Made by a program: the position numbers and the translations under genes
DNA from: Eledone cirrhosa
Taxonomy: Eukaryota
DNA length: 64,000 bases
Assembly: GCA_964016885.1 (NCBI GenBank)
Contig: OZ024742.1
Coordinates: 254,014,001 to 254,078,000, forward strand
Reading direction: 5' to 3'
Notes under the pieces: model-generated
The model's database searches: none
What the model was told of the DNA's origin: nothing
What the model saw: only the letters and a program-made list of their open reading frames with translations
In this document: piece by piece, positions 1 to 64,000 of the stretch
Position numbering within the stretch: position 1 is the stretch's first letter
How the letters are laid out: each line of letters begins with the position of its first letter

Positions 1-1510
1 GATGTGGGGGAGACTGTCTTTCTTCCATTTATTCTTCTCATTTAGTAGCCTTTCGTAATGACACTTCCAAGCTACCTTCTTATCAGCGTCAGTGATGGCA
101 AGTACACCATCATCTTTACGGACACACTTCTCCCCGACAATATCACGGTTTTCCTTGACACATTGCCCAGCAATCCTGAACACCTCACGTTTTTGGTCCT
201 GGCGTTGTAGAACATGCTGAACTTTCTTTCCTCTGCTTCCCTTCTTGCGAAGTACACTTGTCTCCTAGCTTCCCTCCTGGCCACTTGATAGTCTTCTCTA
301 CTTCCCCAATCCCGCCATACTTTCCAAGCTTTCTTTTTGGCCTTGATTGACTCCTCCACCTTACTGTTCCACCACCAAGTTACTCTCCTCCTGCCTATAG
401 GTCTGCTCCAGCCACAGATTTCACCTGTCGCCTTCAGCAGTTTAGCTTTCAGGAATTTTCACTGTTCCTCTATATTGTACGACTCTAATTGCTCTTCCTT
501 ACTGTCAAAAGCATCAAGTAATATGCTTTTAAATTTATTACTGGCTGTGGGGTCCTTTAGCTTCCATATTTTTCTCCTAAGAATAGTCCTCCTCTGTTGT
601 CGAATTCGTATCGTCCTGACTATGAGGTCGCTAACTATGAGGCTATGTTGGGAGGTGCATTGTTCATGGGGGAGGGATTTAGTGTTTACAACAGAAACTC
701 TGTCTCGTCTTCTGGTAAGGATATAATCTATCTGACCTGCGTGTTCCCCTGATCTGTAGGTGATCCAGTGATTGTCTCGTTTTTTGAAGTTAGTGTTACA
801 GATAGTTAGATTATTTGCGTCACAGAATTCCAGGATTCTGGAGCCTTCTTCATTTCTAGTACCAAACCCCTAGCCTCCATGGATTCCGTCATAGCCGTCA
901 CAGTGTTGTCCAATGTGACCATTTAGGTCGCCAGTAATAATTATATAGTCACTGTCGGTTATTTGGGAGGTAATGAGCATTAACGACTCATTGAATCTGT
1001 CTTTTATAATGCCAGGCAGTCCGGGTTGGGGTGCATACGCAGATATTATTGTCACAGTAGTTCTATTGAGGACAAGTCTTATTTTAATTATTCCGTCGTT
1101 CACTCTATTTACGTCTATTATCTTATCTACCCATTTTTCTGCTTGCATGATTCCTACTCCACCCAGCCCATTGTCATTTCCCACCCAGAAAAGCTTATAG
1201 CATCGTTTTTTACCCACAATGATTCTAGCAGACCCACCCCTCCACCTGGTCTCTTGAATACAGCAAACATCAACCTCTTTACGTTCAAGCATCTCTACAA
1301 CCTCGTTAGAGCGACCTTTTAAGGTCCCTACATTCATGGTACCAACTCTGAAGTTTTGGATTGCGTTTGGTGGGTGGGAAGGACAGGGCGCAGGGAGGGG
1401 TGAGGGAGATGGGTCTATGTTAGCCGCCCGCGGCCTAAATTAAGAGGGGGAATCCTTGCATCCTCGTCCGGCAGCATGAAGTGAATTTGTCTTTATCTTT
1501 GGCATTGTCA
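1..1510 (-). mobile_element. RTE-clade LINE, 5' part (APE endonuclease), runs off the left edge; disrupted
   Basis: ORF 870-1337 has APE motifs (NVGTL, CCIQETRW, SAYAPQ, GDLNGH); ORF 72-359 has the WK.W linker; similar to the RTEs at 32-38.7 kb. Confidence 0.9.
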
Positions 1511-1668
1511 CTGAGTGTCCATATTTTTTTACAGACTCTCCAGCATTCCGTAGTCCATCCATCATATCGAAAGGCAACCAGGTCTAAACTTAAGTGATAA
1601 CATAGGCCGCTGACTTATGATTGTTCCAAATAATAATGGTGGTGAGTGGGGGGGGGGGGGATCTGGGG

Positions 1669-2512
1669 TAGTTAGCGAGAAGGTTATAAAATAAAATCCA
1701 CTAAATTTTGGCCATAACCGAACGAGCATATAACTGTAATAAGGGAAGAATTATGGGATTTTAAAATACAAGAATATTATTTTGAACGATCAAACAGAAT
1801 TATCGAATAGCATTGAAAAAGAAAAGGTTGTATTCTGGACGATATGATACAGATAGATGAATGGACAAGGGAACATGGAGAGACGAGAAAATAGAATTCA
1901 TACATTACATTTCACAGAAGAGAGAACGAGCGATGTAGCCGTAAATATGGGTCGACAAATTCTGAGTTTCGTACCCCGCAACAGTTTATTTTATGTTTGA
2001 AGAGAGAGGGGATGGGATTGAGAGAGAGTCAGCAGGCGTGTATACAATGTATGGGGGTGGGGAGTGGGGGAAATAGTAGGGAGCAGGAAGGTTATTTTAT
2101 AAAATCCTAGAATTTCGACAATATGTAAACGAGCGAGGAGGTTATTTCATAAAAATAAAAATCGAGAGAAGTTTATAGAATAAAATCCACGAAATTTTGG
2201 CCATAATTGAACGAGCATATAACTAGGATAGTTAGCGAGAAGGTTATAAAATAAAATCCACGAAATTTTGGCCATAATCTAACGAGCATATAACTGTAAC
2301 AAGGGAAGAATTATGGGATTTTAAAATACAAGATTATTTTTTTGAACGATCAAACAGAAATATCGAATAGCATTGAAAAAAAAAGGTTGTATTCTGGACG
2401 ATATGATACAGATAGATGAATGGACAAGGGAACATGGAGAGACGAGAATATAGAATTCGTACATTACATTTCACAGAAGAGCGAGCGAGCGATGTAGCCA
2501 AGAATATGGGTC

Positions 2513-2513
<1 letters not shown>
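1669..2513. repeat. Direct duplication of ~285 bp (1669-1954 / 2229-2513) plus a partial third copy near 2180-2223
   Basis: Near-identical blocks beginning TAGTTAGCGAGAAGG, 560 bp apart; lies upstream of the RTE, possibly its 5' UTR. Confidence 0.85.
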
Positions 2514-2543
<30 letters not shown>

Positions 2544-2546
<3 letters not shown>

Positions 2547-4942
2547 GTAATATATACTTACCTATGCAAATAAGTAATGGTATAAACACAACATATACTG
2601 AGCTACCACGCCAAGACGTAAAATACCCATGTATAGATCGTACTATCCGTTAGGGTATAATGTGGCGCTGTAATACAGGAAAGTTTTGTGCAATTTATAT
2701 TTACAAGCCGAAATTGCCTCAGATTTTTTGTTTAAGATGTGGCCTGTGGCGTAGAGTATTTCCAAGGCCTCAGCGGCGCAGAGGTCACTTGGTCTTTAAT
2801 TTCCGTTATACGATCTAGCCCTAGCTAGGATCTCCCAGTGTAACTTATATCGAGTGTGGTTGTCTTTTAGACTCCAGATATAAGCTGAAAGTGACGTCAT
2901 ATTCTTTCTTAGAGGGTAACGAAAAAAATGGGTATGCATGTAAAGACGCTGCTCGAATCTATTGACGGTTAACCCTATGTAGGCCCTACGGGACGTGGGT
3001 GTTACAACCCTACATTTGCAGACAATGTTACTAGAAAGGCATTTCCCGGATCGGGGCAATCAACCCGATTCCTACAATTACAGTTAGTACTAACTACAGG
3101 GTTGCACGTGTTCCTACGGCTAGATAGTTTAGTCAAATTTGAAGCCGTGATGTTATGTGCAAGGTTAGGAGTCGTAGAGTAAGACATTTTAATAGTATTT
3201 CTATTAAAAATGTTACTATATTTATGTGTAGGGGGAAATGCTTCGTAATAAAGAATAGAAAAATCTTAGCTAATGGTGTGGCCACCTCCATATTATATGG
3301 TGGGTTATACCATATAATGCGACGGCATCGATTTCTTCTAGGTTTATCCTCGTACTCTGTATATGCTACCTTATCGACAAATCCACTCCGAGCAAGAGCT
3401 TCATTGTAATATGTGGAATGGTCGTTGAAAATATGCTCGTTAGTAGATAGACGGGAAAGCCTCAACGAAACGTTTCTTACCAGGTTCTTGGTTATGCTGG
3501 CACGATGGTTGGAATGCTTACTTATGTAATTAAGCTTATCATTCGGCTTTCTATACGGGTAATACAAGCCATTCTATAAATTGAGGGTAACGTCGAGGTA
3601 ATTAACGACCGAGAGGTTGGCCTCAACCTGTATAGAGAGGTTGAAGCCTTTAAAGAAGGTTGTGAGTTTTTTTCTGAACCTGTCGCAAGCACGAGGGCCG
3701 CACTTTGTCATGGTCAAAAGAACATCATCGCGGTACAAACCACCGCCTGCGTTGGGGAATTCGTCCTTGATAGAGAAAAGAAGGAAAAGGCCGATAAGAT
3801 CAGTAACCTCCGCAGAATCGCTGGCACCCATACTCACGTCGAATGGGGTACTATTGGATTTTTTAATCCAAATAGAGTCATCGAAATTAATCACCGACTT
3901 ACGGGCATTGAGGATGACATCAACTTCGAAATCCTTAACCACTGTGAGTGTTTTAGCGAAATTGATAGCTCTAAGGAGAAGTGGTAAAGTGATGGAGGTG
4001 TAGTAATTATTGATGTCGAATTGGATAAAACGGCAATGTTCCTTGTTGCATATGCCGTTGAACCAATCAATCACCGCGAAAGAATTGTTCCACAGTGTAA
4101 GAGGGGCCAAACTTCTAATTTCAGGTATAATTCTATCAAGAATCCTTTTCCTAAGTCTACCTAAATCGGACTTCGTAGGGTTAATAAGCCGAATAGAGGG
4201 GTTGTTCGGAAAATTGGATTTGTGATCCTTCAGGTTAAAGTGGGGAGAAATAGGGTCCAGAGGTTCGGTCCGGTCCAGGATGTTGAGATCGGAGGTGATT
4301 TTAAACCCAGCATCGTTGATTTCATTGATGACTAACCGATTAGTTTACGGTAATCCTTAGTACAGCATTATGTAGTAGTTGATGGTAAGTACTGCGCTCC
4401 ACTTGATATAGGTTGCCAGTTTTGTCGGAATGGACGTGCACGGCATTAGAATCCTTAATAGAACGAATTCTATTCTTCAGGTCCTGCTGGAAGGAATTGC
4501 TCCTATTCCGAAATTTGATACTCCGTATGAGTTCCAAGACATCATTTTCAAAGGGTAGCAATGCTGGGTTACACGGAGGGTTATTTTAGGCAATTTCGGC
4601 TTGTAAACATAAATTGCACAAAACTTTCCTGTATTACAGCCCCACATTATACCCTAACGGATAGTACGATCTATACGTTGATATTTTACGTAATCACGTG
4701 GTAGCTAAGTATATGTTGTGTTTATACCATTACTTATTTGCATAGGTAATTATATATTACCTGTATGTTTTGTGAAGGGAAAGTTTCCACGAACCAAAGT
4801 ATCGTCTTCCTCTCTTCCTCCGGTTGCAACGCTTTTTGAAATATCCACTTCTGCGTTTACAGATTGACTTTGTTAGTTTCAGAAGATCCCGTTAAGGGTG
4901 AAAGCAGCAATTCTTTGCTTAAACTTTAATCTGTTATTATAA

Positions 4943-4947
<5 letters not shown>
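2544..4947 (-). mobile_element. Penelope-like element, 5'-truncated, frameshifted RT + GIY-YIG, with inverted 3'-end copy; flanked by (TA)n on both sides
   Basis: RT motifs FDINNYY, MGASDS, LYRDD, NYLDV (3574-4110); CNCR..CP linker and YIGLT..F..R GIY-YIG motif (2796-3187); inverted repeat 2544-2719 / 4588-4763. Confidence 0.92.
4875..4925 (+). ncRNA. Hammerhead-like motif, non-canonical core (CAGAAGA)
   Basis: agttt-CAGAAGA-tccc gttaa gggt-GAAA-gca...tgc-TT-aaact; three stems form; U4A core change; second copy at 10334-10384. Confidence 0.55.
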
Positions 4948-4995
<48 letters not shown>

Positions 4996-5001
<6 letters not shown>

Positions 5002-5622
5002 CGTCCCTTCACGCACAAGGCGCCAAGGTACGCATGTATTGTCCAACCAAGTGCCAATGTGGTTCAATGGCGGGTTAATAAATTAACGAGCCAGAACAAA
5101 TATAAACAAGGTTTAGTAAATAATGAAAAAGTTTCAAAATAAATTTTAAAAAATTGACTTTACCTACTATAGTTACCTTTACCGATCGGTTTCGAATCCC
5201 AAAAATAAAACGGAGACCATACGGCCTTCGTTGCAAAGAAAGATTCTCGTCAGAAGATTCTTTTCATTCAAAGAATATAAAATTCCTGAATTTAAATCAC
5301 AAACTAGCGCTATCAAAAACTGTTCCTGGGATGAGAGTGGATGATGTAGAACAGGTTTATCAAGGGCCGTAGCAAAGATAGAGGCAAAAGGAGGTAGGTC
5401 AAACTAGCCACCGCTATTGCTAGCAGCAGTCGGAATGACCCGGTTTGTTCTCAACGTTAGTGGAGGTAGTAGTAATATGAAATACGTCCCTTCACGCACA
5501 AGGCGCCAAGGTACGCATGTATTGTCCAACCAATTCGAAACCGATCGGTAAAGGTAACTATAGTAGGTAAAGTCAATTTTTTAAAATTTATTTTGAAACT
5601 TTTTCATTATTTACTAAACCTT

Positions 5623-5624
<2 letters not shown>
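4996..5624 (-). mobile_element. Non-coding HHR-containing retrozyme-like unit (483-bp period, terminally redundant) plus short inverted arm
   Basis: Direct repeat 4996-5050 / 5479-5533; 5534-5624 is the reverse complement of ~5104-5195; (TA)n on both sides. Confidence 0.75.
5175..5258 (-). ncRNA. Type I hammerhead ribozyme
   Basis: Minus strand: atctt-CTGACGA-gaatc[long insert]gattc-GAAA-ccgatcg-GTA-aaggt; canonical core, palindromic stem III ACCGATCGGT, GUA site. Confidence 0.88.
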
Positions 5625-5706
<82 letters not shown>

Positions 5707-5983
5707 GTAAGTATGCATGGCACTTACTTAAATGTAAGTATGCATGTATACGTACATACATATATGTATACAGACGTACAGTAGCATGCACATATATATA
5801 TACATATACATATATACATACATATACATACATATGCATACACATACATATATGCACGTATCAGTTTAGCGGCGCTTATTATAACGTCGCTTTGTTCGTT
5901 TGTAAACAAACTGAACAGCCTGAATTTATGCCATACGGTGTTAAGGCAACCACGTCACCTTTTTGTTCAACACTGACACAGGA

Positions 5984-6026
5984 ACGATGTACTAGTTTCA
6001 AGCTTGTTAGCTATCATCAGCACCGT
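5984..6026 (-). ncRNA. Minimal type I hammerhead ribozyme
   Basis: Minus strand: acggtg-CTGATGA-tagct aaca agctt-GAAA-cta-GTA-catcgt; 6-bp stem I, palindromic stem III ACTAGT. Confidence 0.88.
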
Positions 6027-6088
6027 TTACATTTAAGTAAGTGCCATACTAAGAGTGAGAAATGAAATTTCGTTTTCATTTTGTTTCA

Positions 6089-6127
<39 letters not shown>

Positions 6128-6129
<2 letters not shown>

Positions 6130-6460
6130 CACATGGTTTAGTCGTTAGAGCATTGGGCATTGCAATCGAAAGGTTGTGAGTTCAATTCTCAGACCGGGTG
6201 ATGTGTTGTTTCCTTGAGCAAGACACTTTATTTCACATTGCTCCAGTTTACTCAGCTGTAGAAATGAGATGATAGGGATGGGGTCCATATCATTCCACTG
6301 TAACTGGTCGTGGAGGTGCCACGGCAAAAAAGCATCCACCACCCATGGTAAATGAGGTTGGTGTTAGGAAGGGCATCCAGCTGTAGAAATCAAGCCAGAA
6401 TCAGTTCCCGTCCCACCCTTGCAAGCAGGGAAAAGCGGACGTAAAATGATGATGATGATG
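6128..6460 (+). mobile_element. tRNA-derived SINE (Meta-like core, RTE-derived tail)
   Basis: A-box/B-box-like head (GTGAGTTCAATTC), CCTTGAGCAAGACACTT core, tail ending GGACGTAAAAT(GAT)n; copies at 44243 and 62041. Confidence 0.85.
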
Positions 6461-6770
6461 GATGAACTGAGGGTGAAAGTGGGTATAAGAAGCATCAGAA
6501 GTAGTGTGCAAGAGAGGCGACTGCATTGGTATGAATACGTAATGTGCCTGGATGATGATTGCTGGGTAATGAAGTGCCAAGAAATCCCAATGAAAAGGTT
6601 CCACAGTAGATGGAGTCCAATGAAGACTTGGATAGAGATCGTGAGAGCTGATTTCAGATCACTGAAGCTCATGGAGGAGATGACAAAGGAATGCGACAAG
6701 TGGAGAGATGCTGTGCTAAGAAGAACCCGTCCAACCCATGGAACAACAGATTTAAAATAATGGTGATGAT
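6461..6770 (+). mobile_element. RTE LINE 3' fragment
   Basis: ELRVKVGIRSI..VQERRLHWY..VM matches the RTE C-terminus at 38468-38752. Confidence 0.8.
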
Positions 6771-6832
6771 ATATATATATATATATATATATATATCATC
6801 ACCATTATTTTACATATATATCCATATATATA

Positions 6833-7090
6833 TCATCATCATCATCATCATTATCATCGTTTAATGTCTATCTTCCATGCCTGCATGGGTTAGACGGGAG
6901 TTTCCCCACTTGAGGCAAGATTGGTTGGGTGACCATGTCTCGCTCGTATAGGACTATCTGGCAGGTTTTCTACGGCTGGATGCCCTTTCTAACACCAACC
7001 ACATTTACAGTGTGGACTGGGAACTTTTTACCGTGTTATCTACACGGCCACATTACAGCGTGGACTTTGTGTTTTTTTGTTGTGACACCT
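6833..7090 (-). mobile_element. Short non-autonomous RTE-related repeat
   Basis: Shares the GTTGGTGTTAG..GGGCATCCAGC block and (GAT)n tail with copies at 9335-10240, 38770-39055 and 47265-47595. Confidence 0.7.
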
Positions 7091-7254
7091 ACACGATCTC
7101 GATCTCGATCTCAGTATCTCATTAGTTTGAACTGGATGTTGTGGTACCTACATAACTTTACAGAGTAAGGGTGGGAGGATGGAGTAGGGGTAGTGGTTGA
7201 AGTGTATATTTGGTTAAGAGGTGCCTACTGACGATAGGTTTCGCTTTGTACATA

Positions 7255-8196
7255 GGCAAGGCGGGTCTTCTGTATTATTGCGCGGTGCCAAATATCTCGG
7301 TCCAGTGACATTGTCTTAGAGACGTGCAAGTGTGTAAGGTCAGAATTTACCAAATCGTCCTAGGTTTTTCTGGGTCTACCTACTCCATAACTTCCATCTA
7401 TTTTGATCGCCCTGCAGTTTTTTTATACAGCTGTCGTCTTTCATGCACATCACATACCAATGTAATCTTCCAATTTATGTTTTGTCGTTCGCGTATATTA
7501 CTATTACAAAGCCCATGTCTCACTGCCATGTAACATTGTTGTTCGTATACAAGTATCATGCAATCTGCCTTTCATTTTTAGAGAGAAACCTTTTGTTACC
7601 AACAGCGGTATAAGTTCTTTGAACTTTTTCCATCCCGTTTCTAACTCTGGCTATTTTCAGAGTACCTTGCACCACTGCTGATTTTGTCACCCAGGTAACA
7701 GAAAGTGTCCACTATTTCTATAGAATCATCTGGGCAGTAGAAGGAGCTGGAATCCTGTGGGCACTTGTTACTTATTGCACCTGAACATTGGCCACATATA
7801 AAATCTACGGTCTTAGATAGTTAACCTGTCATCCCACTACATCTTTCATGTACCCATAGTTTGCATTTGAGGCATAGAATGGAATTTCCACCTGCTCCTT
7901 TCCTACACACTGAGCATGGCCATTTCCCAGAGGGCACCTGTGCCCTATTTTCTGTTCTACATAATAGAACTTGCCATAGATTCAGCTATGAGTGTTAGAT
8001 CATCAGCATATAGTAGTTCCCATGGGCAGCCGGTCATAAATTCCTGTGGTATACCCTGAAGGGCAATAATAAACAGGAGGGTGCTAAGAATATAGCCTTG
8101 ATGAACACCTACTTTTACGCTAAATTCTTCACTATATTCATTGTTAATTCTAACCTTGCTGACTGTTTCTTTATACATGGCTTGTATAGCTCTCAT
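7255..8196 (-). mobile_element. RTE LINE RT/3' fragment, degraded
   Basis: GVHQG..LS..LF and ELLYADDL motifs in ORF 7957-8196. Confidence 0.88.
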
Positions 8197-8312
8197 ATAT
8201 ATATATCCAGGGAGTGTGACGCGAAGTTACTGTAAGTCCACATCAGTATCGAGGTGTAGATCTAGAAAGAGTGTAATATAATAAAACAAGGACGTTCAAT
8301 ACAGATCGAACC

Positions 8313-8346
8313 TTGAGCTGATCAGTAGCGAAACACGCGTCACCAA
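8313..8346 (+). ncRNA. Degenerate minimal hammerhead-like motif
   Basis: ttgag-CTGATCA-gtagc-GAAA-cacgc-GTC-accaa; G8C core mutation and imperfect stem I. Confidence 0.4.
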
Positions 8347-8384
8347 CCAATAAACGTAATGAAGGAGTAACCATTCATCCTTGT

Positions 8385-8454
<70 letters not shown>

Positions 8455-8491
8455 ATTAAATAAATGGAAATTATATTTATAAAACCATATT

Positions 8492-8557
8492 TATTTCATT
8501 ATATATATTTCAGGGATATCATATTAAAAATATGTTATGCCTTCTTCAGACAAAATA
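8492..8557 (-). ncRNA. Type I hammerhead ribozyme (mirror copy)
   Basis: Reverse complement of 8693-8758. Confidence 0.85.
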
Positions 8558-8692
8558 CAATATAGACAGTCTTATAAATAAATAGATTCGACATACCGTT
8601 CAACATCGACTTGCATTTGAAAAGTTGATTTGAATGCAAGTCGATGTTGAACGGTATGTCGAATCTATTTATTTATAAGACTGTCTATATTG

Positions 8693-8758
8693 TATTTTGT
8701 CTGAAGAAGGCATAACATATTTTTAATATGATATCCCTGAAATATATATAATGAAATA
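8693..8758 (+). ncRNA. Type I hammerhead ribozyme
   Basis: tattttgt-CTGAAGA-agg..catatt ttt aatatg..cct-GAAA-tatat-ATA-atgaaata; 8-bp stem I with two GU pairs, palindromic (AU)n stem III. Confidence 0.85.
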
Positions 8759-9054
8759 AATATGGTTTTATAAATATAATTTCCATTTATTTAATATCGT
8801 AAATATACTCCAAATACTTGTTGAGTGCTTTTATATCAGTTATAAATATTTACTCGTTGTAACCCAACAATTTAAATATAACTTTCCATGTATATATATA
8901 TATATATATATATATATGTTTAATATAGAAATGGCTTCTACAGGACTAGAACTTTCATTTCTAGTTATACTCTGCCATCTATTGAGTACCTTACTTACTC
9001 TGGTTACCCCCGATTGAACCTGGGATACACACACACACACACATGTATATATAC

Positions 9055-9085
<31 letters not shown>

Positions 9086-9334
9086 CATATATGACAGCTG
9101 CACAAAAAGTTGCAGAGCGCTTAAAATCGTTGGAAGCGTTGGAGTGGGGAGATCCAGAAAAACTTGAGATGAGGTGATAAAAGCTGACCTTGCCCAATTG
9201 TATCTCTCAAAGGTGATGACACGGGAATGAGATCTCTGGTGATATCTAGTAATACAGAAGACCTGACTTCCCACGAGCACAAGCCGAATCATATATACAG
9301 TATGACCTAACCCACCCCCTCTTACATCCCCATG

Positions 9335-9838
9335 AGGACAGGCCAAAGTATGCATCCATTGAAGTCCCCGGCCCACACTGTAAAGTGGTTGTGTTGGTGT
9401 CAACAAAAAGCACTCAATACTCACTGTAAATGAGGTTGAAGTTAGGAAAGACATCCAGCTGTAGAAACCAAGACAGAATCAGTCCCGTATGAACAAGACA
9501 TGGTCCCCTGACCTAGCATTGCCTACAACAGGACAACCCGCTTAACCCATGCTAGCGTGGAAAATAGAAATAAAATATTTATATATATATAATAAAATAT
9601 TTATATATATATCATCATCATCATCAGGTTTAGCGTCCGTGTTCCACGCTTGCATGGGTTTGGACGGGGGTTTTCCCACTTGAGGCAAGAGTGGTTGTCT
9701 TGCTCGCATAGGACTGTCTGGCGGGTTTTCTACAGTTGGATGCCCTTCCTAACACCAACCACATTTACAGTGTGGGGCTGGGAGGTTTTTACCGTGTTGC
9801 CTACACGGCAAATATATATATATATATATATAATAAAA

Positions 9839-9882
<44 letters not shown>

Positions 9883-9886
9883 CAAA

Positions 9887-9962
<76 letters not shown>

Positions 9963-10240
9963 CACATATATAATGTATGTGTGTGTGTGTATATTATGTT
10001 GGTACCACAAAACATCCAGCCCGCACTGTAAAATGGTCGTGTAAAAGACACGGCAAAAAGCACCCAACACACACTGAAAGTGTTGGTGCCAGGAAAGGCA
10101 TTCAGCCATAGAAAACCAGCCAGAAACAGTCCTATATGAGCAAGACATCGGTAATTGGCCCAACTTGCCTCTAAATAGGACAAATCCGTCTAACCCATGC
10201 TAGCATGGAAGATGGAAATTAAACGGTGATGATGATGATG
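9335..10240. mobile_element. Cluster of three short non-autonomous RTE-related repeats (9335-9575 +, 9612-9810 -, 10000-10240 +)
   Basis: Shared AAAAAGCAC / CACTGTAAA / AACCCATGCTAGC blocks and (GAT)n tails. Confidence 0.7.
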
Positions 10241-10247
10241 ATTATAA

Positions 10248-10316
<69 letters not shown>

Positions 10317-10322
<6 letters not shown>

Positions 10323-10660
10323 TAACAGATTAAAGTTTAAGCAAAGAATCACTGCTTTCACCATTAACGGGATCTTCTGAAACTAAAAAAATCAATCTGT
10401 GAACGCAGAAATAAATATTTCGAAAAACCTTGCAACCGAAGGCAGACAGGAAGATGATACTTTGGTTCGTGGAAACGTTCCCTGGCAAAGAACGGAAAAA
10501 AACGAAGATAATACGTCATTATTTGTAGCGGTGAAAACAATTACACGCAAAGACAAAACCACGTTTATGGTATAAATAAAGTCGTAGACTAATATTCTAT
10601 TAGGTGGTTCATGGAGACGTTCTCTGGCGATGAACGGAAAAACGAAGATAATGCGTCATT
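10317..10660 (-). mobile_element. Solo PLE 3' tail, same family as 4770-4947, with hammerhead-like motif at 10334-10384
   Basis: 10317-10480 is reverse-complement similar to 4775-4945; same CAGAAGA..GAAA motif; internal ~55-bp duplication near 10463 / 10606. Confidence 0.75.
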
Positions 10661-10830
10661 GATATATATATTTATCCTTATTCAAATTTATTATTATTAC
10701 TAAAGTACCAGTAATACACTGAGATAATTGCTGGCCTTGTGCCAAAAGTAGAAACAATTATTATTACTAAAGTACCAGTAATGTACTGAGTTATTGCCGG
10801 CCTTGTGCCAATAGTAGAAACAATTATTAT

Positions 10831-10891
<61 letters not shown>

Positions 10892-10901
10892 ATATAGAAA
10901 T

Positions 10902-10952
10902 GTCTTCTACAGTACTAGAACTGTTTCATTCGAGAGAAATCATCAGGAAGCC
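10902..10952 (-). ncRNA. Type I hammerhead ribozyme
   Basis: Minus strand: ggcttc-CTGATGA-tttc tctc gaat-GAAA-cagt tctagt act-GTA-gaagac; related copies at 8925-8965 (partial), 61791-61935 and 62751-62877. Confidence 0.82.
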
Positions 10953-11333
10953 GACAGCCCAAGTAATATAGTGGTATTTATTTATAACTTTTTTGGTGGT
11001 AGGAGAGGGTGGTGATCGGGATGGGTGGAGGTCATTGGTTGATGGATTTAAAGAAAAGGAATTCCTTAAAAACTATATTTAGAGTAATAAAGGCAGAAAG
11101 AATTCAAGCTAGGTGTCAGTAGACAAGTTCACACAGGCAGCCACTCTTCATTTTTAAGGTTCATTTAAGCTAACAATGGCTATTCATTGGTAGCTCTGCT
11201 GGAATGATCAGTTGTCTACAATGACACACGCACACACACGTGCCCTCACACCAACACACACGCACAAACGCACACTCATATATATATTATATATAGAGAT
11301 TACAGTAATCAAAGTTCAGTTTAAGTCATTTAT

Positions 11334-11382
11334 TTGCTTACAATTGTTTCCTCCAAACCGAGGTTTGGATTCTTCGGAGCAA
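11334..11382 (-). ncRNA. Type I hammerhead ribozyme (U4C variant)
   Basis: Minus strand: ttgct-CCGAAGA-a tccaaac ctcg gtttgga g-GAAA-caatt-GTA-agcaa; perfect stem I, palindromic stem III ACAATTGT. Confidence 0.78.
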
Positions 11383-12906
11383 CTATTTATAACATACTTG
11401 ACCTCCTTTTCAACCCAAGAGACACATAAAACATATGCGCATATTGATCAACAGTGGGGTGACATTCATCAAATGATATAGCATGGCAATTTACATATAA
11501 AGGTTACAGGATAAAAATAAAATAAAAACAAGAGTGAAAATAAAGATAAACATGAAGCGTTGGCAGTCTATGAAGATAAAGCAAGAGGAAAGCTTCGAGT
11601 AGTCAGTGTATGAAACAATCTCCCGTGTAGCATGCACGCGTGTCTTATTTATACATGATTAGAGTGCGTCAGAATGATATTTGCAGGGTCAGGCAGTTGA
11701 AGCTGGCAATCGATCTTATTATGTAGGCTGAATTATTAAGTCATTTATTCTCATACATCTGTATGATATACAGTCTCGGATGCGGGGAAACACCAAAATA
11801 TCAAAAACCTTCAACATACTATAAACCTTATTGTATCGTAGGCAAGGCCGTACCACTGTCCTTGCTCACACCACCACTCACATAATCCATGAGACGCAAT
11901 ATATATATAGAGGACACGCGTCTATTGTATAATTCGCGGTGGTTCAGCATATAGTCAAGCTATAAACCGTATCCAGTCGGTTCTTAATTAATATATCATG
12001 CTGTTCAGATTCCGGAAGTGCCTGTATGACTAAGGGGAATTAATGTGTAAGGGGAGGTAACTAGCTAGTTATCTTAGTTACATTACTATGCTAAACTACA
12101 TTAATGGTGATTCAAATACGTGCCTATCATGTGAAGTTATAACTCATATCTAGAGTATGTTACCCATTTATAGGTTAGAGAGTTGTCTATTGAGAAGTAC
12201 AAGGGTGTATATATTAGGATGATTACCATCCATTAATTAAGGGGTGTCATATCTGAACGTTCTATAAGAGGAGTCAGACTCTCAAATCACTGCTCCATGC
12301 AAATGTAATATAACAGTAGGACCTGGTATGGTCCCACTATTATATATGCCACCCGGTAGGCTCTGGGCCATTGCATGCCTGCATCTCCAGTAAATCTTCG
12401 GTATGGTCCGGAGATCCAATCTCTCATATAAATGCACTAGTCTGGCCATCAAGCAATAGACAACCCCCGTCTCAAATATAAATCAATTATGTATCACATC
12501 TACAAGCTAGAGTGGAGTCTATTAATAGATACTAAAGGAGTTCACATCAAGATGATTACGTGCATAATTCATTGAACTGATCGCTTACAGTATATAATCA
12601 CTTAACAATACGATTATCTATCTAATCATCAATCTATCTCTTGGTGGTAATCCATGCACAGGACTATGCTATCGCAACCAGTACCGTGTCCCCAATTTAT
12701 ACTAATCTTATATTTGTGCAATGCAGAATAAGTAGTCCACGGTCGAGATATCAGTATTAGAGGTACAAGGGGGTATTCCCAGGGTAGGTGGTACTAAGAT
12801 GCTGTCAGTATTATCTTTAGAGTATAGAGATGGGTGTGGATGTGAGGTGTAAGGTGTGCTACTGATGTTAATTGCTAGGGGTGGTGCCGGTTCCAGTCTG
12901 ACATTA

Positions 12907-13329
12907 TTATATATAGGGTTTAAAGTTTTGGAACGAGTGTCGGAAGCGGTGTTGGCAATTTGCGAACACTTCTGATTTTTTATTAAGGAGATTATGTTTA
13001 GAGAAGATGATAGTATGGGTCTCTAGTAGACAGAGGTTACAAAATTTATCAGGTGGTTTGTACGATGTTGCACTACCTACCACTTCCCATTTAAGTGTAT
13101 ATATTTTATTTTTAGTTTTTAGATAGTGTATGTAGCTAGATAGTGAAGTGGAGTTGGCTAGACTGTGTTTTTTGAAAGAGTGGAGGTGCGAATTGTATCT
13201 AGTTTTGAAGCAGTTAGAAGTGGAGCCTATGTAGGTTTCAGAAGAGCTGTTAGTTGTGACTGTGCATGAGTATATGATATCCTTGGTTAAGCATTTTTTA
13301 TCTAAAGGGCAGGTTCTACTTGATTTATC
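12907..13329 (-). CDS. PLE GIY-YIG endonuclease domain (no start codon, absent from the ORF track)
   Basis: Hand translation: CPLDKKCLTKDIIYSCTV..ETYIGSTSNCFKTRYNSHLHSF..TSLSSYI..LKWEVV..CNLCLLE..LLNKKSE..CQHR..; similar to ORF 40592-41107. Confidence 0.88.
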   Translation of the reverse strand, partial: DKSSRTCPLDKKCLTKDIIYSCTVTTNSSSETYIGSTSNCFKTRYNSHLHSFKKHSLANSTSLSSYIHYLKTKNKIYTLKWEVVGSATSYKPPDKFCNLCLLETHTIIFSKHNLLNKKSEVFANCQHRFRHSFQNFKPYI

Positions 13330-13786
13330 TTACTGGTAATAGGATAGTAATTAATGACTATCTCTCACTATTTAGGGTTTGTGTATATATAATATATTAC
13401 CATTAAAGGTTTTATTGCATACATAACCATAAATAGTACCCTTAATACTATATATATATATATATATGATGGCTGCCCCCTCGATAACAAGTATGGCCAT
13501 TGCCCGATATAACATTATTAATAATTAATACTATCATGCAATGCGTGTCCGTGAAGATTTTTTTAAAAGTGAGGAAAGACTGTGCACAATCCCACGCTCT
13601 GAGCGACAGTAGCTATAACCCGAAAAGAAGAAAAGATCAACATCATCGGTAACTACTGAGCTGCAGGTTTTATGTTAGAGTTATCCCAGTTTCCTGGGTT
13701 GCCTTCTCCTAGAAGAATGCCCAGACAAAGGTTAGGGGTCCTTCACTCCCTATATACACACATATATATACATATATATATATACA

Positions 13787-13825
<39 letters not shown>

Positions 13826-13828
<3 letters not shown>

Positions 13829-14350
13829 GTAGAACACTGGGAGGTAATATCCGTAGTGGTAGAGCACTCAGTCCATGGGACGAGTTAGGTAGAAGTGGTT
13901 ACTCAACAGTTAGTTCACCATACCGAGAACAATTGTTTCACCTTAGCGGATCCTCAGCTCGTAATGGACATGGTTATACGGAACAGGAAGGACAACCGTA
14001 CGAACGCGCATGCGAAGAAACCGTCACTTCACACAGGCAATACTAAAAAGCGTGCGAGATGTGTAAGGGAGATAACTGCGAAAGTCCGAAAGGTTTCTAG
14101 TTAATAAGAAAAAATAAGATGTTGTGATTCAATCCGGAGTTTTGTAGTTATGTAAGAGGTGTTTCGAGACGTGTGGACAACGTGTGAAGAATTCATTACT
14201 CGTGTTTAGGCAATCACTATTGCATAATCTCTTTAGTATATTTTTCGTTCATCAATACATAGTCTACACGACGGATTCCGCCTTGCATATGGCTTGGACT
14301 TAGTGATGGCTTTCCATTGAATGGAGTAGTCTATACTTGAGTCCTTGAGG
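13826..14350 (-). mobile_element. PLE 3' fragment: frameshifted GIY-YIG C-terminus + 3' UTR + HHR, ending at (TA)n
   Basis: Minus 14340-14128 reads YSIQW..SKPY..CRLCIDE..CLNTSNEFFTRCPH with frameshifts; HHR at 13918-13967. Confidence 0.78.
13918..13967 (-). ncRNA. Type I hammerhead ribozyme
   Basis: Minus strand: ccattacgag-CTGAGGA-tcc gctaa ggt-GAAA-caatt-GTT-ctcggtatgg; palindromic stem III, GUU site. Confidence 0.82.
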
Positions 14351-14356
14351 AACCAT

Positions 14357-14797
14357 AGTAAGTGACATAGTCACTACTTTAAAAATGAGAGCATATGGTC
14401 TTCTAAATATTTTTAATTAAACATACAGTATATTGCCAAATATACTATACATACATTCAAGTATAAATCGCTATTTCAGAGTACCAATCCTAATACCTAA
14501 TTTTTGCTGGACCGGCAATCGCTCTGTATAATCAGCTCCTGATTATTACTGGAATTCTACCAGCTTCTATAATTTTTGGCAAAAGCAGGGGAGTACATGG
14601 CTATGATGAACGCTAACCAGTGTGAAACAGACTGTCAGCTTCTCCCCCTTCTTCACCGAAAAGAAGTAAGTGACATAGTCACTACTTTAAAAATGATAGC
14701 ATATGGTCTTCTAAATGTTTTTAATTAAACATACGGTATATTGCCAAATATACTATACATACATTCATGTATACATCACTATTTAAGAGCACCAATC

Positions 14798-14803
<6 letters not shown>
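14357..14803 (+). mobile_element. Non-coding terminally redundant unit (308-bp period) containing a decayed HHR
   Basis: Direct repeats 14357-14495 / 14665-14803 bracket an HHR-like motif; ends in (TA)n. Confidence 0.7.
14599..14640 (+). ncRNA. Hammerhead motif with C3A substitution
   Basis: ggct-ATGATGA-acgct aacc agtgt-GAAA-cagact-GTC-agct; all three stems pair. Confidence 0.65.
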
Positions 14804-14841
<38 letters not shown>

Positions 14842-15313
14842 TTGATATCATCACAATTCTGTATAGAATTCCACATGAAACAAAGAGAGTAACTATGAAG
14901 TCTGTACTAAATTCAGAATATAAACCAACAATTAACACACAGATACATCATACATGAAAGCAATTATAATAACTGCCATGCTTCTACTGTTGGGAAATTT
15001 TAAATCTGGCATAAATGATTTCTTACTACTCCCATGATCCTTTATGTCTATTAAGCATGTGACAAATATGTCATTAATGTGACCATTCTGATCCTGAAGA
15101 TGGAGCCATGAAGGCTTTTATATGTTAATACACAAATAAATTTAGGACTGTTACTGTTCCAAACTAAACATGAAAACTAATATAGAAATAGAAAAAATCA
15201 TGGTTAATTTAAATTCGAACATGGTTAATAATTATAAAATGAGTAAAAGAAAGTATAACTAAAGGACAGATGTTTCAGTAACGAAATGCCTGAAAAGTAA
15301 ATGAATGAATAAA

Positions 15314-15534
15314 TAATTGCTTCTACTTTAGGCACAAGGCCAGCAATTTGAAGGGGGAGTGGAATATTGATTAAATCAACCCCAGTGCATTACTGGAACT
15401 TTATTTTATCGACCCCGTAAGGATGAAAGGCAAAGCTAAACTCAGCAGGATTTGAACTCAGAACGTAAAGTGCCATAACTCTATGCTGCAAGGCATGGTC
15501 TCAGATGCTCTACTGATGCTGCCAATCCACCGCC
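15314..15534 (-). mobile_element. tRNA-derived SINE with Nin/Deu-like core
   Basis: B box GAGTTCAAATCC; core TTTGCCTTTCATCCTTACGGGGTCGATAAAATAAAG. Confidence 0.85.
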
Positions 15535-15862
15535 ATCAAAGGCAAAAGGTTTATCCACTCGGGGTGAGGAGAAACCATACATAATGCCATCTTCACTTTG
15601 TTGTTGTTCTTGTCCAGTTTAATGTCCAGTTTTCATAGTTGTATAAGTTAAATGGGTTGTCATGTTATGAGACAAGTCAGGTCAGATGAATGCATCTTAC
15701 TCATATGGAACTGTTTCTGACTTGGTTTCTACAGCTGGATACCCTTCTTAATGTCAACCACATTACAGTATGGATTGGATACTTTTTATCATGTCACCAA
15801 ACAACAATCTGACAGGTTAGGCTGGGTATATATATATATATATACCCAGCCTAACCTGTCAG

Positions 15863-16045
15863 GTTACTCAGCTGTAGAAATGAGATGATAGGGACTGGGG
15901 TAAAAAAAGCACCCAGCACTCACTGTAAATGAGGTTGGTGTTAGGAAGGGCATCCAGCTGTAGAAACCAAGCCAGAATCAGTTCCTGTCCCACCCTTGCA
16001 ATCAGGGAAAAAGCGGACGTAAAATGAAATGATGATGAAATGATA
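15863..16045 (+). mobile_element. 5'-truncated Meta-like SINE
   Basis: Matches the 3' half of 44243-44580. Confidence 0.8.
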
Positions 16046-16074
16046 TATATATATATATATATATATATTTATTT

Positions 16075-17690
16075 ATGTGTGTATTTGTTTTGCAATATCC
16101 TTGATGTGAAATTGTGAGTTGAAACAGATATAGTTATATTTGGGGTTGCCAATATTGCCAATAAAATTCCAATGCACTATTTGATTTTCAATTCTCTTAA
16201 TTTGTTTGTTAGCTTAAGTAACTGTCGAAGTTCTTTCATCACATTTTGTAACCTCTTCAATGAATATCTGTGCCTCTTCTTCTTTCTCATTTTATTTTGT
16301 TTACTCCATCATGTCTTTCTTTGGTACATTTCCCAATCTGTACATGTTTGTGTCTGTGCCTGTGTGTATATCTTTATGTTTGTCATGTGTATGTGCGGGT
16401 TTGTATCCCTATTTTTCTCTTTGTGTCTTCCTATTGTTTTTTCTCTTTCTTATATGTCCTATTCTGTCCTCAGTTGTTAGGTTGTTGGGTGGAGGTGTTA
16501 CTATTCCATTTGTGATTTCAGTTGAGGCTTGGTCTATTCTCTATAATATGTGTGGCCTCCATAATTTGTGTCAGTTCTATATATGGATAGGATCTTTACT
16601 TTTATGTTATCTATTGAGCCACTCTGTTTTAGATTGGTATGTTGGTATAGCACTGTTGGGCTTTTCTGTTTGAGTTCTTGCTCGTCCTTCTTTCTCCTAT
16701 GCTATAGGCTGTCTTTCCTACATATGCCACTGTCTTGTTTCTGCACTGTCCATCTGTACACCTTGTCCTATAAACTGCATTCCTAGTTTTATGTGGGATT
16801 ACTTCACACACTACAGATTCTATCAGTACAAAGGATTTTCTAAAAGGGATAAGTTCTACTGATCAGGGATTTTATGAGTGTTCCTGGATTTTCATCCACT
16901 TTAATTCTTAGGTTAACCTTATCTAAGGCTCTCCCTAGATAGTTTGCCTATAGTGATAGCATTGACAAACTTGACACTGGTATTTTTTGTTGTAATACCA
17001 TGAGTTGAGTTCCTTTATCTTCTTAGCATTTTCTATACTATTCCATATTTTTCTCATGTGTAGCAAACAAATCGCATTCCTATCATTTTCTATGATGTCT
17101 TAAATTATTCCATGGCTCCTTTGTATACTCTGATCCAATCTCTTTGGTTGCATGGATAAAGTGCTGTATATGTCTCTTTAACTCTGTGGGCCACGTTTTT
17201 TATCACTCCTATTAGGTCTACTATCAAGATATTGATCTTAGTATTATCTGAAATTGCTGAGCTCTGATGTATCAAGTACTTAGAGGTTATGGATTTGGCA
17301 TAATGTAAATGGAGGATTTGAGCTTTATCATTCTTCATTTCCAGTCAGAGTTCTGTGTCAAATATGGGTAGTCTGTGGATGGGATGTTTAGTAGGGGTAG
17401 TCTATAATTACCTTAATACTTCAGTGAATGGAGTTAGCTATTAGCTGGATGCTCTTCATGTTACTAGCTTCTAGTTCGAGTTCATGGGTACTCTCTTGTA
17501 GTGGTGATTTTACTACAAAATTAATATCATTGACATAGTGACAATACATGGCTAGGGCTATGGACCCCTCTACTATGCTTTCCTTGAGACTCATATTCCA
17601 CCATAACATAAACAGATTAGCCACATTGCCAGTCACGTTGACAGTAATGGTGTATATATTTTATTATTGAATTTACATATGTGGCCATCA
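16075..17690 (-). mobile_element. Degraded Penelope-like element related to 50238-52043
   Basis: SKYLI..SAISDNTKINILIVDL, YVNDINFV (degraded RT YxDD), RN.VY..CT....YVGKT..SIGER. Confidence 0.8.
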
Positions 17691-18184
17691 AACAACAACA
17701 ACAAATAACAACACATAACAACTACAAATACCAACTACAACAAACAACAATAACTACAGCCAGTAACAACAAACAACAAACTACAGCCAACAACAACAAA
17801 TATCGAGATCACATTTCCCTGTGAGTTCCCTGTTGTCAATATCTGTCCAATACCACTGAAGCTATATTTAAGGCCCTCTAGTTCCACCTATGCTACCATT
17901 TTGGTTCCTTTCCAAATCTTTATGATTCTCCTGATACTCCTGATCAGTGCCAAATATATTTCTACTTATGTAGTTATTGATTGTTGTTACTGTTCTTATT
18001 CGTTTTATAACAAAGGCTTTCGTTTTTCATTGTATTTTTCCTTTGTGAGGATAAGCTTTATGAGAATCATATTTACCATTCCCGTGAGCAGTCAAAAATG
18101 TTCCAATGTTTATTTTTTCGGTATTTTTAGGAATCCTACACCATGATTACAATCATCAGGACACAACAGTTTAGCATTATCATT

Positions 18185-18610
18185 GCGGTGCATTGGCAGT
18201 ATCGGTAGAGGGTCGGACGCCATGCCTTGACACAAAGAGTTACGGCCCTTGCCATTCTGAGTTCAAATACCGCCGAGGTTAACTTTGCCTTTCATCCTTA
18301 CGGGGTCGATAAAATAAAGTACCAGTAATGTACTGGGTAATTGCTGGCCTTGTGCCAAAAGTAGAAACAATTATTATCCTTTTAAATGGTGGTGGATTGG
18401 CAGTATTGCTAGAGCGTCAGACACCTGCTTCATGGCATAGAGTTACAGCCTTTTACATTCTGAATTCAAATCCCACCGAGGTTAGCTTTGCCATTCATCC
18501 TTACAGGGTCGATAAATAAAGCACTAGTAATGCACTGGGATCGATTTAATCAACTTTCCCCACCCCCTTCAAATTGCTGCCTTTGTGCATAAAGTAGAAA
18601 CAATTATTAT
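18185..18610 (+). mobile_element. Two tandem Nin/Deu-like tRNA SINEs (18185-18377, 18388-18610)
   Basis: Both have TGGCAGTAT.., a B-box and the CATCCTTAC.GGGTCGATAAA core. Confidence 0.85.
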
Positions 18611-21116
18611 CTGTTTATTCTTTTACTGGTTTCATAAACAGTATATCAATAAAACATGAAAATAGAATTACTTTCTTTAAATTTAACTATTAACAAAGTC
18701 ATAACATTAATTTAAACAACAGTTAATATGATGGATAATGAGAAGATATATTTTTACATATTTTCAGTTACCTCACAGTATTTAGTATCTCCACTTTAAA
18801 TTCCTGCTCTATTTAATATTCTTTTATTCTTTTACATGTTTCAATCATGAGACAGTGATCATACTGAGGCACCACCTCGATTTAACTAATTGTATTGACC
18901 CCAGTACTTATTTTTTTGTTAAAGTTTGTTACCTTCTTTATCAATCTCTTTTTTGTTGAACAAGACATAAACGCAGTGCCTGTGGGCAAAGTGTGATGCT
19001 GCAGGGTAGCAAAACATGAGCAGTAAATACAGAAGACAGGCATTGGCTGGAAAGAAATGAAACAACCATGCTTCATTGGATATGTAATGTAAATGTGAGA
19101 AAGGCAGAGCTTGGATGAACTGAGGGAGAAAGTGGATTCCTATTTCTTCTTTAATTTCTTATTCTATTTTCTTATGAAGGACTAGCGTCCAAAACATTAA
19201 AACTCTTTTCCTACTATATCAAGTGTAAAACAAATAATATATTTCTTCACTGTAGTGTGTCATTTGTTTTGTCATTTCTGTTTGCCTTTTGTGTATATAT
19301 ATATATATATTAGAAAAAGTCAGGGCCCAATGGCTGAGCACTTGCTGTTTCAACAGCTAGTTCTAAACTGTTAATAAACAGAATTACAGTTGACTGTAAG
19401 TATGTTTTGTTAACAGTCAACAGCAAGTATTGAGTACTTTGTTGAATGATGGTCTAACAAGATTAATCTTGATACATGTGTGCGTGTGTGTGTGTGTGTG
19501 TATCAATTTGAATGAATCTCCTGCCTGGCTAAGATCTTAATTAATTAATTATGAAATAGGTGGGCAAAGACAACGAAAAGATACAGGAAACACAGGACAG
19601 CCCTTTCTCATCAGTCAACCTCTGGAGGACTATGTGATTTCAGTGCATTAAGGTCTATATCACTCGCTCCAGTGTACATAGGACAGTAACAAGTAGACAT
19701 AAGACAGAATGATTGGTTTTTCAACTATTTCCACGTAAAATAAAATAGAATTTACTACAAACCAATGTGTTTCAACTGAAAAGAAGAGATGGAAACACAA
19801 CTCAACATAGTCTAGAAGAGAGAGTATGCATAGAATGCAAAATGAGAATGAGAAGCTGGAAGAGACAGTTTGGACATTAAGCCTGAATATACAAGCATAA
19901 TACACAGATAGAAAGTAACTGAATAAGAGAACAGAAAATGCAGATGGTGTAATGTTTAAAACCTGTCAATTTAAAAAAATGTTCGGTGTGGTTAAGATCT
20001 TATAAAATTAATTAAAAAAAGGTGGACAAAGACAATTGAAAAAGATATAATTATATATACGTATGAATGGATGTGTATATGTTCAATAGACTTCTGCAGT
20101 TTCCATCTCCCAAATTCCACTCACATGGTATTGATATTGTTCAGTAATAAAATAAATAAGCTTGCAATACCACAGACTCTATGATTCCACTTTAAAAAAA
20201 TTGGATGTGTACGTAATCAAAGCATGCATTATCACATTGCTAAATCAAGTCGAGTTATTTTCTGGACTAATTTTATATTCTCATAAAATAGTAATAATGT
20301 ACTAAGAAACCATAAGAAAATACATGATGATTTTGAAAACATAATTAATTTATTCTCATAACTATTATATCCTTAATTTCCACAACAATACAATAGTAAT
20401 TATTCTTGCAAAATCTTAGATAAAGATTGTATTCTAATTATATATGAACAAATAGTCTTTCATTCTTTTACACTTTTTCTTTTTACTTGTTTCAGTGATT
20501 AGGTTATAGATATGCTAGGACACCAGCTAAGAAGGACTTTAGGCAATGATATTGAATCCAGTAATTGTTTTTCTCAGTTTTTTAGTCTCTTTTTTTCAAT
20601 CTGCAAAGTTATGGGATAAATATCACAGACACACAGCCACAAACACAAACAGACATACACATTTATATAAATATTGAGTTTCTGCAGATTCTGTCAACCA
20701 AATTCCATTCACATGGCATTGGTCAAATCAAGGCTAAGTGTCACACTGGGAAAGTGAGCCCATGGCCATGAGGTTTTAAAGGGAATTCCTTATAAATTAA
20801 CTCTTAACACCCAGTAAAGATTTAGCAGAAAAATATTTAAAAACAGCTTTGTGAATTCAAATATTTAGAGAAACTTTAATAGAAGACAGATTGTTGTGTA
20901 AATTTGCAGTATTAGTGTAAAGCATTTATGCTTTAAGGTGATGCAGTCATGGTGCTGTTTAGTACATTTCAGGAATGTTTGGTTAATGTGGTTTCTTGTA
21001 GTACAGGAGAGTGAGGATCAAAACAAAAACTATAAGAATAAATTGGCTCACTTCTCTCTCTATTTGTCTCTCTCTACATATAGATAGATATATGTGTGTA
21101 TGCATGTATGTATATA

Positions 21117-21229
<113 letters not shown>

Positions 21230-21240
21230 CATATATAGCA

Positions 21241-21422
21241 GTGGGTACACAAAAGTTAGTTCACCATACCGAAGAACAACTGTTTCACCTCAGCGAATCC
21301 TCAGCGGTGAAAGAAACGTTCTCGGTATGGTGAACTAACTATTGTATAACCACTTCTACCTAACTCGTTCCATGGACTAGGTGCTCTACCACTACGGATA
21401 TTACCTTCCAGTGTTCTACCAC
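21241..21422. mobile_element. Fold-back copy of the 13826-13967 PLE tail, inverted within the HHR
   Basis: Right part is the reverse complement of 13826-13940; left arm is in the same orientation as 13898-13958; (TA)n on both sides. Confidence 0.82.
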
Positions 21423-21444
21423 TATATATATATATATATATATG

Positions 21445-22145
21445 GATCCCAGAACTGGATGGCACCGCTATTTGGAAAGACAGGCCAGTTGGCCACCCTG
21501 AACCCTTCGCACAGTGGAACCATAGTTTTGGAGCCCAGTACTGGATAGCATTGTTATGCGGAGGAACAGGCCAGTTGGCCATGCTGAACACCTCTCACAG
21601 GGGAACCACAGTCCAGGAGCCTGGAACTGGGTAGCACCGCTAAATGAGGAGGGACAGGCCAGTTGGCCACACTGAATCCTTCTAACTAGAGAATCACAGT
21701 TTGGGAACCTGGAACTGGATGGTACCACTATGATGAGGGACAGGCCTGTTGGCTGCACCAAAACCCTTCACATAGTGGAACCATAGTTTTGGAGCCAGGT
21801 ACTGGATGAGACCACTATAAGGAGGGACAGGCCAATTGGTTATGCTGCACCCATCTCATAGCATAACCATAGTTTTGGAGCCTGGTACTGGATGACTCCA
21901 CTATGAGGATGGACAGGCCAGTTGCTTCACATCATGAACCTACATTTCTGATGCCACATGGCACTGCTATGAGAAAGGGCAAGCCAGTTGGTCATGCCAA
22001 ACCCCTCTCAACGGAGCCACACAACGGAGTCACAGTGCAGTTGCCGCATGACACCGCTATAAGGAAGGACAGGTGAGTTAGCTGTGCCAAACCCATCTTA
22101 CTGTGGAACCATACTTTATGAGGGAGGTTTGGCCAGTTGGCAATG
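21445..22145. repeat. Degenerate ~87-bp tandem minisatellite (~7-8 units)
   Basis: CAGGCCAGTTGG-like motif recurs at 21481, 21567, 21655, 21741, 21828 and 21914. Confidence 0.85.
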
Positions 22146-22337
22146 TTAGCCTTACCCATAATTTACTGGGTAGGTCTGCTTGTTGACCATGTTTATGGTG
22201 TGGGGCTGGGTGGAGCTGTTATGACTCGAGTCCAGAGTTGACTTGTCGATATGGGTCTTTTGCTGTATGCTGTAGCTGCAGAGGACTTGATCCTGGAATG
22301 GGTGTTTTAAATACCAGTGCTACATTTTTCTTCAGAA

Positions 22338-22368
<31 letters not shown>

Positions 22369-24114
22369 TTGTGTGTTTGTGTGTGTGTGTTAGTTAGCCT
22401 GAATGTAGCCAGTTACTCTGAAACTACAAGAATGTATGAAATTCCTTTTGTCTTTGTACTAAATACTAAAAATATTGAATTGGAACATTGTTAATGGATG
22501 AAGGCTATTCATTTCCTTTATCATGAAAAGTATTTAATCCAAACATAACTAACAGCTTACAATCAACACCAAGATGGCATATACAATAAAGTTTCTTAAC
22601 AATAGGGGAGAGAGTTAGATGAAGACAGATGTTTGAGGGAGTGATGGTGAGATGTGAGAACATACAAGTATTGGGTGACAAACAGATTACAAACTCATTA
22701 ACCTTAAGGCATTCTCTGCACAAGCTTTCACAACCTTACATTATTACCTTTAGGTGAACTAAATAAATATAAATACATTACAGCCTATGTGTGATTGGAG
22801 GATATTCAATGTGCTTTTTGCTGCAGGCGATGGCCCCCATTCTTTGATTATTTCAATGGCTTTTCTTCAATTATTTAAGCACATAACAAGATTTTAAAAG
22901 TTAATTAATGGACAAAATAGACAAGAAATGGTCATTATTTGACACTCAAATGAATATATTCTACAAAATAAAGCTGCAGCTTGTAAATCATTATTCTTCC
23001 TATTATATTTATTTGTTTCTCAAAGGATTATTATAATCCAAAACAAGTTCTTAAGATCAGCTATTACATTAAATTTATGGAAAGGATGGCACCTGGGTGT
23101 TTTAGTTAAATGGTAAGTTCTTGCAACCATGAGAAAAAATGGGATGGCCTTATAATAATGAATATAAAACAAAATGTTATGCCATAATACCACTGACAAA
23201 TTGCTACATAATTTCCACCATACCACTGATGAAATGCATGCACAATACAATTTAAATAACATCGACCCTTTTGATATGAACCTGGCCAAAGCAGGCTCTG
23301 GTTCTATGAAACAAAACTACTTATTTTAAAAGGTTTTTATTTGAATTAAAGTCTCCCTACGTAATTTTATATAAGAACCATATGTTAAGTTACTATTTTA
23401 GTAATGAATACAATAATTTGAAAAAGTGCCTCAAAATTCTTCATTAATCATTTTGATATCAACTCAGTCAAAACCAAATCTTGTCAAATTTAAATAGTAA
23501 CCCTTTAAAATGGGTAGTTACCCCATTTTAAAGGGTTCCTATATAAACTAAAACCTTCCAACATAATTTTATGGTCATTTGTTAAATGATGTTACAAATT
23601 TTACCTTAATTATTACAGTGGATTTCATTAGCAATATCGTCACAAAAGGTATATGAACAACACAGAATCAAAATAACACTCATTAATGTATTCTTTTATT
23701 CTGTTACTGGTTTCAGTAATTAGACTGCAGTCATGCTGGGGCAGTGCTTTGATTTAGTCAGTCGTATCAACCTCAGTGTATAGTTTTCAAATCTGGTGAC
23801 TATTTTAGCAATCTCTTTTGTTGATAAGCACAAACACAAATGTAAAAATAGAAATAGATACACATATACACACATTCATACACATACATATGCACATACA
23901 CATATATGTATAGATATATATGTACACACATGACAGGCTCAGTGTCCTTCTAACAAATTACACTCACAAAGTATCGGTTTACCCAAGGCTATAGAAAAGG
24001 GTGTTTGCTCAAGGAACACTGCAGTGGGATTAAACCTGAGAGAACATAGTCATGAACGAAACTCCTTAACAATCCAGTCATGCCATCATCATCATTTTAC
24101 ATCCGCTTTCCCTC

Positions 24115-24880
24115 TCCATCTACTGCATACGTATTTCTCCCTACCTGTTAGTTTGCCTGCTATCCCACTACATCTCTTGTGTATCCAAGATCTGCATTGT
24201 GTACATTTTATAGAATTTATGCCAGTTCCTTTTCTGCATATCGAACAGGGCCAGTTCCCTGATGAAAGCAGAGTTTTGTCCTCTTTTCATCAACACTTTT
24301 GTCTTAGCTAGGTTCACTCTCAGTCCTCTTGATTCCAACTGCCATTTCCATAGCCAGAATCTATTCTCCAGCTCCTCTACTGATTCTGCTATAAGAACCA
24401 GATCATCAGCATAGAGAAGCTCTCATGGACAGCCAGTCTTAAATTCCTATGTTATGGCTTGGAGGACTATAATGAACAAGAGCGGGCTGAGGACCGAACC
24501 CTGATGTACTCCTACTTGTATCTGGAATTCCTCAGTAAACTCCCTTCCTACCCTCACTTTACTGACAGCACCTCTGTACAAAGCTTGCACTGTCCTCACA
24601 AGCCATTCTTCAACACCCAGCTTCCTTAGGGACCACCAGATGTCAGATCGGGGTACCCTATCAAAGGCCTTCTCTAGGTCAACAAAATCTAAGTATAGTA
24701 GCTTTTTCTTCTGTAAGAACCTCTCTTGTAATTGTCTCACTAAGAAGAGGGCATCTGTTGCACTTTTTCCAGGCACAAAACCAAACTGCATCTCATCTAG
24801 TTTGACCCTTTCTCTAATTAGTTGCACTAATATCCTTTCTGCCACTTTCATGACCAGATCCATCAGTTTTATGCCCCTAA
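24115..24880 (-). mobile_element. RTE LINE RT fragment
   Basis: QFGFVPG, VDLEKAFDRV, GVHQGSVLSP. Confidence 0.92.
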
Positions 24881-26039
24881 CACTAATATTACTAGTTAAA
24901 CATTTAAAATGTAACCTATATAATCCATTCTTCTTCCTATTATAATATTGCAGTATTTGTAGATATAATCATTAGATTACTTAAATATTGTAGAATTATT
25001 AAAGGCAAGAATTATATCAAGTCTTGTTTCCATTTTCTGAACTCTTCAGTGTTTTAGACCTACTGAGAGCAGCATTTCTGTAGTTTTAATGACTCAGGAC
25101 ACTACACTAATTATGACAACATTAAAGTGGCCGAATTCAGTTTCAAACTGTGACTATATCAACTTACAGCTAATTGAATTGGCAGAGTCTAATGCAATAA
25201 GCTAATCAAATTTCTGATTTAGTGAATTGTAATTAATTTTCTCACTGGGATGCAATGTGTCGTCATCTAAATTTTATTTGTCAAGACGATTTCTCTAAAC
25301 TTCTCTTACCAATATTATTATTATTTTATAACGAAAGTTATTTCAAATGTATAATCAAATTATCAAATACAAATATTTTCAAAACCCACTGGCGTGTTAA
25401 CTAAATATTTTCTCTGCTGGGACTGTGAAGTAACATCCACTTGAGGTTTTGCAATTCCGTGAGATAACAAGCAAATGAAAGGTGTAACAAACTTTCATTG
25501 GTTGATTTGTGTTGTTACTGTAACCCACTTCAAACATATATACATGTGTGTCAGACTTCCATTGCTTCTGAGGACTAATGTACCAGTAGAGTTGATCAAC
25601 AAAACAGACTGATCATGAAATTAAGTACAAGTGTCTGAAAATTGCACAGACACGTGTACCACTTAACACAATTCTCAGGGAAATACATTATAACACAGTG
25701 TGTGATAAGGTTTGTCCTTTGAATTACAGGTGTGGTTCATTTTTTCCAATTGAGAAAACTAGAGACATGGGAAGTCTCTTAAGTGTCTTAAGTATACAAC
25801 AGTAATTGAACTCACAATCTTAGGATTGTGAGCTGAACAGCCCAACCACTAACCACCATCATAGATACACTGTTACATATATACATATAGGTAAGAACAT
25901 TACATCACACTATCAATGTAAAAAGACATTTATTGTATACTAAACCTGGCATATGTTTATATAGTTCACTTTTGTGCATAGATTATTTTGTGGAGTGGGG
26001 GACATTATATAAAACTAAAAAAATATTGCGATAGCAACT

Positions 26040-26129
<90 letters not shown>

Positions 26130-26382
26130 CTCTACTGTGATGTTGACATTGCAATTGAATATAGTATGGTACCATGGAAAGAAAGGAAAGGAGCCAATTG
26201 TCAGATTGAACCAAGAAAACTATGCTTCTATTGGTCTTTTCATTGCTGATACCATCTGTTGGTTGTAGATTTGAACTCATATTGCTCAAAGCCAGATCAG
26301 ATACATCAAAGCATCCCATCTGATTCTTTAAACAATTGCATCAATCTTCCACACATAAAAACTGCTGCTTTATTTAATAACC

Positions 26383-26745
26383 CTGTTACCATATTTCTCA
26401 GAGGCTATTCTACAATTGTTACCATATTTCTCAGTGGCTATTCTACAATTGTTACCATATTTCTCAGAGGCTATTATACAATTGTTACCATATTTCTTAG
26501 TGGCTATTCTACAATTGTTACCATATTTCTCAGTGGCTATTCTACAATTGTTACCATATTTCTCAAAGGCTATTCTACAATTGTTACCATATTTCTCAAT
26601 GGCTATTCTACAATTGTTACCATATTTCTCAGTGACTATTCTACAATTGTTACCATATTTCTTATGGATTATATTACATTTGTTACGATATTTCTTATGA
26701 ATTAAACTGCATTTGTTACCATATTTTTATGGATTATACTGCATT
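26383..26745. repeat. 33-bp tandem minisatellite (~11 units)
   Basis: Unit TTGTTACCATATTTCTCAGTGGCTATTCTACAA. Confidence 0.95.
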
Positions 26746-27139
26746 TGAATCAAGTAATAAAGAATTTGGAAGGATTTACTAAAATTATTGATTATTCTAT
26801 TAGGATGGTATTTATAACATAATTTAACAAAAGGTTAAAATAAAGGTTAGAACGTTTTTAACTTAAATAGAAATCCAGAGGTTATTTTGGGTAGGTTGAT
26901 ATCAAAAGTGTTAACCTGAGGCTGAAGTGACTCTGATCTTTTGCCACATAAACAAGCAATGATAAACACATAATAAAATATATAAGTAATCACTGATATT
27001 TCATATTCAATGATGAAACAGTCCCCAAAGTTGCAGGATATACATTCAAAGCTGTTTGGGGTTAATACTTCAACAATCAATTAAACACCACATTGTAGCC
27101 CAATTTCGAGCCTGTGCAGTAGAGTTTTTAGGCGAAGTG

Positions 27140-30100
27140 CAGTGTGTGCTGAACTGACTCCACCTTTTACACCTGTGGTTCATGTGTTCTGGTGTAGCAA
27201 GCTGAATGACCAAACAGCTTTCTCTAGGGACAGCATCACCTACTCCACACGGAGAAGGGTCTAGAAAAGGTGGCCTAAACAAACTCATCTCCTACACGCC
27301 CTTGTTGGCAAACCGTGATCAATGGTTTCTCATGTAGTCAAAAGACATCAAGGAAGAAAAGGTACACTTTCACCTGCAAGGGTGTGAATGGACTGAATAT
27401 TGCATGCTAGAACATCGGAACTATGCTAGACACAGTAGACAGCAGTCATTTAGTACGTCTATCTGCTCTAATTGCACATGAGCTGTCAAGACTGAATGCT
27501 GACATCACTGTTCTTAGTGAAGTCTGCTTTCCAGAGGAAGGCAGCCTACAAGAGCATGGCACCGGATACACCCTCTACTGGTCAGGTAAACCTGCAGCAG
27601 AGCGATGCCTTTCGGGAGTGGGCTTCATTGCCAGCAACTCTATCTCTTCCAAACTTGAAAACATGCCAACAGATCATTCTGACCACATCCTCTCTATGCA
27701 CCTCCCACTGAATAATCAACAAGCAGACCCTGTGGAAAAGAACAAGTTTTCCTTTTATCTGCACAGTCACTTACAGGGAACTCCTGTGGATGACAAGATC
27801 ATAATCATTGGTGATTTCAATGCGAGATTATGTAACATAAGAGGGATTGCTTAGGAGACATGGTGTTGGTAACTGCAAAGACATTGGATGCTTGCTGTTT
27901 GAGTTTTGTGAAGAACGTCAACCATCACGTACACCATCTTCCAGCAGAAGGACAGTTTAAACACAACCTATATGCATCCTTGTTGATTATATCCTGGTGC
28001 ACCAGTTTGAATTGAAAGACATCATGCATACTAGAGTGATGCCGAATGCGGAATGTCACACCAACCATCGTTTCCAACACTGCAAACTCAAGGAAAAATG
28101 TCAAGTTTAGCAGTTTCTAGTCAGATGAGGCTTGAAGATGCAAGCATACCAACAGATCCCTCTCCAGAAACACTTTGGCAACATCTGAAAAATGTCATTC
28201 TGTAGACATTTAGGGGAAATAATTGGGCTCACCACAAAGAAGAACAAAAACTGGTTTGATGAAAACAGCAAGGAAATTCAAGAATTGCTGGTGAGGAGGA
28301 CATCTACCCAGCAGGCCCACTTAGCACAACTATATTGTCCTGTGAAGAAAGCTGCATTCTGTCTGATATGCAGTAACCTCCAGTGTAAGCTTTGAGAGAT
28401 ACAGAACGAGTGGTGGACCAACCTCGCTGAAAGAACTCAGATGTACGCAGACACTGGAGACTTTAGGGGATTCTATGAAGCCTTAAAGATGGTGCATGGC
28501 CCTACATATCAGGTCCAGAGTACTTTGTGCAGTGCTGAAGGCCAGACCCTCTTCACAGACAGAGTGTCCATCTTAAACCATTGCTCAGAGCATTTACAGG
28601 CCTGCTACTACTAACCACACTGTTCAGAAATTAGCAATTTTCTGCATTCCTCAACGACCAGTTAAAGCAAAGCTGGATGAGTTGCCTACCATTGGAGAGA
28701 TCACCAAAGGAGTAGCAAAGCAGCCGGATTAAAAGGAATTCCACCTGAAATTTGGAATCATAGAGACCCAGCACTTCATGGGAAAGTCCACGAGCTGTTT
28801 ATATGTTGCTGGGGAGCAGGGCAATCTGCCACAGAATCTCTACGATGCAGTCATCATGACTATGTACAAAAACAAAGAGGAAAACTCAGACTCCTCATAT
28901 TACCTGGGATTACTCTGCACACTTTCATGGGAAAAATCCTCGCAAGGATGATGCTGAACAGGCTGGTACCTACCATCGCAAAAGAATACCTTCCAGAGAT
29001 CCAGTGTGGCTTCAGAGTCAACAGAAGCACCACATACATGGTGTTTTTTCTTAAGCAACTCCAAGAGAAGTGCTGTGAGCAATATAAAGGACTGTATACG
29101 GCAGTCGTTCAATTAACTGAAGCATTTGATACAGTGAGTAGAAAAGGAAGGTGGCAAATTGTAGAACGAATCGGCTGTCCCCCAAATTTCCTGAACATGA
29201 TCATCTAGCTATACAACGACCAGCATGGTCATGTCAAACTCAACAGTGATCTCTCAGAGCTTTTCTGATCATCAATGGATGAAGCAAAGTTGCGTCCTGG
29301 CACCGACTCTTCTTTGCCAATGATGCTGCTCTTGCTTACCCACACAGAAAGAGCCTTGCACCATATCACTTCTTGTTCTGCAGAAGCTGCTCGGCTCTTT
29401 GGGCTTGAAGTCAGATTAAAGACGATGGAGGTATTCTACCAGCCTGCATCTGCATTGGTGAGACTGAACTGAAAACAGTTCATCAGTTCACATACATGGG
29501 GTGCACAGTCACATCAATTGTCAAGATTGACAGTGAAATCAGCAACAGATTGGCAAAGGTGAGTAGTTCTTTTGGCAGTTGCTAAAAATACATGTGGAAC
29601 AATAAATACCTGAAGAAGAATATCAAGATCAGAGTATACAAAGCCATAGTCCTTGTCCCCCTCCTATATGATTCAGAGTTGTGGGTCACTTATTTCCACC
29701 ACCTTCAAATCCCTGAATGCTTCCACCAGCACTGCCTCCACACCATTCCCAACATCTACTGGAGAGACTTTGTCCCCGATGTTGAATTTCTTGAGTAGGT
29801 GGAGGTAACCAGCATTAGGACCATGTTGCTTAAGTTCCAACTATGCTAAGCAGGGCACATCTCCAGGATGAAGGATCATCGCCTGCCCAGGATCACACAG
29901 TATGGTGAAATCTCACTGGCCATCATGGCAAGGGACGCCAAAGAAGTGATACAAGGACTGTTTGCAAAAATCCCTTGTTACCTATCATATCGACTGTGGG
30001 GCTGCCGTGAGATAGAGGAGGTGCAGAGCTACCATGGGAGGGGGATTGCTGGAAGTTGGGGGATGCCTGACCGGAAGCAGGAGAGCGAGGGCGACTCGAG

Positions 30101-30600
30101 GGATCAGGCCATGAACAGCCCCTCTTAGCTATACGGCCTGCAAGGCGACGGACGTGTGAAGACAGACGCAAGTGGAAAGTACCCCACGTGGATGATGAAA
30201 CCAGTGACAGAGAGAGACGCAGGGCAAGTCCAAATGCCTCCAGCTACAGGCGTCGCCTAACTTCCGGCAATCCCCCTCCCACTGCAGCTCTATACCCCCT
30301 CTATCTCGCGACAGCCCCACATCGACGATCAGAGGCGGTCCACCCTAGTTGGGAACCAAGATGCCTGGCATCTCAACATCAACCATGCTGTCTCCTACTT
30401 CAAAGACACTTGCAGAGCCATCTTCAAGGAAAAAAGCAGAGGGGGAAGAACTACAACACCAAGTTGTCAAACCACGACCAGACCTTTAACTGCAGCTACT
30501 GTGGCCATACCTGCCTGTCTTGCATTGACTTGAACAGCCGTGAGCATGCTTGCAGTCAATGTGGACCACCCCCTTCATAATTTTCTTTCATGAAGCCAAG
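27140..30600 (+). mobile_element. Old near-full-length RTE LINE of a second (BovB-like) lineage, heavily decayed
   Basis: APE remnants (GYTLYWSG, GDFNAR), WFDEN, PEIQCGFR, AFDTVSR, VYKAIV..LLY, and a terminal C2H2-like remnant CSYC..H. Confidence 0.85.
29995..30321. mobile_element. MITE / non-autonomous DNA transposon with TGT..ACA ends, >=65-bp imperfect TIRs and 5-bp TSD
   Basis: TCGAC at 29990-29994 and 30322-30326; TGTGGGGCTG.CG.GAGATAGAGG.. mirrored at the right end. Confidence 0.88.
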
Positions 30601-31116
30601 ATGGTGTGTGTGTTAATGTCAAAGTGTGCGTGTACATATGTACATTTTTGTTGTTGTTATTGCTGTTATTTATGTTATGAAAATTATCGTTTATGTACAT
30701 AAGAGTGTGACTATTATTATCTATTCCTTTGAGCATTTGTGTCCATATAGTATTTTTTATTTTTATTTTAACACTATTTCACTGTTTATAAACTCATTTC
30801 AGTATATTTATTTATGTAACAATGAATTGTTTTGATTTAGCCTATATCATGCAACTTCCTCTTTTGTTCAAACCTCTGACTCCACCTCATATACATTTGT
30901 CATATCTTTACTGTAGACATTAACAAGAAATGATTACATTTATCCTAGATATTGGAATGGATGTTCTGATGTTATTTAGCCAACTGTTGGCAAAATAATC
31001 CAAAATGACAAATTCTTCATCTAGTACAACTCGGTAAAACCTCTATCTTATAGGAGCTACCTTAAGCTGAGTTCATATATATCAAGGAAACAACAACAAC
31101 AATAATAATAATAATG

Positions 31117-31180
<64 letters not shown>

Positions 31181-31948
31181 GACAACAACAACAACAATGG
31201 TAACAACAACAACCACAACAACACAAAAAATGAAATGGAACGGGAATATTTGAAATGAAAAACATATATGGAAATTAACTTGGAAAGCTTGCACACCTTG
31301 CATTTGGCCACTTGTCAAATCTTGCGGTAATAAGTTTTCTTTTGTGGTAATGTAACTAACTTACATACAACTGAAGAAAATAGATTGAGCTGATCACTTT
31401 GTGTATCTTTTCCAAAACTACAATAAAATTATTCTACTTGAATTATCATTTCATTTCTGTCATAACTTTGTTGTTGTTATAGTTACTGTTGTGCCAATTG
31501 ACATGTTATTAATATGGTTGATAAAGGAGTGGCTATATTTGTTAGAATTGCTTATATCTTCATACAATATTAGAGTTAATGTGGTGTAGTAGTCTTAGCA
31601 AGATGCAAAACATTACCTTATATATGTATATGTGCGTGTGTGTATGAGTGAGTGGGTGAGTGTAATATATATATATATATATATATATATCATTGTTTAA
31701 TGTCTATCTTCCACTCTAGCATGGGTTAGATGGGAATTGTCCTACTTCAGGCAAGAAAATTCCCAGGTGAGCGCTCAATGTTTAGATTCATGTGTTTAAC
31801 GAGGTGTAGAGCTAAATAGAGTGTAAATATATCAATAAAAGCACGATTTATTATGTCTTCATTACGTTTATAGTTGACATTACCACAACAGAGGTCCAAC
31901 GAGCCTTTGATTCTAGAGTCAATAACAAATCGTCAATTTATTATTATA

Positions 31949-32032
<84 letters not shown>

Positions 32033-32033
<1 letters not shown>

Positions 32034-35000
32034 GTGGCGGACGGAGGCTCTGTAAGCTGTAGCGTAGGCAACCCGTCTAGGAGAGCTACCACTCCGAATA
32101 AATTGGTGCAGGGTAGAGAACTCTTCTGAGTCCAGTAAGACAACTTCCCTAGTGCCGGTGGCACGAATAAAAGCACCCAGCCTATGCTTTAAAATGGAGG
32201 GGTCGATAGGGCCTCTGAGTCCAGTAAGAAAACCTCTCTAGTGCTGGTGGCACAAATAAAAGCACCCAGTTCATGCTGTAAAGTGGTGCTGGTGTTAAGG
32301 AAGGGCACCCAACCAGTATATATTAATGCCAAAAACTATGAGCACAACAAATGAGAATTGCAACAACTGCATAAACAGAAATAACATTAACCATGTTAGG
32401 GCTGCGCACGGTAGTGGGGTGGCTGATGCGGCTATGTGCAAGAACCCCCGACCATCATCACGCAATCACACAACAGGAACAAGAACAAGAATATGAAGAC
32501 GTTGCATCTCAGAGTTGCCACACTTAATGTTGGCACTCTAACAGGTAGATCTGGCGAGATAGTGGAGATGCAGGAGAGAAGGCATGTGGATGTGTGCTGC
32601 GTGCAAGAGGTGAGATGGAGAGGTGCCTCTGCAAGACTAATCACAGGCAAACATTTTAGTTATAAGCTTTTCTGGGTGGGCAATGATGATGGGTTAGCTA
32701 GGGTAGGCATTTTACTGGCTGAGACATGGATCGATAAGACAATAGAGGTAGTTAGAGTTAGTAATAGAATAATTAAGTAATTAAGCTTAGATTAGTTGTA
32801 GGCAAGAAAACTGCTGACAATCATCTCTGCCTATGCTCCCCAGGCAGGCCTAGGTAAAGAAGAGAAAGACTGCTTTTACGAGCAACTTTTATAAACAGCC
32901 GCAATGACAGAGGATGGAGACATCGTTATGCTAGCAGAGGACTTCAATGGTCATGTTGGACAGCTCCAGGATGGATACACTGGGGTACATAGTGGGCACG
33001 GTTATGGCTCAAGTAATGAAGAAGGAATGAGGCTTCTGAAATTTTGTGATGCAAGTGCACTAACCATTTGCAACACTAACTTCAAGAAACTACTAACCAT
33101 CTAATAACCTACAAATCAGGCGAGCACATAAGCCAGATTGACTTCTTGCTAGTTAGGCAGTGAGACAGACAGAGGGTGTCAAATACTAAGGCATACCCCG
33201 GGGAAGAATGTACCCAACAGCATAGGTTAGTTGTTAGTGACATCTCAGAAAGCAAGAGTCAAAATGAGACATAGAGGAATGTTTGGAAAAGAAAGGGCTG
33301 GAAGCTAAAAGACCTTACACTAAAATATAAATTTAGCAAAGCCTTCAAGATGTGTATGACGAAAAAGAAGACGATTTAGAATCGTATGACATAGATGATA
33401 ACTGGAATTTCTTACGTGACAACTTACTGCAGGCTACTGAAGAAACTTGTGGCTGGAGCAGACAGAGAGTGATCTGGTGGTGGAGCAGCACGGTAGATAG
33501 GGCCATTAGAGACAAAAGACTAGCAGGGAATGCTTGAAAAAATGATTGGAGTAGACGCGGATATACAGCCACTAAGAGAGAAGCTAGATGTCAGGTGCAT
33601 GTAGCATGCAGAGGGGCAGAGATTAGGAAGTTTGCCAATGTTCTGCGATGGAAAGATCAGATATATGTGGTGTTCCGCGTTGCAAGGCAGCGTGTCAGTG
33701 TAAATCAGGATGTTGTTGGAGATAAGTGTGTCCGGAATGATGCTGGTGTACTTAGTGTCACAAATGATCAGAAAGGAGGCCTGGAAATGTCATTATGAGA
33801 GACTGATCAATGTGGAGAATGGATGGGAGAGAATTTACCTCCAGCAGACCTGACAGAAGGACTAGCTATTGAGAAGAGGCAATTAAGGAAATGAAAAATC
33901 GTAAGGATGCTGGACCGTCAGGGATAGTTGCTGAGATGCTGAAAGCATCAGGAGAAGTAGGCACTAAACTGGTTGCACGCATCATCAATCAAACTATATA
34001 TGGCGGTGTCATACCTAAAGACTGGTGCAGCAGTATTCTCATAAATTGCTACAAATTTAAAGGGATGCTCTGGAGAGCAGCAATTATAGTGGCATAAAGC
34101 TGATGGATCAGGTTATGAAAGTGGCAGAGAGAATATTAGTGCAACTGATTAGAGAAAGGGTCAAATTAGATGAGATGCAGTTTGGTTTTGTGCCTGGGAA
34201 AAGTACGACAGATAGCTTTTCCTTAGTGAGACAACTACAAGAGAGGTTATTAGAGAAGGATAAGCCACTATACTTAGCTTTTGTTGACCTAGAGAAGGCC
34301 TTTGATAGGGTACCCCGATCTGTCATCTGGTGGTCTCTAAGAAAACTAGGTGTAGAGGAATGGCTTGTGAGGACAGTGCAAGCTATGTACAGGGGTGCTG
34401 TCAGTAAAGTGAGAGTAGGTATGGAGTTTAGTGAGGAATTCCAGATACAAGTAGGTATATATCAGTGTTCGGTCCTCAGCCCGCTCTTGTTCATTATAGT
34501 CCTCCAAGCCATAACAGAGGAGTTTAAGACTGGATTGCCCATGGGAACTTCTCTATGCTGACGATCTGGTTCTTATAGCAGAATCAACAGAGGAGCTAGA
34601 GAATAAATTCTGGCTATGGAAACAGCAGTTGGAATCAAGAGGACTGAGCTAAGGCAAAAGTGTTGATAAGTAGAAAAGAGGACAAAACTCTGATTCCATC
34701 AGGGAAATGGCCATGTTCGATATGTAGAAAAGGAACAGGCATAAATTCTATAAATTGTACACAATGCAGATCTGTATCTGTAGTGGGATAGCAGGTAGGG
34801 AAAATTACGTATGCAGTAGATGTACAGGGAAATTTGACAGTAGTATAGACACATTTTTCAAATGCAGGTAGGTTCTATAGAAGTGGTTGATAGCTTCCGG
34901 TACCTAGGTGATCAGATTAGCATGGGACGGGAGTGTTCTGAGGCCATAGTATCAAGAATAAGGACGGGTTTGAAGAAGTTTAGGGAGCTGTTTCCTCTGT

Positions 35001-35470
35001 TGACAAAGAAGGGTTTCTCCCTGCTTACAAAAGGCCGGTTATATGATGCCTTTGTGAGATGTGTGATGCTGCATGTAGTGAGATATGGGCAGCAACTACA
35101 GAAGATATGCGATGGCTGGAGAGAAATGAAGCAAGCATACTCCGCTGGATGTGCAATGTCAATGTGCGTGAACGACCAAGCATAGATGAGTTGAGAGAGA
35201 AACTGTGTATTAGAGGGATACATTTTTGGTGTGCGGGAGAGAAGACTGAGATAGTATGGACATGTGATGCGCATGGAGGATGACCGCTGGGTAAAGAAGT
35301 GCCAAGAAATCCCAGTAGAAGAAAGAGACAATAGAGGAAGACCATGAACATCATGGGCGGATGTGGTAAGAGAAGACCTTAGATCGCTGAAGCTCACAGA
35401 GATGACGAAGGACTGTGACAAGTAGGGAAAAGCAGACGTAAAATGATTGATGATGATGATGATGGTGATG
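32033..35470 (+). mobile_element. Full-length but disrupted RTE LINE (5' UTR, APE, RT, (GAT)n tail)
   Basis: ORF pieces 32436-35283 with APE and RT motifs; multiple stops and frameshifts. Confidence 0.93.
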
Positions 35471-35494
35471 ATGATATATGTATGTATATGTACT

Positions 35495-35564
<70 letters not shown>

Positions 35565-35694
35565 AAGGCACATGGGTGAGTGGTTAGAGAATTGGATTTG
35601 CAATCATGGGTGATGCATTATGTCCTTGAGTAAGACACTTTATTCCCCATTGCTCCTTCTACATATGTGTGTGTATATTGTATATATATATATG

Positions 35695-38600
35695 TGTCGA
35701 CAAATACCCAAAACTCCGAGTTGGTACCATTAATGTAGGCTCAATGAAAGAAAGAGCAGGAGAAATCGTAGAAATGCTAGAGCGAAAGGAAATTGATGTA
35801 TGCTGTGTGTAAGAGACTAGATGGAGAGGAGAGTCTGCCAGAGTCCTTGTAGGAAAAAGTCGGTGCTACAAATTTTTCTGGGTGGGAAATGACGATGGGA
35901 TGGGTGGTGTAGGTATACTACTAGCTGACAAGTGGGTAGATAAAGTAATCTCAGTGTACAGGGTAAATGCAAGAATCATTAAACTCAGACTAGTCCCGAA
36001 TAAAACAATTACCACAATAATATCAGCTTACGCACCCCAATCGGGGCTGCCAGACGAACTTAAGGATAGGTGTTACGAGTCCCTAATGCACACTACTGCT
36101 CTAACAGACGACAATGACTTCCTAATCATCGCAGGAGATTTTAACGGACACGTAGATAAACACTACGATGGCTTCAATAGAGTACATGGAGGCCATGGGG
36201 TTGGCACAAGGAATGAGGAAGGATTCAGACTTCTAGAATTCTGCGAAGCCAATGACATGTCGATATGTAACACAAACTTTAAAAAACCCGACAACCACCT
36301 GATCACCTATAGATGAGGGGAGAACTCTAGTCAGATAGATTTTATCCTCATCAGAGGATGTGACAGATGGACAGTCGTAAACACAAAAGCCTTCCCTAGT
36401 GAGGAATGTACATCCCAACATAGCTTAGTTATCAGCGACCTCACGGTCAGAACTAGACGAACCCGGAAACAGAGCCCATCCTGGAGAAGAAAGATATGGA
36501 AGCTGAAAGTCCCCTCAAACAGTAACAGATTTAAAGATATTTTACTCAACGCCTACGACAGTAAAGAAGAACAGATAGAGACATTTAATGTAGAAGAGAA
36601 CTGGGAGTTCCTAAAAAATAATTTACTAGAGGCGACGGATGAGGTCTGTGGCTGGAGTAAGACCTCAAGCAGGAGGAGAGTGACTTGGTGGTGGAACAAT
36701 AAGGTAGATGAAGCAGTTAAGGCCAAGAGACAGGCATGGAAAGAATGGAAGAACGGGGGGAGCAGGGTACATTACATAGAGACCAAGAGGGAAGCTAGGC
36801 GACAAGTATACTTAGCTAGGAGGGAAGCAGAGGATAGAAAATTCAAGCATGTTTTGCAACGTGAGGACCAGAAACAGGAGGTATTCAAGATTGCGAGGCA
36901 GTGTGTCAGAGATAGTTATAATGTCATTTGAGAGAAGTGTATCCGGAATGATAAAGGTGAGCTTGCCCTCACAAGTGCTGACAAGAAAGATGCATGGAAG
37001 AGTCATTATGATAAATTACTAAATGAGGAGAATGCATGGGAAGAAGAGACCCTACCACAAGTAGACCCTATAGAGGGACCAGCAGTACAAGTCAGCAGCA
37101 GCGTAGTAAGTAAGGCAATCAAAGATATGAAGATGGGGAAGGCAACCGGTCCATCGGGTATAGCTGCCGAGATGCTGAAGGCAACTGGATCTGTAGGTCA
37201 CACTATAACCACACGTATTGTTAACCAGGTAATACTAGGTGTCATACCAAAAGATTGGTGCAGTAGCATCATTGTCAATTGCTACAAAGGTAAAGGTGAT
37301 GCACTAGATAGAGGAAACTATAGAGGTATAAAGTTGATGGACCAGGTCATGAAAGTAACAGAAAGAGTTATAGCACAGTTAATTAGGGACCGGGTGAAAA
37401 TAGACGAGATGCAATTTGGGTTTGTACCAGGAAGAGGTACCACTGATGCCCTCTTCCTTGTGAGGCAATTACAGGAAAAGTACCTAGCTAAAAGTAAGCC
37501 TCTCTACTTGGCATTTGTCGACCTTGAGAAAGCCTTTGACAGAGTTCCACATGCTGTAATCTGGTGGGCTTTAAGAAAACTAGGAGTAGATGAATGGCTT
37601 GTGAAAGCGGTACAAACCATGTATAGGGGAGCAGTCAGCAAAGTTAGGATTAGCAATGAGTATAGCGAGGAATTTAGCGTACAGGTTGGGGTCCACCAGG
37701 GCTCTGTTCTTAGCCCCCTCCTGTTCATCATAGTCCTGCAGGCAATAACAGAGGAGTTTAAGACCGGATGCCCATGGGAACTCCTGTATGCTGATGACCT
37801 CGCACTTATAGCTGAATCTATGGTAGAACTAGAGAAGAAATTCCAAACTTGGAAGCAGGGACTAGAAAGAAAGGGGTTCAAAGTCAACATGACAAAGACT
37901 AAGGTCCTTGTAAGTAGACGAGAAAACAGAACCCAGATCCCCTCAGGGAAATGGCCTTGCTCAGTATGTAGGAAAGGTGTAGGTAGGTACTCCATTCTCT
38001 TCCCCAAATGCAAACAATGGGTACACAAGAGATGTAGCGGGATCTCAGGAAGCTTAATTAAGAATGTAGGCTTCACATGCAGAAGCTGTGCTGAGACAGC
38101 AAGCAGCAAACAGCCACAGGAAACAAGTACCACCAATCTCTGGGAGGGTTCTGTAGAAACAGTAGACAGCTTCTGCTACCTAGGTGACCGAATTAGCAGC
38201 GGAGGTGGGTGTTCAGAAAGTACAATAACTAGGGTAAGAACGGGATGGAAGAAGTTTAGGGAACTGCTACCACTGCTAGCTGCAAAAGGCTTCTCCCTCA
38301 GAATGAAAGGCAGACTGTATGATGCGTGTATCCGAACAGCAATGTTGCATGGTAGTAAGACCTGGGCGCTGAAGGTGGAAGACTTACGTAGATTAGAGAG
38401 AAACGAAGCCTGCATGCTCCGATGGATGTGTAACAGTAATATACGTTAACGACAATGTATAAATGAATTGAGAGAGAGACTGAGCATAAGAGGAATCAAA
38501 TGCTGTGTGCAGGAGAGGCGGTTGCGCTGGTATGGACATGTGATGCGTATGAAGGATGACAGCTGCATAAAAAGGTGCAGAGCACTAGAAGTTGATGGAA

Positions 38601-38755
38601 ACCGCGGAGTGGGGAGACCCAGGATGACCTGGGATGAGGTGATAAAAGCCGACCTTACCCAATTACACCTCTCAAAGGCAATGACACACGACCGTGACTT
38701 CTGGCGTCACGCAGTAATACAGAGTACCCGACCTCCCATGGGTACAAGCTGAAGC
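35695..38755 (+). mobile_element. Near-full-length RTE LINE with few in-frame stops
   Basis: Collinear APE (35882), linker (36680), RT (37127) and C-terminal (38468) ORFs. Confidence 0.95.
37127..38449 (+). pseudogene. RTE reverse transcriptase domain with an embedded Cys-rich (PHD-like) segment
   Basis: NYRGI, QFGF, DLEKAFD, GVHQGSVLSP, YADD, CxxC..CKQWVH.RC..CxxC, YLG. Confidence 0.93.
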
Positions 38756-38769
38756 ATATAGACAATATG

Positions 38770-39055
38770 CCCCCACACCCCCCACCGCAAGGTGGTCGTG
38801 GAGGTGCCACGGCAAAAAAGCACCCAGCCCACACTGTAAAGTGGACGTGTAGGCGCCACGAAAAAGCACCCAGCACTCACTGTAAATGAGGTTGGTGTTA
38901 GGAAGGGCATCCAGCTGTAGAAATCAAGCCAAATCAGTTCCTGTATGAGCAAGGCATGGTCAGCCGACCAGACACTGCCCACAACAGGACAACCCGTCTA
39001 ACCCATGCTAGCGTGGAAGAACGGACCTAAAACGATGATGATGATGATGATGATG
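38770..39055 (+). mobile_element. Short non-autonomous RTE-related repeat
   Basis: AAAAAAGCACCCAG duplicated; GGAAGGGCATCCAGCTGTAG; (GAT)n tail. Confidence 0.75.
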
Positions 39056-39150
39056 ATATATATTTATATATACATATGTGTATGTGTATATATATACATA
39101 TATATATATATATATACATATGTGTATATATATTTATATATATATATTTA

Positions 39151-39448
39151 TATTAAGACAGGGGGGAAGAAAAAATGGCTTCACTTGTGCTTTCAACAAA
39201 TTTATTTTCTTCACAAAATCCAAAAAGAATTTTTTTCCCGGATTAGAAAAAACATTTTTTTTTTTTTTTTTTCTTAAAAAAAATTATTTTATAAAATAAT
39301 TTTTTTTAAGAAAAAAAAATTCTAATCCGGGAAAAAAATTATTTTTGGATTTTGTGAAGAAAATAAATTTGTTGAAAGCACAAGTGAAGCCATTTTTTCT
39401 TCCCCCCTGTCTTAATATACCTAACTACCAAGGATTACACACATTTTC

Positions 39449-39450
<2 letters not shown>
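39151..39450. repeat. Asymmetric fold-back element in (TA)n
   Basis: 39151-39247 is the near-perfect reverse complement of 39321-39416, with an A/T-rich centre; right arm extends ~35 bp further. Confidence 0.85.
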
Positions 39451-39480
<30 letters not shown>

Positions 39481-39667
39481 GTAAACGGAATAGAAAATGC
39501 TGACAAATTGTTCACAGTTGAAAAATGGTTTAATTAAAAGAGTATTAGTGATTGTATGGGTTAGTATTCAGTTGTGGTTTTAAGTTTTTAAGTTTTTACC
39601 AGTTGCGCATTTCTAAATGCTTTTCAAAAATAATTTTGAGATAGAGTGTCCGTGCTGTTTGCTATAC

Positions 39668-39702
<35 letters not shown>

Positions 39703-40216
39703 CATATATAACTAGAAAAAGCTTACTAGAAAAATTCCTCACATACAGGCATAACAATGGAGACGGTATCTTACCAACATCTACCAGCAATAATAGGGTA
39801 ACCCAGGTCGGCCCCCTCAGGGGCTATGTTAACACATGGGACTAATAGGAACAGCGCGTGCAACAGGCAGCAGTCCAGCTGCCACAGTAGAAACACCCAC
39901 CAAGGCTTAAACGACCACACCGGCCAATGGCAACACGGAAATGCCGGCGTAATGTCATATGGTTCCTTCCCTCCTACACTAGGAGTATAGCCTCAAACAT
40001 ACCTAGAATCTTCTTCAACACCTTGGAGAGGAACTTCCCACCTAACCATAGGTACCATAAGATCCTAAACAAGAATAACGTCAAAATCTGTTACTCTACT
40101 ACACCTAACTTAGCCAACCTCATAGCACTTAGCAACCACAGTAAGCTTACTAGAATCATGCTATCTCGTAATGCCAACATTTGAATGCCTGGCCACCTTA
40201 ATAACCATAACAATAC

Positions 40217-40396
40217 TTGTTTCTACTTTAGGCACAAGGCCAGCAATTACCCAGTGCATTACTGGTACTTTATTTTATCGACCCCGTAAGGATGAAAGGC
40301 AAAGTCAACCTCGGCGGGATTTGAACTCAGATCGTAAAGGGACGTAACTATGCTTGAAAGCATGGCGTCCGACCCTCTACCGATACTGCCAATCCA
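40217..40396 (-). mobile_element. Nin/Deu-like tRNA SINE
   Basis: Same head and core as 18185-18377. Confidence 0.87.
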
Positions 40397-41486
40397 AACA
40401 ATACTGTTTGCCATAATAACAATGATAGAAACCAGGATAATAATGATAGTAATAACAATAACATTAACAATATCAACACCATAGAGACTAACCACAGCAT
40501 TAATAGTGGAACTGATGACCAGGATAGAAACTGTAGCAGTGATAACAACAGCAGTAGAGGGAGCCATAATAAGAACAATAGAAATAACACCATGTCGCAA
40601 AACTATATCTGTAATAATGCCAACCGCAACAATGACGACAGCAGTGATAGTGGTAATGATAGTAGTAATGATAGCAGCGAACCTCACCACATTAGAAATA
40701 GCAACAAAAGGCATTACAATTGTCGAAACCTCAACAACTGTCCACTCCAGGGCCACTGCTTGATTAGAAATGTAATCTACAAATGCACTCTGATGAGTTA
40801 TAATAGCATAAAGTCATATATAGATGCCACTTCTAATGAGTTCAAGACTAGATTTAGATCGCATCTCCTCTCATTTAGAAATAAGAAACTCAGATTCTCT
40901 ACCTCCCTTGATAATTATATTACACTATTAACTGAATCTAACATTAGCTACACCACACAATGGGGAAAAGTTGATCAAGCAACCCCATATAATTTTAGGA
41001 ATAATTGCCAGCTCTGCCTAATGGAAACATACTTTATAGTGAACTCACCCCAGGAACTCATTAATAGTCGGGCTGAAACAGTCATCAATTGCAACCACAG
41101 ACTATAGCACTCGTTCTACAAGTGGTCTCCAGAACAAGAATAACATCCTATCCCCACAGCTATCTGCATCGCACCACCATTTAGTCCACCTACAATAAGT
41201 AGGTCAAAGTGCAGTGTCTAATGACGCTATTAACCCTCCATCTGATTTTTACTGAGGCACTGCCCATCACCTACTGAGTTAGGCTCACCCTGCTAAACCT
41301 TCCCCCAAGCTGGGATAGGTTAAAATAAATTTGAGGGTAATTTAATGCCTAGCATCGTACAGTTACCTCCCCTAGTGGATTATGCCCCTTTCACTGACGC
41401 CATTGTTGTTATTTTTTTCGTTTATCATGCAAGAAATGATTCTCAACGGTATTTATACTTATTGATGACATTATACAATCAATTAT

Positions 41487-41525
41487 TTCTCTGACGAACC
41501 CCTGTGGGCGAAACATGTATAAGAG
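41487..41525 (+). ncRNA. Minimal hammerhead motif in PLE 3' UTR, partly decayed
   Basis: ttct-CTGACGA-accc ctgt gggc-GAAA-catgtata-agag; core intact, stem I/III register imperfect. Confidence 0.6.
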
Positions 41526-41619
41526 CTATATAAAGAACTTGTTTTAATGGCTTGTAACTCCTTCATTCTTTCATTTGCTTATATATATATATGTATGTAT
41601 GGCTAAGAACATATTTTCC

Positions 41620-44200
41620 AATGGATACTGTGAAGCAGTACAGTAAAACCAACAACTTAATAGTAGTTGGGCTCTATAGGTCACCCGAAACACCCTTACC
41701 ATGCTTCAAGTTATGCTTCAACAGCATAAAGTGTTTCATCCAACAGTGTCACCCTTATGATCGTGGACTTCAACCTCCACGGTGTCAACTGGTCCACAAA
41801 CATACCAGATTTTTCCACCTCGACCCCTGACAAGGAGGCAGTAGAATCGCTTCTTGAGTTCATGGATGAGTTTCTTCTGTCCCAACTTGTACTCAAAACA
41901 ACAAGGTGCCACAAAAACGTTTTGGACCTAATGATCAGTAACCTCACTGACACTATCCACAATATTGCAGTGGAAAAACTCTACTCTCAGATCATGACAT
42001 GGTTCTTTGTGATCTGAGATTCCACAATCCAAAAAGCAAACACAATGACATCTCTTCAATTCATCCATTTGACTCCATGGATCTTCATAATGCAATAATC
42101 AATCAATCATAATCTTGCAATCAATCATAATCTTGCACATGTCGATTGGTCTTTCATGCACACTCACACACCCACTAACTGGGAGACCTTTGTAGACACT
42201 ATACCAAATATATGGGCAAAACACACCCCATTATGATCTGTAAACAAATCTAAGTGCATAATCCCTAGAATTAGAAGAACACACCAGAAAAATTAAAAGA
42301 TTTAACAAAAAAACTAAAAATCAACGAACTGAAATACTGCCAGCAGCAACACACACATTTGACTGCCATTACATCGCTAGAATAAAAAAAAAAACAACCT
42401 CGAAAACAGCATGATGTCCATCATAAACAATCAAAGAACAGCTGAAGAGGCCCGGGCTATTGAGAAAATCAAACTCTATCCCATAGTGTTCTTTTCATTT
42501 GCCAACAAACACAAGGTCACTGGCTCTACTGTTGGCCCTCAAATTGATGAAAATGGCACTCTTACGAGTGTTAATCCCCAATACACTATATCGGACATAA
42601 CATTTGCCGCACCTGATGTCTTAGTGGCAATAAAAGAAACTAAACACAATTCAGCAGTAGGCGCCGATAGATTTCCTGCTTGTGTCCTGAAGGTGTGTCG
42701 ACACCAACTTGCATCTCCTCTTGCTAATCTGTGCAGGAACTCACTGGATGCTGGGTATATACCAGAAAACTTACTATCCCAGTCTGTTGTCCCAGTTTTG
42801 AAAAACGGAAACAAATCCCTCACCATGAATTACCATCCGATTGTACTCACCTCTCATATCGTTAAAGTATTTGAGAGGGTGGTGAGATAACAAATAATTC
42901 ACTTTCTCGAAAGTAAGAATCTGTTGAACTCCAAGCAACATGGGTTTTGTAATGGAAAGGATTGCCTAACGCAGCTACTGCATCAATTTGATGACCTTTT
43001 GAGAGCTTTGGGAGAGGGCTCCAACACTGATGTCATCTACTTTCATTTCAGCAAGGCCTTTGACAGAGTTGATCACAATATTTTACTGTGAAAACTATCC
43101 AACATCGGTGTCACTAGAAAGTTGCTGCAGTGGATCAAGTGTTTTCTGTCAAACATGGTCCAACATGTTCTAGTCGAAGGAATAAAATACAGCCCAGCCA
43201 CATCAGTAGTGGTGTCCCACAAAGCACTGTGTTGGGCCCACTTCTTTTCATTATCTATATTAATGACATTACTAACATCATCAAGCACAGAAGCATAAGA
43301 ATCTTCGCAGATGATTCCAAGCTCCAGAAGGTCATCAATGGTGTGGGTGACTGGATATGCCTCCAATCAGATGTATTGGCTGTTATCCAATGGACGGAAA
43401 AGGACAATATGCTGCTGAACGAGGATAAATTTGAGTTAATCCACTTTGGAAAAGATGATGCCCTGAAACTCCCATACTCCCTTCCTTCAGGTGAAACTCT
43501 CATAGCATCCAACAACATCAGAGACTTGGGAGTAATTGAGAACAATAACATAAGCTGGGACACTCATATAAACAGCAAAGTTGACATGGCCTGCAGAATG
43601 TGTTCCTGGATTCTCAGAAACTTCCAGTCGAGAGACATCCACACTATCATCCTTCTCTTCAAATGTCAATCATGAACCTCCTCAAATGTCAATCATGAAA
43701 AAGATAGATGGCATGTCAGGCCTTGACTATTGGAGTCGACTAGAAAAACTCAAACTTTATTCTCTCCAACACCGCTGTGGGCACTACATTATCTGCATGA
43801 TGTGGAAAATATTCCATCAGCATTGCCCAAATGGTGCTGGTATCATCTTTAAAATACACCCAAAGCTTGGGCCCCATGCTATCCACCCACAACAAAAACC
43901 ACACTCGCATCTCATAACAACAATACGGCACAATTATTTCACCTCAATTGGCCACACTCTTTAACATTACACCAAAACATATTAAAACAGAAACAGACCC
44001 CATAAAGTTCAAGAAGTCTTTGGACAAATTCCTTCAAGAAATCCTGGATAAACCTCCTACCCCTGGATATGTCTCCGCAAACAATATCTCCCTTCTTGAG
44101 TGGGCCATGGTATCCAAATTCTGATTTGAAAGACTTTGCAAGGTGGTACTATTAAGTTAAACATGGCTTGGGCCTATGCTGGCCAAAATCTATCAAAGTT
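41620..44200 (+). mobile_element. Degraded CR1/L2/Jockey-group LINE (APE + RT)
   Basis: DFNL..VNW, LDL, NYHPIVLTS, SGVPQSTVLGPLLF, IFADDSKL, RDLGV. Confidence 0.87.
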
Positions 44201-44201
44201 A

Positions 44202-44238
<37 letters not shown>

Positions 44239-44242
44239 TCAT

Positions 44243-44580
44243 GGAGGCACATGGCTTAGAGGTTAGAGCATTGGCCTTGCAATCGAAAGGTTGTGAGTTC
44301 AATTCTCAGACTGGGTGATGTGTTGTTTCCTTGAGCAAGACACTTTATTTCACATTGCTCCAGTTTACTCAGCTGTAGAAATGAGATGATAGGGACTGGG
44401 GTCCATATCATTCCACTGCAAAGTGGTCGTGGAGGTGCCACGGCAAAAAAGCACCCAGCACTCACTGTAAATGAGGTTGGTGTTAGGAAGGGCATCCAGC
44501 TGTAGAAATCAAGCCAAATCAGTTCCCGTCCCACCCTTGCAAGCAGGGAAAAAGCGGACGTAAAATGAAATGATGATGAT
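44243..44580 (+). mobile_element. Meta-like tRNA SINE with RTE-derived tail
   Basis: Full copy, near-identical to 6128-6460. Confidence 0.87.
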
Positions 44581-44659
44581 ATCATCACTATTTCACAGCT
44601 ACTTTTCCATGCTTTCATGAGTTGGACATGTTTTTTTTAGTACAGCATCCCACCACTAA

Positions 44660-46010
44660 TTGTGTTCCTTTGATACCCCTGCTGTGATTCGATAATAGCT
44701 CTCACCATCTCTGACTAGGTCTTCCTTGCTCTTCATTTCACAGGGAACTCTAGGCATTTCTTCACCCAATTATCATCATTCATGCACACACACACGCACA
44801 AACACATACCACCCCAGTCTTCTCTCATGTACATAACATTTGATTCCTTTTATAGCCAGTTTATCTTTCAGTTCATCCATGTTTTATCATTCATGAAAAT
44901 TAACTTCACACATTCATCAAAGCATGCACATTTCCTTTCCCTCCAATCTTCACATATCCTCTGCATTCACTGCTCATGTTTCACTACCGTGCAACATCAA
45001 ACTCCATACACAGGCATCATACAGTTGGCATTTGTTCATAGAGAGAAGCATTTTGTTATCAATAGAGGCAGTAGTTCCTTGAAATTTTTCATCTTGTTCT
45101 TATTCTAGCAACTGTCTTCTTAGAGCACCTTCTTCCAGCTGCTAACTAGATCACCTACATAGCAGAAACTATGAACCATTTCTATGGATCCTTCCTGAGA
45201 TTCGAAAATGTTTATTTCACTGATGCTCTTACTACCAACTATACCTGTACATACAGAGTCTATCTTTCCTCTTAGTTTGCCTGTTATCCCACTACACTCT
45301 TGTGTACACAAGGTTTATATTGTGTATACCATATAGGGTTTCTACCTAGTTCTTTTCTACATAGCAATCACAGCCCTAACTTATTTCCTACTTACTAGCA
45401 CTTTGGCTTTTGCCAAGGTTACTCTGAGCTCTTTATAATTCTAAGTTCCCTTTCCATAGCTGAAATTACTTCTCCATTTCTTCCCCAAATTTATCTATAA
45501 AAACCACATCAGCATTCAGAATTTCCCATGGACATCCAATCTTATACTCCTCTGTTATTTTCTGGAGAACTATAATAAACAAAGGTGGGTTGAAGTCCAA
45601 GCCCTCACACACACTTGTACCTTGAATTCCTCACTTAACTCATTTCCTATTTTCACTTCACTGACAGTTTCTCTACGCATGGCTTGCCATTTTTCTACAT
45701 CTAGTTTCCTTAAGGACCATCAGATAACAGAACATGGCACTCTGTCAAAGGCCTTCTCTAGATAAAAGAAAGCTAGATATAAAGGCTTATTCTAAGCTAG
45801 GAAATTCTCGTAGTTGTTTCTTTAAGAGGAGGGTATCTGTAGTACTTCTTCCTGACACAAAATGAAACTGCATTTCATCTAATATGACATTTTCCCTAAT
45901 TGGTTGTGCTAGAATCCCTTTGTCACTTCACTTTCATGACATGATCTGTCAGTTTTTCGCCCCAGTAATTGCTCATTTCTAGAATAACACCCTTTCTTTT
46001 GTAATTAATG
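44660..46010 (-). mobile_element. Degraded RTE LINE RT/3' fragment
   Basis: Reverse-complement similarity to 37300-38650 (DEMQF, LEKAFDRV, CSGITG, FCYVGD). Confidence 0.8.
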
Positions 46011-47264
46011 AGTTTATGGCAGTGTCAGTCATAATAATAATATAATTTGAGTTAACTTCATATTATATTATTCTATATTATATTATTATTATAATTTTTC
46101 AATATATAATTATTAAATCAAAAAATTTTAAATTAAAACATTTTTAAATTTAAAAAAAATTTAAACTAAAAGAAAAATCTTTTTAACAAAGATTTTATTT
46201 TATTTCTAATTTTTAATTTCTTTTCTTTCAGTTTGTTATTCTGACATTTTGTCAATTTTGTCATCTTTCCAACTTTTTATTTTTTCGGCTTTTTCATTAA
46301 CCTCACCCGATAATATCCTAGCAGTATGGACCAGGTACACAAACATCTGATCAGATTCTTTGATAATTAAGTTTTAAAACTACTATACAGACGTCCCTCA
46401 CCTGTACCAATTTCTTGGTTGTAACCCAAAACCTGGAGAACCAACTGCACTACCCCTTCTAGAAACCCGATAAAATCCTACATTGCATAAATAGACATTC
46501 TAACTACCCAAGAGCAATCAGCCAAAATTTGGTAAAAATAATCTCTCCCAATAAATCAAGATGATAAATACATTCCATTTCCCCTTCATAATTCTTAAAC
46601 TCAGCCAAATTCTTTCCTCACCACTACAATACCACCGTTGTTCCTATCCATCCCCATATAAATAATGAAACATACATACACACACACAACCACTTCCAGA
46701 AAATATATATAAAGAATATGTAAAATATAGATATATAAAAATATAATCAATTTATTCTAAAATTTTCTTTAACAACATATAAAGAACATTTTCTCTTATA
46801 TGAATAGTTTATCATTTTACCAACATGTCAGTCACCTAAGCCATGCCCCTGCAAATAGATGTGTCTACAATCTAGAATTAGCTGTCAAAATGGCACGAGC
46901 TCAGCCATCGGGCCCTGACTTATTCTAATATAGTTATACTCTACTATGCCATGTATCGAGTACTATGTTGAATAAATGGTCTTACCAAATTAATATTGAT
47001 TTAATCCTGATATAGATAACTCATAAAACAGTAGTTGAGCACTTTTTGACCTATATAACTCCTCAATCCCAGCCTCACCAGGCCCATTTCTACATCTTGA
47101 CCAATAACCAAACACACTATGCAACGACAAACTATCGATTTCTTGATGAAGAATATTACCATACCACTGAGAAAAATCTACCCACGATCACTAATTAAAA
47201 AAATTGATACTTTCATGAAACGCTTACAATTCAGCCATCGGGCTATAACTCTTCCCACCCCACC

Positions 47265-47595
47265 CTCCCACACATCTCCCATGAGGACAGGCCAAAGTAT
47301 GCATCCATTGAAGTCCCCGGCCCACACTGTAAAGTGGTAGTGTTGGTGTCAACAAAAAGCACCCAGCCCACACTGTAAAGTGGTCATGTAGGTATTACAA
47401 CAAAAAGTACCCAGTACTCACTGTAAATGAGGTTGGTGTTAGGAAGGGCATCCAGCTGTAGAAATCATGTCAAAATCAGTTCCTGTATGAGCAAGACAAG
47501 GTCACTCGACCTGCCACTGCTCACAACAGGACAACCCATCTAACCCATACTGGAAGAATGGATGTAAAACGGTGATGATGATGATGATGATGATA
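47265..47595 (+). mobile_element. Short non-autonomous RTE-related repeat
   Basis: Head near-identical to 9320-9410; (GAT)n tail. Confidence 0.75.
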
Positions 47596-48080
47596 TATAC
47601 ATAGTGTATATATATATATATAAATATATAGATATATTATGTATAAATAATATATTATATATTATATATATATGTATATATATATGTGAAGTAATTCCGT
47701 CGGAAAAGTCCAGGAAAAAAGAGTGCTCTATGTAGGTAACAGCTTAATAGTTATGTAATAAACAACATAAGGCCCGCTTGCCTTAACTCAAAGACTGAGA
47801 TCTTCAGATGCTGTCCTCATCTGAAATCACATATGATCTATAACTGGATTGACACTCCTATGAAAAATCAATCGCCTTGAACTCCTTTCCTGCTCTTTAC
47901 TTCTGCTACGTTTTTTTTTCATTTTGCTGAATCTACGTTCTGTACTCTTGTATATTTTTTTCTTCTCCCTTATCCACCCTCATATTTCACCTTTTCCTAT
48001 GTCTTCCCCTATATATTCTGTTTGCCTTACCCTTCACATACCTATGTGTATGTGTATGTATGTTTATGTGTATATATATG

Positions 48081-48111
<31 letters not shown>

Positions 48112-48145
48112 ATATATTTATGTATATGTAGATAGACCAGGTTTT

Positions 48146-48206
48146 TTTCATTCTGAGGATTGAAGGCAAACATTTTTTGCTTTTAAGAAACCACTGGTGA
48201 ATGGAA
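48146..48206 (+). ncRNA. Type I hammerhead, probably inactive copy (GUG at cleavage site)
   Basis: tttcatt-CTGAGGA-ttgaaggcaaa..tttgcttttaa-GAAA-ccactg-GTG-aatggaa; homolog of 54570-54629. Confidence 0.75.
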
Positions 48207-48317
48207 TAATTGTCTTATGTTGCTTATTACTTTACTACTATATATATGTATATGTAGGGTTCATATGAATTATCTAAGATTGAGTTTTACACACACACAC
48301 ATATATATGTGTATATG

Positions 48318-48352
<35 letters not shown>

Positions 48353-48574
48353 TTGTATTTGGTCGTGCGTGTTTATGATATGTACGTATTTGTATGTGTA
48401 TAATTGTATAGCTATGTATGTATGTGTGTATGTATACATATATATATGTGTGTGTATGTGTGTGTGTGTGTGTTTTTATATATATATATATATATATGAA
48501 GGTTATCTCCCTTGCTGAAATCCATGTGCGTATTTTCAGCCTGGGTTTTGTCTTTTCATCCGTTCGGACTAAAG

Positions 48575-48698
48575 CTCGTTGAAGAAGTAACTCCAGTCCC
48601 CCGTCGTCTGTAAGTCTTATATTTTTATGATAGAGGACGGTTTAAGGATTTACAGAAACCCAAGAAGCTAGATATACCATCTCTCTAGTGGGTTCGGG
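48575..48698 (+). ncRNA. Extended hammerhead-like motif (C3U) with long stems II and III
   Basis: ctcg-TTGAAGA-agtaactcc..ccgtc.tct..aga.gacgg..ggatttaca-GAAA-ccca..ctag..ctag tgg-GTT-cggg. Confidence 0.55.
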
Positions 48699-48933
48699 TA
48701 TGCTTTTTACATTCATTTGATTTATTGATTTATTGATAATTTATCTGAGTGTCCCGAATCTTCCATATCGCAATTTTTCGGTTGTTTGGTTGATTGTAGA
48801 CATATTCTACGTGTGACGGTATTTTAACGATAGTTATAGCTCTGATTTATTTGAATTATGGAGCCCTCTGTCGCTCATCTCGAATTTTGTTTATCGTGAA
48901 CTCGTGCGCCGATTTTTCGATACTCGATTATTC

Positions 48934-48990
<57 letters not shown>

Positions 48991-48994
<4 letters not shown>

Positions 48995-49453
48995 ATTAAA
49001 TAAATGGAAACTATATTTATAAAACCATATCTATTTCATTATATATATTTCAGGGATATCATATTAACAATATGCTATGCCTTCCTCAGACAAAATACAA
49101 TATAAACAGTTTTATAGATAAATAGATTCGACATACCGTAACAACATCGACTTGTATTTGAAAAGGTTGATTGACTGCCAAATCAACCTTTTCAAATACA
49201 AGTCGATGTTGTTACGGTATGTCGAATCTATTTATCTATAAAACTGTTTATATTGTATTTTGTCTGAGGAAGGCATAGCATATTGTTAATATGATATCCC
49301 TGAAATATATATAATGAAATAGATATGGTTTTATAAATATAGTTTCCATTTATTTAATATTGTAAATATACTCCAAATATTTGTCGAGTGCTTTTATATC
49401 AGTTATAAATATTTACTAGTTGTAACCCAACAATTTAAATATAACTTTCCATG
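48991..49453. mobile_element. Second asymmetric fold-back element with an HHR in each arm (49032-49097 minus, 49256-49321 plus)
   Basis: Arms 48991-49172 / 49181-49362, 8-nt spacer; same start and end nucleotides as 8451-8890. Confidence 0.9.
49256..49321 (+). ncRNA. Type I hammerhead ribozyme
   Basis: tattttgt-CTGAGGA-agg..catatt gtt aatatg..cct-GAAA-tatat-ATA-atgaaata. Confidence 0.85.
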
Positions 49454-49497
49454 TATATATATATATATATATGTAAGGATACACACATATAGCTTTC

Positions 49498-49543
<46 letters not shown>

Positions 49544-50180
49544 ATATGTGTTTGTATAATTGTATACGTGTGTGTGTGTGTGCGTGTTTGTGTATGTATT
49601 TGTGTATGTGTATGTATGTGTTTATGTATTTATATATGTATATTTATGTGTGAGAATGTGTGTATGTATTTACTATTTCGTACGTATGTATACGTGCATT
49701 TGTGTGTATTACTTACCACGCGTGTCTGTTCATCTACCCGCCGTTTGTATCGCTGTCAACTCTATAATAATCTTTATTATTATTTTATTTTTTTATATAT
49801 ATTTTTTCTTATATTTATTTGCGTGTGTGAATATGTAGAGGAGTGTATATTTTTCTAATTTTGTACATGTATATGTACGCATTTATGTATGTGTATGTAT
49901 GTGTGTATATAGGTATGATTGTGTGCATGTATGTATGTATATGTATGTTTGTGTATGTGTATGCATGTACATATATATATATATATATATGTATTTCTAT
50001 TTCTATATGTATGTATGCGTGTATATATGTGTGTGTGGTTGTATATATGTATGTGTATGTATGGATGTGTTGATATTTATGTGCGTATGTATGTATGTGT
50101 ATATGTATGTGTATGTGTGTATTCATATACACATATGTGTGTATATATGTGTGTGTATGTATGAGTGTATATATATATAT

Positions 50181-50237
<57 letters not shown>

Positions 50238-50242
<5 letters not shown>

Positions 50243-52043
50243 ATATTTGGGGAGGGTCATATTTGCGTAATATTGCCAGAATTAATAACAGCACACACTC
50301 ACTGTTTGGTTGGTTTTCGCTTCTCGCTGTCTTTTATATATATATATCTGCGATCTAACTTACTCGGTCCTCAATGTTGCCATTGACTGACCGGCGGTCA
50401 AAAATAATACAGATACAATATAGACAAACACATATATATATAGTTTACATAATTTACATAAATCTTTCGTTGCACATCTGCAACATCGTCAGTGGTGTTA
50501 TATTCATTGTTCCTCCTGTTGTGTTGTATGTCTACGCCATTTTTTTTGTTCAGTCTGTCTATATATTTATTTATTTATTTGCTTGTTTGTTTATCTTATT
50601 TTATTTTGTCTTCTTTGCGCATGCGTTTGCGTGTGTGTATAGTGTTATGTGTGATGTGTGACTAGTGTGTACAGTGTTGTGTCTGCTGGGTGACTAGTGT
50701 GTGTTTATGTGCTTGTGTATGTATTTATTTATCTTATTTTATTTTATTTAATTTACTTATTTATTTATACTTCTCTTAGGTCAGTGTTGTTTGTTTGGGT
50801 GTTGTTGTTGTTCCACTCATTCTTTCTGTTTAGCTTTGCTCTTCTAATTTCTATTTCACTGGCCTCTCTGATTTGCCTATCTGCTGGGTCATTTCTATGT
50901 TTAGATATTATTCTAATTTCTATGTTGTCTATGTTACCGTCATGTTGTTGTCTAGCATGTTCGTATAGTACTGACCCGTTTTTTCGTCCTTTTAGTTCCC
51001 CCCAGTGTTGGTCTATCCTTTCACCTATGCTACGAGCTGTCTCACCTATGTATGTTGTTGTCGTGTTTCTGCAAGTACCCTCTGTACATCTTATGCTATA
51101 GACTACGTTTCTAGTTTTACAGTTTATCCGGGGGTTCACCTTACATATGATACATTTCCTATTGGTACAGTGGGTTTTCTTAAAAGGGTAGGTTCTGCTG
51201 ATCAGGGATTTTATGGTGGTTCCTGGCTTTTCTACCACCTTTATTTTTAAGTGGGTCTTTCTCAGGGCCTTTCTACACTGGTTAGCTAATTTCCCTCCAG
51301 GGGTGGCGTCCACAAACATGACACTCTGATATCTCTGGTTGTCGTACCATGATGTGGCCTTCCCTATCTTATGTCTAGCCCTATCTAAGCTATTCCATGA
51401 TTTGCTCCTGTATAGTGGGCAAATTCCTTTCATGTCCAGTTCTATGAGGGTCTTATACTTTTCCATGGCTCCTTCGTATACTCTGACTCTGTCTCTTTGG
51501 TTGTAGCCAGAGAACTGCATGCGGTTGATGAAGTGTTGGATGTGTCCTTCCATTTCTGTTGGGTCGCACATGCTGGACACATTCTTCATCACTCGTACCA
51601 AATCTGCGATCAGAATATTAAACTTAGCACTACTGGACATTGCTGAGTTTTTGAGTATCAGGTATTTGGAGGCCATGGGTTTAGCATAGTGTGAGTGGAG
51701 AATTTGGGCTCTCTCGTCTATAGTGTTAATCCAGAGTTCTGTGTCTAATACAGGTAGTCTATTGCAACGAAAGATTTATGTAAATTATGTAAACTATATA
51801 TATATGTGTTTGTCTATATTGTATCTGTATTATTTTTGACCGCCGGTCAGTCAATGGCAACATTGAGGACCGAGTAAGTTAGATCGCAGATATATATATA
51901 TAAAAGACAGCGAGAAGTGAAAACCAACCAAACAGTGAGTGTGTGCTGTTATTAATTCTGGCAATATTACGCAAATATGACCCTCCCCAAATATAACAAT
52001 ATCTGTTTCGACACACGATTTCATATAAAAAACCTCGCAAAAC
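50238..52043 (-). mobile_element. 5'-truncated Penelope-like element with inverted 3'-end copy, flanked by (TA)n
   Basis: Inverted repeat 50238-50474 / 51763-52002 around a GIY-YIG ORF. Confidence 0.92.
50765..51676 (-). CDS. PLE RT thumb/linker + GIY-YIG endonuclease (uninterrupted 303-aa C-terminal part)
   Basis: C....C..C linker, NVVYSIRC..TYIGETARSIGERIDQH, RQIREA, LNRKNEW. Confidence 0.9.
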   Translation of the reverse strand: MASKYLILKNSAMSSSAKFNILIADLVRVMKNVSSMCDPTEMEGHIQHFINRMQFSGYNQRDRVRVYEGAMEKYKTLIELDMKGICPLYRSKSWNSLDRARHKIGKATSWYDNQRYQSVMFVDATPGGKLANQCRKALRKTHLKIKVVEKPGTTIKSLISRTYPFKKTHCTNRKCIICKVNPRINCKTRNVVYSIRCTEGTCRNTTTTYIGETARSIGERIDQHWGELKGRKNGSVLYEHARQQHDGNIDNIEIRIISKHRNDPADRQIREASEIEIRRAKLNRKNEWNNNNTQTNNTDLREV

Positions 52044-52081
<38 letters not shown>

Positions 52082-52186
52082 AGCGTGTATGTATGCTTTT
52101 GTCTGTGTTTGTGTGTGTGTTTGCATGTGTGGTTTTATTTTATTTTTCCTTTCCTTCTTCTTTCTCCAGCCTCACTTTCATATAAT

Positions 52187-54552
52187 AATAATAATATAAT
52201 AATAATGAAATTATTGTGTACAGTGCTCAGGTGCACTACAACTCATCAAAGGTGCATGTATAGTACATAGAATAATGTACAAATGTCAGGAAAATAAACA
52301 GTGTATGAGTCATGATATAATAACAATAACAATAATGAAATATTGTGCACAGTGCCCAGGTGCACCACAACCCATCAAAAAAGTGCATGTACAGTACATA
52401 GGGCAATGCACAAACATCAGTAAAATGAACAGTGCACACATGTGTGCATGTGTATGGAAGGGGCACATCAGGTGTAGTTTTGGCGTATTTCGGGAAGCAT
52501 GAGTGTCTTAAAGGATGCAGTGTCTCGGCAGCTAACAATTGACGCAGGCAGTTTGTTCCATGTTTCAGCAACTCTGAGCGTGAAAAAATGTCTGCGAAAG
52601 TCATGGGAGCTGTGCTGTTTTCTTATCTTGTAGGCATGTCCACGTGTGTTAGACACATGGAGATCAAAGAGGCGCTCAGGGTTGCAGTTGGCGAGATGGT
52701 TAAAAACTTTGTGGGTATTCACCAAGTCCACTGCCAGACGTCGGAGCTTCAATGAATCCATGCCCAGGGAAGCAAGGCGTTCAGAGTATGGTAGGTGTCT
52801 GATGGAGGGTATGCGCTTGGTTGCACGTCTCTGAACAGTTTCCAGGAGGTCAATGTTCCGAGCAAGATAGGGGTTCCAGACTGATGATGCGAATTCCAAG
52901 TGTGGTCGCACCATAGCTGTATACAGTTTTAAATAGATGGCTGGAGAGCGGCTAACAAAGGTCTTGCTGAGTGATGCCAAGACACCCTCGGCCTTCTTGA
53001 CAATCTTAGAGACATGCTTTGTCCAACGCAAATCGTTGCTGACAGTAATGCCTAGGTCACGTTCACAAGAGGACTTTTTGATGTCAGTGTTGTGGAGGGA
53101 GTATGTGGACGCTGGATTTTTCCTTCCAAAATGCATGGTGGTACACTTGTCCACAGCCAGCTTCAGTTGCCAGTCTGTGATCCATTGCTGCATTGTGTCC
53201 AGGTCTGATTGTAGGAAAGAGTTGTAAATTTCAGGATCAGTCCTTTTGATTTCAAGGTACAGCTTGATGTCATCTGCATATTTTAGTACCGTGGCATTCT
53301 GTAAGTTGGCATCTATGTCATTAATATATGCCACAAACAAAAGAGGACCAAGAACAGATCCCTGTGGTACACCAGATGACATCTCATATGGTGAAGAATG
53401 CTGTCCTAGAACCGTGACTACTTCCCTTCGGCTGAGAATGAAGGATTTCAGCCAGTCGAAAAGATCATCCCTCACACCCATTGCAGAGAGTTTTGCCATA
53501 AGTCTTTTGTGTGGCACAGAATTAAAAGCCTTAGCAAAGTCAAGGTAAACAACATCCACCCATGAGCCGCTGTCAGTGATCCGGGTGATGTCCTCAAGGA
53601 ACTCGATAAGCTGATCACAGCAGCTGGAGTTAGGGATAAATCCAAACTGTGAGGGCCGGATGAGGCTGTGAGAGCTCCAGAAGTTCCAAAGTGTTTCTCT
53701 GACACAGGATTCCATCAGTTTGGCCATACAGCTAGTAAGACTGACTGGACGATAGTTGACAGGTGACATGCGGTTGCCCTTTTTGAACAGGGGAATGACA
53801 CTGGCAGTTTTCCACTGCTCCGGAGTAGCACCATTGCTGAGACAGTATTGAAAGAAAAAAGAAAGCTGGCGCAAAAGGAAATCCCCGCCACGTTTGAGAA
53901 GCAGGTATGTCACACCATCAAGACCAGGGGAGGCATAGTTGCGCATATTCTTAAGGTGACGTCGCAACATTGCAGGTGTAAATTCCATAGTTGTTATGGA
54001 ATTTGATGTTAGAGATGGTGGAGATGGTACATTCTGGTTTTCAACAGTAAAAATACTTGCATAGCACTCAGCAATGAGTTCTGCGCATTCCTTGGGATCG
54101 TCAGTGATCTGGCTTGTGTGGGGATTGCGAAGAGGACCAACTGGAGAGTGAGGTCTCTGCTTTGAATGAACATATTTCCAGAACACCTTACTGTCAGGAT
54201 TGGTTGCGATGCACTGTTCAAATTCAAGCACTGCCTTCTTTGTCACTTGCTTGAGATGGTTAGAAGATTTATTCCGCTTTTTTCTGTTGGCATCTGATCT
54301 ATGCAGTTTATATTCCCGTTCAGCGTTCCGACGTTCTTTCCTGGCAAGTCGGACTGCTGAAGTTTCCCAGATTGCACTTTTGGGGTGGTTATTTTTCCGC
54401 TTCCGTGGCACTGATGCTGCACACGCTATCCATATTGAGTCCAGGATGCTCTGGAGTATAGAGTTCACATCTCCAGAGTTATACATCTCATGCCAGTTTG
54501 GGCGCTGTAGCTCAGTATAGATTGCATTTTTGTTTTTAAAATCCAAATTCAA
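52187..54552 (-). mobile_element. Young 5'-truncated CR1-like LINE with 3' UTR and (TTA)n tail
   Basis: Uninterrupted 694-aa RT ORF; 3' end shared with 61143-61589. Confidence 0.93.
52468..54552 (-). CDS. CR1-like reverse transcriptase (APE missing)
   Basis: NYRPVSLTS, QFGF, VYLDFAKAF, SGVPQGSVLGP, YADD, RDLG, VRPHLE, TRGH, FFTLRV..WN.LP. Confidence 0.95.
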   Translation of the reverse strand: MNLDFKNKNAIYTELQRPNWHEMYNSGDVNSILQSILDSIWIACAASVPRKRKNNHPKSAIWETSAVRLARKERRNAEREYKLHRSDANRKKRNKSSNHLKQVTKKAVLEFEQCIATNPDSKVFWKYVHSKQRPHSPVGPLRNPHTSQITDDPKECAELIAECYASIFTVENQNVPSPPSLTSNSITTMEFTPAMLRRHLKNMRNYASPGLDGVTYLLLKRGGDFLLRQLSFFFQYCLSNGATPEQWKTASVIPLFKKGNRMSPVNYRPVSLTSCMAKLMESCVRETLWNFWSSHSLIRPSQFGFIPNSSCCDQLIEFLEDITRITDSGSWVDVVYLDFAKAFNSVPHKRLMAKLSAMGVRDDLFDWLKSFILSRREVVTVLGQHSSPYEMSSGVPQGSVLGPLLFVAYINDIDANLQNATVLKYADDIKLYLEIKRTDPEIYNSFLQSDLDTMQQWITDWQLKLAVDKCTTMHFGRKNPASTYSLHNTDIKKSSCERDLGITVSNDLRWTKHVSKIVKKAEGVLASLSKTFVSRSPAIYLKLYTAMVRPHLEFASSVWNPYLARNIDLLETVQRRATKRIPSIRHLPYSERLASLGMDSLKLRRLAVDLVNTHKVFNHLANCNPERLFDLHVSNTRGHAYKIRKQHSSHDFRRHFFTLRVAETWNKLPASIVSCRDTASFKTLMLPEIRQNYT

Positions 54553-54569
54553 TAAACAGACCAGGATTT

Positions 54570-54629
54570 TTTCATTCTGAGGATTGAAAGCAAAATCCTT
54601 TGCTTTTAAGAAACCACTGGTAAATGGAA
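54570..54629 (+). ncRNA. Type I hammerhead ribozyme
   Basis: tttcatt-CTGAGGA-ttgaaagcaaaa tcc ttttgcttttaa-GAAA-ccactg-GTA-aatggaa; 12-bp stem II, GUA site. Confidence 0.88.
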
Positions 54630-54923
54630 TAATTGCCTTATGTTGTTTATTACATAACTATGTATATATATATACGGTATTCAACAAAAGAAAACACAGG
54701 AGAAGAATGAAGTACAATGATGCTACGTATAAGTTAGTTTAAATTAGTTTAACGCTTAATATTATTGGCAAAGAGTCTTAAGGTTTCAGAAATTAATCCT
54801 TCATTGGAACTTAGAATGAAAGATAGAGGAGAAATAGATGGATAGATGAGAGTAAGAAAGAGAAGAAGCAGGATAAAATGTTTTCACAAGAGGAAAGCAC
54901 ATGTGTTCTCTTAGCCATATATA

Positions 54924-55041
<118 letters not shown>

Positions 55042-55747
55042 AAGTCCATCTTCCTTGCTAGCAAGAGTTAATCATAATGTATATATGTATATACATATGG
55101 ATAAGCGTGTATTTATATATATAGATAGTGCCCTCTTTATTTGGGATAATTCTGTATGCTGAAATGCTTTGAATGCATTAATATGTGCAAAGAAATTTGG
55201 AAATTGCAAAATAGATAGATATTTAGATGGGTAGATAAATGTGGATACATTTGTTCATGCATAACTATCTATATTCATTTATACATGCATGCATACACAC
55301 ACACATACATACATTCATGCAGACATACATATACAAATACATATACAAATATACAAGTATGTACATACTTATGCACATACATATACCTGTTTAGATGCTG
55401 GTATGTATTGCTGGAAATATATACTTTGGTATATATATATATATACATGTATATGTCAGAGTTTTGTGTATGTATATAATGTCCAATTAGGCTTAGCTTC
55501 CCTTGCCTTTCATCCCATATTAAACATGCATCTCTTTAATTCTTAAATTCTCTCCATGCTATCAATTTCATTTTGCTATGATATGGTAGATTTTACATTC
55601 ACTTGCAATTTTATGTGATTCGATTTCATTAAATCTGGCTTTCACGAAAGTAATATTCTAGAACAGGAAGCACCATTTTTTCTCTCTATTTTTATAGATT
55701 TTCATATGTATATATGTATATATTGTATTATCACACACACACACACA

Positions 55748-55826
<79 letters not shown>

Positions 55827-56070
55827 CTACTATATATGTATATTTATATATATATATATGTGTGTGTGTGTGTGCATGTATATCTACTTACCACAAACTA
55901 TAAAGAAGTTATCAGGTTATAAAAGCAAAGTTCAATATTAAATATATTCACATCACACTGTCATCCAGGAAATCAATTTCTAAAGTAAAAATCAACAAAC
56001 ATGTCTCTCTCTCTCTCTCTCTTCCTCCCTCCAACGCTCTCTCTCTCATATGTGTATGTATATATATGTG

Positions 56071-56140
<70 letters not shown>

Positions 56141-56167
56141 CTAATATTCCTTGTAATTTGATATGAA

Positions 56168-56234
<67 letters not shown>

Positions 56235-56310
56235 TATACATATATATATATATACATATTTGCAAGCAGGGAAAAAGCGGTTGTAAAATGAAATGATGAT
56301 GATGATGATG

Positions 56311-56343
<33 letters not shown>

Positions 56344-56358
56344 CATAAATATATATAC

Positions 56359-56393
<35 letters not shown>

Positions 56394-56686
56394 GTATACC
56401 ACATACACATACACACATACATGTATGTGTGTGTGTGAGTGTCTGTGTAAGTATAAATATTCATTCTGCTGAAGTCTTTTTCAGTCTCAAATGAAGCTCC
56501 CTTAATCTGTATTAGTGGGTTTCCTTAAGATTTATTGCTTCTAAAACCTTGTCATAACTTTAACTTCAAATACGAGCCATGAATGACTTCGAATCAGAAA
56601 TCACATCTAATGATTTATGTAATGCATGAATTATTACGGACGAATATTTTAAAAGTAATTCTGACTCAAACTTTTTATATTTACGA

Positions 56687-56755
<69 letters not shown>

Positions 56756-57299
56756 CTTGCTCGATTGGCAAAGAAGAAGAAAGCTACGTTCATAAATCAG
56801 GTTCTTGTTATTTTCCAATCTGCTATCAGTCCACGCCAGTGATAAGAAGACGTCCTAGAAAAGGATTAATTTATACACTTATCGCTCGCATTCAAAACGA
56901 CAATGATTTACGCCATTTTAGCAAGATATATTATATATTATTAATGTTAGTATTTTATTGTACAGTTTACCAGAGTTTATCACAAAATAGGCTATATTCT
57001 CTCTTGTGAATGAAATAAAATTTAGCAATAAGGTAGATAACCCTTACATGGTAGATTATATTGAAGAAATGAATAGACATATATACTTTTGTTTTATTTC
57101 ATTAGCCATTTTATTAACATATTTCTAATGTAATATATTGCCTATAATTTTCAAATAATCTTGGAAAAAATAAGAAATTGGAGGGATTTTGTAATATAAC
57201 TTTTTCCTTCTTAAGTTGCCAGTTGGAACAGAATTTAACAAAGGTTCTTATTTGATTATGGTGGAGATTTTTAGATAATTATAAAGATTAAGCTTTTGT

Positions 57300-57506
57300 T
57301 AGTATGTTTCCCAGTAGAAGGAAGTCACAGTGGAGGTAGACCAAGGAAAACTTGAGTGGAGGTCTTGTGAGCTGATCTGAAATAACTGAAACTCACAGAG
57401 GAGATGACAAATGAAAATAATGAGTGTAGAGATACTGTGCTGAAAAGACCCATCTAACCCTTGTGAATGGGGAAAAAACAGATGTAAAAATGATGATGAT
57501 GATGAT
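57300..57506 (+). mobile_element. RTE LINE 3' fragment
   Basis: GRPRK..ADL..LKLTEEM remnant and (GAT)n tail. Confidence 0.7.
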
Positions 57507-59580
57507 TTGTAATAGTGTTAGTGGCTGAGAATTCAATAGATAAGGGCACCCTTAACAGAGTTCTAAAGAGACATTCAAATATGTTACATAAAATATAGGT
57601 CCCTCAGCTAGACCATTGAATACAACCTATATTAACTGTACATCGTTTAAAAAACAAAAACGCTTTGTCAAAATTTCTCCCAATTAGCTTAATTGTAAAA
57701 ACACACAGAAATCGTTTCTAATAAAAATCTTAAGATCAATTTAACACCGATAATAATTTGGTGAATTAGTTTCGCCTCTAATAAATGAAACCATAAAATA
57801 TTACATTAAGATGATGTTTATCATAAAAACCACACTGTTTTGATAATTTAGTAATTCCCATCTCATTTTAATGATGATGTTTCTTTAAATATTAGATTAA
57901 AATAAATAGATGAAGACATAAAAATGAATTTCAAATAAAATTAAATTCTTAGAAATCTTATTGTTCAGGTTTAAGTAGAAATATATTCTCATCTTCAAGG
58001 AAAGTTGCATGAACGAAATGTTTAATTATTCAAACAAATTTTAAGAATATTTCGTTATTTTGTTATAAAGATAAATGCATGAATGCATACTATACACACA
58101 TACACAATCACAGACACATACATTTCCACATTATCTATCTATCCATTTATCTATCAAGCTACTAACTATCTATCTATCCATCTACTTATCTACCTACCTA
58201 TATATATATAAGAGTAATACGTTGAAAGATCATACTTGGTTATGATTTGTCAAGAAAATTCAAGCTCAATGTGTTTATACAATCAACAAATATAATGAAC
58301 CAATTCATCCATGTGTAATATATAAGTTAATTAAGCCAAAATATTCTATGAGTGGACAATATCATTAACACAGAAATAGTGCTAAACTTATTTAACTTTT
58401 TATCATTTACATTCCTCTATATATACTATTGGCTTTATCTCACATAATATAGAATCTATTAGATTTTGAAATTATTTATTTTGAGAACAATACCTTAATA
58501 CAAGAGTATGAGTGGCCAATTAAAGAGGTGAGAGAATTCTGAGGAAGGAAGAGTGATGATGTCATGCACTAGAGGTGACTGAGGAAGGAAGGGGGTGATG
58601 ATAAACTACAGAAAACAGCATCTAACATTCTCTACACTTGTGTGTAAGTGTATGTGTATGTGTGTGTTTGTGTAAATGTATGTGTTTGTGTGAATGTATG
58701 TGTATTTGTGAGAATGTATGTCTGTGAGTGTGTATTTTTGTGTGTCTGTGTTTGCGTGTTTATAATAATATACTCATACACATGTCAGTTTGTTGAAAAA
58801 GTTAAATACCATCAAATAAATCACCCAAGGGTTCTCCAGTTTCACCCATCCCTTTCTATTTTATTCAACAAATTTGCTTACATCTCTAAATCAAAGTAGG
58901 GAAGTTCCAGATTTTACAGATGATATCAAGTTATATACTTCATCTTGCATCACTAACAACAAAATCATATTATGCACAGCCCTATCAACTGCAACTAGAT
59001 GGGCACACGGAAATGGTCAACAATGTGATCCCTCTAAAAACACAATTGATTCACTTTCACAGTCTTGAACCTTCTAATTACCAATGTGATGAAATATACT
59101 TAATTCTGCAAAAGTCCATAAAAATCCTAGGTATTTTCTTACAAACTGATTAGAAATGGGAAACTCATCTCAAGTACTCACTGAAAAAAATGACTTTAAC
59201 ATGACATAATTAAAGTTATTTCAAATAAATACCACTGTCTGACATATAAACACTTCAGATTGTAATATTGTATGTGTGTGTGTGTTTCCATGCATATGCT
59301 TACTTTTGTGTTCTGGAACTTAGTGGTTTAACAAAACAGAGACCAATGAAATACGTATGACACTTGAAAAAATATGTAATGGGATCAATAGCATTGATTA
59401 AATTAAATCAATGCAACAGCATAGCCACATTCAAATGACTGAAAACAGAATATAGAATTAAAAATTGAAAGAATATTTATTGAAAGAATATAGAATTAAA
59501 AATTAAAAGAATAGAAAAATAGAAGAAAAAAGGGAACAGAAACAAAAATATAAAGGACAAGAAATGTAGAGGGGACAACC

Positions 59581-59893
59581 CCTACACCAATGACTGGGAG
59601 GTACATATCCCCTGTGACCCACAAACTCTACACCATTGATTGGAAAGTACATCTCACCTGTGACCCGCAAACTCTACACCATTGACTGGAAAGTACATCT
59701 CACATGTGACCCACAAATTCTAACCATTGACTGTGTCACCTGTGACCCACAAACTCTACACCATTGACTGGGAAGTACATCTCACCTGTGACCCACAAAT
59801 TCTACATCCTTGACTGGGAAGTACATCTCAACAGCTGTGACCCACAGACTCTATACTATTGACTGGTAGGTACATTTGTGCTGTGACTCACAA
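59581..59893. repeat. 46-bp tandem minisatellite (~7 units)
   Basis: Unit CCACAAACTCTACACCATTGACTGGGAAGTACATCTCACCTGTGAC. Confidence 0.92.
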
Positions 59894-61142
59894 ACAAGAT
59901 AGCAAATACATTGCTACAGAAATACTTTCTACATCAATCAATTAATCCATCTCAGGAACTCTTTCCACAGGCAAGATTCCCTCCTTCCAATTCGCTGAAA
60001 GAAAACAGCCATCTCAGGACTGGGAATACTGGAGGTCTTCATGGAATCCCAGATGACTGACTTATCCCAGGCAAACTGGAAAATGATTATCCTATCTAGA
60101 TACCTACCTTCATTGCAGTTGAGGCCAGCAGGCTTTAGTTTGTGAGTACAAAGAGCTAACAATTGACTTGTCAAACCTAAAATGCAGAGAACTTTTAATA
60201 TATTTCTTTTATGTAGGTAGTAAAATGACAAAGTTGTTAGGGAATCAGATTAAACATCTCTGCATTTGTTTTGGCTCTCTGAGTTCAACTTTGTTGGGAA
60301 GGCCTGAGTAGAGATGGTATTAGCTTAGCAAGTGTCAAACATCAAAAGCAACTCTAGTAGTGATAGTAGGAGGCCACAGTAAGTCTGTGAGTCAGTGGCT
60401 TAATAATTTCAGAAAGTGGTGGCTTTAAAAGAATTATATGAGCAGTGGCTTTTAGTGGCTATTTTGATATTAGTTTCACTCTTCTGAAGTACACTTTTCT
60501 AATTCTATTTCTTCATATATGTGTTGTACTTTATCACATCTATCTTCACCTAAGTATTTGGATGGGTGTTTCTGGAGACACTTAGTGATTTCAATGTCTG
60601 TGTATAATTGAATTTTCTCAGTTTTAATTAAATCAGGACTTTTTATATTAGTTTTGGCATATTTGTATATTGCAATATTCATTTTTATATCTTGGCTGAA
60701 TTTATTAACAATTTTAGTAGATCTTCAGCTGGGTGTTAACTCTTTTAAATATGTTTTATGTATGTTGAAATAATAGATATAGAGAGATTGTGTTATAATT
60801 GTTTATTACTATTGCAGGTTTTAGTCATTAGACAGTGGTCATACACAAACACATTGAGCCCTGTACATATTTTTCAAGTTTGTTATTTATTTTATCAATC
60901 TTTCTTTATCAAATAACTATATTATGGGAGGTAAATACACACTCACATATGTGTGTGTGTGTATTATAGATTTTTCAGCTTTTGTCCACCAAAGCCTACT
61001 CAAAGGCATTGGTCTCAACCAAAATATATTGTAGCACACACCAGCCTGATGTGCCACACAGTGGACTAAATCCCAAACCCTGTGGTTGCAAAGTGAACTC
61101 CTTAACCATACAGCCATAGACACATACACACACACACATATA

Positions 61143-61589
61143 TAATAATAATAATAATAATAATGAAATTATTGTGTAAAGTGCTCAGGTGCACTACAAC
61201 TCGTCAAAGGTGCATGTATAGTACATAGAATAATACACAAATGTAAGGGAAGTGAATAGTATGAGTCATGATATACATGTGTGTATGTGTATGGAGGGGG
61301 AACATTAGGTGTAGCGTTGGCGAATCTCGGGAAGCATGGAGGCCTTAAAGGATGCAGTGTCTCGACAGCTAACAACCGATGCAGGTAGTTTGTTCCATGC
61401 TTCAGCAACTCTGAGCAGGAAAAAATGTTTCCGAAAGTCATGGGAACTGTACTGTTTTCTGACTTTGTGGGCATGCCCACGTGTGTTAGACACATGGAAA
61501 TCAAAAAGGTACTCAGGGTTGTTGTTGGCAAGATGGTTAACAATTTTGTGGGTGTTTACCAAGTCAGTTGCCAGGCGTCGGAGCTTCAA
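61143..61589 (-). mobile_element. CR1-like LINE 3' fragment with (TTA)n tail
   Basis: 94-aa ORF near-identical to the C-terminus of 52468-54552. Confidence 0.92.
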
Positions 61590-61636
61590 ATATACAATAT
61601 ATTAATAAATGGAAACAATATTTATAAAACCATAAT

Positions 61637-61702
61637 TATTTTATTATATATATTTCAAGGGCAACCAAGGCAAATTATAGTGCGCTTTCATCAGATAAAA
61701 TA
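61637..61702 (-). ncRNA. Type I hammerhead ribozyme, diverged relative of 8693/49256
   Basis: Minus strand: tattttat-CTGATGA-aag..ctt-GAAA-tatat-ATA-ataaaata; perfect 8-bp stem I. Confidence 0.85.
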
Positions 61703-61790
61703 CATATTTGTTTTATAAATAAATATTGACATACCCGGAAAAAAGACAACCTTAACAGATGAAGTTCCCATGACCACTTTATATATATAA

Positions 61791-61935
61791 TGAACATTTA
61801 ATATAGAAATGGTTTCTACAGGACTAGAACTGTTTCATTCAATCATCAAGAGTGGTCTTTACATTCCAGATGATTTCATACGAATGAAACAGTTCTAGTC
61901 CTGTAGAAGCTATTTCTATATTAAATTTTCATTGT
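61791..61935. mobile_element. Fold-back of the 10.9-kb HHR family, decayed cores; inverted duplicate at 62751-62877
   Basis: Plus: ttc-CAGATGA-tttcatacgaat-GAAA-cagttctagtcct-GTA-gaag; the opposite arm carries TTGATGA..GAAA. Confidence 0.75.
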
Positions 61936-62040
61936 TCTCCCTTTACTTATGTATTGATTACCTTATTTATTGTGGTTACCCCAGATTTCCCTCCGGATCT
62001 ACACAGACAGACACACACACACACAGATATATATATATAT

Positions 62041-62621
<581 letters not shown>

Positions 62622-62672
62622 AGGCACATGGCTTAGTGGTTAGAGCAGAGCATTGGCCTTGCAATCGAAAGG

Positions 62673-62757
<85 letters not shown>

Positions 62758-62877
62758 GCTTCTACAGGACTAGAGCTGTTTCATTCGTATGAAATCATCT
62801 GGAATGTAAACACCACTCTTGATGATTGAATGAAACAGTTCTAGTCCTGTAGAAACCATTTCTATATTAAATGTTCA

Positions 62878-64000
62878 AGAAATGAGGAAGGAGTGAGACT
62901 TCTTGAATTTTGTGATGCGGGTACATTGACTATTTGCAACACAAACTTCCAGAAACCTGCCAATCACCTAATAACCTACAAATCTCGTGAGCACATAAGC
63001 CAGATTGACTTCCTGCTAGTTAGGCAGCGGGACAGGCAGATAGTGCCTAATACCAAGGCATACCCTGGGGAAGAATGTACCCCACAGCATAGGTTAGTTG
63101 TTAGAGATATCTCAGTAAGCAAGAGATGGAATGAGACATATAGGAAGGTGTAGAGAAGAAAGGTCTGGATGCTAAAAGACCTTTCACTAAAATACAAATT
63201 TAGGAAAGCCCTTCAAGATGTATATGACGAAAAAGAAGACGATTTAGAGACGTATGACATAGATAATAACTGGAATTTCTTACGTGATAACTTGCTGCAG
63301 GCTACTGATGAAACCTGTGGCTGGAGCAGAGCTCCAACCAGACAGAGAGTGACCTGGTGGTGGAACAGCACAGTAGATAAGGCTATTCGAGACAAAAGAC
63401 TAGCATGGAAGGCTTGGAAAAAGGGTGGGAGTAGGGAAGAATATACAGCCACTAAGAGAGAAGCTAGATGTCAGGTGTACTTAGCACGCAGGGAGGCAGA
63501 GAGTAGGAGGTTTGCTAATGTTCTGCGACGGGAAGATCAGAGGCGTGCGGTGTTCCACATTGCAAGGCAGTGTGTCAATGCAAATCAGGATGTTGTTGGA
63601 GATAAATGTGTCCGGGATGATGCCGGTGTACTTAGTCTCACGAATGATCAGAAAAAGGAGGCCTGGAAATGTCATTATGAGAGACTGATGAATGTGGAGA
63701 ACGAATGGGAGAGAGAGAAATTACCCTTGGTGGATCCGACAGAGGGACCAGCTATTGAGATTGACGAATATAGGGTCCAAGAGGCAATTAGGGAAATGAA
63801 AAATGGTAAGGCTGCCGGACCATCGGGAATAGTTGCTGAGATGCTGAAGGCATCAGGGGACGTAGGCACTAAATTGGTTGCACGCATCATCAATCAGACT
63901 ATATATGGTGGTGTCATACCCAAAGACTGGTGCAGCAGTATTCTCATAAATTGCTACAAAGGTAAAGGGGATGCTTTGGAGAGGAGCAATTATAGGGGTA
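62878..64000 (+). mobile_element. RTE LINE internal part, runs off the right edge
   Basis: Highly similar to 33015-34095. Confidence 0.92.

Follow-up and report, generated by a model that had tools for sequence, protein, structure and literature searches.

Inverted PLE insertions in TA repeats of Eledone cirrhosa pair two fixed ends, in keeping with twin priming

In the 3.0-Gb genome of Eledone cirrhosa, inverted PLE insertions in (TA)n tracts are built of two inverted arms, one ending at a fixed short (S) site of its family and the other at a fixed long (L) site. After cleaning, 105 of 106 inverted insertions had this S+L composition. We consider it rather probable that they arise by twin priming, in which both strands of a cut TA tract prime, one at S and one at L, probably on one RNA. 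The original prediction had put forward twin priming or fold-back; the former is supported by the S+L pairing, by haplotypes shared between arms, and by arms that are often non-nested or non-overlapping. The inverted shape, the (TA)n targets, and two in vitro start sites have already been published; the S+L rule, the shared haplotypes, and the non-nested arms are new.

Inverted insertions in the window

The window is a stretch of 64,000 nt, positions 254,014,001 to 254,078,000 of contig OZ024742.1, in which arms were found by self-comparison; its repeat landscape is one that we take to be cephalopod-like. Seven loci had been singled out there as having inverted arms with TA repeats at both outer ends, and all seven have this layout, with coordinates good to a few bases. 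The loci sort into six families: A (2544), B (4996), D (21241 and 13826), E (8451 and 48991), F (39151), and G (50239). The architecture itself is already known; here it occurs in new Hydra- and Neptune-type families.

The family A insertion (2544 to 4946) is of Hydra type, with its body on the minus strand, broken RT/GIY-YIG frames at ~3133 to 4344, and a short inverted arm at ~4583 to 4946 on the plus strand that ends at the family S end. Self-comparison of its arms (2544 to 2719 and 4588 to 4763) gave 11 mismatches in 176 positions. Family B (4996 to 5625) is non-coding and retrozyme-like, with a 483-bp tandem unit. Its L arm lies on the minus strand and ends at 4996, positions 4996 to 5104 forming a 109-nt tail; its S arm (5533 to 5625) lies on the plus strand and matches 5105 to 5197 without a mismatch in 93 nt. 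A type I hammerhead core was read by eye on the minus strand at ~5191 to 5254.

Family E is represented by two hairpin insertions, both with the S end at left and the L end at right. The Hydra-type copy at 8451 to 8890 has an 88- to 91-nt tail. In the young copy at 48991 to 49453, the S end reads AATATTG|TA and the long arm begins at ACTGCC, the family E 5' hotspot, which follows TC in full copies. In family D, an old Hydra-type hairpin (21238 to 21422, left end approximate) has an S-like end at left, an L end at right, a tail of ~66 nt, and arms ~79 to 81% alike. A single-arm copy on the minus strand (13826 to 14380, right boundary approximate) has its L end at 13826, and no inverted arm was seen.

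The Neptune-type hairpin of family F (approximately 39151 to 39450) again has its S end at left and its L end at right, with a 36- to 38-nt tail. The family G insertion (50239 to 52043), which is Neptune/Nematis-like, combines a 1,526-nt S arm on the minus strand, containing an RT-thumb/GIY-YIG frame (50765 to 51775), with a 236-nt L arm and 45-nt tail on the plus strand. The arms overlap by 2 nt at the junction and differ at 1 position in 236. One further S+L insertion, related to family A and absent from the original list, lies at 10318 to 10833, with its S end at 10318 and a tail-only L arm near 10660 to 10700, followed by a duplicated SINE piece and (TA)n; its layout is the same as that of another genomic locus (L210).

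Family identity

The assignment of these insertions to PLEs is supported, with Hydra-type motifs in families A, D, and E and matches to both RVT_1 and GIY-YIG in family F. Section 11 of PMC8557442 gives the marks of the Hydra clade as a CxCx5C linker, DKT, a terminal CxxC and CxH, and no CCHH. A full-length family E copy has a unit of ~3.83 kb and a single 744-residue frame, stop to stop, in which we read by eye CNCRDRSKC (the CxCx5C linker), KSDKT (DKT), CDLC, and CKH, no CCHH, and RWR where RWK is expected; the E protein gave no Pfam match, and its assignment comes from these motifs. Family A yielded CNCRNRVDC, CDLC, and CKH, and family D yielded CYCRKPEAC and CGLC, likewise by eye. Judged by these motifs, families A, D, and E carry the marks of the Hydra clade. 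They also resemble that clade in their (TA)n targets and, for E, a single ORF, whereas the clade is described as generally <3 kb and the E unit reaches ~3.8 kb.

Family F matched Pfam RVT_1 (E = 5.9e-9) and GIY-YIG (E = 1.6e-6). Neptune PLEs are marked by a CX2-5CxxC linker, an EN of CCHH type, and an optional ORF1 with frameshift. Family F has the linker CGDPRCGTC (CX4CxxC) and CATC..C in the GIY-YIG core (CCHH-type EN), and its full-length copies contain two overlapping ORFs, ORF1 overlapping the next frame. We class it as Neptune-type because of the two Pfam matches, the linker, and the overlapping ORF1. The frame overlap is identical in two copies (L185:1951-5543 and L184), which suggests a programmed frameshift. 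Family G, with a weak RVT_1 match (0.0023) and the linker CTNRKCIIC, appears by eye to be Neptune- or Nematis-like, and Neptune is probable. Pfam searches of five window frames returned nothing above the cutoff. Two further Hydra-like GIY-YIG fragments from other families lie at 12907 to 13329 (minus strand), with a weak Pfam GIY-YIG match (E = 0.00084), and at 40358 to 41107 (plus strand).

Partial tandem (pLTR) arrangements, with the tail running into the ORF, were found for E units of ~3.83 kb at three loci (L177, L178, and L181) and for a family F unit of ~4.87 kb at L185; none was seen in families A and D. A hammerhead core, detected as a sequence motif only, lies upstream of the short end in families E, D, and G, and a type I hammerhead was read by eye in each 483-bp unit of family B. 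A search for the core in families A and F found none, and an Rfam scan of the window gave sub-threshold, mostly microsatellite-driven matches and no hammerhead family.

Two fixed ends per family and TA microhomology

Among the copies examined (the best 30 or fewer of 40 scored per family; 25 for D), 3' ends in all six families fell at a fixed S or L site, the two being 38 to 109 nt apart. By family, the S-to-L tail is shortest in F (38 nt), followed by G (45 or 59 nt), D (~66 nt), E (88 nt), A (90 nt), and B (109 or 116 nt). Joints of the family E S end to TA were present in all three Illumina runs (5,215, 5,824, and 7,873 raw short reads), so these ends are not inventions of the assembly; the raw reads also hold some opposite-strand joints.

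The original prediction had the shorter arm usually stopping at an internal TA or TAT. A short TA match is indeed present, but the arm stops at a fixed family site rather than wherever TA occurs. One of the two cited examples, AATATTG|TA in the insertion at 48991 to 49453, is the family E S end. The other, CCTG|TAT at 4763, proved to be a one-off: the left end of its insertion (CCTG|TATATA, at 2544) has 1 exact match genome-wide, compared with 716 copies that read through, and it lies 184 nt inside the family A S site. At the opposite side of that insertion, 4946 is an ordinary S end of family A and the 90-nt tail is missing. Since 4946 is the S end and the 2544 end is unique, the segment from 4764 to 4946 is not a tail. 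The atypical end at 2544 probably arose either when 274 nt were lost after insertion or through a rare mis-start. The predicted asymmetry of the arms is likewise real in that it is one-sided and equals the published PLE "tail," but the long end, too, is fixed and, where the continuation is known, also sits on TA microhomology.

For 11 fixed ends, the element sequence that follows is known, and it begins with TA, TAT, ATAT, ATATA, TATAT, or ATATAT. The TA-alternating run summed over these ends was 40, a value reached in none of 200,000 null draws (p < 5e-6; null mean, 0.81 per site). The test covers fixed ends other than the long ends of A and D and took the D short-end run as 1 where the true run is 2, which makes it conservative. 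Nearby TA runs of 7 to 9 nt in families A and E are not used as ends, and end position must therefore be set by something else; it is likely that TA pairing only assists the choice of start site. Alternatively, the TA motifs at fixed ends could be relics of earlier targets. Folding of the S-to-L region, run without shuffled controls, gave no shared structure by eye.

The S+L pairing rule

Automatic pairing of arms across all loci returned 111 inverted pairs, of which 106 were L+S. For the cleaned set, we dropped double or distant rows (the second rows of L044 and L221, and L189, at 4,147 bp), a locus whose end lay off the locus (L165), and one in which both arms run into ORFs (L181); L260 was retyped as L+S. 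The sole true S+S insertion belongs to family B (L244).

Most loci were picked by their likeness to window copies, and the E and G queries favor L arms, for which reason we also took an unselected sample of 100 evenly spaced 10-kb stretches (1 Mb). It contained 96 terminal matches to the six families, a density indicating that the process shapes a large part of the palindromes and TA landscape of this genome. Among 19 inverted insertions in the sample, 18 consisted of one L end and one shorter end (p = 4e-5 versus a coin toss); the shorter end was at S in 17 and 21 nt inside S in one. PLE hairpins such as these could easily be misannotated as MITEs.

Of 25 separate family B insertions whose boundary could be seen, 17 were inverted, and 6 of the 8 non-inverted ones abut a microsatellite at their 5' end. 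Adherence of this family to the PLE S+L inverted rule suggests that it is primed as PLEs are, and not inserted by a plain rolling-circle route. On the contig of the window and ~0.7 Mb away from it, one family B inverted insertion occurs twice (L108 and L109), 3.4 kb apart and with an identical junction, which indicates a local duplication after insertion.

Arm extents argue against obligatory fold-back

Arm extents were compared at 71 clean junctions (73, minus L181 and the family B locus L244). The S arm outreached the L arm on the 5' side by more than 30 nt at 16, the L arm extended further (nested) at 27, and the two were near-equal, within 30 nt, at 28. Exact end motifs were present in 58 insertions, and in 12 of these the L arm ends within the tail, leaving the arms without shared sequence; a 13th row (L075) was dropped for its mutated S site.

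These counts bear on the idea that cDNA started at L folds back and copies itself, the hairpin then being cut by the endonuclease or joined at S. Such a route is close to the published self-priming (PMC3846280) and endonuclease-mediated resolution (PMC8557442). It accounts for S+L pairing, for the identical arm haplotypes described below, and for the many near-perfect hairpins with small loops, that is, the 28 near-equal and 27 nested junctions. It also predicts that the S arm lies inside the L arm, which is broken at the 16 junctions noted above, including 50239 to 52043 (1,526 versus 236 nt). Self-folded cDNA makes neither non-nested nor non-overlapping arms, so the two classes together exclude fold-back as an obligatory step, and of the two mechanisms in the original prediction this one fails as the general explanation. 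Rescuing it would need a precise switch to an antisense RNA. We regard fold-back as an improbable main route; it is possible for individual loci among the 27 nested and 28 near-equal ones.

At the inner junctions, arms overlapped by at least 1 nt in 36 of 73, showed no overlap in 10, and carried extra bases in 27; these are rough, alignment-based counts. Family E arms pile up 181 to 189 nt upstream of S at TC|ACT, probably a transcript start; an initiator-like TCACT in the pLTR is noted in PMC3846280. A reverse-transcribed cap G at the E hotspot was suggested by G in five of five early loci, but genome-wide the base was G in 6, A in 5, and T in 3 of 14.

Arm haplotypes point to a probable single template

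Across 21 young family E loci, the two arms never disagreed at either of two polymorphic positions, matching in 21 of 21 (p = 4e-6) and 11 of 11 (p = 5e-4) comparisons. Permutation tests on arm mismatches gave 0 of 25 in E (p < 0.0002), 2 of 20 in A (p = 0.03), and 30 of 155 in G (p < 0.0002), and were not significant in F (p = 0.15) and D (p = 0.45); in sets of mixed age, concordance can reflect age only. Family B has no shared polymorphic site and thus falls outside this test. An apparent difference between S and L arms in family G was set aside as a query-selected CpG allele. At 10 of 11 loci, the partner arm lacked this allele, which indicates that arms are not routinely homogenized later.

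Concordant arms could also come from two separate RNAs of one active source, with an asymmetric dimer taking one subunit to S and the other to L. S+L pairing, non-nested arms, and long overlaps all follow from this arrangement with no need for strand displacement, and so do shared haplotypes if a germ cell expresses one source locus; the anole protein is predicted to be dimeric (PMC11167929). It also requires a further rule by which two equivalent RNAs are kept from starting at one site, and four E haplotypes of similar age (AG, GG, GA, and AA) were never mixed within a locus. We judge it unlikely, if the most serious competitor; one RNA is probably involved rather than two from one source copy.

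A third explanation invokes independent insertions in one TA tract, later gene conversion, or palindrome assembly artifacts. TA tracts are reused by different families (as at 4947 to 4995, flanked by A and B ends), palindromes and extended TA runs are difficult for assembly, and the window contains a TA-centered inverted SINE duplication (62304 to 62673). Against this stand inner junctions without a TA tract, the S+L rule and shared haplotypes (unexpected from separate events), private alleles that are not copied between arms, and the presence of S-end-to-TA junctions and opposite-strand joints in raw Illumina reads. We consider this explanation very improbable.

A proposed model of twin priming

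For the twin priming that we favor, we envisage that the PLE protein would nick a TA tract on both strands, with priming at S from one 3' end and at L from the other. A protein dimer may hold one RNA, and the (TA)n 3' ends would pair over 2 to 6 nt at sites determined by structure. The enzyme at the long end might trail the one at the short end and displace the cDNA of the latter; alternatively, the RNA might be reused, as the lack of an RNase H would allow. The 3' ends of the two cDNAs would then join by short homology or bluntly, and the joined cDNAs would template each other's second strand. Single priming would yield the usual copies with one arm. The TCACT 5' hotspot of family E would often be reached by both cDNAs, producing hairpins of ~460 bp.

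We tentatively propose, at somewhat less than even confidence, that the main route across the Hydra, Neptune, and non-autonomous retrozyme-like families is coordinated twin priming by one complex on a single RNA at fixed TA-pairing sites, the same stretch being copied twice by displacement of the first cDNA, and that it may lengthen TA tracts. If true, this would be a mode of retrotransposition distinct both from LINE twin priming and from self-priming. Two observations do not fit: the S+S locus and the atypical end at 2544.

TA tracts as targets

In the unselected 1 Mb, 83 of 93 PLE 3' ends had (TA)4+ within 15 nt, versus 9.4% of random positions. The corresponding counts were 15 of 35 for RTE-type 3' ends (Fisher p = 2e-7 versus PLE 3' ends), 6 of 13 for SINE 3' ends (p = 8e-4), and 13 of 17 for SINE 5' ends (p = 0.23). 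The expectation that PLE ends lie closer to (TA)n than other positions thus stood relative to random positions and to RTE-type and SINE 3' ends, but the difference from SINE 5' ends was not significant. The TA link is strongest for PLEs, yet not unique to them: PLE targeting of TA is real, but much retroelement traffic in this genome sits by TA.

A flank-collinearity search for empty sites at 66 loci found no true empty site. Median TA runs in the flanks were 22 nt at S and 29 nt at L, versus a length-weighted genomic median of 24, and are compatible with a preference for long tracts, with duplication, or with later slippage. PLE 3' ends were seen to face each other across one TA tract at 4947 to 4995 (A/B) and at five other loci (L024, L153, L177, L191, and L192), the facing ends belonging to different families or being two ends of one family, which indicates that tracts are reused as targets.

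Relation to known systems

PMC8557442 describes an inverted 5'-truncated copy, often with a 30- to 40-bp tail at one end only, together with (TA)n targets and masked TSDs, and names the origin of tandem and inverted structures and the microsatellite preference as open questions; PMC3846280 proposes self-priming on an antisense template. The insertions reported here resemble the EN+ PLEs of these sources in the inverted truncated copy, one-sided tail, partial tandems, (TA)n, lack of a discernible TSD, and TCACT motif, with tails of 38 to 109 nt here rather than the published 30 to 40. They differ from those accounts in the near-strict S+L pairing, which is quantified here, and in the haplotypes and non-nested arms that oppose self-priming. 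Within the titles and abstract openings covered, none described for PLEs an S+L rule, haplotypes of the arms, or twin priming; the one-sided rule may be put more firmly in older reviews.

PMC11167929 reports in vitro work on Poseidon from Anolis (PAc), in which both strands of an AT-rich target are cut and extended from two internal starts downstream of the hammerhead, their spacing corresponding to the tail. Extension of both target strands, two internal start sites, and an AT-rich target are common to PAc and the present families. The PAc start sites are reported to be non-homologous to the target, whereas here there are TA matches of 2 to 6 nt, and the family E start sites, unlike those of PAc, precede the start of the ORF. 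How start sites are combined within a single insertion is not taken up in the portion of the PAc report drawn on here. The S+L rule, the haplotypes, and the non-nested arms connect the two starts seen in vitro with insertions present in a genome. The same evidence argues against the published self-priming and predicts that each doubly extended target uses both starts once.

In LINE-1 twin priming, both strands prime on one RNA, producing a 5' inversion with a short-overlap junction in an insertion flanked by a TSD; the second primer anneals at variable internal sites, and the arms are mostly non-overlapping. In the PLE insertions, by contrast, neither site varies, and overlaps of tens to hundreds of bases are the rule between arms; where the L arm consists of tail only, the outcome resembles a non-overlapping L1 inversion. 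Non-LTR retrozymes (10.64898/2026.07.22.740005) share with family B a non-coding tandem unit and a type I hammerhead in each unit.

Other inverted repeats and LINEs in the window

At 62304 to 62673, 54 bp of a SINE 5' end are inverted and duplicated, 100% alike, around ~131 TA units, a geometry opposite to that of the PLE loci; a long TA tract may have broken and folded back here, or the assembly may be in error. Segments 61791 to 61917 and 62751 to 62877 are inverted copies that are 98% alike. A short perfect palindrome centered on ~9 TA units (15798 to 15863) lies between two head-to-head SINE-like copies (15707 to 15985, 71% alike). The window also contains a near-complete element at 35768 to 38752, presumably an RTE-type LINE, whose (ATG)n tail is shared with a SINE, and an RT frame of 729 residues at 52468 to 54657 that we take to belong to a LINE.

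What the first reader, a model, noticed from the sequence alone, without database searches (positions are those of the whole stretch)
14357..14803. Second terminally redundant HHR unit (308-nt period), unrelated in sequence
Seen: ~139-bp direct repeats flank a motif that differs from a complete HHR only at C3 (ATGATGA), with a GUC site and three paired stems; it ends in (TA)n. It is fused head-to-head to the 5' truncation point of the PLE fragment at 13826-14350. Inference: an older retrozyme-like unit, possibly co-inserted by PLE RT template jumping.
Basis: partly seen in the sequence, partly recalled or inferred. Interest (0 to 1): 0.75.

Follow-up and report, generated by a model that had tools for sequence, protein, structure and literature searches.

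The report
Decayed hammerhead retrozyme beside Penelope fragment
This 447-base stretch is one worn copy, with a C-to-A change in its ribozyme core, of a small non-coding hammerhead-ribozyme repeat scattered over all the large chromosomes of this genome, and it was likely pasted into a TA microsatellite by Penelope-like retrotransposon machinery, probably in the same event as the Penelope tail fragment it abuts; it is an ordinary member of a known class with one instructive junction.

Summary
Window 14357-14495 and 14665-14803 are 139-nt direct repeats, 94% identical and 308 nt apart. Between them lies a three-stem hammerhead (HHR) motif whose only core defect is A instead of C3 at 14603.

The unit is not a local duplication. 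It has 3,243 first-look candidates in the 3.0-Gb genome, and the 34-nt HHR core of the family majority occurs exactly 156 times (reversed control 0). C3 is C in 37 of 40 other sampled copies.

In 83 arrays the copies behave like Penelope-like element (PLE) insertions:
- 0.3-2.2 units long, with variable 5' truncation.
- 3' ends at two TA-rich sites, next to (TA)n.
- Head-to-head self pairs in 15 of 66 loci.
- None runs into a coding frame.

The neighbour 13826-14357 (minus strand) is the 3' end of an abundant RT-plus-endonuclease PLE. It meets the unit head-to-head with no filler. Both arms show about 3% post-insertion divergence, so they are the same age.

Verdict: a dead 1.45-mer of a non-LTR retrozyme family, a known kind. 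It was probably co-inserted with a PLE tail by priming on both DNA strands, not by template jumping. Self-cleavage and RNA circles are untested.

The parts
13751..13825 (.). Left (TA)n microsatellite flank, imperfect, abutting the 3' end of the PLE fragment
   Evidence: TRF period 2, 37 copies, 89% matches. Ten of 11 other copies of the PLE fragment also end ...CCAC followed by (TA)n.
13826..14357 (-). 5'-truncated 3' end (about 530 nt) of an abundant Penelope-like element ('PLE A'): the last ~68 codons of the endonuclease ORF plus the 3' UTR. Its 3' end is at 13826.
   Evidence: 2,457 first-look candidates, 93-96% identical copies. Other copies continue upstream into an RT-plus-GIY-YIG-like ORF. 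PLE homology reaches 14357.
13898..13987 (-). Minimal hammerhead-like motif in the PLE A 3' UTR: CTGAGGA, a 2-bp helix II with a U-U at its base, GAAAC, the palindrome ACAATTGT, and a long helix I. It is unrelated in sequence to the unit's HHR.
   Evidence: Read by eye. Nearly invariant in 14 copies of PLE A. No Rfam hit. The MFE fold is not better than shuffles.
14357..14664 (+). First, complete unit of the hammerhead repeat (retrozyme unit, 308 nt here; 36% GC)
   Evidence: 88-91% identical full-length matches on many chromosomes. 17 differences from the family majority over 308 aligned positions. GC.
14588..14648 (+). Type I hammerhead motif. Helix I 5' strand 14588-14602; core box 14603-14609 (ATGATGA, A at C3); helix II 14610-14623; GAAA 14624-14627; helix III to 14635; predicted cleavage after C14636; helix I 3' strand 14637-14648.
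   Evidence: Intact sister copies align to Rfam Hammerhead_HH9 over the whole model at 21.7-29.3 bits, below the gathering score of 52.
14665..14803 (+). Partial second unit (unit positions 1-139), giving the terminal redundancy. Its end at position 139 is one of the family's two usual 3' ends.
   Evidence: 94% identical to 14357-14495. 26 of 83 arrays end at unit positions 118-148 and 49 of 83 at 95-112.
14801..14838 (.). Right (TA)n microsatellite flank abutting the 3' end of the hammerhead unit
   Evidence: TRF period 2, 19 copies, 100%. 47 of 83 arrays have (TA)>=4 within 30 nt of their 3' end.

Best explanation
Window 14357-14803 is a 1.45-unit, terminally redundant copy of a dispersed ~315-nt non-coding repeat whose majority sequence carries a complete type I hammerhead core, and it was likely inserted into a (TA)n microsatellite by target-primed reverse transcription using Penelope-like-element (PLE) machinery.

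**Shown by the calls.**
- The repeat, and the motif with A at C3.
- The family is abundant and dispersed.
- The family majority has C at C3.
- Copies have a PLE-type insertion anatomy: variable 5' truncation, more than one unit in length, two preferred TA-rich 3' ends next to (TA)n, and frequent head-to-head self pairs.
- No copy runs into an ORF.
- The neighbour is a PLE 3' fragment joined head-to-head without filler.
- The two arms are equally diverged.

**Inferred life cycle.**
1. Source loci holding two hammerheads would be transcribed. Self-cleavage after GUC (unit position 280) would release unit-length RNA, which the host could circularise, as described for metazoan non-LTR retrozymes.
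2. A PLE endonuclease/RT would nick a (TA)n target. The nicked TA strand would anneal to a UA-rich stretch of the RNA (unit ~95-112 or ~133-139). That would explain why 3' ends lie inside the unit and not at the cleavage site.
3. Reverse transcription would run round a circular or multimeric template for more than one unit, producing the terminal redundancy.
4. Here the opposite DNA strand probably primed on a PLE A transcript tail. The two cDNAs were then joined head-to-head at 14357, in one event with two different RNAs.

**State of this copy.** It is dead. It has one hammerhead only, with C3 changed to A and CpG decay, so it could not excise a unit-length RNA.
For: **Family size.**
- 3,243 first-look candidates and 111 scored matches at 88-91% identity on many contigs.
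- 156 exact copies of the 34-nt majority core against 0 for the reversed control.

**Hammerhead core.**
- C3 is C in 37 of 40 copies, and all three core blocks are intact in 28 of 40.
- HH9-type alignment over the whole model, with CUGAUGA, a 4-bp helix II, GAAAC, GUC and the UAC bulge of helix I; E=1.5e-4 in a 141-nt search.
- 10 sub-threshold HH9 hits in 7 of 12 loci.

**Insertion anatomy, 83 arrays in 66 loci.**
- Lengths 88-714 nt.
- 75 of 83 3' ends fall at two sites.
- (TA)>=4 lies at the 3' flank in 47 of 83 and at the 5' flank in 25 of 83.
- Head-to-head self pairs in 15 of 66 loci, with gaps from -12 to +49.
- These features match the published PLE hallmarks (PMC8557442, passages).

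**Not a PLE tail.** No array continues into PLE coding sequence.

**The neighbour is a PLE.**
- 24,385 first-look RT candidates.
- Atlas look-alike clusters carry RVT_1, GIY-YIG and HTH_animal.
- It shows a partial-tandem pLTR and inverted self copies.

**Junction and age.**
- The junction is unique and has no filler.
- The arms show 2.9% and 3.0% divergence.

**Other points.**
- Unit GC is 36%; it holds no tRNA and only a 51-aa stop-to-stop frame.
- Literature: non-LTR retrozymes are ~300-bp, low-GC units with type I HHRs (PMC7229834, passages). They have been proposed to hijack PLE machinery (bioRxiv 10.64898/2026.07.22.740005; abstract, Results part 1 and Discussion).
Against: - No hammerhead family reaches Rfam's gathering score in any copy (best 29.3 against 52). 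The window copy gets no HHR hit even at E<=10.
- No cleavage, RNA or circle data could be obtained.
- Arrays are short, at most 2.2 units. Only 11 exact two-hammerhead spacings exist genome-wide, whereas classic retrozymes form dimers up to large multimers.
- Only 1 of 83 5' ends lies at the predicted cleavage site. The ribozyme therefore does not visibly define the ends of insertions.
- The unit shares no detectable sequence with PLE A, including its 3' end, or with the other PLE copies in the window. The autonomous partner is not identified.
- The heterologous head-to-head pair is seen only in the window: 1 of 66 loci, and that is the locus that prompted the study.
- Independent insertions do pile up in the same microsatellites, as in L051 and L079/L080.
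- The sampled loci are biased. Two searches returned the best-matching copies and one required an intact core.
Confidence: 0.78

Rival explanations
1. The PLE A fragment and the hammerhead unit are two independent insertions into the same (TA)n hot spot that happen to abut. They are not products of one integration event.
For: Both families target (TA)n. Unrelated insertions are seen side by side in one microsatellite: in L051 a unit sits upstream of a PLE A pLTR, and in L079/L080 a PLE and a unit lie tail-to-tail. No second heterologous head-to-head pair was found among 66 unit loci, 11 other PLE A loci or the 40 scored junction candidates.
Against: No TA repeat or filler is left between the arms; the overlap is 1 nt. 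The arms have equal post-insertion divergence, 2.9% against 3.0%. Immediate head-to-head pairing is a regular product of this machinery, seen in 15 of 66 loci. The unit's 5' end at position 1 lies in a common 5'-end zone, with 12 of 83 arrays ending there.
Confidence: 0.3
2. The 315-nt unit is not a separate non-autonomous element. It is the terminal repeat (pLTR tail) of an autonomous PLE family, seen as heavily 5'-truncated copies.
For: PLE tails carry hammerheads and form partial tandems and inverted copies (PMC8557442, passages). Earlier notes of this scan on other genomes ended that way. The parent PLE of this unit was not searched for exhaustively.
Against: Of 83 arrays, every one longer than a unit re-enters the unit, up to 2.2 units and 714 nt. 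None continues into coding sequence. PLE protein hits in the 66 loci are all non-adjacent, apart from the inverted PLE A fragment in the window's own locus. There is no similarity to PLE A or to the PLE copies in the window.
Confidence: 0.1
3. The family is a PLE-dependent short repeat in which the hammerhead-like motif is inactive or incidental. The ribozyme plays no part in its propagation.
For: All Rfam scores are below threshold. 5' and 3' ends of insertions do not coincide with the cleavage site. PLE clades without hammerheads proliferate well (PMC8557442, passage).
Against: Every canonical core position and all three helices are present in the majority sequence. The motif aligns end-to-end to HH9, including the helix I bulge. 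The 34-nt core is exact in 156 copies. 5' ends pile up at both edges of the motif, which suggests it is folded in the template.
Confidence: 0.1
4. A single-locus tandem duplication or satellite fragment.
For: Only 1.45 copies are present at this locus.
Against: There are hundreds of dispersed copies on many chromosomes, each with its own flanks.
Confidence: 0.01

Closest known systems
Metazoan non-LTR retrozymes (Cervera & de la Pena 2020, PMC7229834; passages read)
   Same: A non-coding unit of about 300 bp with low GC (36%), one canonical type I hammerhead per unit, head-to-tail redundancy, no LTR/PBS/PPT and no ORF, in many copies per genome.
   Different: Arrays here are short (0.3-2.2 units) and dispersed, not long multimers. 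Insertions sit in (TA)n and often carry an inverted partner. RNA circles were not tested.
Retrozymes as non-autonomous derivatives of PLEs (Li, Clavereau & Pollet 2026, bioRxiv 10.64898/2026.07.22.740005; abstract, Results part 1 and Discussion read)
   Same: A PLE-rich genome also holds a hammerhead repeat family. The proposed model is hijacking of PLE machinery.
   Different: That work rests on co-occurrence and pLTR similarity. Here no sequence similarity to a PLE was found. The link is instead the insertion anatomy and one head-to-head joint with a PLE tail. Its supplements were not seen.
Canonical endonuclease-positive PLE insertions with pLTRs and minimal hammerheads (Craig et al. 2021, PMC8557442, passages; Cervera & de la Pena 2014, known to me only through citations in those passages and from recall)
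   Same: 5' truncation, partial tandems, an adjacent inverted 5'-truncated copy, and a microsatellite (TA)n bias. The neighbour PLE A shows all of these, plus a minimal hammerhead-like motif in its tail.
   Different: The unit encodes nothing and cycles back into itself. Its hammerhead is the canonical kind (4-bp helix II, helix I bulge), not the minimal PLE variant.
Rfam Hammerhead_HH9 (RF02275), type I hammerhead
   Same: Full-length alignment of intact copies, with the same order of helices, CUGAUGA/GAAAC/GUC and the UAC bulge.
   Different: Scores of 21.7-29.3 bits against a gathering score of 52. Helix III is a 3-bp near-palindrome. The setting is a repeat family, not a conserved intronic element (that setting of HH9 is recalled).
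Twin-priming inversions of LINE-1 (recalled, not read here)
   Same: Two cDNAs primed on opposite target strands and joined head-to-head.
   Different: Here the two arms would come from two different RNAs, and the enzyme would be a PLE RT with a GIY-YIG nuclease.

Membership tests
Hammerhead ribozyme, type I | Catalytic core C3-U4-G5-A6-N7-G8-A9, G12-A13-A14, A15.1-U16.1, H17, in the window copy | tested here: not met
   The window has A at C3 (14603). All other core positions are present.
Hammerhead ribozyme, type I | The same catalytic core in the family the copy belongs to | tested here: met
   The majority reads CTGATGA...GAAA...GTC. C3 is C in 37 of 40 copies and all blocks are intact in 28 of 40. 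There are 156 exact 34-nt cores.
Hammerhead ribozyme, type I | Three helices around the core, with helix I open | tested here: met
   My scan gives helix II 5 pairs, helix III 3 pairs and inner helix I 4 pairs in the window copy. The HH9 alignment of L016 shows all helices. The MFE fold recovers helices I and II.
Hammerhead ribozyme, type I | Reaches the curated Rfam gathering score of a hammerhead family | tested here: not met
   No hit in the window. Sister copies score 21.7-29.3 bits against 52 for RF02275.
Hammerhead ribozyme, type I | Self-cleavage at the predicted site | not testable with these tools
   No RNA run was listed.
Metazoan non-LTR retrozyme | Short non-coding unit (150-450 bp), low GC, no LTR/PBS/PPT, no ORF | tested here: met
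   Unit of 308-316 nt at 36% GC. Only a 51-aa stop-to-stop frame. No tRNA.
Metazoan non-LTR retrozyme | Head-to-tail tandem copies, from dimers to multimers, so that two hammerheads flank a unit | tested here: inconclusive
   Arrays are 88-714 nt, at most 2.2 units. Eleven places hold two exact motifs one unit apart and no longer array was seen. The window copy has a single hammerhead.
Metazoan non-LTR retrozyme | Expressed as linear and circular unit-length RNA | not testable with these tools
   No RNA holder was listed.
PLE-type insertion (mobilised by PLE machinery) | Variable 5' truncation, partial tandems, an adjacent inverted 5'-truncated copy, microsatellite bias | tested here: met
   83 arrays in 66 loci: 5' ends are spread over the unit, 75 of 83 3' ends fall at two sites, 15 of 66 loci have head-to-head pairs, and (TA)>=4 lies at 47 of 83 3' flanks. 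Criteria are from PMC8557442.
PLE-type insertion (mobilised by PLE machinery) | Sequence similarity of the non-autonomous element to the 3' end or pLTR of its autonomous partner | tested here: not met
   No similarity of the unit to PLE A (L043, L044, L051) or to the rest of the window beyond TA-rich words. Other PLE families of the genome were not examined.
Endonuclease-positive Penelope-like element (the neighbour, 13826-14357) | A single ORF with RT followed by a C-terminal GIY-YIG endonuclease | tested here: inconclusive
   A 722-aa frame with YRDDG and a VIYEAV...YVGMAE...FKERFLNH block, both read by eye. The local Pfam copy and PDB give no hit. Atlas look-alike clusters carry RVT_1, GIY-YIG and HTH_animal in part of their members. 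Homologues carry PF26215 and PF28514.

The most novel reading that the evidence does not exclude
The locus is a fossil of one Penelope integration event that copied two different RNAs: the element's own transcript tail on one DNA strand and a hammerhead retrozyme RNA on the other. That would be direct physical evidence that PLE machinery mobilises retrozymes in trans. The family's more-than-unit-length copies start at internal UA-rich sites and not at the ribozyme cut. This would mean the template is a circular or multimeric RNA primed by microhomology with the (TA)n target.
Probability: 0.5. Interest if true: 0.55.

Novelty: new member of a known kind. Interest (0 to 1): 0.38.

Why it matters
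How animal retrozymes move is still open. The 2026 preprint argues for dependence on PLEs from co-occurrence and pLTR similarity, and says it has limited evidence on the life cycle.

This family offers a clean, countable insertion signature: a (TA)n target, two internal start sites, and inverted partners. It also offers one equal-age joint with a PLE tail. Together these make trans-mobilisation directly testable in this genome. The two full-text searches made here for a retrozyme paper naming twin priming, or naming microsatellites together with Penelope, found none that describes this signature.

The window copy itself has no likely function.

Tried and rejected
- **Rfam on the window.** Gathering threshold on the whole window and E<=10 on 13500-15200 gave no hammerhead, only TA-repeat 'miRNA' noise.
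- **Rfam on three PLE A loci.** No hammerhead at E<=0.5.
- **Three-gap DNA search pattern.** I replaced it with my own regex scan.
- **RNA evidence.** No RNA holder was listed.
- **Contigs of X22-X24.** These are one sample of unrecorded kind. They cover the repeats only as short pieces, and no listed piece bridges 14357, so they were uninformative.
- **Naming the PLE ORF.** Pfam (local copy) and PDB sequence searches gave nothing usable.
- **Earlier notes of this scan.** Nothing by place or by sequence.
- **Junction query 14200-14515.** No second locus holds both halves among the 40 scored of 3,653 candidates.
- **Unit against PLE loci and the window.** No homology apart from a separate unit insertion in L051.
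- **tRNA scan** for a SINE origin: none.
- **Core variability against the rest of the unit.** I dropped this as a test, because 30 of the loci had been selected for an intact core.
- **Covariation counting.** Not attempted. Copies of one young family differ mainly by neutral and CpG decay.
- **Second BLAST search with another copy as query.** It returned largely the same loci, so it added only about ten new ones.

Full report
**1. The observation**

The repeat finder reports one 139-nt direct repeat, 14357-14495 and 14665-14803. It is 94% identical with a start-to-start spacing of 308. A script counts 8 mismatches and no indel.

TRF lists (TA)n at 13751-13825 and at 14801-14838. It does not list the 308-nt period, because fewer than two copies are present.

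Between the repeats the + strand reads GGCT ATGATGA ACGCT-AACC-AGTGT GAAA CAGACTGTC AGC.... My structural scan gives 5 pairs for helix II, 3 for helix III and 4 for the inner part of helix I. The outer GGGGAG/CTCCCC pairing of helix I is recovered by RNAfold. Against the canonical core, the only departure is A in place of C3, at 14603.

On its own the motif is not strong evidence. The same relaxed scan gives about twenty hits in the window. Rfam finds no hammerhead at gathering score in the whole window, nor at E<=10 in 13500-15200.

**2. It is a family, and the family restores the ribozyme**

The unit 14357-14664 has 3,243 first-look candidates in the window's own 3.0-Gb genome. Forty were scored and gave 111 matches. 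Full-length matches are 88-91% identical and lie on many contigs.

I aligned 41 copies of the hammerhead region. The majority reads GGCT CTGATGA ACGC CAACCA GCGT GAAA CAGACTGTC AGC. Of the 40 copies other than the window's:
- 37 have C at C3 (two have T, one is deleted);
- 28 have CTGATGA, GAAA and GTC all intact.

The 34-nt majority core occurs exactly 156 times in the genome (94 forward, 62 reverse), against 0 for the reversed control.

Intact copies align over the whole Hammerhead_HH9 model (RF02275). The alignment shows the expected order of helices, the 4-bp helix II, GAAAC, GUC and the UAC bulge of helix I (E=1.5e-4 in a 141-nt search). The scores of 21.7-29.3 bits stay below the gathering score of 52. 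At E<=1 there were 10 hits, in 7 of 12 loci.

Helix III is a 3-bp near-palindrome (ACAGACTGT). Short helix III hammerheads of this kind are reported to cleave better as dimers (PMC7229834, passage). That is not tested here.

The window copy differs from the family majority at 17 of 308 aligned positions. Several are CpG transitions, and one is the C-to-A change at C3.

**3. How the copies are built**

I mapped arrays in 66 distinct loci. Loci L002-L030 and L052-L076 came from two BLAST-type searches, which favour long, well-kept copies. Loci L077-L106 came from the exact-core pattern and are in genome order, but they require an intact core. After removing duplicates there are 83 arrays.

- **Length.** 88 to 714 nt, that is 0.3 to 2.2 units. 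Every array longer than a unit runs back into the unit.
- **3' ends.** 49 lie at unit positions 95-112 and 26 at 118-148. Both are TA-rich stretches. Eight lie elsewhere.
- **(TA)n flanks.** (TA)>=4 lies within 30 nt of the 3' end in 47 of 83 arrays and of the 5' end in 25 of 83.
- **5' ends.** These are spread over the unit, with pile-ups at 294-299 (9), 300-308/1-14 (12, including the window copy) and 230-236 (6). Only 1 lies at the predicted cleavage site (279-283).
- **Inverted partners.** 15 of 66 loci hold a second array of the same family joined head-to-head, with gaps from -12 to +49 nt.
- **Coding sequence.** No array is collinear with coding sequence. PLE protein hits in these loci are all at a distance, apart from the inverted PLE A fragment in the window's own locus.
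- **Two-hammerhead arrays.** Only 11 places in the genome hold two exact 16-nt hammerhead motifs one unit apart, and none are chained.

These are the features listed for PLE insertions: strong 5' truncation, partial tandems, an adjacent inverted 5'-truncated copy, and a microsatellite bias, with (TA)n for some clades (PMC8557442, passages).

**4. The neighbour**

Window 13826-14350, read on the minus strand, has 2,457 first-look candidates and copies at 93-96% identity.
- All 11 other copies fetched continue upstream of the window's truncation point; 10 share the full upstream sequence.
- All 11 end ...CCAC or ...CC, and in 10 of the 11 this is followed by (TA)n.
- Longer copies carry frames with FDIV.FYPSIS, SMGSFDSADV and YRDDG, followed by a VIYEAV...YVGMAE..FKERFLNHQSTF block.
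- One copy has an uninterrupted 722-aa frame, preceded directly by a 361-nt partial copy of the element's own 3' end, which is a pLTR.

The local Pfam copy and the PDB sequences give no hit. Other lines of evidence:
- 499 homologues at E<=1e-5 carry PF26215 and PF28514.
- Atlas look-alike clusters carry HTH_animal, DUF8422, RVT_1 and GIY-YIG in part of their members.
- The RT part has 24,385 first-look candidates in the genome.

RT followed by a C-terminal GIY-YIG nuclease in one ORF is the definition of a canonical EN+ PLE (PMC8557442, abstract).

The fragment's tail also holds a minimal hammerhead-like motif at 13987-13898 on the minus strand. It is nearly invariant in 14 copies. It gets no Rfam support and its fold is no better than shuffles. 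It is unrelated in sequence to the unit's hammerhead.

**5. The junction and the ages**

A query spanning the joint shows PLE homology up to 14357 and unit homology from 14357. That is a 1-nt overlap with no TA repeat or filler. No other locus among the 40 scored holds both halves. Both 3' ends face outward onto (TA)n.

Within the duplicated 139 nt, the two repeats share 2 differences from the family majority, which were inherited from the template. They have 8 private differences, acquired since insertion, which is 8 in 278 nt or 2.9%. The PLE fragment differs from the majority of its 11 nearest copies at 16 of 525 positions, or 3.0%. Those 11 were chosen as the nearest copies, which biases that figure downward. 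The arms therefore look equally old. 'Older' is not supported.

An inverted joint is not what template jumping gives, since that yields head-to-tail joints. It fits priming on both strands of the target, as in PLE inverted copies and in LINE-1 twin priming (the latter recalled, not read). I put about 0.6-0.7 on a single event using two RNAs.

The rival is two independent hits in one microsatellite. It stays alive for two reasons. Such pile-ups do occur, as in L051 and L079/L080. And the heterologous pair is unique in my sample.

**6. Mechanism**

Shown: points 1 to 5 above.

Inferred, following the published retrozyme model (PMC7229834; bioRxiv 10.64898/2026.07.22.740005):
1. Loci with two hammerheads are transcribed and cut after GUC, and the ~316-nt RNA is circularised.
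2. A PLE nuclease nicks (TA)n.
3. The TA 3' end anneals to a UA-rich stretch of the RNA, at about 95-112 or 133-139.
4. The RT runs more than once round a circular or multimeric template.

The internal, TA-rich 3' ends and the more-than-unit lengths fit this. They fit a plain linear monomer cut at 280/281 less well. The data cannot tell a circle from a multimeric transcript.

The window copy has one mutated hammerhead, so it is a dead product and not a source.

**7. Comparison with what is known, and novelty**

The family meets the descriptive features of metazoan non-LTR retrozymes. The exceptions are long tandem arrays (inconclusive) and circular RNA (untestable here).

It fails one expectation for non-autonomous PLE derivatives, namely similarity to a partner's tail. 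I tested that against PLE A and the PLE copies in the window only.

It is a new member of a known kind. The specific points I did not find in print are the PLE-type insertion signature of a retrozyme family in (TA)n and the equal-age head-to-head joint with a PLE tail. The searches were 'retrozyme' + 'twin priming', with 0 papers, and 'retrozyme' + 'microsatellite' + 'Penelope', with 6 papers held and 5 listed. Of those I have read parts of two. In the preprint's Discussion microsatellites appear only in a remark on satellite birth, and the passages of PMC8557442 that I read describe the (TA)n bias for PLEs, not for retrozymes. The other listed papers were not opened. The preprint's supplements could not be seen and may bear on this.

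**8. Limits**
- No RNA data were available.
- The locus samples are biased, as described in section 3.
- Copy numbers are first-look candidates, not counts.
- The domain calls for the PLE rest partly on motifs read by eye.

Noticed in passing
window 2808-4579 (-) and 5161-5253 (-): A second PLE family, 38% identical to PLE A over RT and endonuclease (tblastn). Upstream of it on the same strand lies a well-formed hammerhead-like motif: CTGACGA, a 7-bp helix II, GAAAC and the palindrome CCGATCGG.
   Followed up: partly
window 12907-13329 (-): A 140-aa frame with a GIY-YIG-type block (IYSCTV...YIGSTSNCFKTRYNSH). Pfam GIY-YIG gives E=8.4e-4 at 20 bits, below the 22.6 cut-off. It is 27% identical to the PLE A endonuclease. 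It looks like a 5'-truncated copy of a third PLE family.
   Followed up: partly
window 39933-40990 (+): Further PLE-like coding fragments, 32% identical to the C-terminal third of PLE A.
   Followed up: no
window 8452-8549 (-) / 8701-8798 (+); 48992-49089 (-) / 49264-49361 (+); 61596-61694 (-): A repeated AT-rich element carrying a weak hammerhead-like pattern (CTGA[AG]GA ... CCCTGAAAT ...). It is present twice as a head-to-head inverted pair. This may be another PLE-type tail or may be chance; helix II has only 3 pairs.
   Followed up: no
83 arrays of the unit family (loci L002-L106): 5' ends pile up at both edges of the hammerhead fold: 9 at unit positions 294-299, just 3' of helix I, and 6 at 230-236, its 5' edge. 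That is 15 of 83 ends in 13 of about 316 positions. Only 1 lies at the cleavage site. This would fit an RT stalling at a folded ribozyme, or a fixed transcript start at about 296.
   Followed up: partly
L051 1068-1481 and 1500-1878: A unit insertion lies directly upstream of a PLE A partial-tandem pLTR in the same microsatellite and in the same orientation. This is an example of independent pile-up in (TA)n/(CA)n.
   Followed up: partly
unit family, all copies: CpG positions of the unit vary 2.6 times more than other positions (0.107 against 0.041 non-majority fraction). This suggests that these repeats are, or were, cytosine-methylated.
   Followed up: no
window 15707-15985 and 15806-15865: A 58-nt inverted repeat (86% complementary, 163 nt apart) encloses a perfect 30+30-nt palindrome centred on (TA)n. 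It may be a small hairpin-forming or MITE-like element.
   Followed up: no

What the first reader, a model, noticed from the sequence alone, without database searches (positions are those of the whole stretch)
61637..61702. Structure-preserving variation across three HHR relatives supports a functional ribozyme
Seen: cores CTGAAGA (8701), CTGAGGA (49264) and CTGATGA (61694-61688) differ only at N7, the freely variable core position. Stem I changes from tattttgt/atgaaata (two GU pairs) to tattttat/ataaaata (all Watson-Crick). The stem II base changes from agg/cct to aag/ctt while the rest of stem II is rewritten. GAAATATATATA is invariant. Inference: selection acts on RNA structure, not sequence.
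Basis: partly seen in the sequence, partly recalled or inferred. Interest (0 to 1): 0.8.

Follow-up and report, generated by a model that had tools for sequence, protein, structure and literature searches.

The report
Hammerhead ribozymes of a Penelope-like retrotransposon
These repeats are end pieces of a very abundant Penelope-like retrotransposon, and each carries a hammerhead-ribozyme motif whose stems change in matched pairs between families and which likely cuts RNA only as a dimer; the pairing of ribozyme and retrotransposon is already known, but this genome holds about 100,000 copies.

Summary
But the window holds five cores, not three: the copies at 8.7 and 49.3 kb are each perfect inverted pairs, and both belong to one young family.

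The motif is a type I hammerhead in the pseudo-LTR of a Penelope-like retrotransposon (RT plus C-terminal GIY-YIG). Its protein motifs match the Hydra clade. The genome has 108,513 pattern matches against 222 for the control.

Across 49 cluster representatives, stem II covaries: the five top-scoring column pairs are all structural. The supposedly invariant TATATA also varies (TACGTA, TGCGCA, TGATCA) but stays an 8-nt palindrome, which fits a dimer helix III.

Selection likely acts on transposing lineages, not on these copies. RNA read through both arms is predicted to fold into a 165-184-bp hairpin that blocks the ribozyme. Cleavage was not tested, and folding energies do not favour the active fold.

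Verdict: a new member of a known kind, notable for copy number and a conserved C·Y mismatch in stem II.

The parts
61637..61702 (-). Copy C hammerhead motif: stem I 61702-61695/61644-61637, core CTGATGA 61694-61688, stem II 61687-61657, GAAA 61656-61653, palindrome ATATATAT 61653-61646, predicted cut between 61645 and 61644
61590..61768 (-). Copy C: lone, 5'-truncated pLTR fragment of about 180 bp, without tail and without an inverted twin; its ribozyme type flanks an RT/GIY-YIG ORF on both sides in L072
61620..61720 (-). Predicted distal extension of stem I (11 bp, 61720-61710 with 61630-61620); also predicted in A (14 bp) and B (11 bp)
   Evidence: prediction only
8693..8758 (+). Copy A hammerhead motif (core CTGAAGA 8701; predicted cut after 8750)
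8492..8557 (-).
8453..8797 (.). Insertion A: perfect inverted repeat, arms 8453-8617 and 8633-8797, between (TA)n tracts
8801..8890 (+). About 90-nt tail on one arm only; matches the start of the 5' leader in tandem copy L182
49256..49321 (+). Copy B hammerhead motif (core CTGAGGA 49264; predicted cut after 49313)
49032..49097 (-).
48989..49364 (.). Insertion B: perfect inverted repeat, arms 48989-49172 and 49181-49364, between (TA)n tracts
49364..49453 (+). About 90-nt tail on one arm of insertion B

Best explanation
The motif is a type I hammerhead sequence in the pseudo-LTR of a Penelope-like retrotransposon with Hydra-clade protein motifs, and it likely cuts the element's RNA after AUA only when two copies pair through the 8-nt palindrome. 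Shown: the motif lies about 50 nt from the short 3' end of insertions and, in tandem copies, 186-218 nt upstream of the ORF's ATG; stem II and the palindrome vary in matched pairs between families; insertions sit in (TA)n, often as inverted pairs with one tail. Inferred: two ribozymes, 3.7-4.0 kb apart in one tandem transcript or on two RNAs, form a double hammerhead with exchanged stems I and an 8-bp helix III, probably helped by the element's own protein, and cut out a unit RNA. Inferred: selection acts on parents that transpose, while the window's copies are by-products of truncated reverse transcription. A and B would be silenced by their own hairpin if both arms are transcribed, and C has no partner nearby.
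For: Context: the same ribozyme types flank RT+GIY-YIG ORFs as direct repeats in L072, L182, L202, L218 and L219, and as inverted ends in L061-L065 and others. Clade: DKT, RWx, CxCx5C linker, CxxC and CxH, one Cys only in the GIY-YIG core, as defined for Hydra in PMC8557442. Covariation: among 1,176 column pairs the top five by G-APC are 10.3-11.3, p3-p6, p4-p5, 10.6-11.6 and 10.2-11.2 (E 8e-5 to 0.008 over 18 tested pairs; only 10.3-11.3 passes over all pairs, E 0.005), with 3-5 minimum switches each. 88.4% of cells are paired versus 75.4% shuffled and 32-56% slid. RNAalifold finds stem II unaided, with two-sided changes in 8 of 8 pairs. Dimer: the two central palindrome positions, which cannot pair within one strand, are paired in 48 of 49 representatives (U-A 29, C-G 13, U·G 5, A-U 1), and a 2-bp monomer stem III costs 2.9 kcal/mol. 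Lineage variants in the A/B family: 0 at 17 core and palindrome sites versus 5 at 8 unpaired sites (N7, stem II mismatch and loop). Precedent for dimer-dependent, weak, protein-assisted cleavage: PMC4209133 and PMC11167929.
Against: No cleavage data. The predicted monomer minimum is not the hammerhead: stem I probability is 0.01 or less in A and B and about 0.2 in C, and z-scores are -1.9, -1.0 and -1.9, or +0.1 for the 66-nt stretch. The double hammerhead lies 7-13 kcal/mol above the free dimer minimum. Rfam gave no hammerhead hit. The lineage-versus-rare contrast was not significant (Fisher p 0.52; 0:3 versus 5:9 after cleaning). The p4-p5 signal is partly built in by my two search patterns, the core letters were imposed by them, and the tree came from the same sequences. 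In the anole element, ribozyme mutants did not impair insertion in vitro and no RNA-seq reads ended at the cut site.
Confidence: 0.72

Rival explanations
1. The fold is conserved as a protein-binding or packaging signal (or a dimerisation site) for the retrotransposon protein, and cleavage is rare or incidental.
For: The active fold is not favoured energetically. Pair 10.1-11.1 is G-C in only 17 of 231 copies. In the anole element cleavage is dispensable in vitro and unprocessed RNA is the main substrate. PMC8557442 calls the function unclear.
Against: The catalytic core letters show no lineage variants in the A/B family, which a mere binding site would not obviously need. Related motifs do cleave as dimers.
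Confidence: 0.15
2. The ribozyme cuts as a monomer, with a 2-bp stem III stabilised by tertiary contacts or protein, and the palindrome is a side effect.
For: A long stem II and a distal stem I extension could give loop contacts. A 2-bp stem III motif in axolotl shows some monomer activity.
Against: The central palindrome positions stay complementary across families, which a monomer loop does not require.
Confidence: 0.08
3. The matched changes are a product of shared ancestry and mutation bias (A-to-I editing or transitions in AT-rich DNA), with no selection on structure.
For: Most palindrome changes are transitions, and the representatives are related.
Against: Single-copy variants over 2,992 columns show no A>G excess (37 A>G versus 53 T>C, p 0.25). 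Pair 10.3-11.3 takes A-U, G-C and U-A forms, which needs transversions on both sides. Slid controls fall to 32-56% paired.
Confidence: 0.03
4. The window's own copies were domesticated and act on a host transcript.
For: Their cores are intact.
Against: An intact core is the rule for young copies (81 of 102 copies picked by a flank). They sit among repeats and are 97-98% like many other copies. A and B are predicted to fold into one long hairpin.
Confidence: 0.02

Closest known systems
Minimal type I hammerheads of Penelope-like elements (PMC4209133)
   Same: Position in the pLTR, type I topology, long helix II, palindromic positions 15.2-16.2, many families with compensatory changes, opposite-strand pairs 100-700 bp apart, proposed dimer action.
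   Different: Here the palindrome is 8 nt, there is no conserved G10.1-C11.1 pair, stem I is 8 bp with a distal extension in the window's families, and a C·Y mismatch is kept at stem II position 4. The copy number is 108,513, against the 4,000 and 9,000 called remarkable there.
Hydra clade of C-terminal EN+ Penelope-like elements, including Hydra-1_Obim (PMC8557442, main text and files S1, S2, S4)
   Same: RWx, DKT, CxCx5C, CxxC and CxH motifs, (TA)n targets, ribozyme near the 3' end, often a weak or unpaired first position in stem II. The protein resembles Hydra-1_Obim by eye.
   Different: All 26 Hydra rows of file S2 start stem III with AC and mostly have 3-7-bp stems II. These families start with AU, form a loopless 8-nt palindrome, have units of 3.7-4.0 kb rather than under 3 kb, and have a tail of about 90 nt rather than 30-40.
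Poseidon element PAc of the anole (PMC11167929)
   Same: pLTR hammerhead, and two alternative 3' ends that define a tail.
   Different: Different clade; its cut site is inside the ORF, whereas here it is 186-218 nt upstream of the ATG.
Non-LTR retrozymes of axolotl and newts (PMC7229834)
   Same: Type I hammerheads with a weak palindromic helix III that cleave better as dimers; 126,247 motifs in one genome.
   Different: Those are non-coding tandem repeats of 330-350 bp; these are ends of a coding element, dispersed or in inverted pairs.

Membership tests
Type I hammerhead ribozyme | Core CUGANGA ... GAAA ... UH in order | tested here: met
   five copies in the window
Type I hammerhead ribozyme | Helix II with compensatory variation | tested here: met
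Type I hammerhead ribozyme | Helix I closes the 5' and 3' ends | tested here: met
   8 of 8 pairs possible in the window copies; 81.9% of cells paired in 49 representatives, though covariation is weak
Type I hammerhead ribozyme | Stable helix III within one molecule | tested here: not met
   probability 0.001 or less; only a palindrome able to pair between copies, as in the minimal variant
Type I hammerhead ribozyme | Conserved G10.1-C11.1 pair | tested here: not met
   G-C in 17 of 231 copies; A-U in 153
Type I hammerhead ribozyme | Site-specific self-cleavage | not testable with these tools
   needs an assay
Rfam hammerhead models | Score against a curated model | tested here: not met
   no hammerhead family among 117 matches at E up to 1
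Minimal hammerhead of Penelope-like elements | Lies in repeats flanking an RT + GIY-YIG ORF | tested here: met
   weak Pfam GIY-YIG hit in L072 (E 1.5e-4, just under the cut-off), none for the L064 ORF; YRDD motif seen
Minimal hammerhead of Penelope-like elements | Palindromic helix III / loop 3 | tested here: met
Minimal hammerhead of Penelope-like elements | Cleaves as a dimer | not testable with these tools
   inferred from covariation; energies inconclusive
Penelope-like element | 5' truncation, inverted 5' copy, tail at one end | tested here: met
   22 of 22 listed inverted units (21 distinct) have exactly one tail
Hydra clade | RWK-like and DKT motifs, CxCX5C linker, CxxC and CxH around E/N, no CCHH | tested here: met
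   read; RWK appears as RWR, RWT or RWI
Hydra clade | Insertion into (TA)n | tested here: met
Hydra clade | Groups with Hydra proteins in a phylogeny | not tested
   reference proteins were seen only as supplement text and compared by eye
Non-LTR retrozyme | Short non-coding tandem repeats | tested here: not met
   direct-repeat spacing 3.7-4.0 kb with an ORF between

The most novel reading that the evidence does not exclude
The 8-nt palindrome is a self-recognition code. Co-existing retrotransposon families in this genome carry different palindromes (TATATA, TACGTA, TGCGCA, TGATCA), so a ribozyme can be switched on only by a partner of its own family. The nearly invariant C·Y mismatch in stem II would be an undescribed tertiary or protein contact. 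About 100,000 copies would then form a natural mutational scan that shows what the ribozyme does in Penelope-like transposition.
Probability: 0.12. Interest if true: 0.7.

Novelty: new member of a known kind. Interest (0 to 1): 0.33.

Why it matters
Hammerheads in Penelope-like pLTRs are known, but their role is open: PMC8557442 calls it unclear, and PMC11167929 found cleavage dispensable in vitro. This genome offers about 108,500 motifs in 3.0 Gb (about 36 per Mb), in many young families. Covariation at the centre of the palindrome is comparative support for the dimer model, and young intact elements make dimer, family-swap and C10.4 tests easy to design. Many insertions are long perfect inverted repeats, a possible source of double-stranded RNA (untested). 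The finding does not indicate a new kind of system or a host function.

Tried and rejected
Rfam scan of the window: no hammerhead hit, only low-complexity miRNA matches.

A-to-I editing as the source of the G·U pairs: rejected, no A>G excess.

Lineage-versus-rare test: not significant. The first version's flank control was inflated by truncation junctions; the cleaned version is too small.

Folding energies as support for the active fold: not obtained. One search left three stem II pairs out of A and B and is superseded; crashed.

Expression and in-vivo cut ends: no RNA holder listed, so no reads were laid.

The ORF had no match in phages or solved structures (one chance hit), and no Pfam RT hit.

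Earlier scan notes: nothing.

The Lünse et al. paper on dimer cleavage was not held. I saw only its title and a review's summary, so its variants may already include the C·Y mismatch form.

Searches for a printed report of this family (octopus + Penelope + ribozyme; hammerhead ribozyme + octopus; Hydra + Penelope-like + cephalopod + PLE) turned up PMC8557442 as the only directly relevant paper. Subscription papers, Repbase and figures were not visible.

Rows dropped: 19 of 68 clusters were left out of the covariation set by a fixed rule (hexamer must start with T, stem II at least 20 nt). These were other hammerhead types and chance parses.

Full report
OBSERVATION. The three strings are as described. 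A scan for core plus GAAATATATATA finds five sites: +8701, -8549, +49264, -49089 and -61694. A model built later gives exactly these five strong hits with filters off (66-73 bits; the next best is 18; the model was built from relatives, so this lists copies and is not independent proof). A and B are perfect inverted repeats with arms of 165 and 184 bp, between (TA)n tracts, about 90% identical overall. C is a lone fragment, 76-78% identical to them. Over 129 nt A and B differ at 8 sites; the three inside the ribozyme are N7, a stem II mismatch and the stem II loop. Between them three stem II pairs change on both sides (10.2, 10.5, 10.6), while the two stem I changes are one-sided.

ABUNDANCE. 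The own genome has 3.0 Gb. It is likely an octopod, an inference from the best named protein hit (Argonauta hians, 41%) and the repeat make-up. Matches versus reversed controls: TATATA pattern 48,858 versus 175; NNSSNN pattern 28,021 versus 1,239; TRYRYA pattern 108,513 versus 222; a 33-nt 3' flank 14,762 versus 0. These are motifs, not insertions: many insertions carry two.

WHAT IT BELONGS TO. [quoted passage not shown] C-type ribozymes flank such an ORF as direct repeats in L072; A/B-type do so in L182 and L202; TGCGCA-type in L218 and L219. The spacing is 3,676-3,997 bp, and the cut site lies 186-218 nt before the ATG. The ORFs show RWR/RWT/RWI, SDKT, CNCx5C, CxxC before E and CxH after N, with one Cys in the GIY-YIG core. 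These match the Hydra clade definition, for which an Octopus family with a hammerhead is already listed. The assignment rests on motifs and a by-eye comparison, not a tree. Pfam gave one weak GIY-YIG hit for L072 and none for L064. Of 102 copies picked only by the 3' flank, 81 have an intact core pattern (part of that output was cut) and 44 carry a tail. All 22 listed inverted units (21 distinct) have exactly one tail. This matches the inverted 5'-truncated copy and one-ended tail described for Penelope-like elements and the two reverse-transcription start sites of the anole element. Here the ends lie about 50 and 140 nt after the cut site. A and B are extreme cases in which only the pLTR was copied.

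COVARIATION. From all fetched loci, 254 core matches were taken without any stem filter and grouped into 68 clusters. 49 were kept by a fixed rule, each represented by one natural copy. Paired counts: 10.2-11.2 47 of 49; 10.3-11.3 48 of 49 (A-U 19, G-C 16, U-A 12); 10.5, 10.6 and 10.7 44 each; 10.4-11.4 only 3 of 49 (C·C 31, C·U 11). My own R-scape-like test (G-test with average-product correction; null from substitutions reassigned on a tree) ranks five structural pairs first among 1,176. One passes over all pairs and five over the 18 tested; stem I pairs reach E 0.05 at best. Parsimony gives 3-5 switches per stem II pair and 3 for each variable palindrome pair. The pair-count tool gives 88.4% paired, with 0 of 500 shuffles as high for percent paired, two-sided cells and covariation score, but 66 and 18 of 500 for the two pair-type measures; slid controls give 32-56%. 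RNAalifold predicts stem II with the position 4 gap, but not stem I. Caveats: the sequences are related, the sample comes mostly from the start of one chromosome, the core letters were imposed, and p4-p5 is partly imposed. Within the A/B family (56 copies), variants shared by three or more loci fall on N7 (2), unpaired stem II sites (3), 11.1 (1, breaking the junction pair) and 1.2 (1, G·U to G-C), and on none of the core or palindrome sites, where three single-arm variants occur. This pattern suggests selection on parents and decay of copies, but the formal contrast was not significant.

HELIX III. After GAAA comes an 8-nt self-complementary run. Among 231 copies the hexamer is TATATA 150, TGCGCA 39, TATGTA 22, TACGTA 5 and other 15. 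Within one strand only 2 bp could form (probability 0.001 or less; cost 2.9 kcal/mol). Complementarity at the two central positions makes sense only between two copies. Duplex energies range from -2.2 (AUAUGUAU) and -3.2 (AUAUAUAU) to -10.5 (AUGCGCAU).

AGAINST. The predicted monomers pair the palindrome with the 5' strand of stem I instead. Double-hammerhead energies are -35.4, -32.6 and -34.4 for A, B and C, against twice the monomer minimum of -38.2, -37.0 and -33.6 and free dimers of -43.7, -45.5 and -41.0. Such models ignore tertiary contacts and protein (established knowledge), and published relatives are weak or protein-assisted. A transcript through both arms of A or B is predicted to be one long hairpin, with negligible ribozyme pairing. 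The inverted twins are on opposite strands and cannot be each other's partner in one RNA.

MECHANISM. Shown: anatomy, position, abundance, covariation. Inferred: dimer formation between successive pLTRs or two RNAs, cleavage after AUA, release of a unit RNA, protein help. I put this at 0.72; a binding role with little cleavage at 0.15; monomer action at 0.08.

COMPARISON AND NOVELTY. It works like the minimal pLTR hammerheads of PMC4209133 and files with them on position and palindrome. It fails two canonical features (stable helix III, G10.1-C11.1); the first is expected of the minimal variant. It differs from the listed Hydra hammerheads in having U15.2, a loopless 8-nt palindrome and a long stem II with a C·Y mismatch (C at 10.4 facing C or T in 219 of 231 copies). 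The count approaches the axolotl's 126,247 motifs.

PAPERS SEEN. PMC4209133: parts 1-2 of 4. PMC11167929: parts 1-2 of 4. PMC8557442: passages, section 11 and supplement parts 1-2 plus search hits. PMC7229834: passages and section 15. PMC6765202, PMC6155905, PMC13282606 and PMC8967140: passages. bioRxiv 10.64898/2026.07.22.740005: part 1 of 5. Figures and the Lünse paper were not seen and may already show this variant. Hammerhead numbering follows the standard scheme from recall.

VERDICT. A real feature and a new member of a known kind. Interest 0.33.

Noticed in passing
window 10890-10952 (-); 61770-61930; about 62700-62830; about 8925-8965: A second type I hammerhead family with a 4-bp stem III (ACAG/CTGT) closing an 8-nt loop, a 3-bp stem II and a short stem I that varies in matched pairs (GATTC/GAATC, GCTTC/GAAG). 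The core is intact at -10946; degenerate inverted pairs lie next to copy C and near 62.8 kb, and a 3' piece lies beside insertion A. Its parent element was not identified.
   Followed up: partly
window 41481-41531 (+): Weak hammerhead candidate about 380 nt after an ORF (40358-41107) that looks by eye like a GIY-YIG domain with a cysteine linker; no Pfam hit.
   Followed up: partly
window 13957 (-): Hammerhead candidate with another 8-nt palindrome, ACAATTGT, and a 4-bp stem I.
   Followed up: no
window 50765-51775 (-), 12907-13329 (-), 3133-4344 (-): Fragments of other Penelope-like ORFs; 50765-51775 has two cysteines inside its GIY-YIG-like core, unlike the Hydra-type elements.
   Followed up: partly
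L180, L192: The two arms of one inverted insertion differ at 11.1 by a variant that also marks a lineage, hinting that the arms can be copied from different pLTRs of a tandem template.
   Followed up: no
L214:1129-3591 (+), L219:1571-3994 (-): Long open ORFs (821 and 808 codons stop to stop) in the TGCGCA family, suggesting recent activity.
   Followed up: partly
window 52468-54657 (-), 36317-38449 (+), 61270-61585 (-): LINE-type ORFs and fragments, named by eye only; the piece next to copy C resembles the 3' end of the 52468-54657 element.
   Followed up: no
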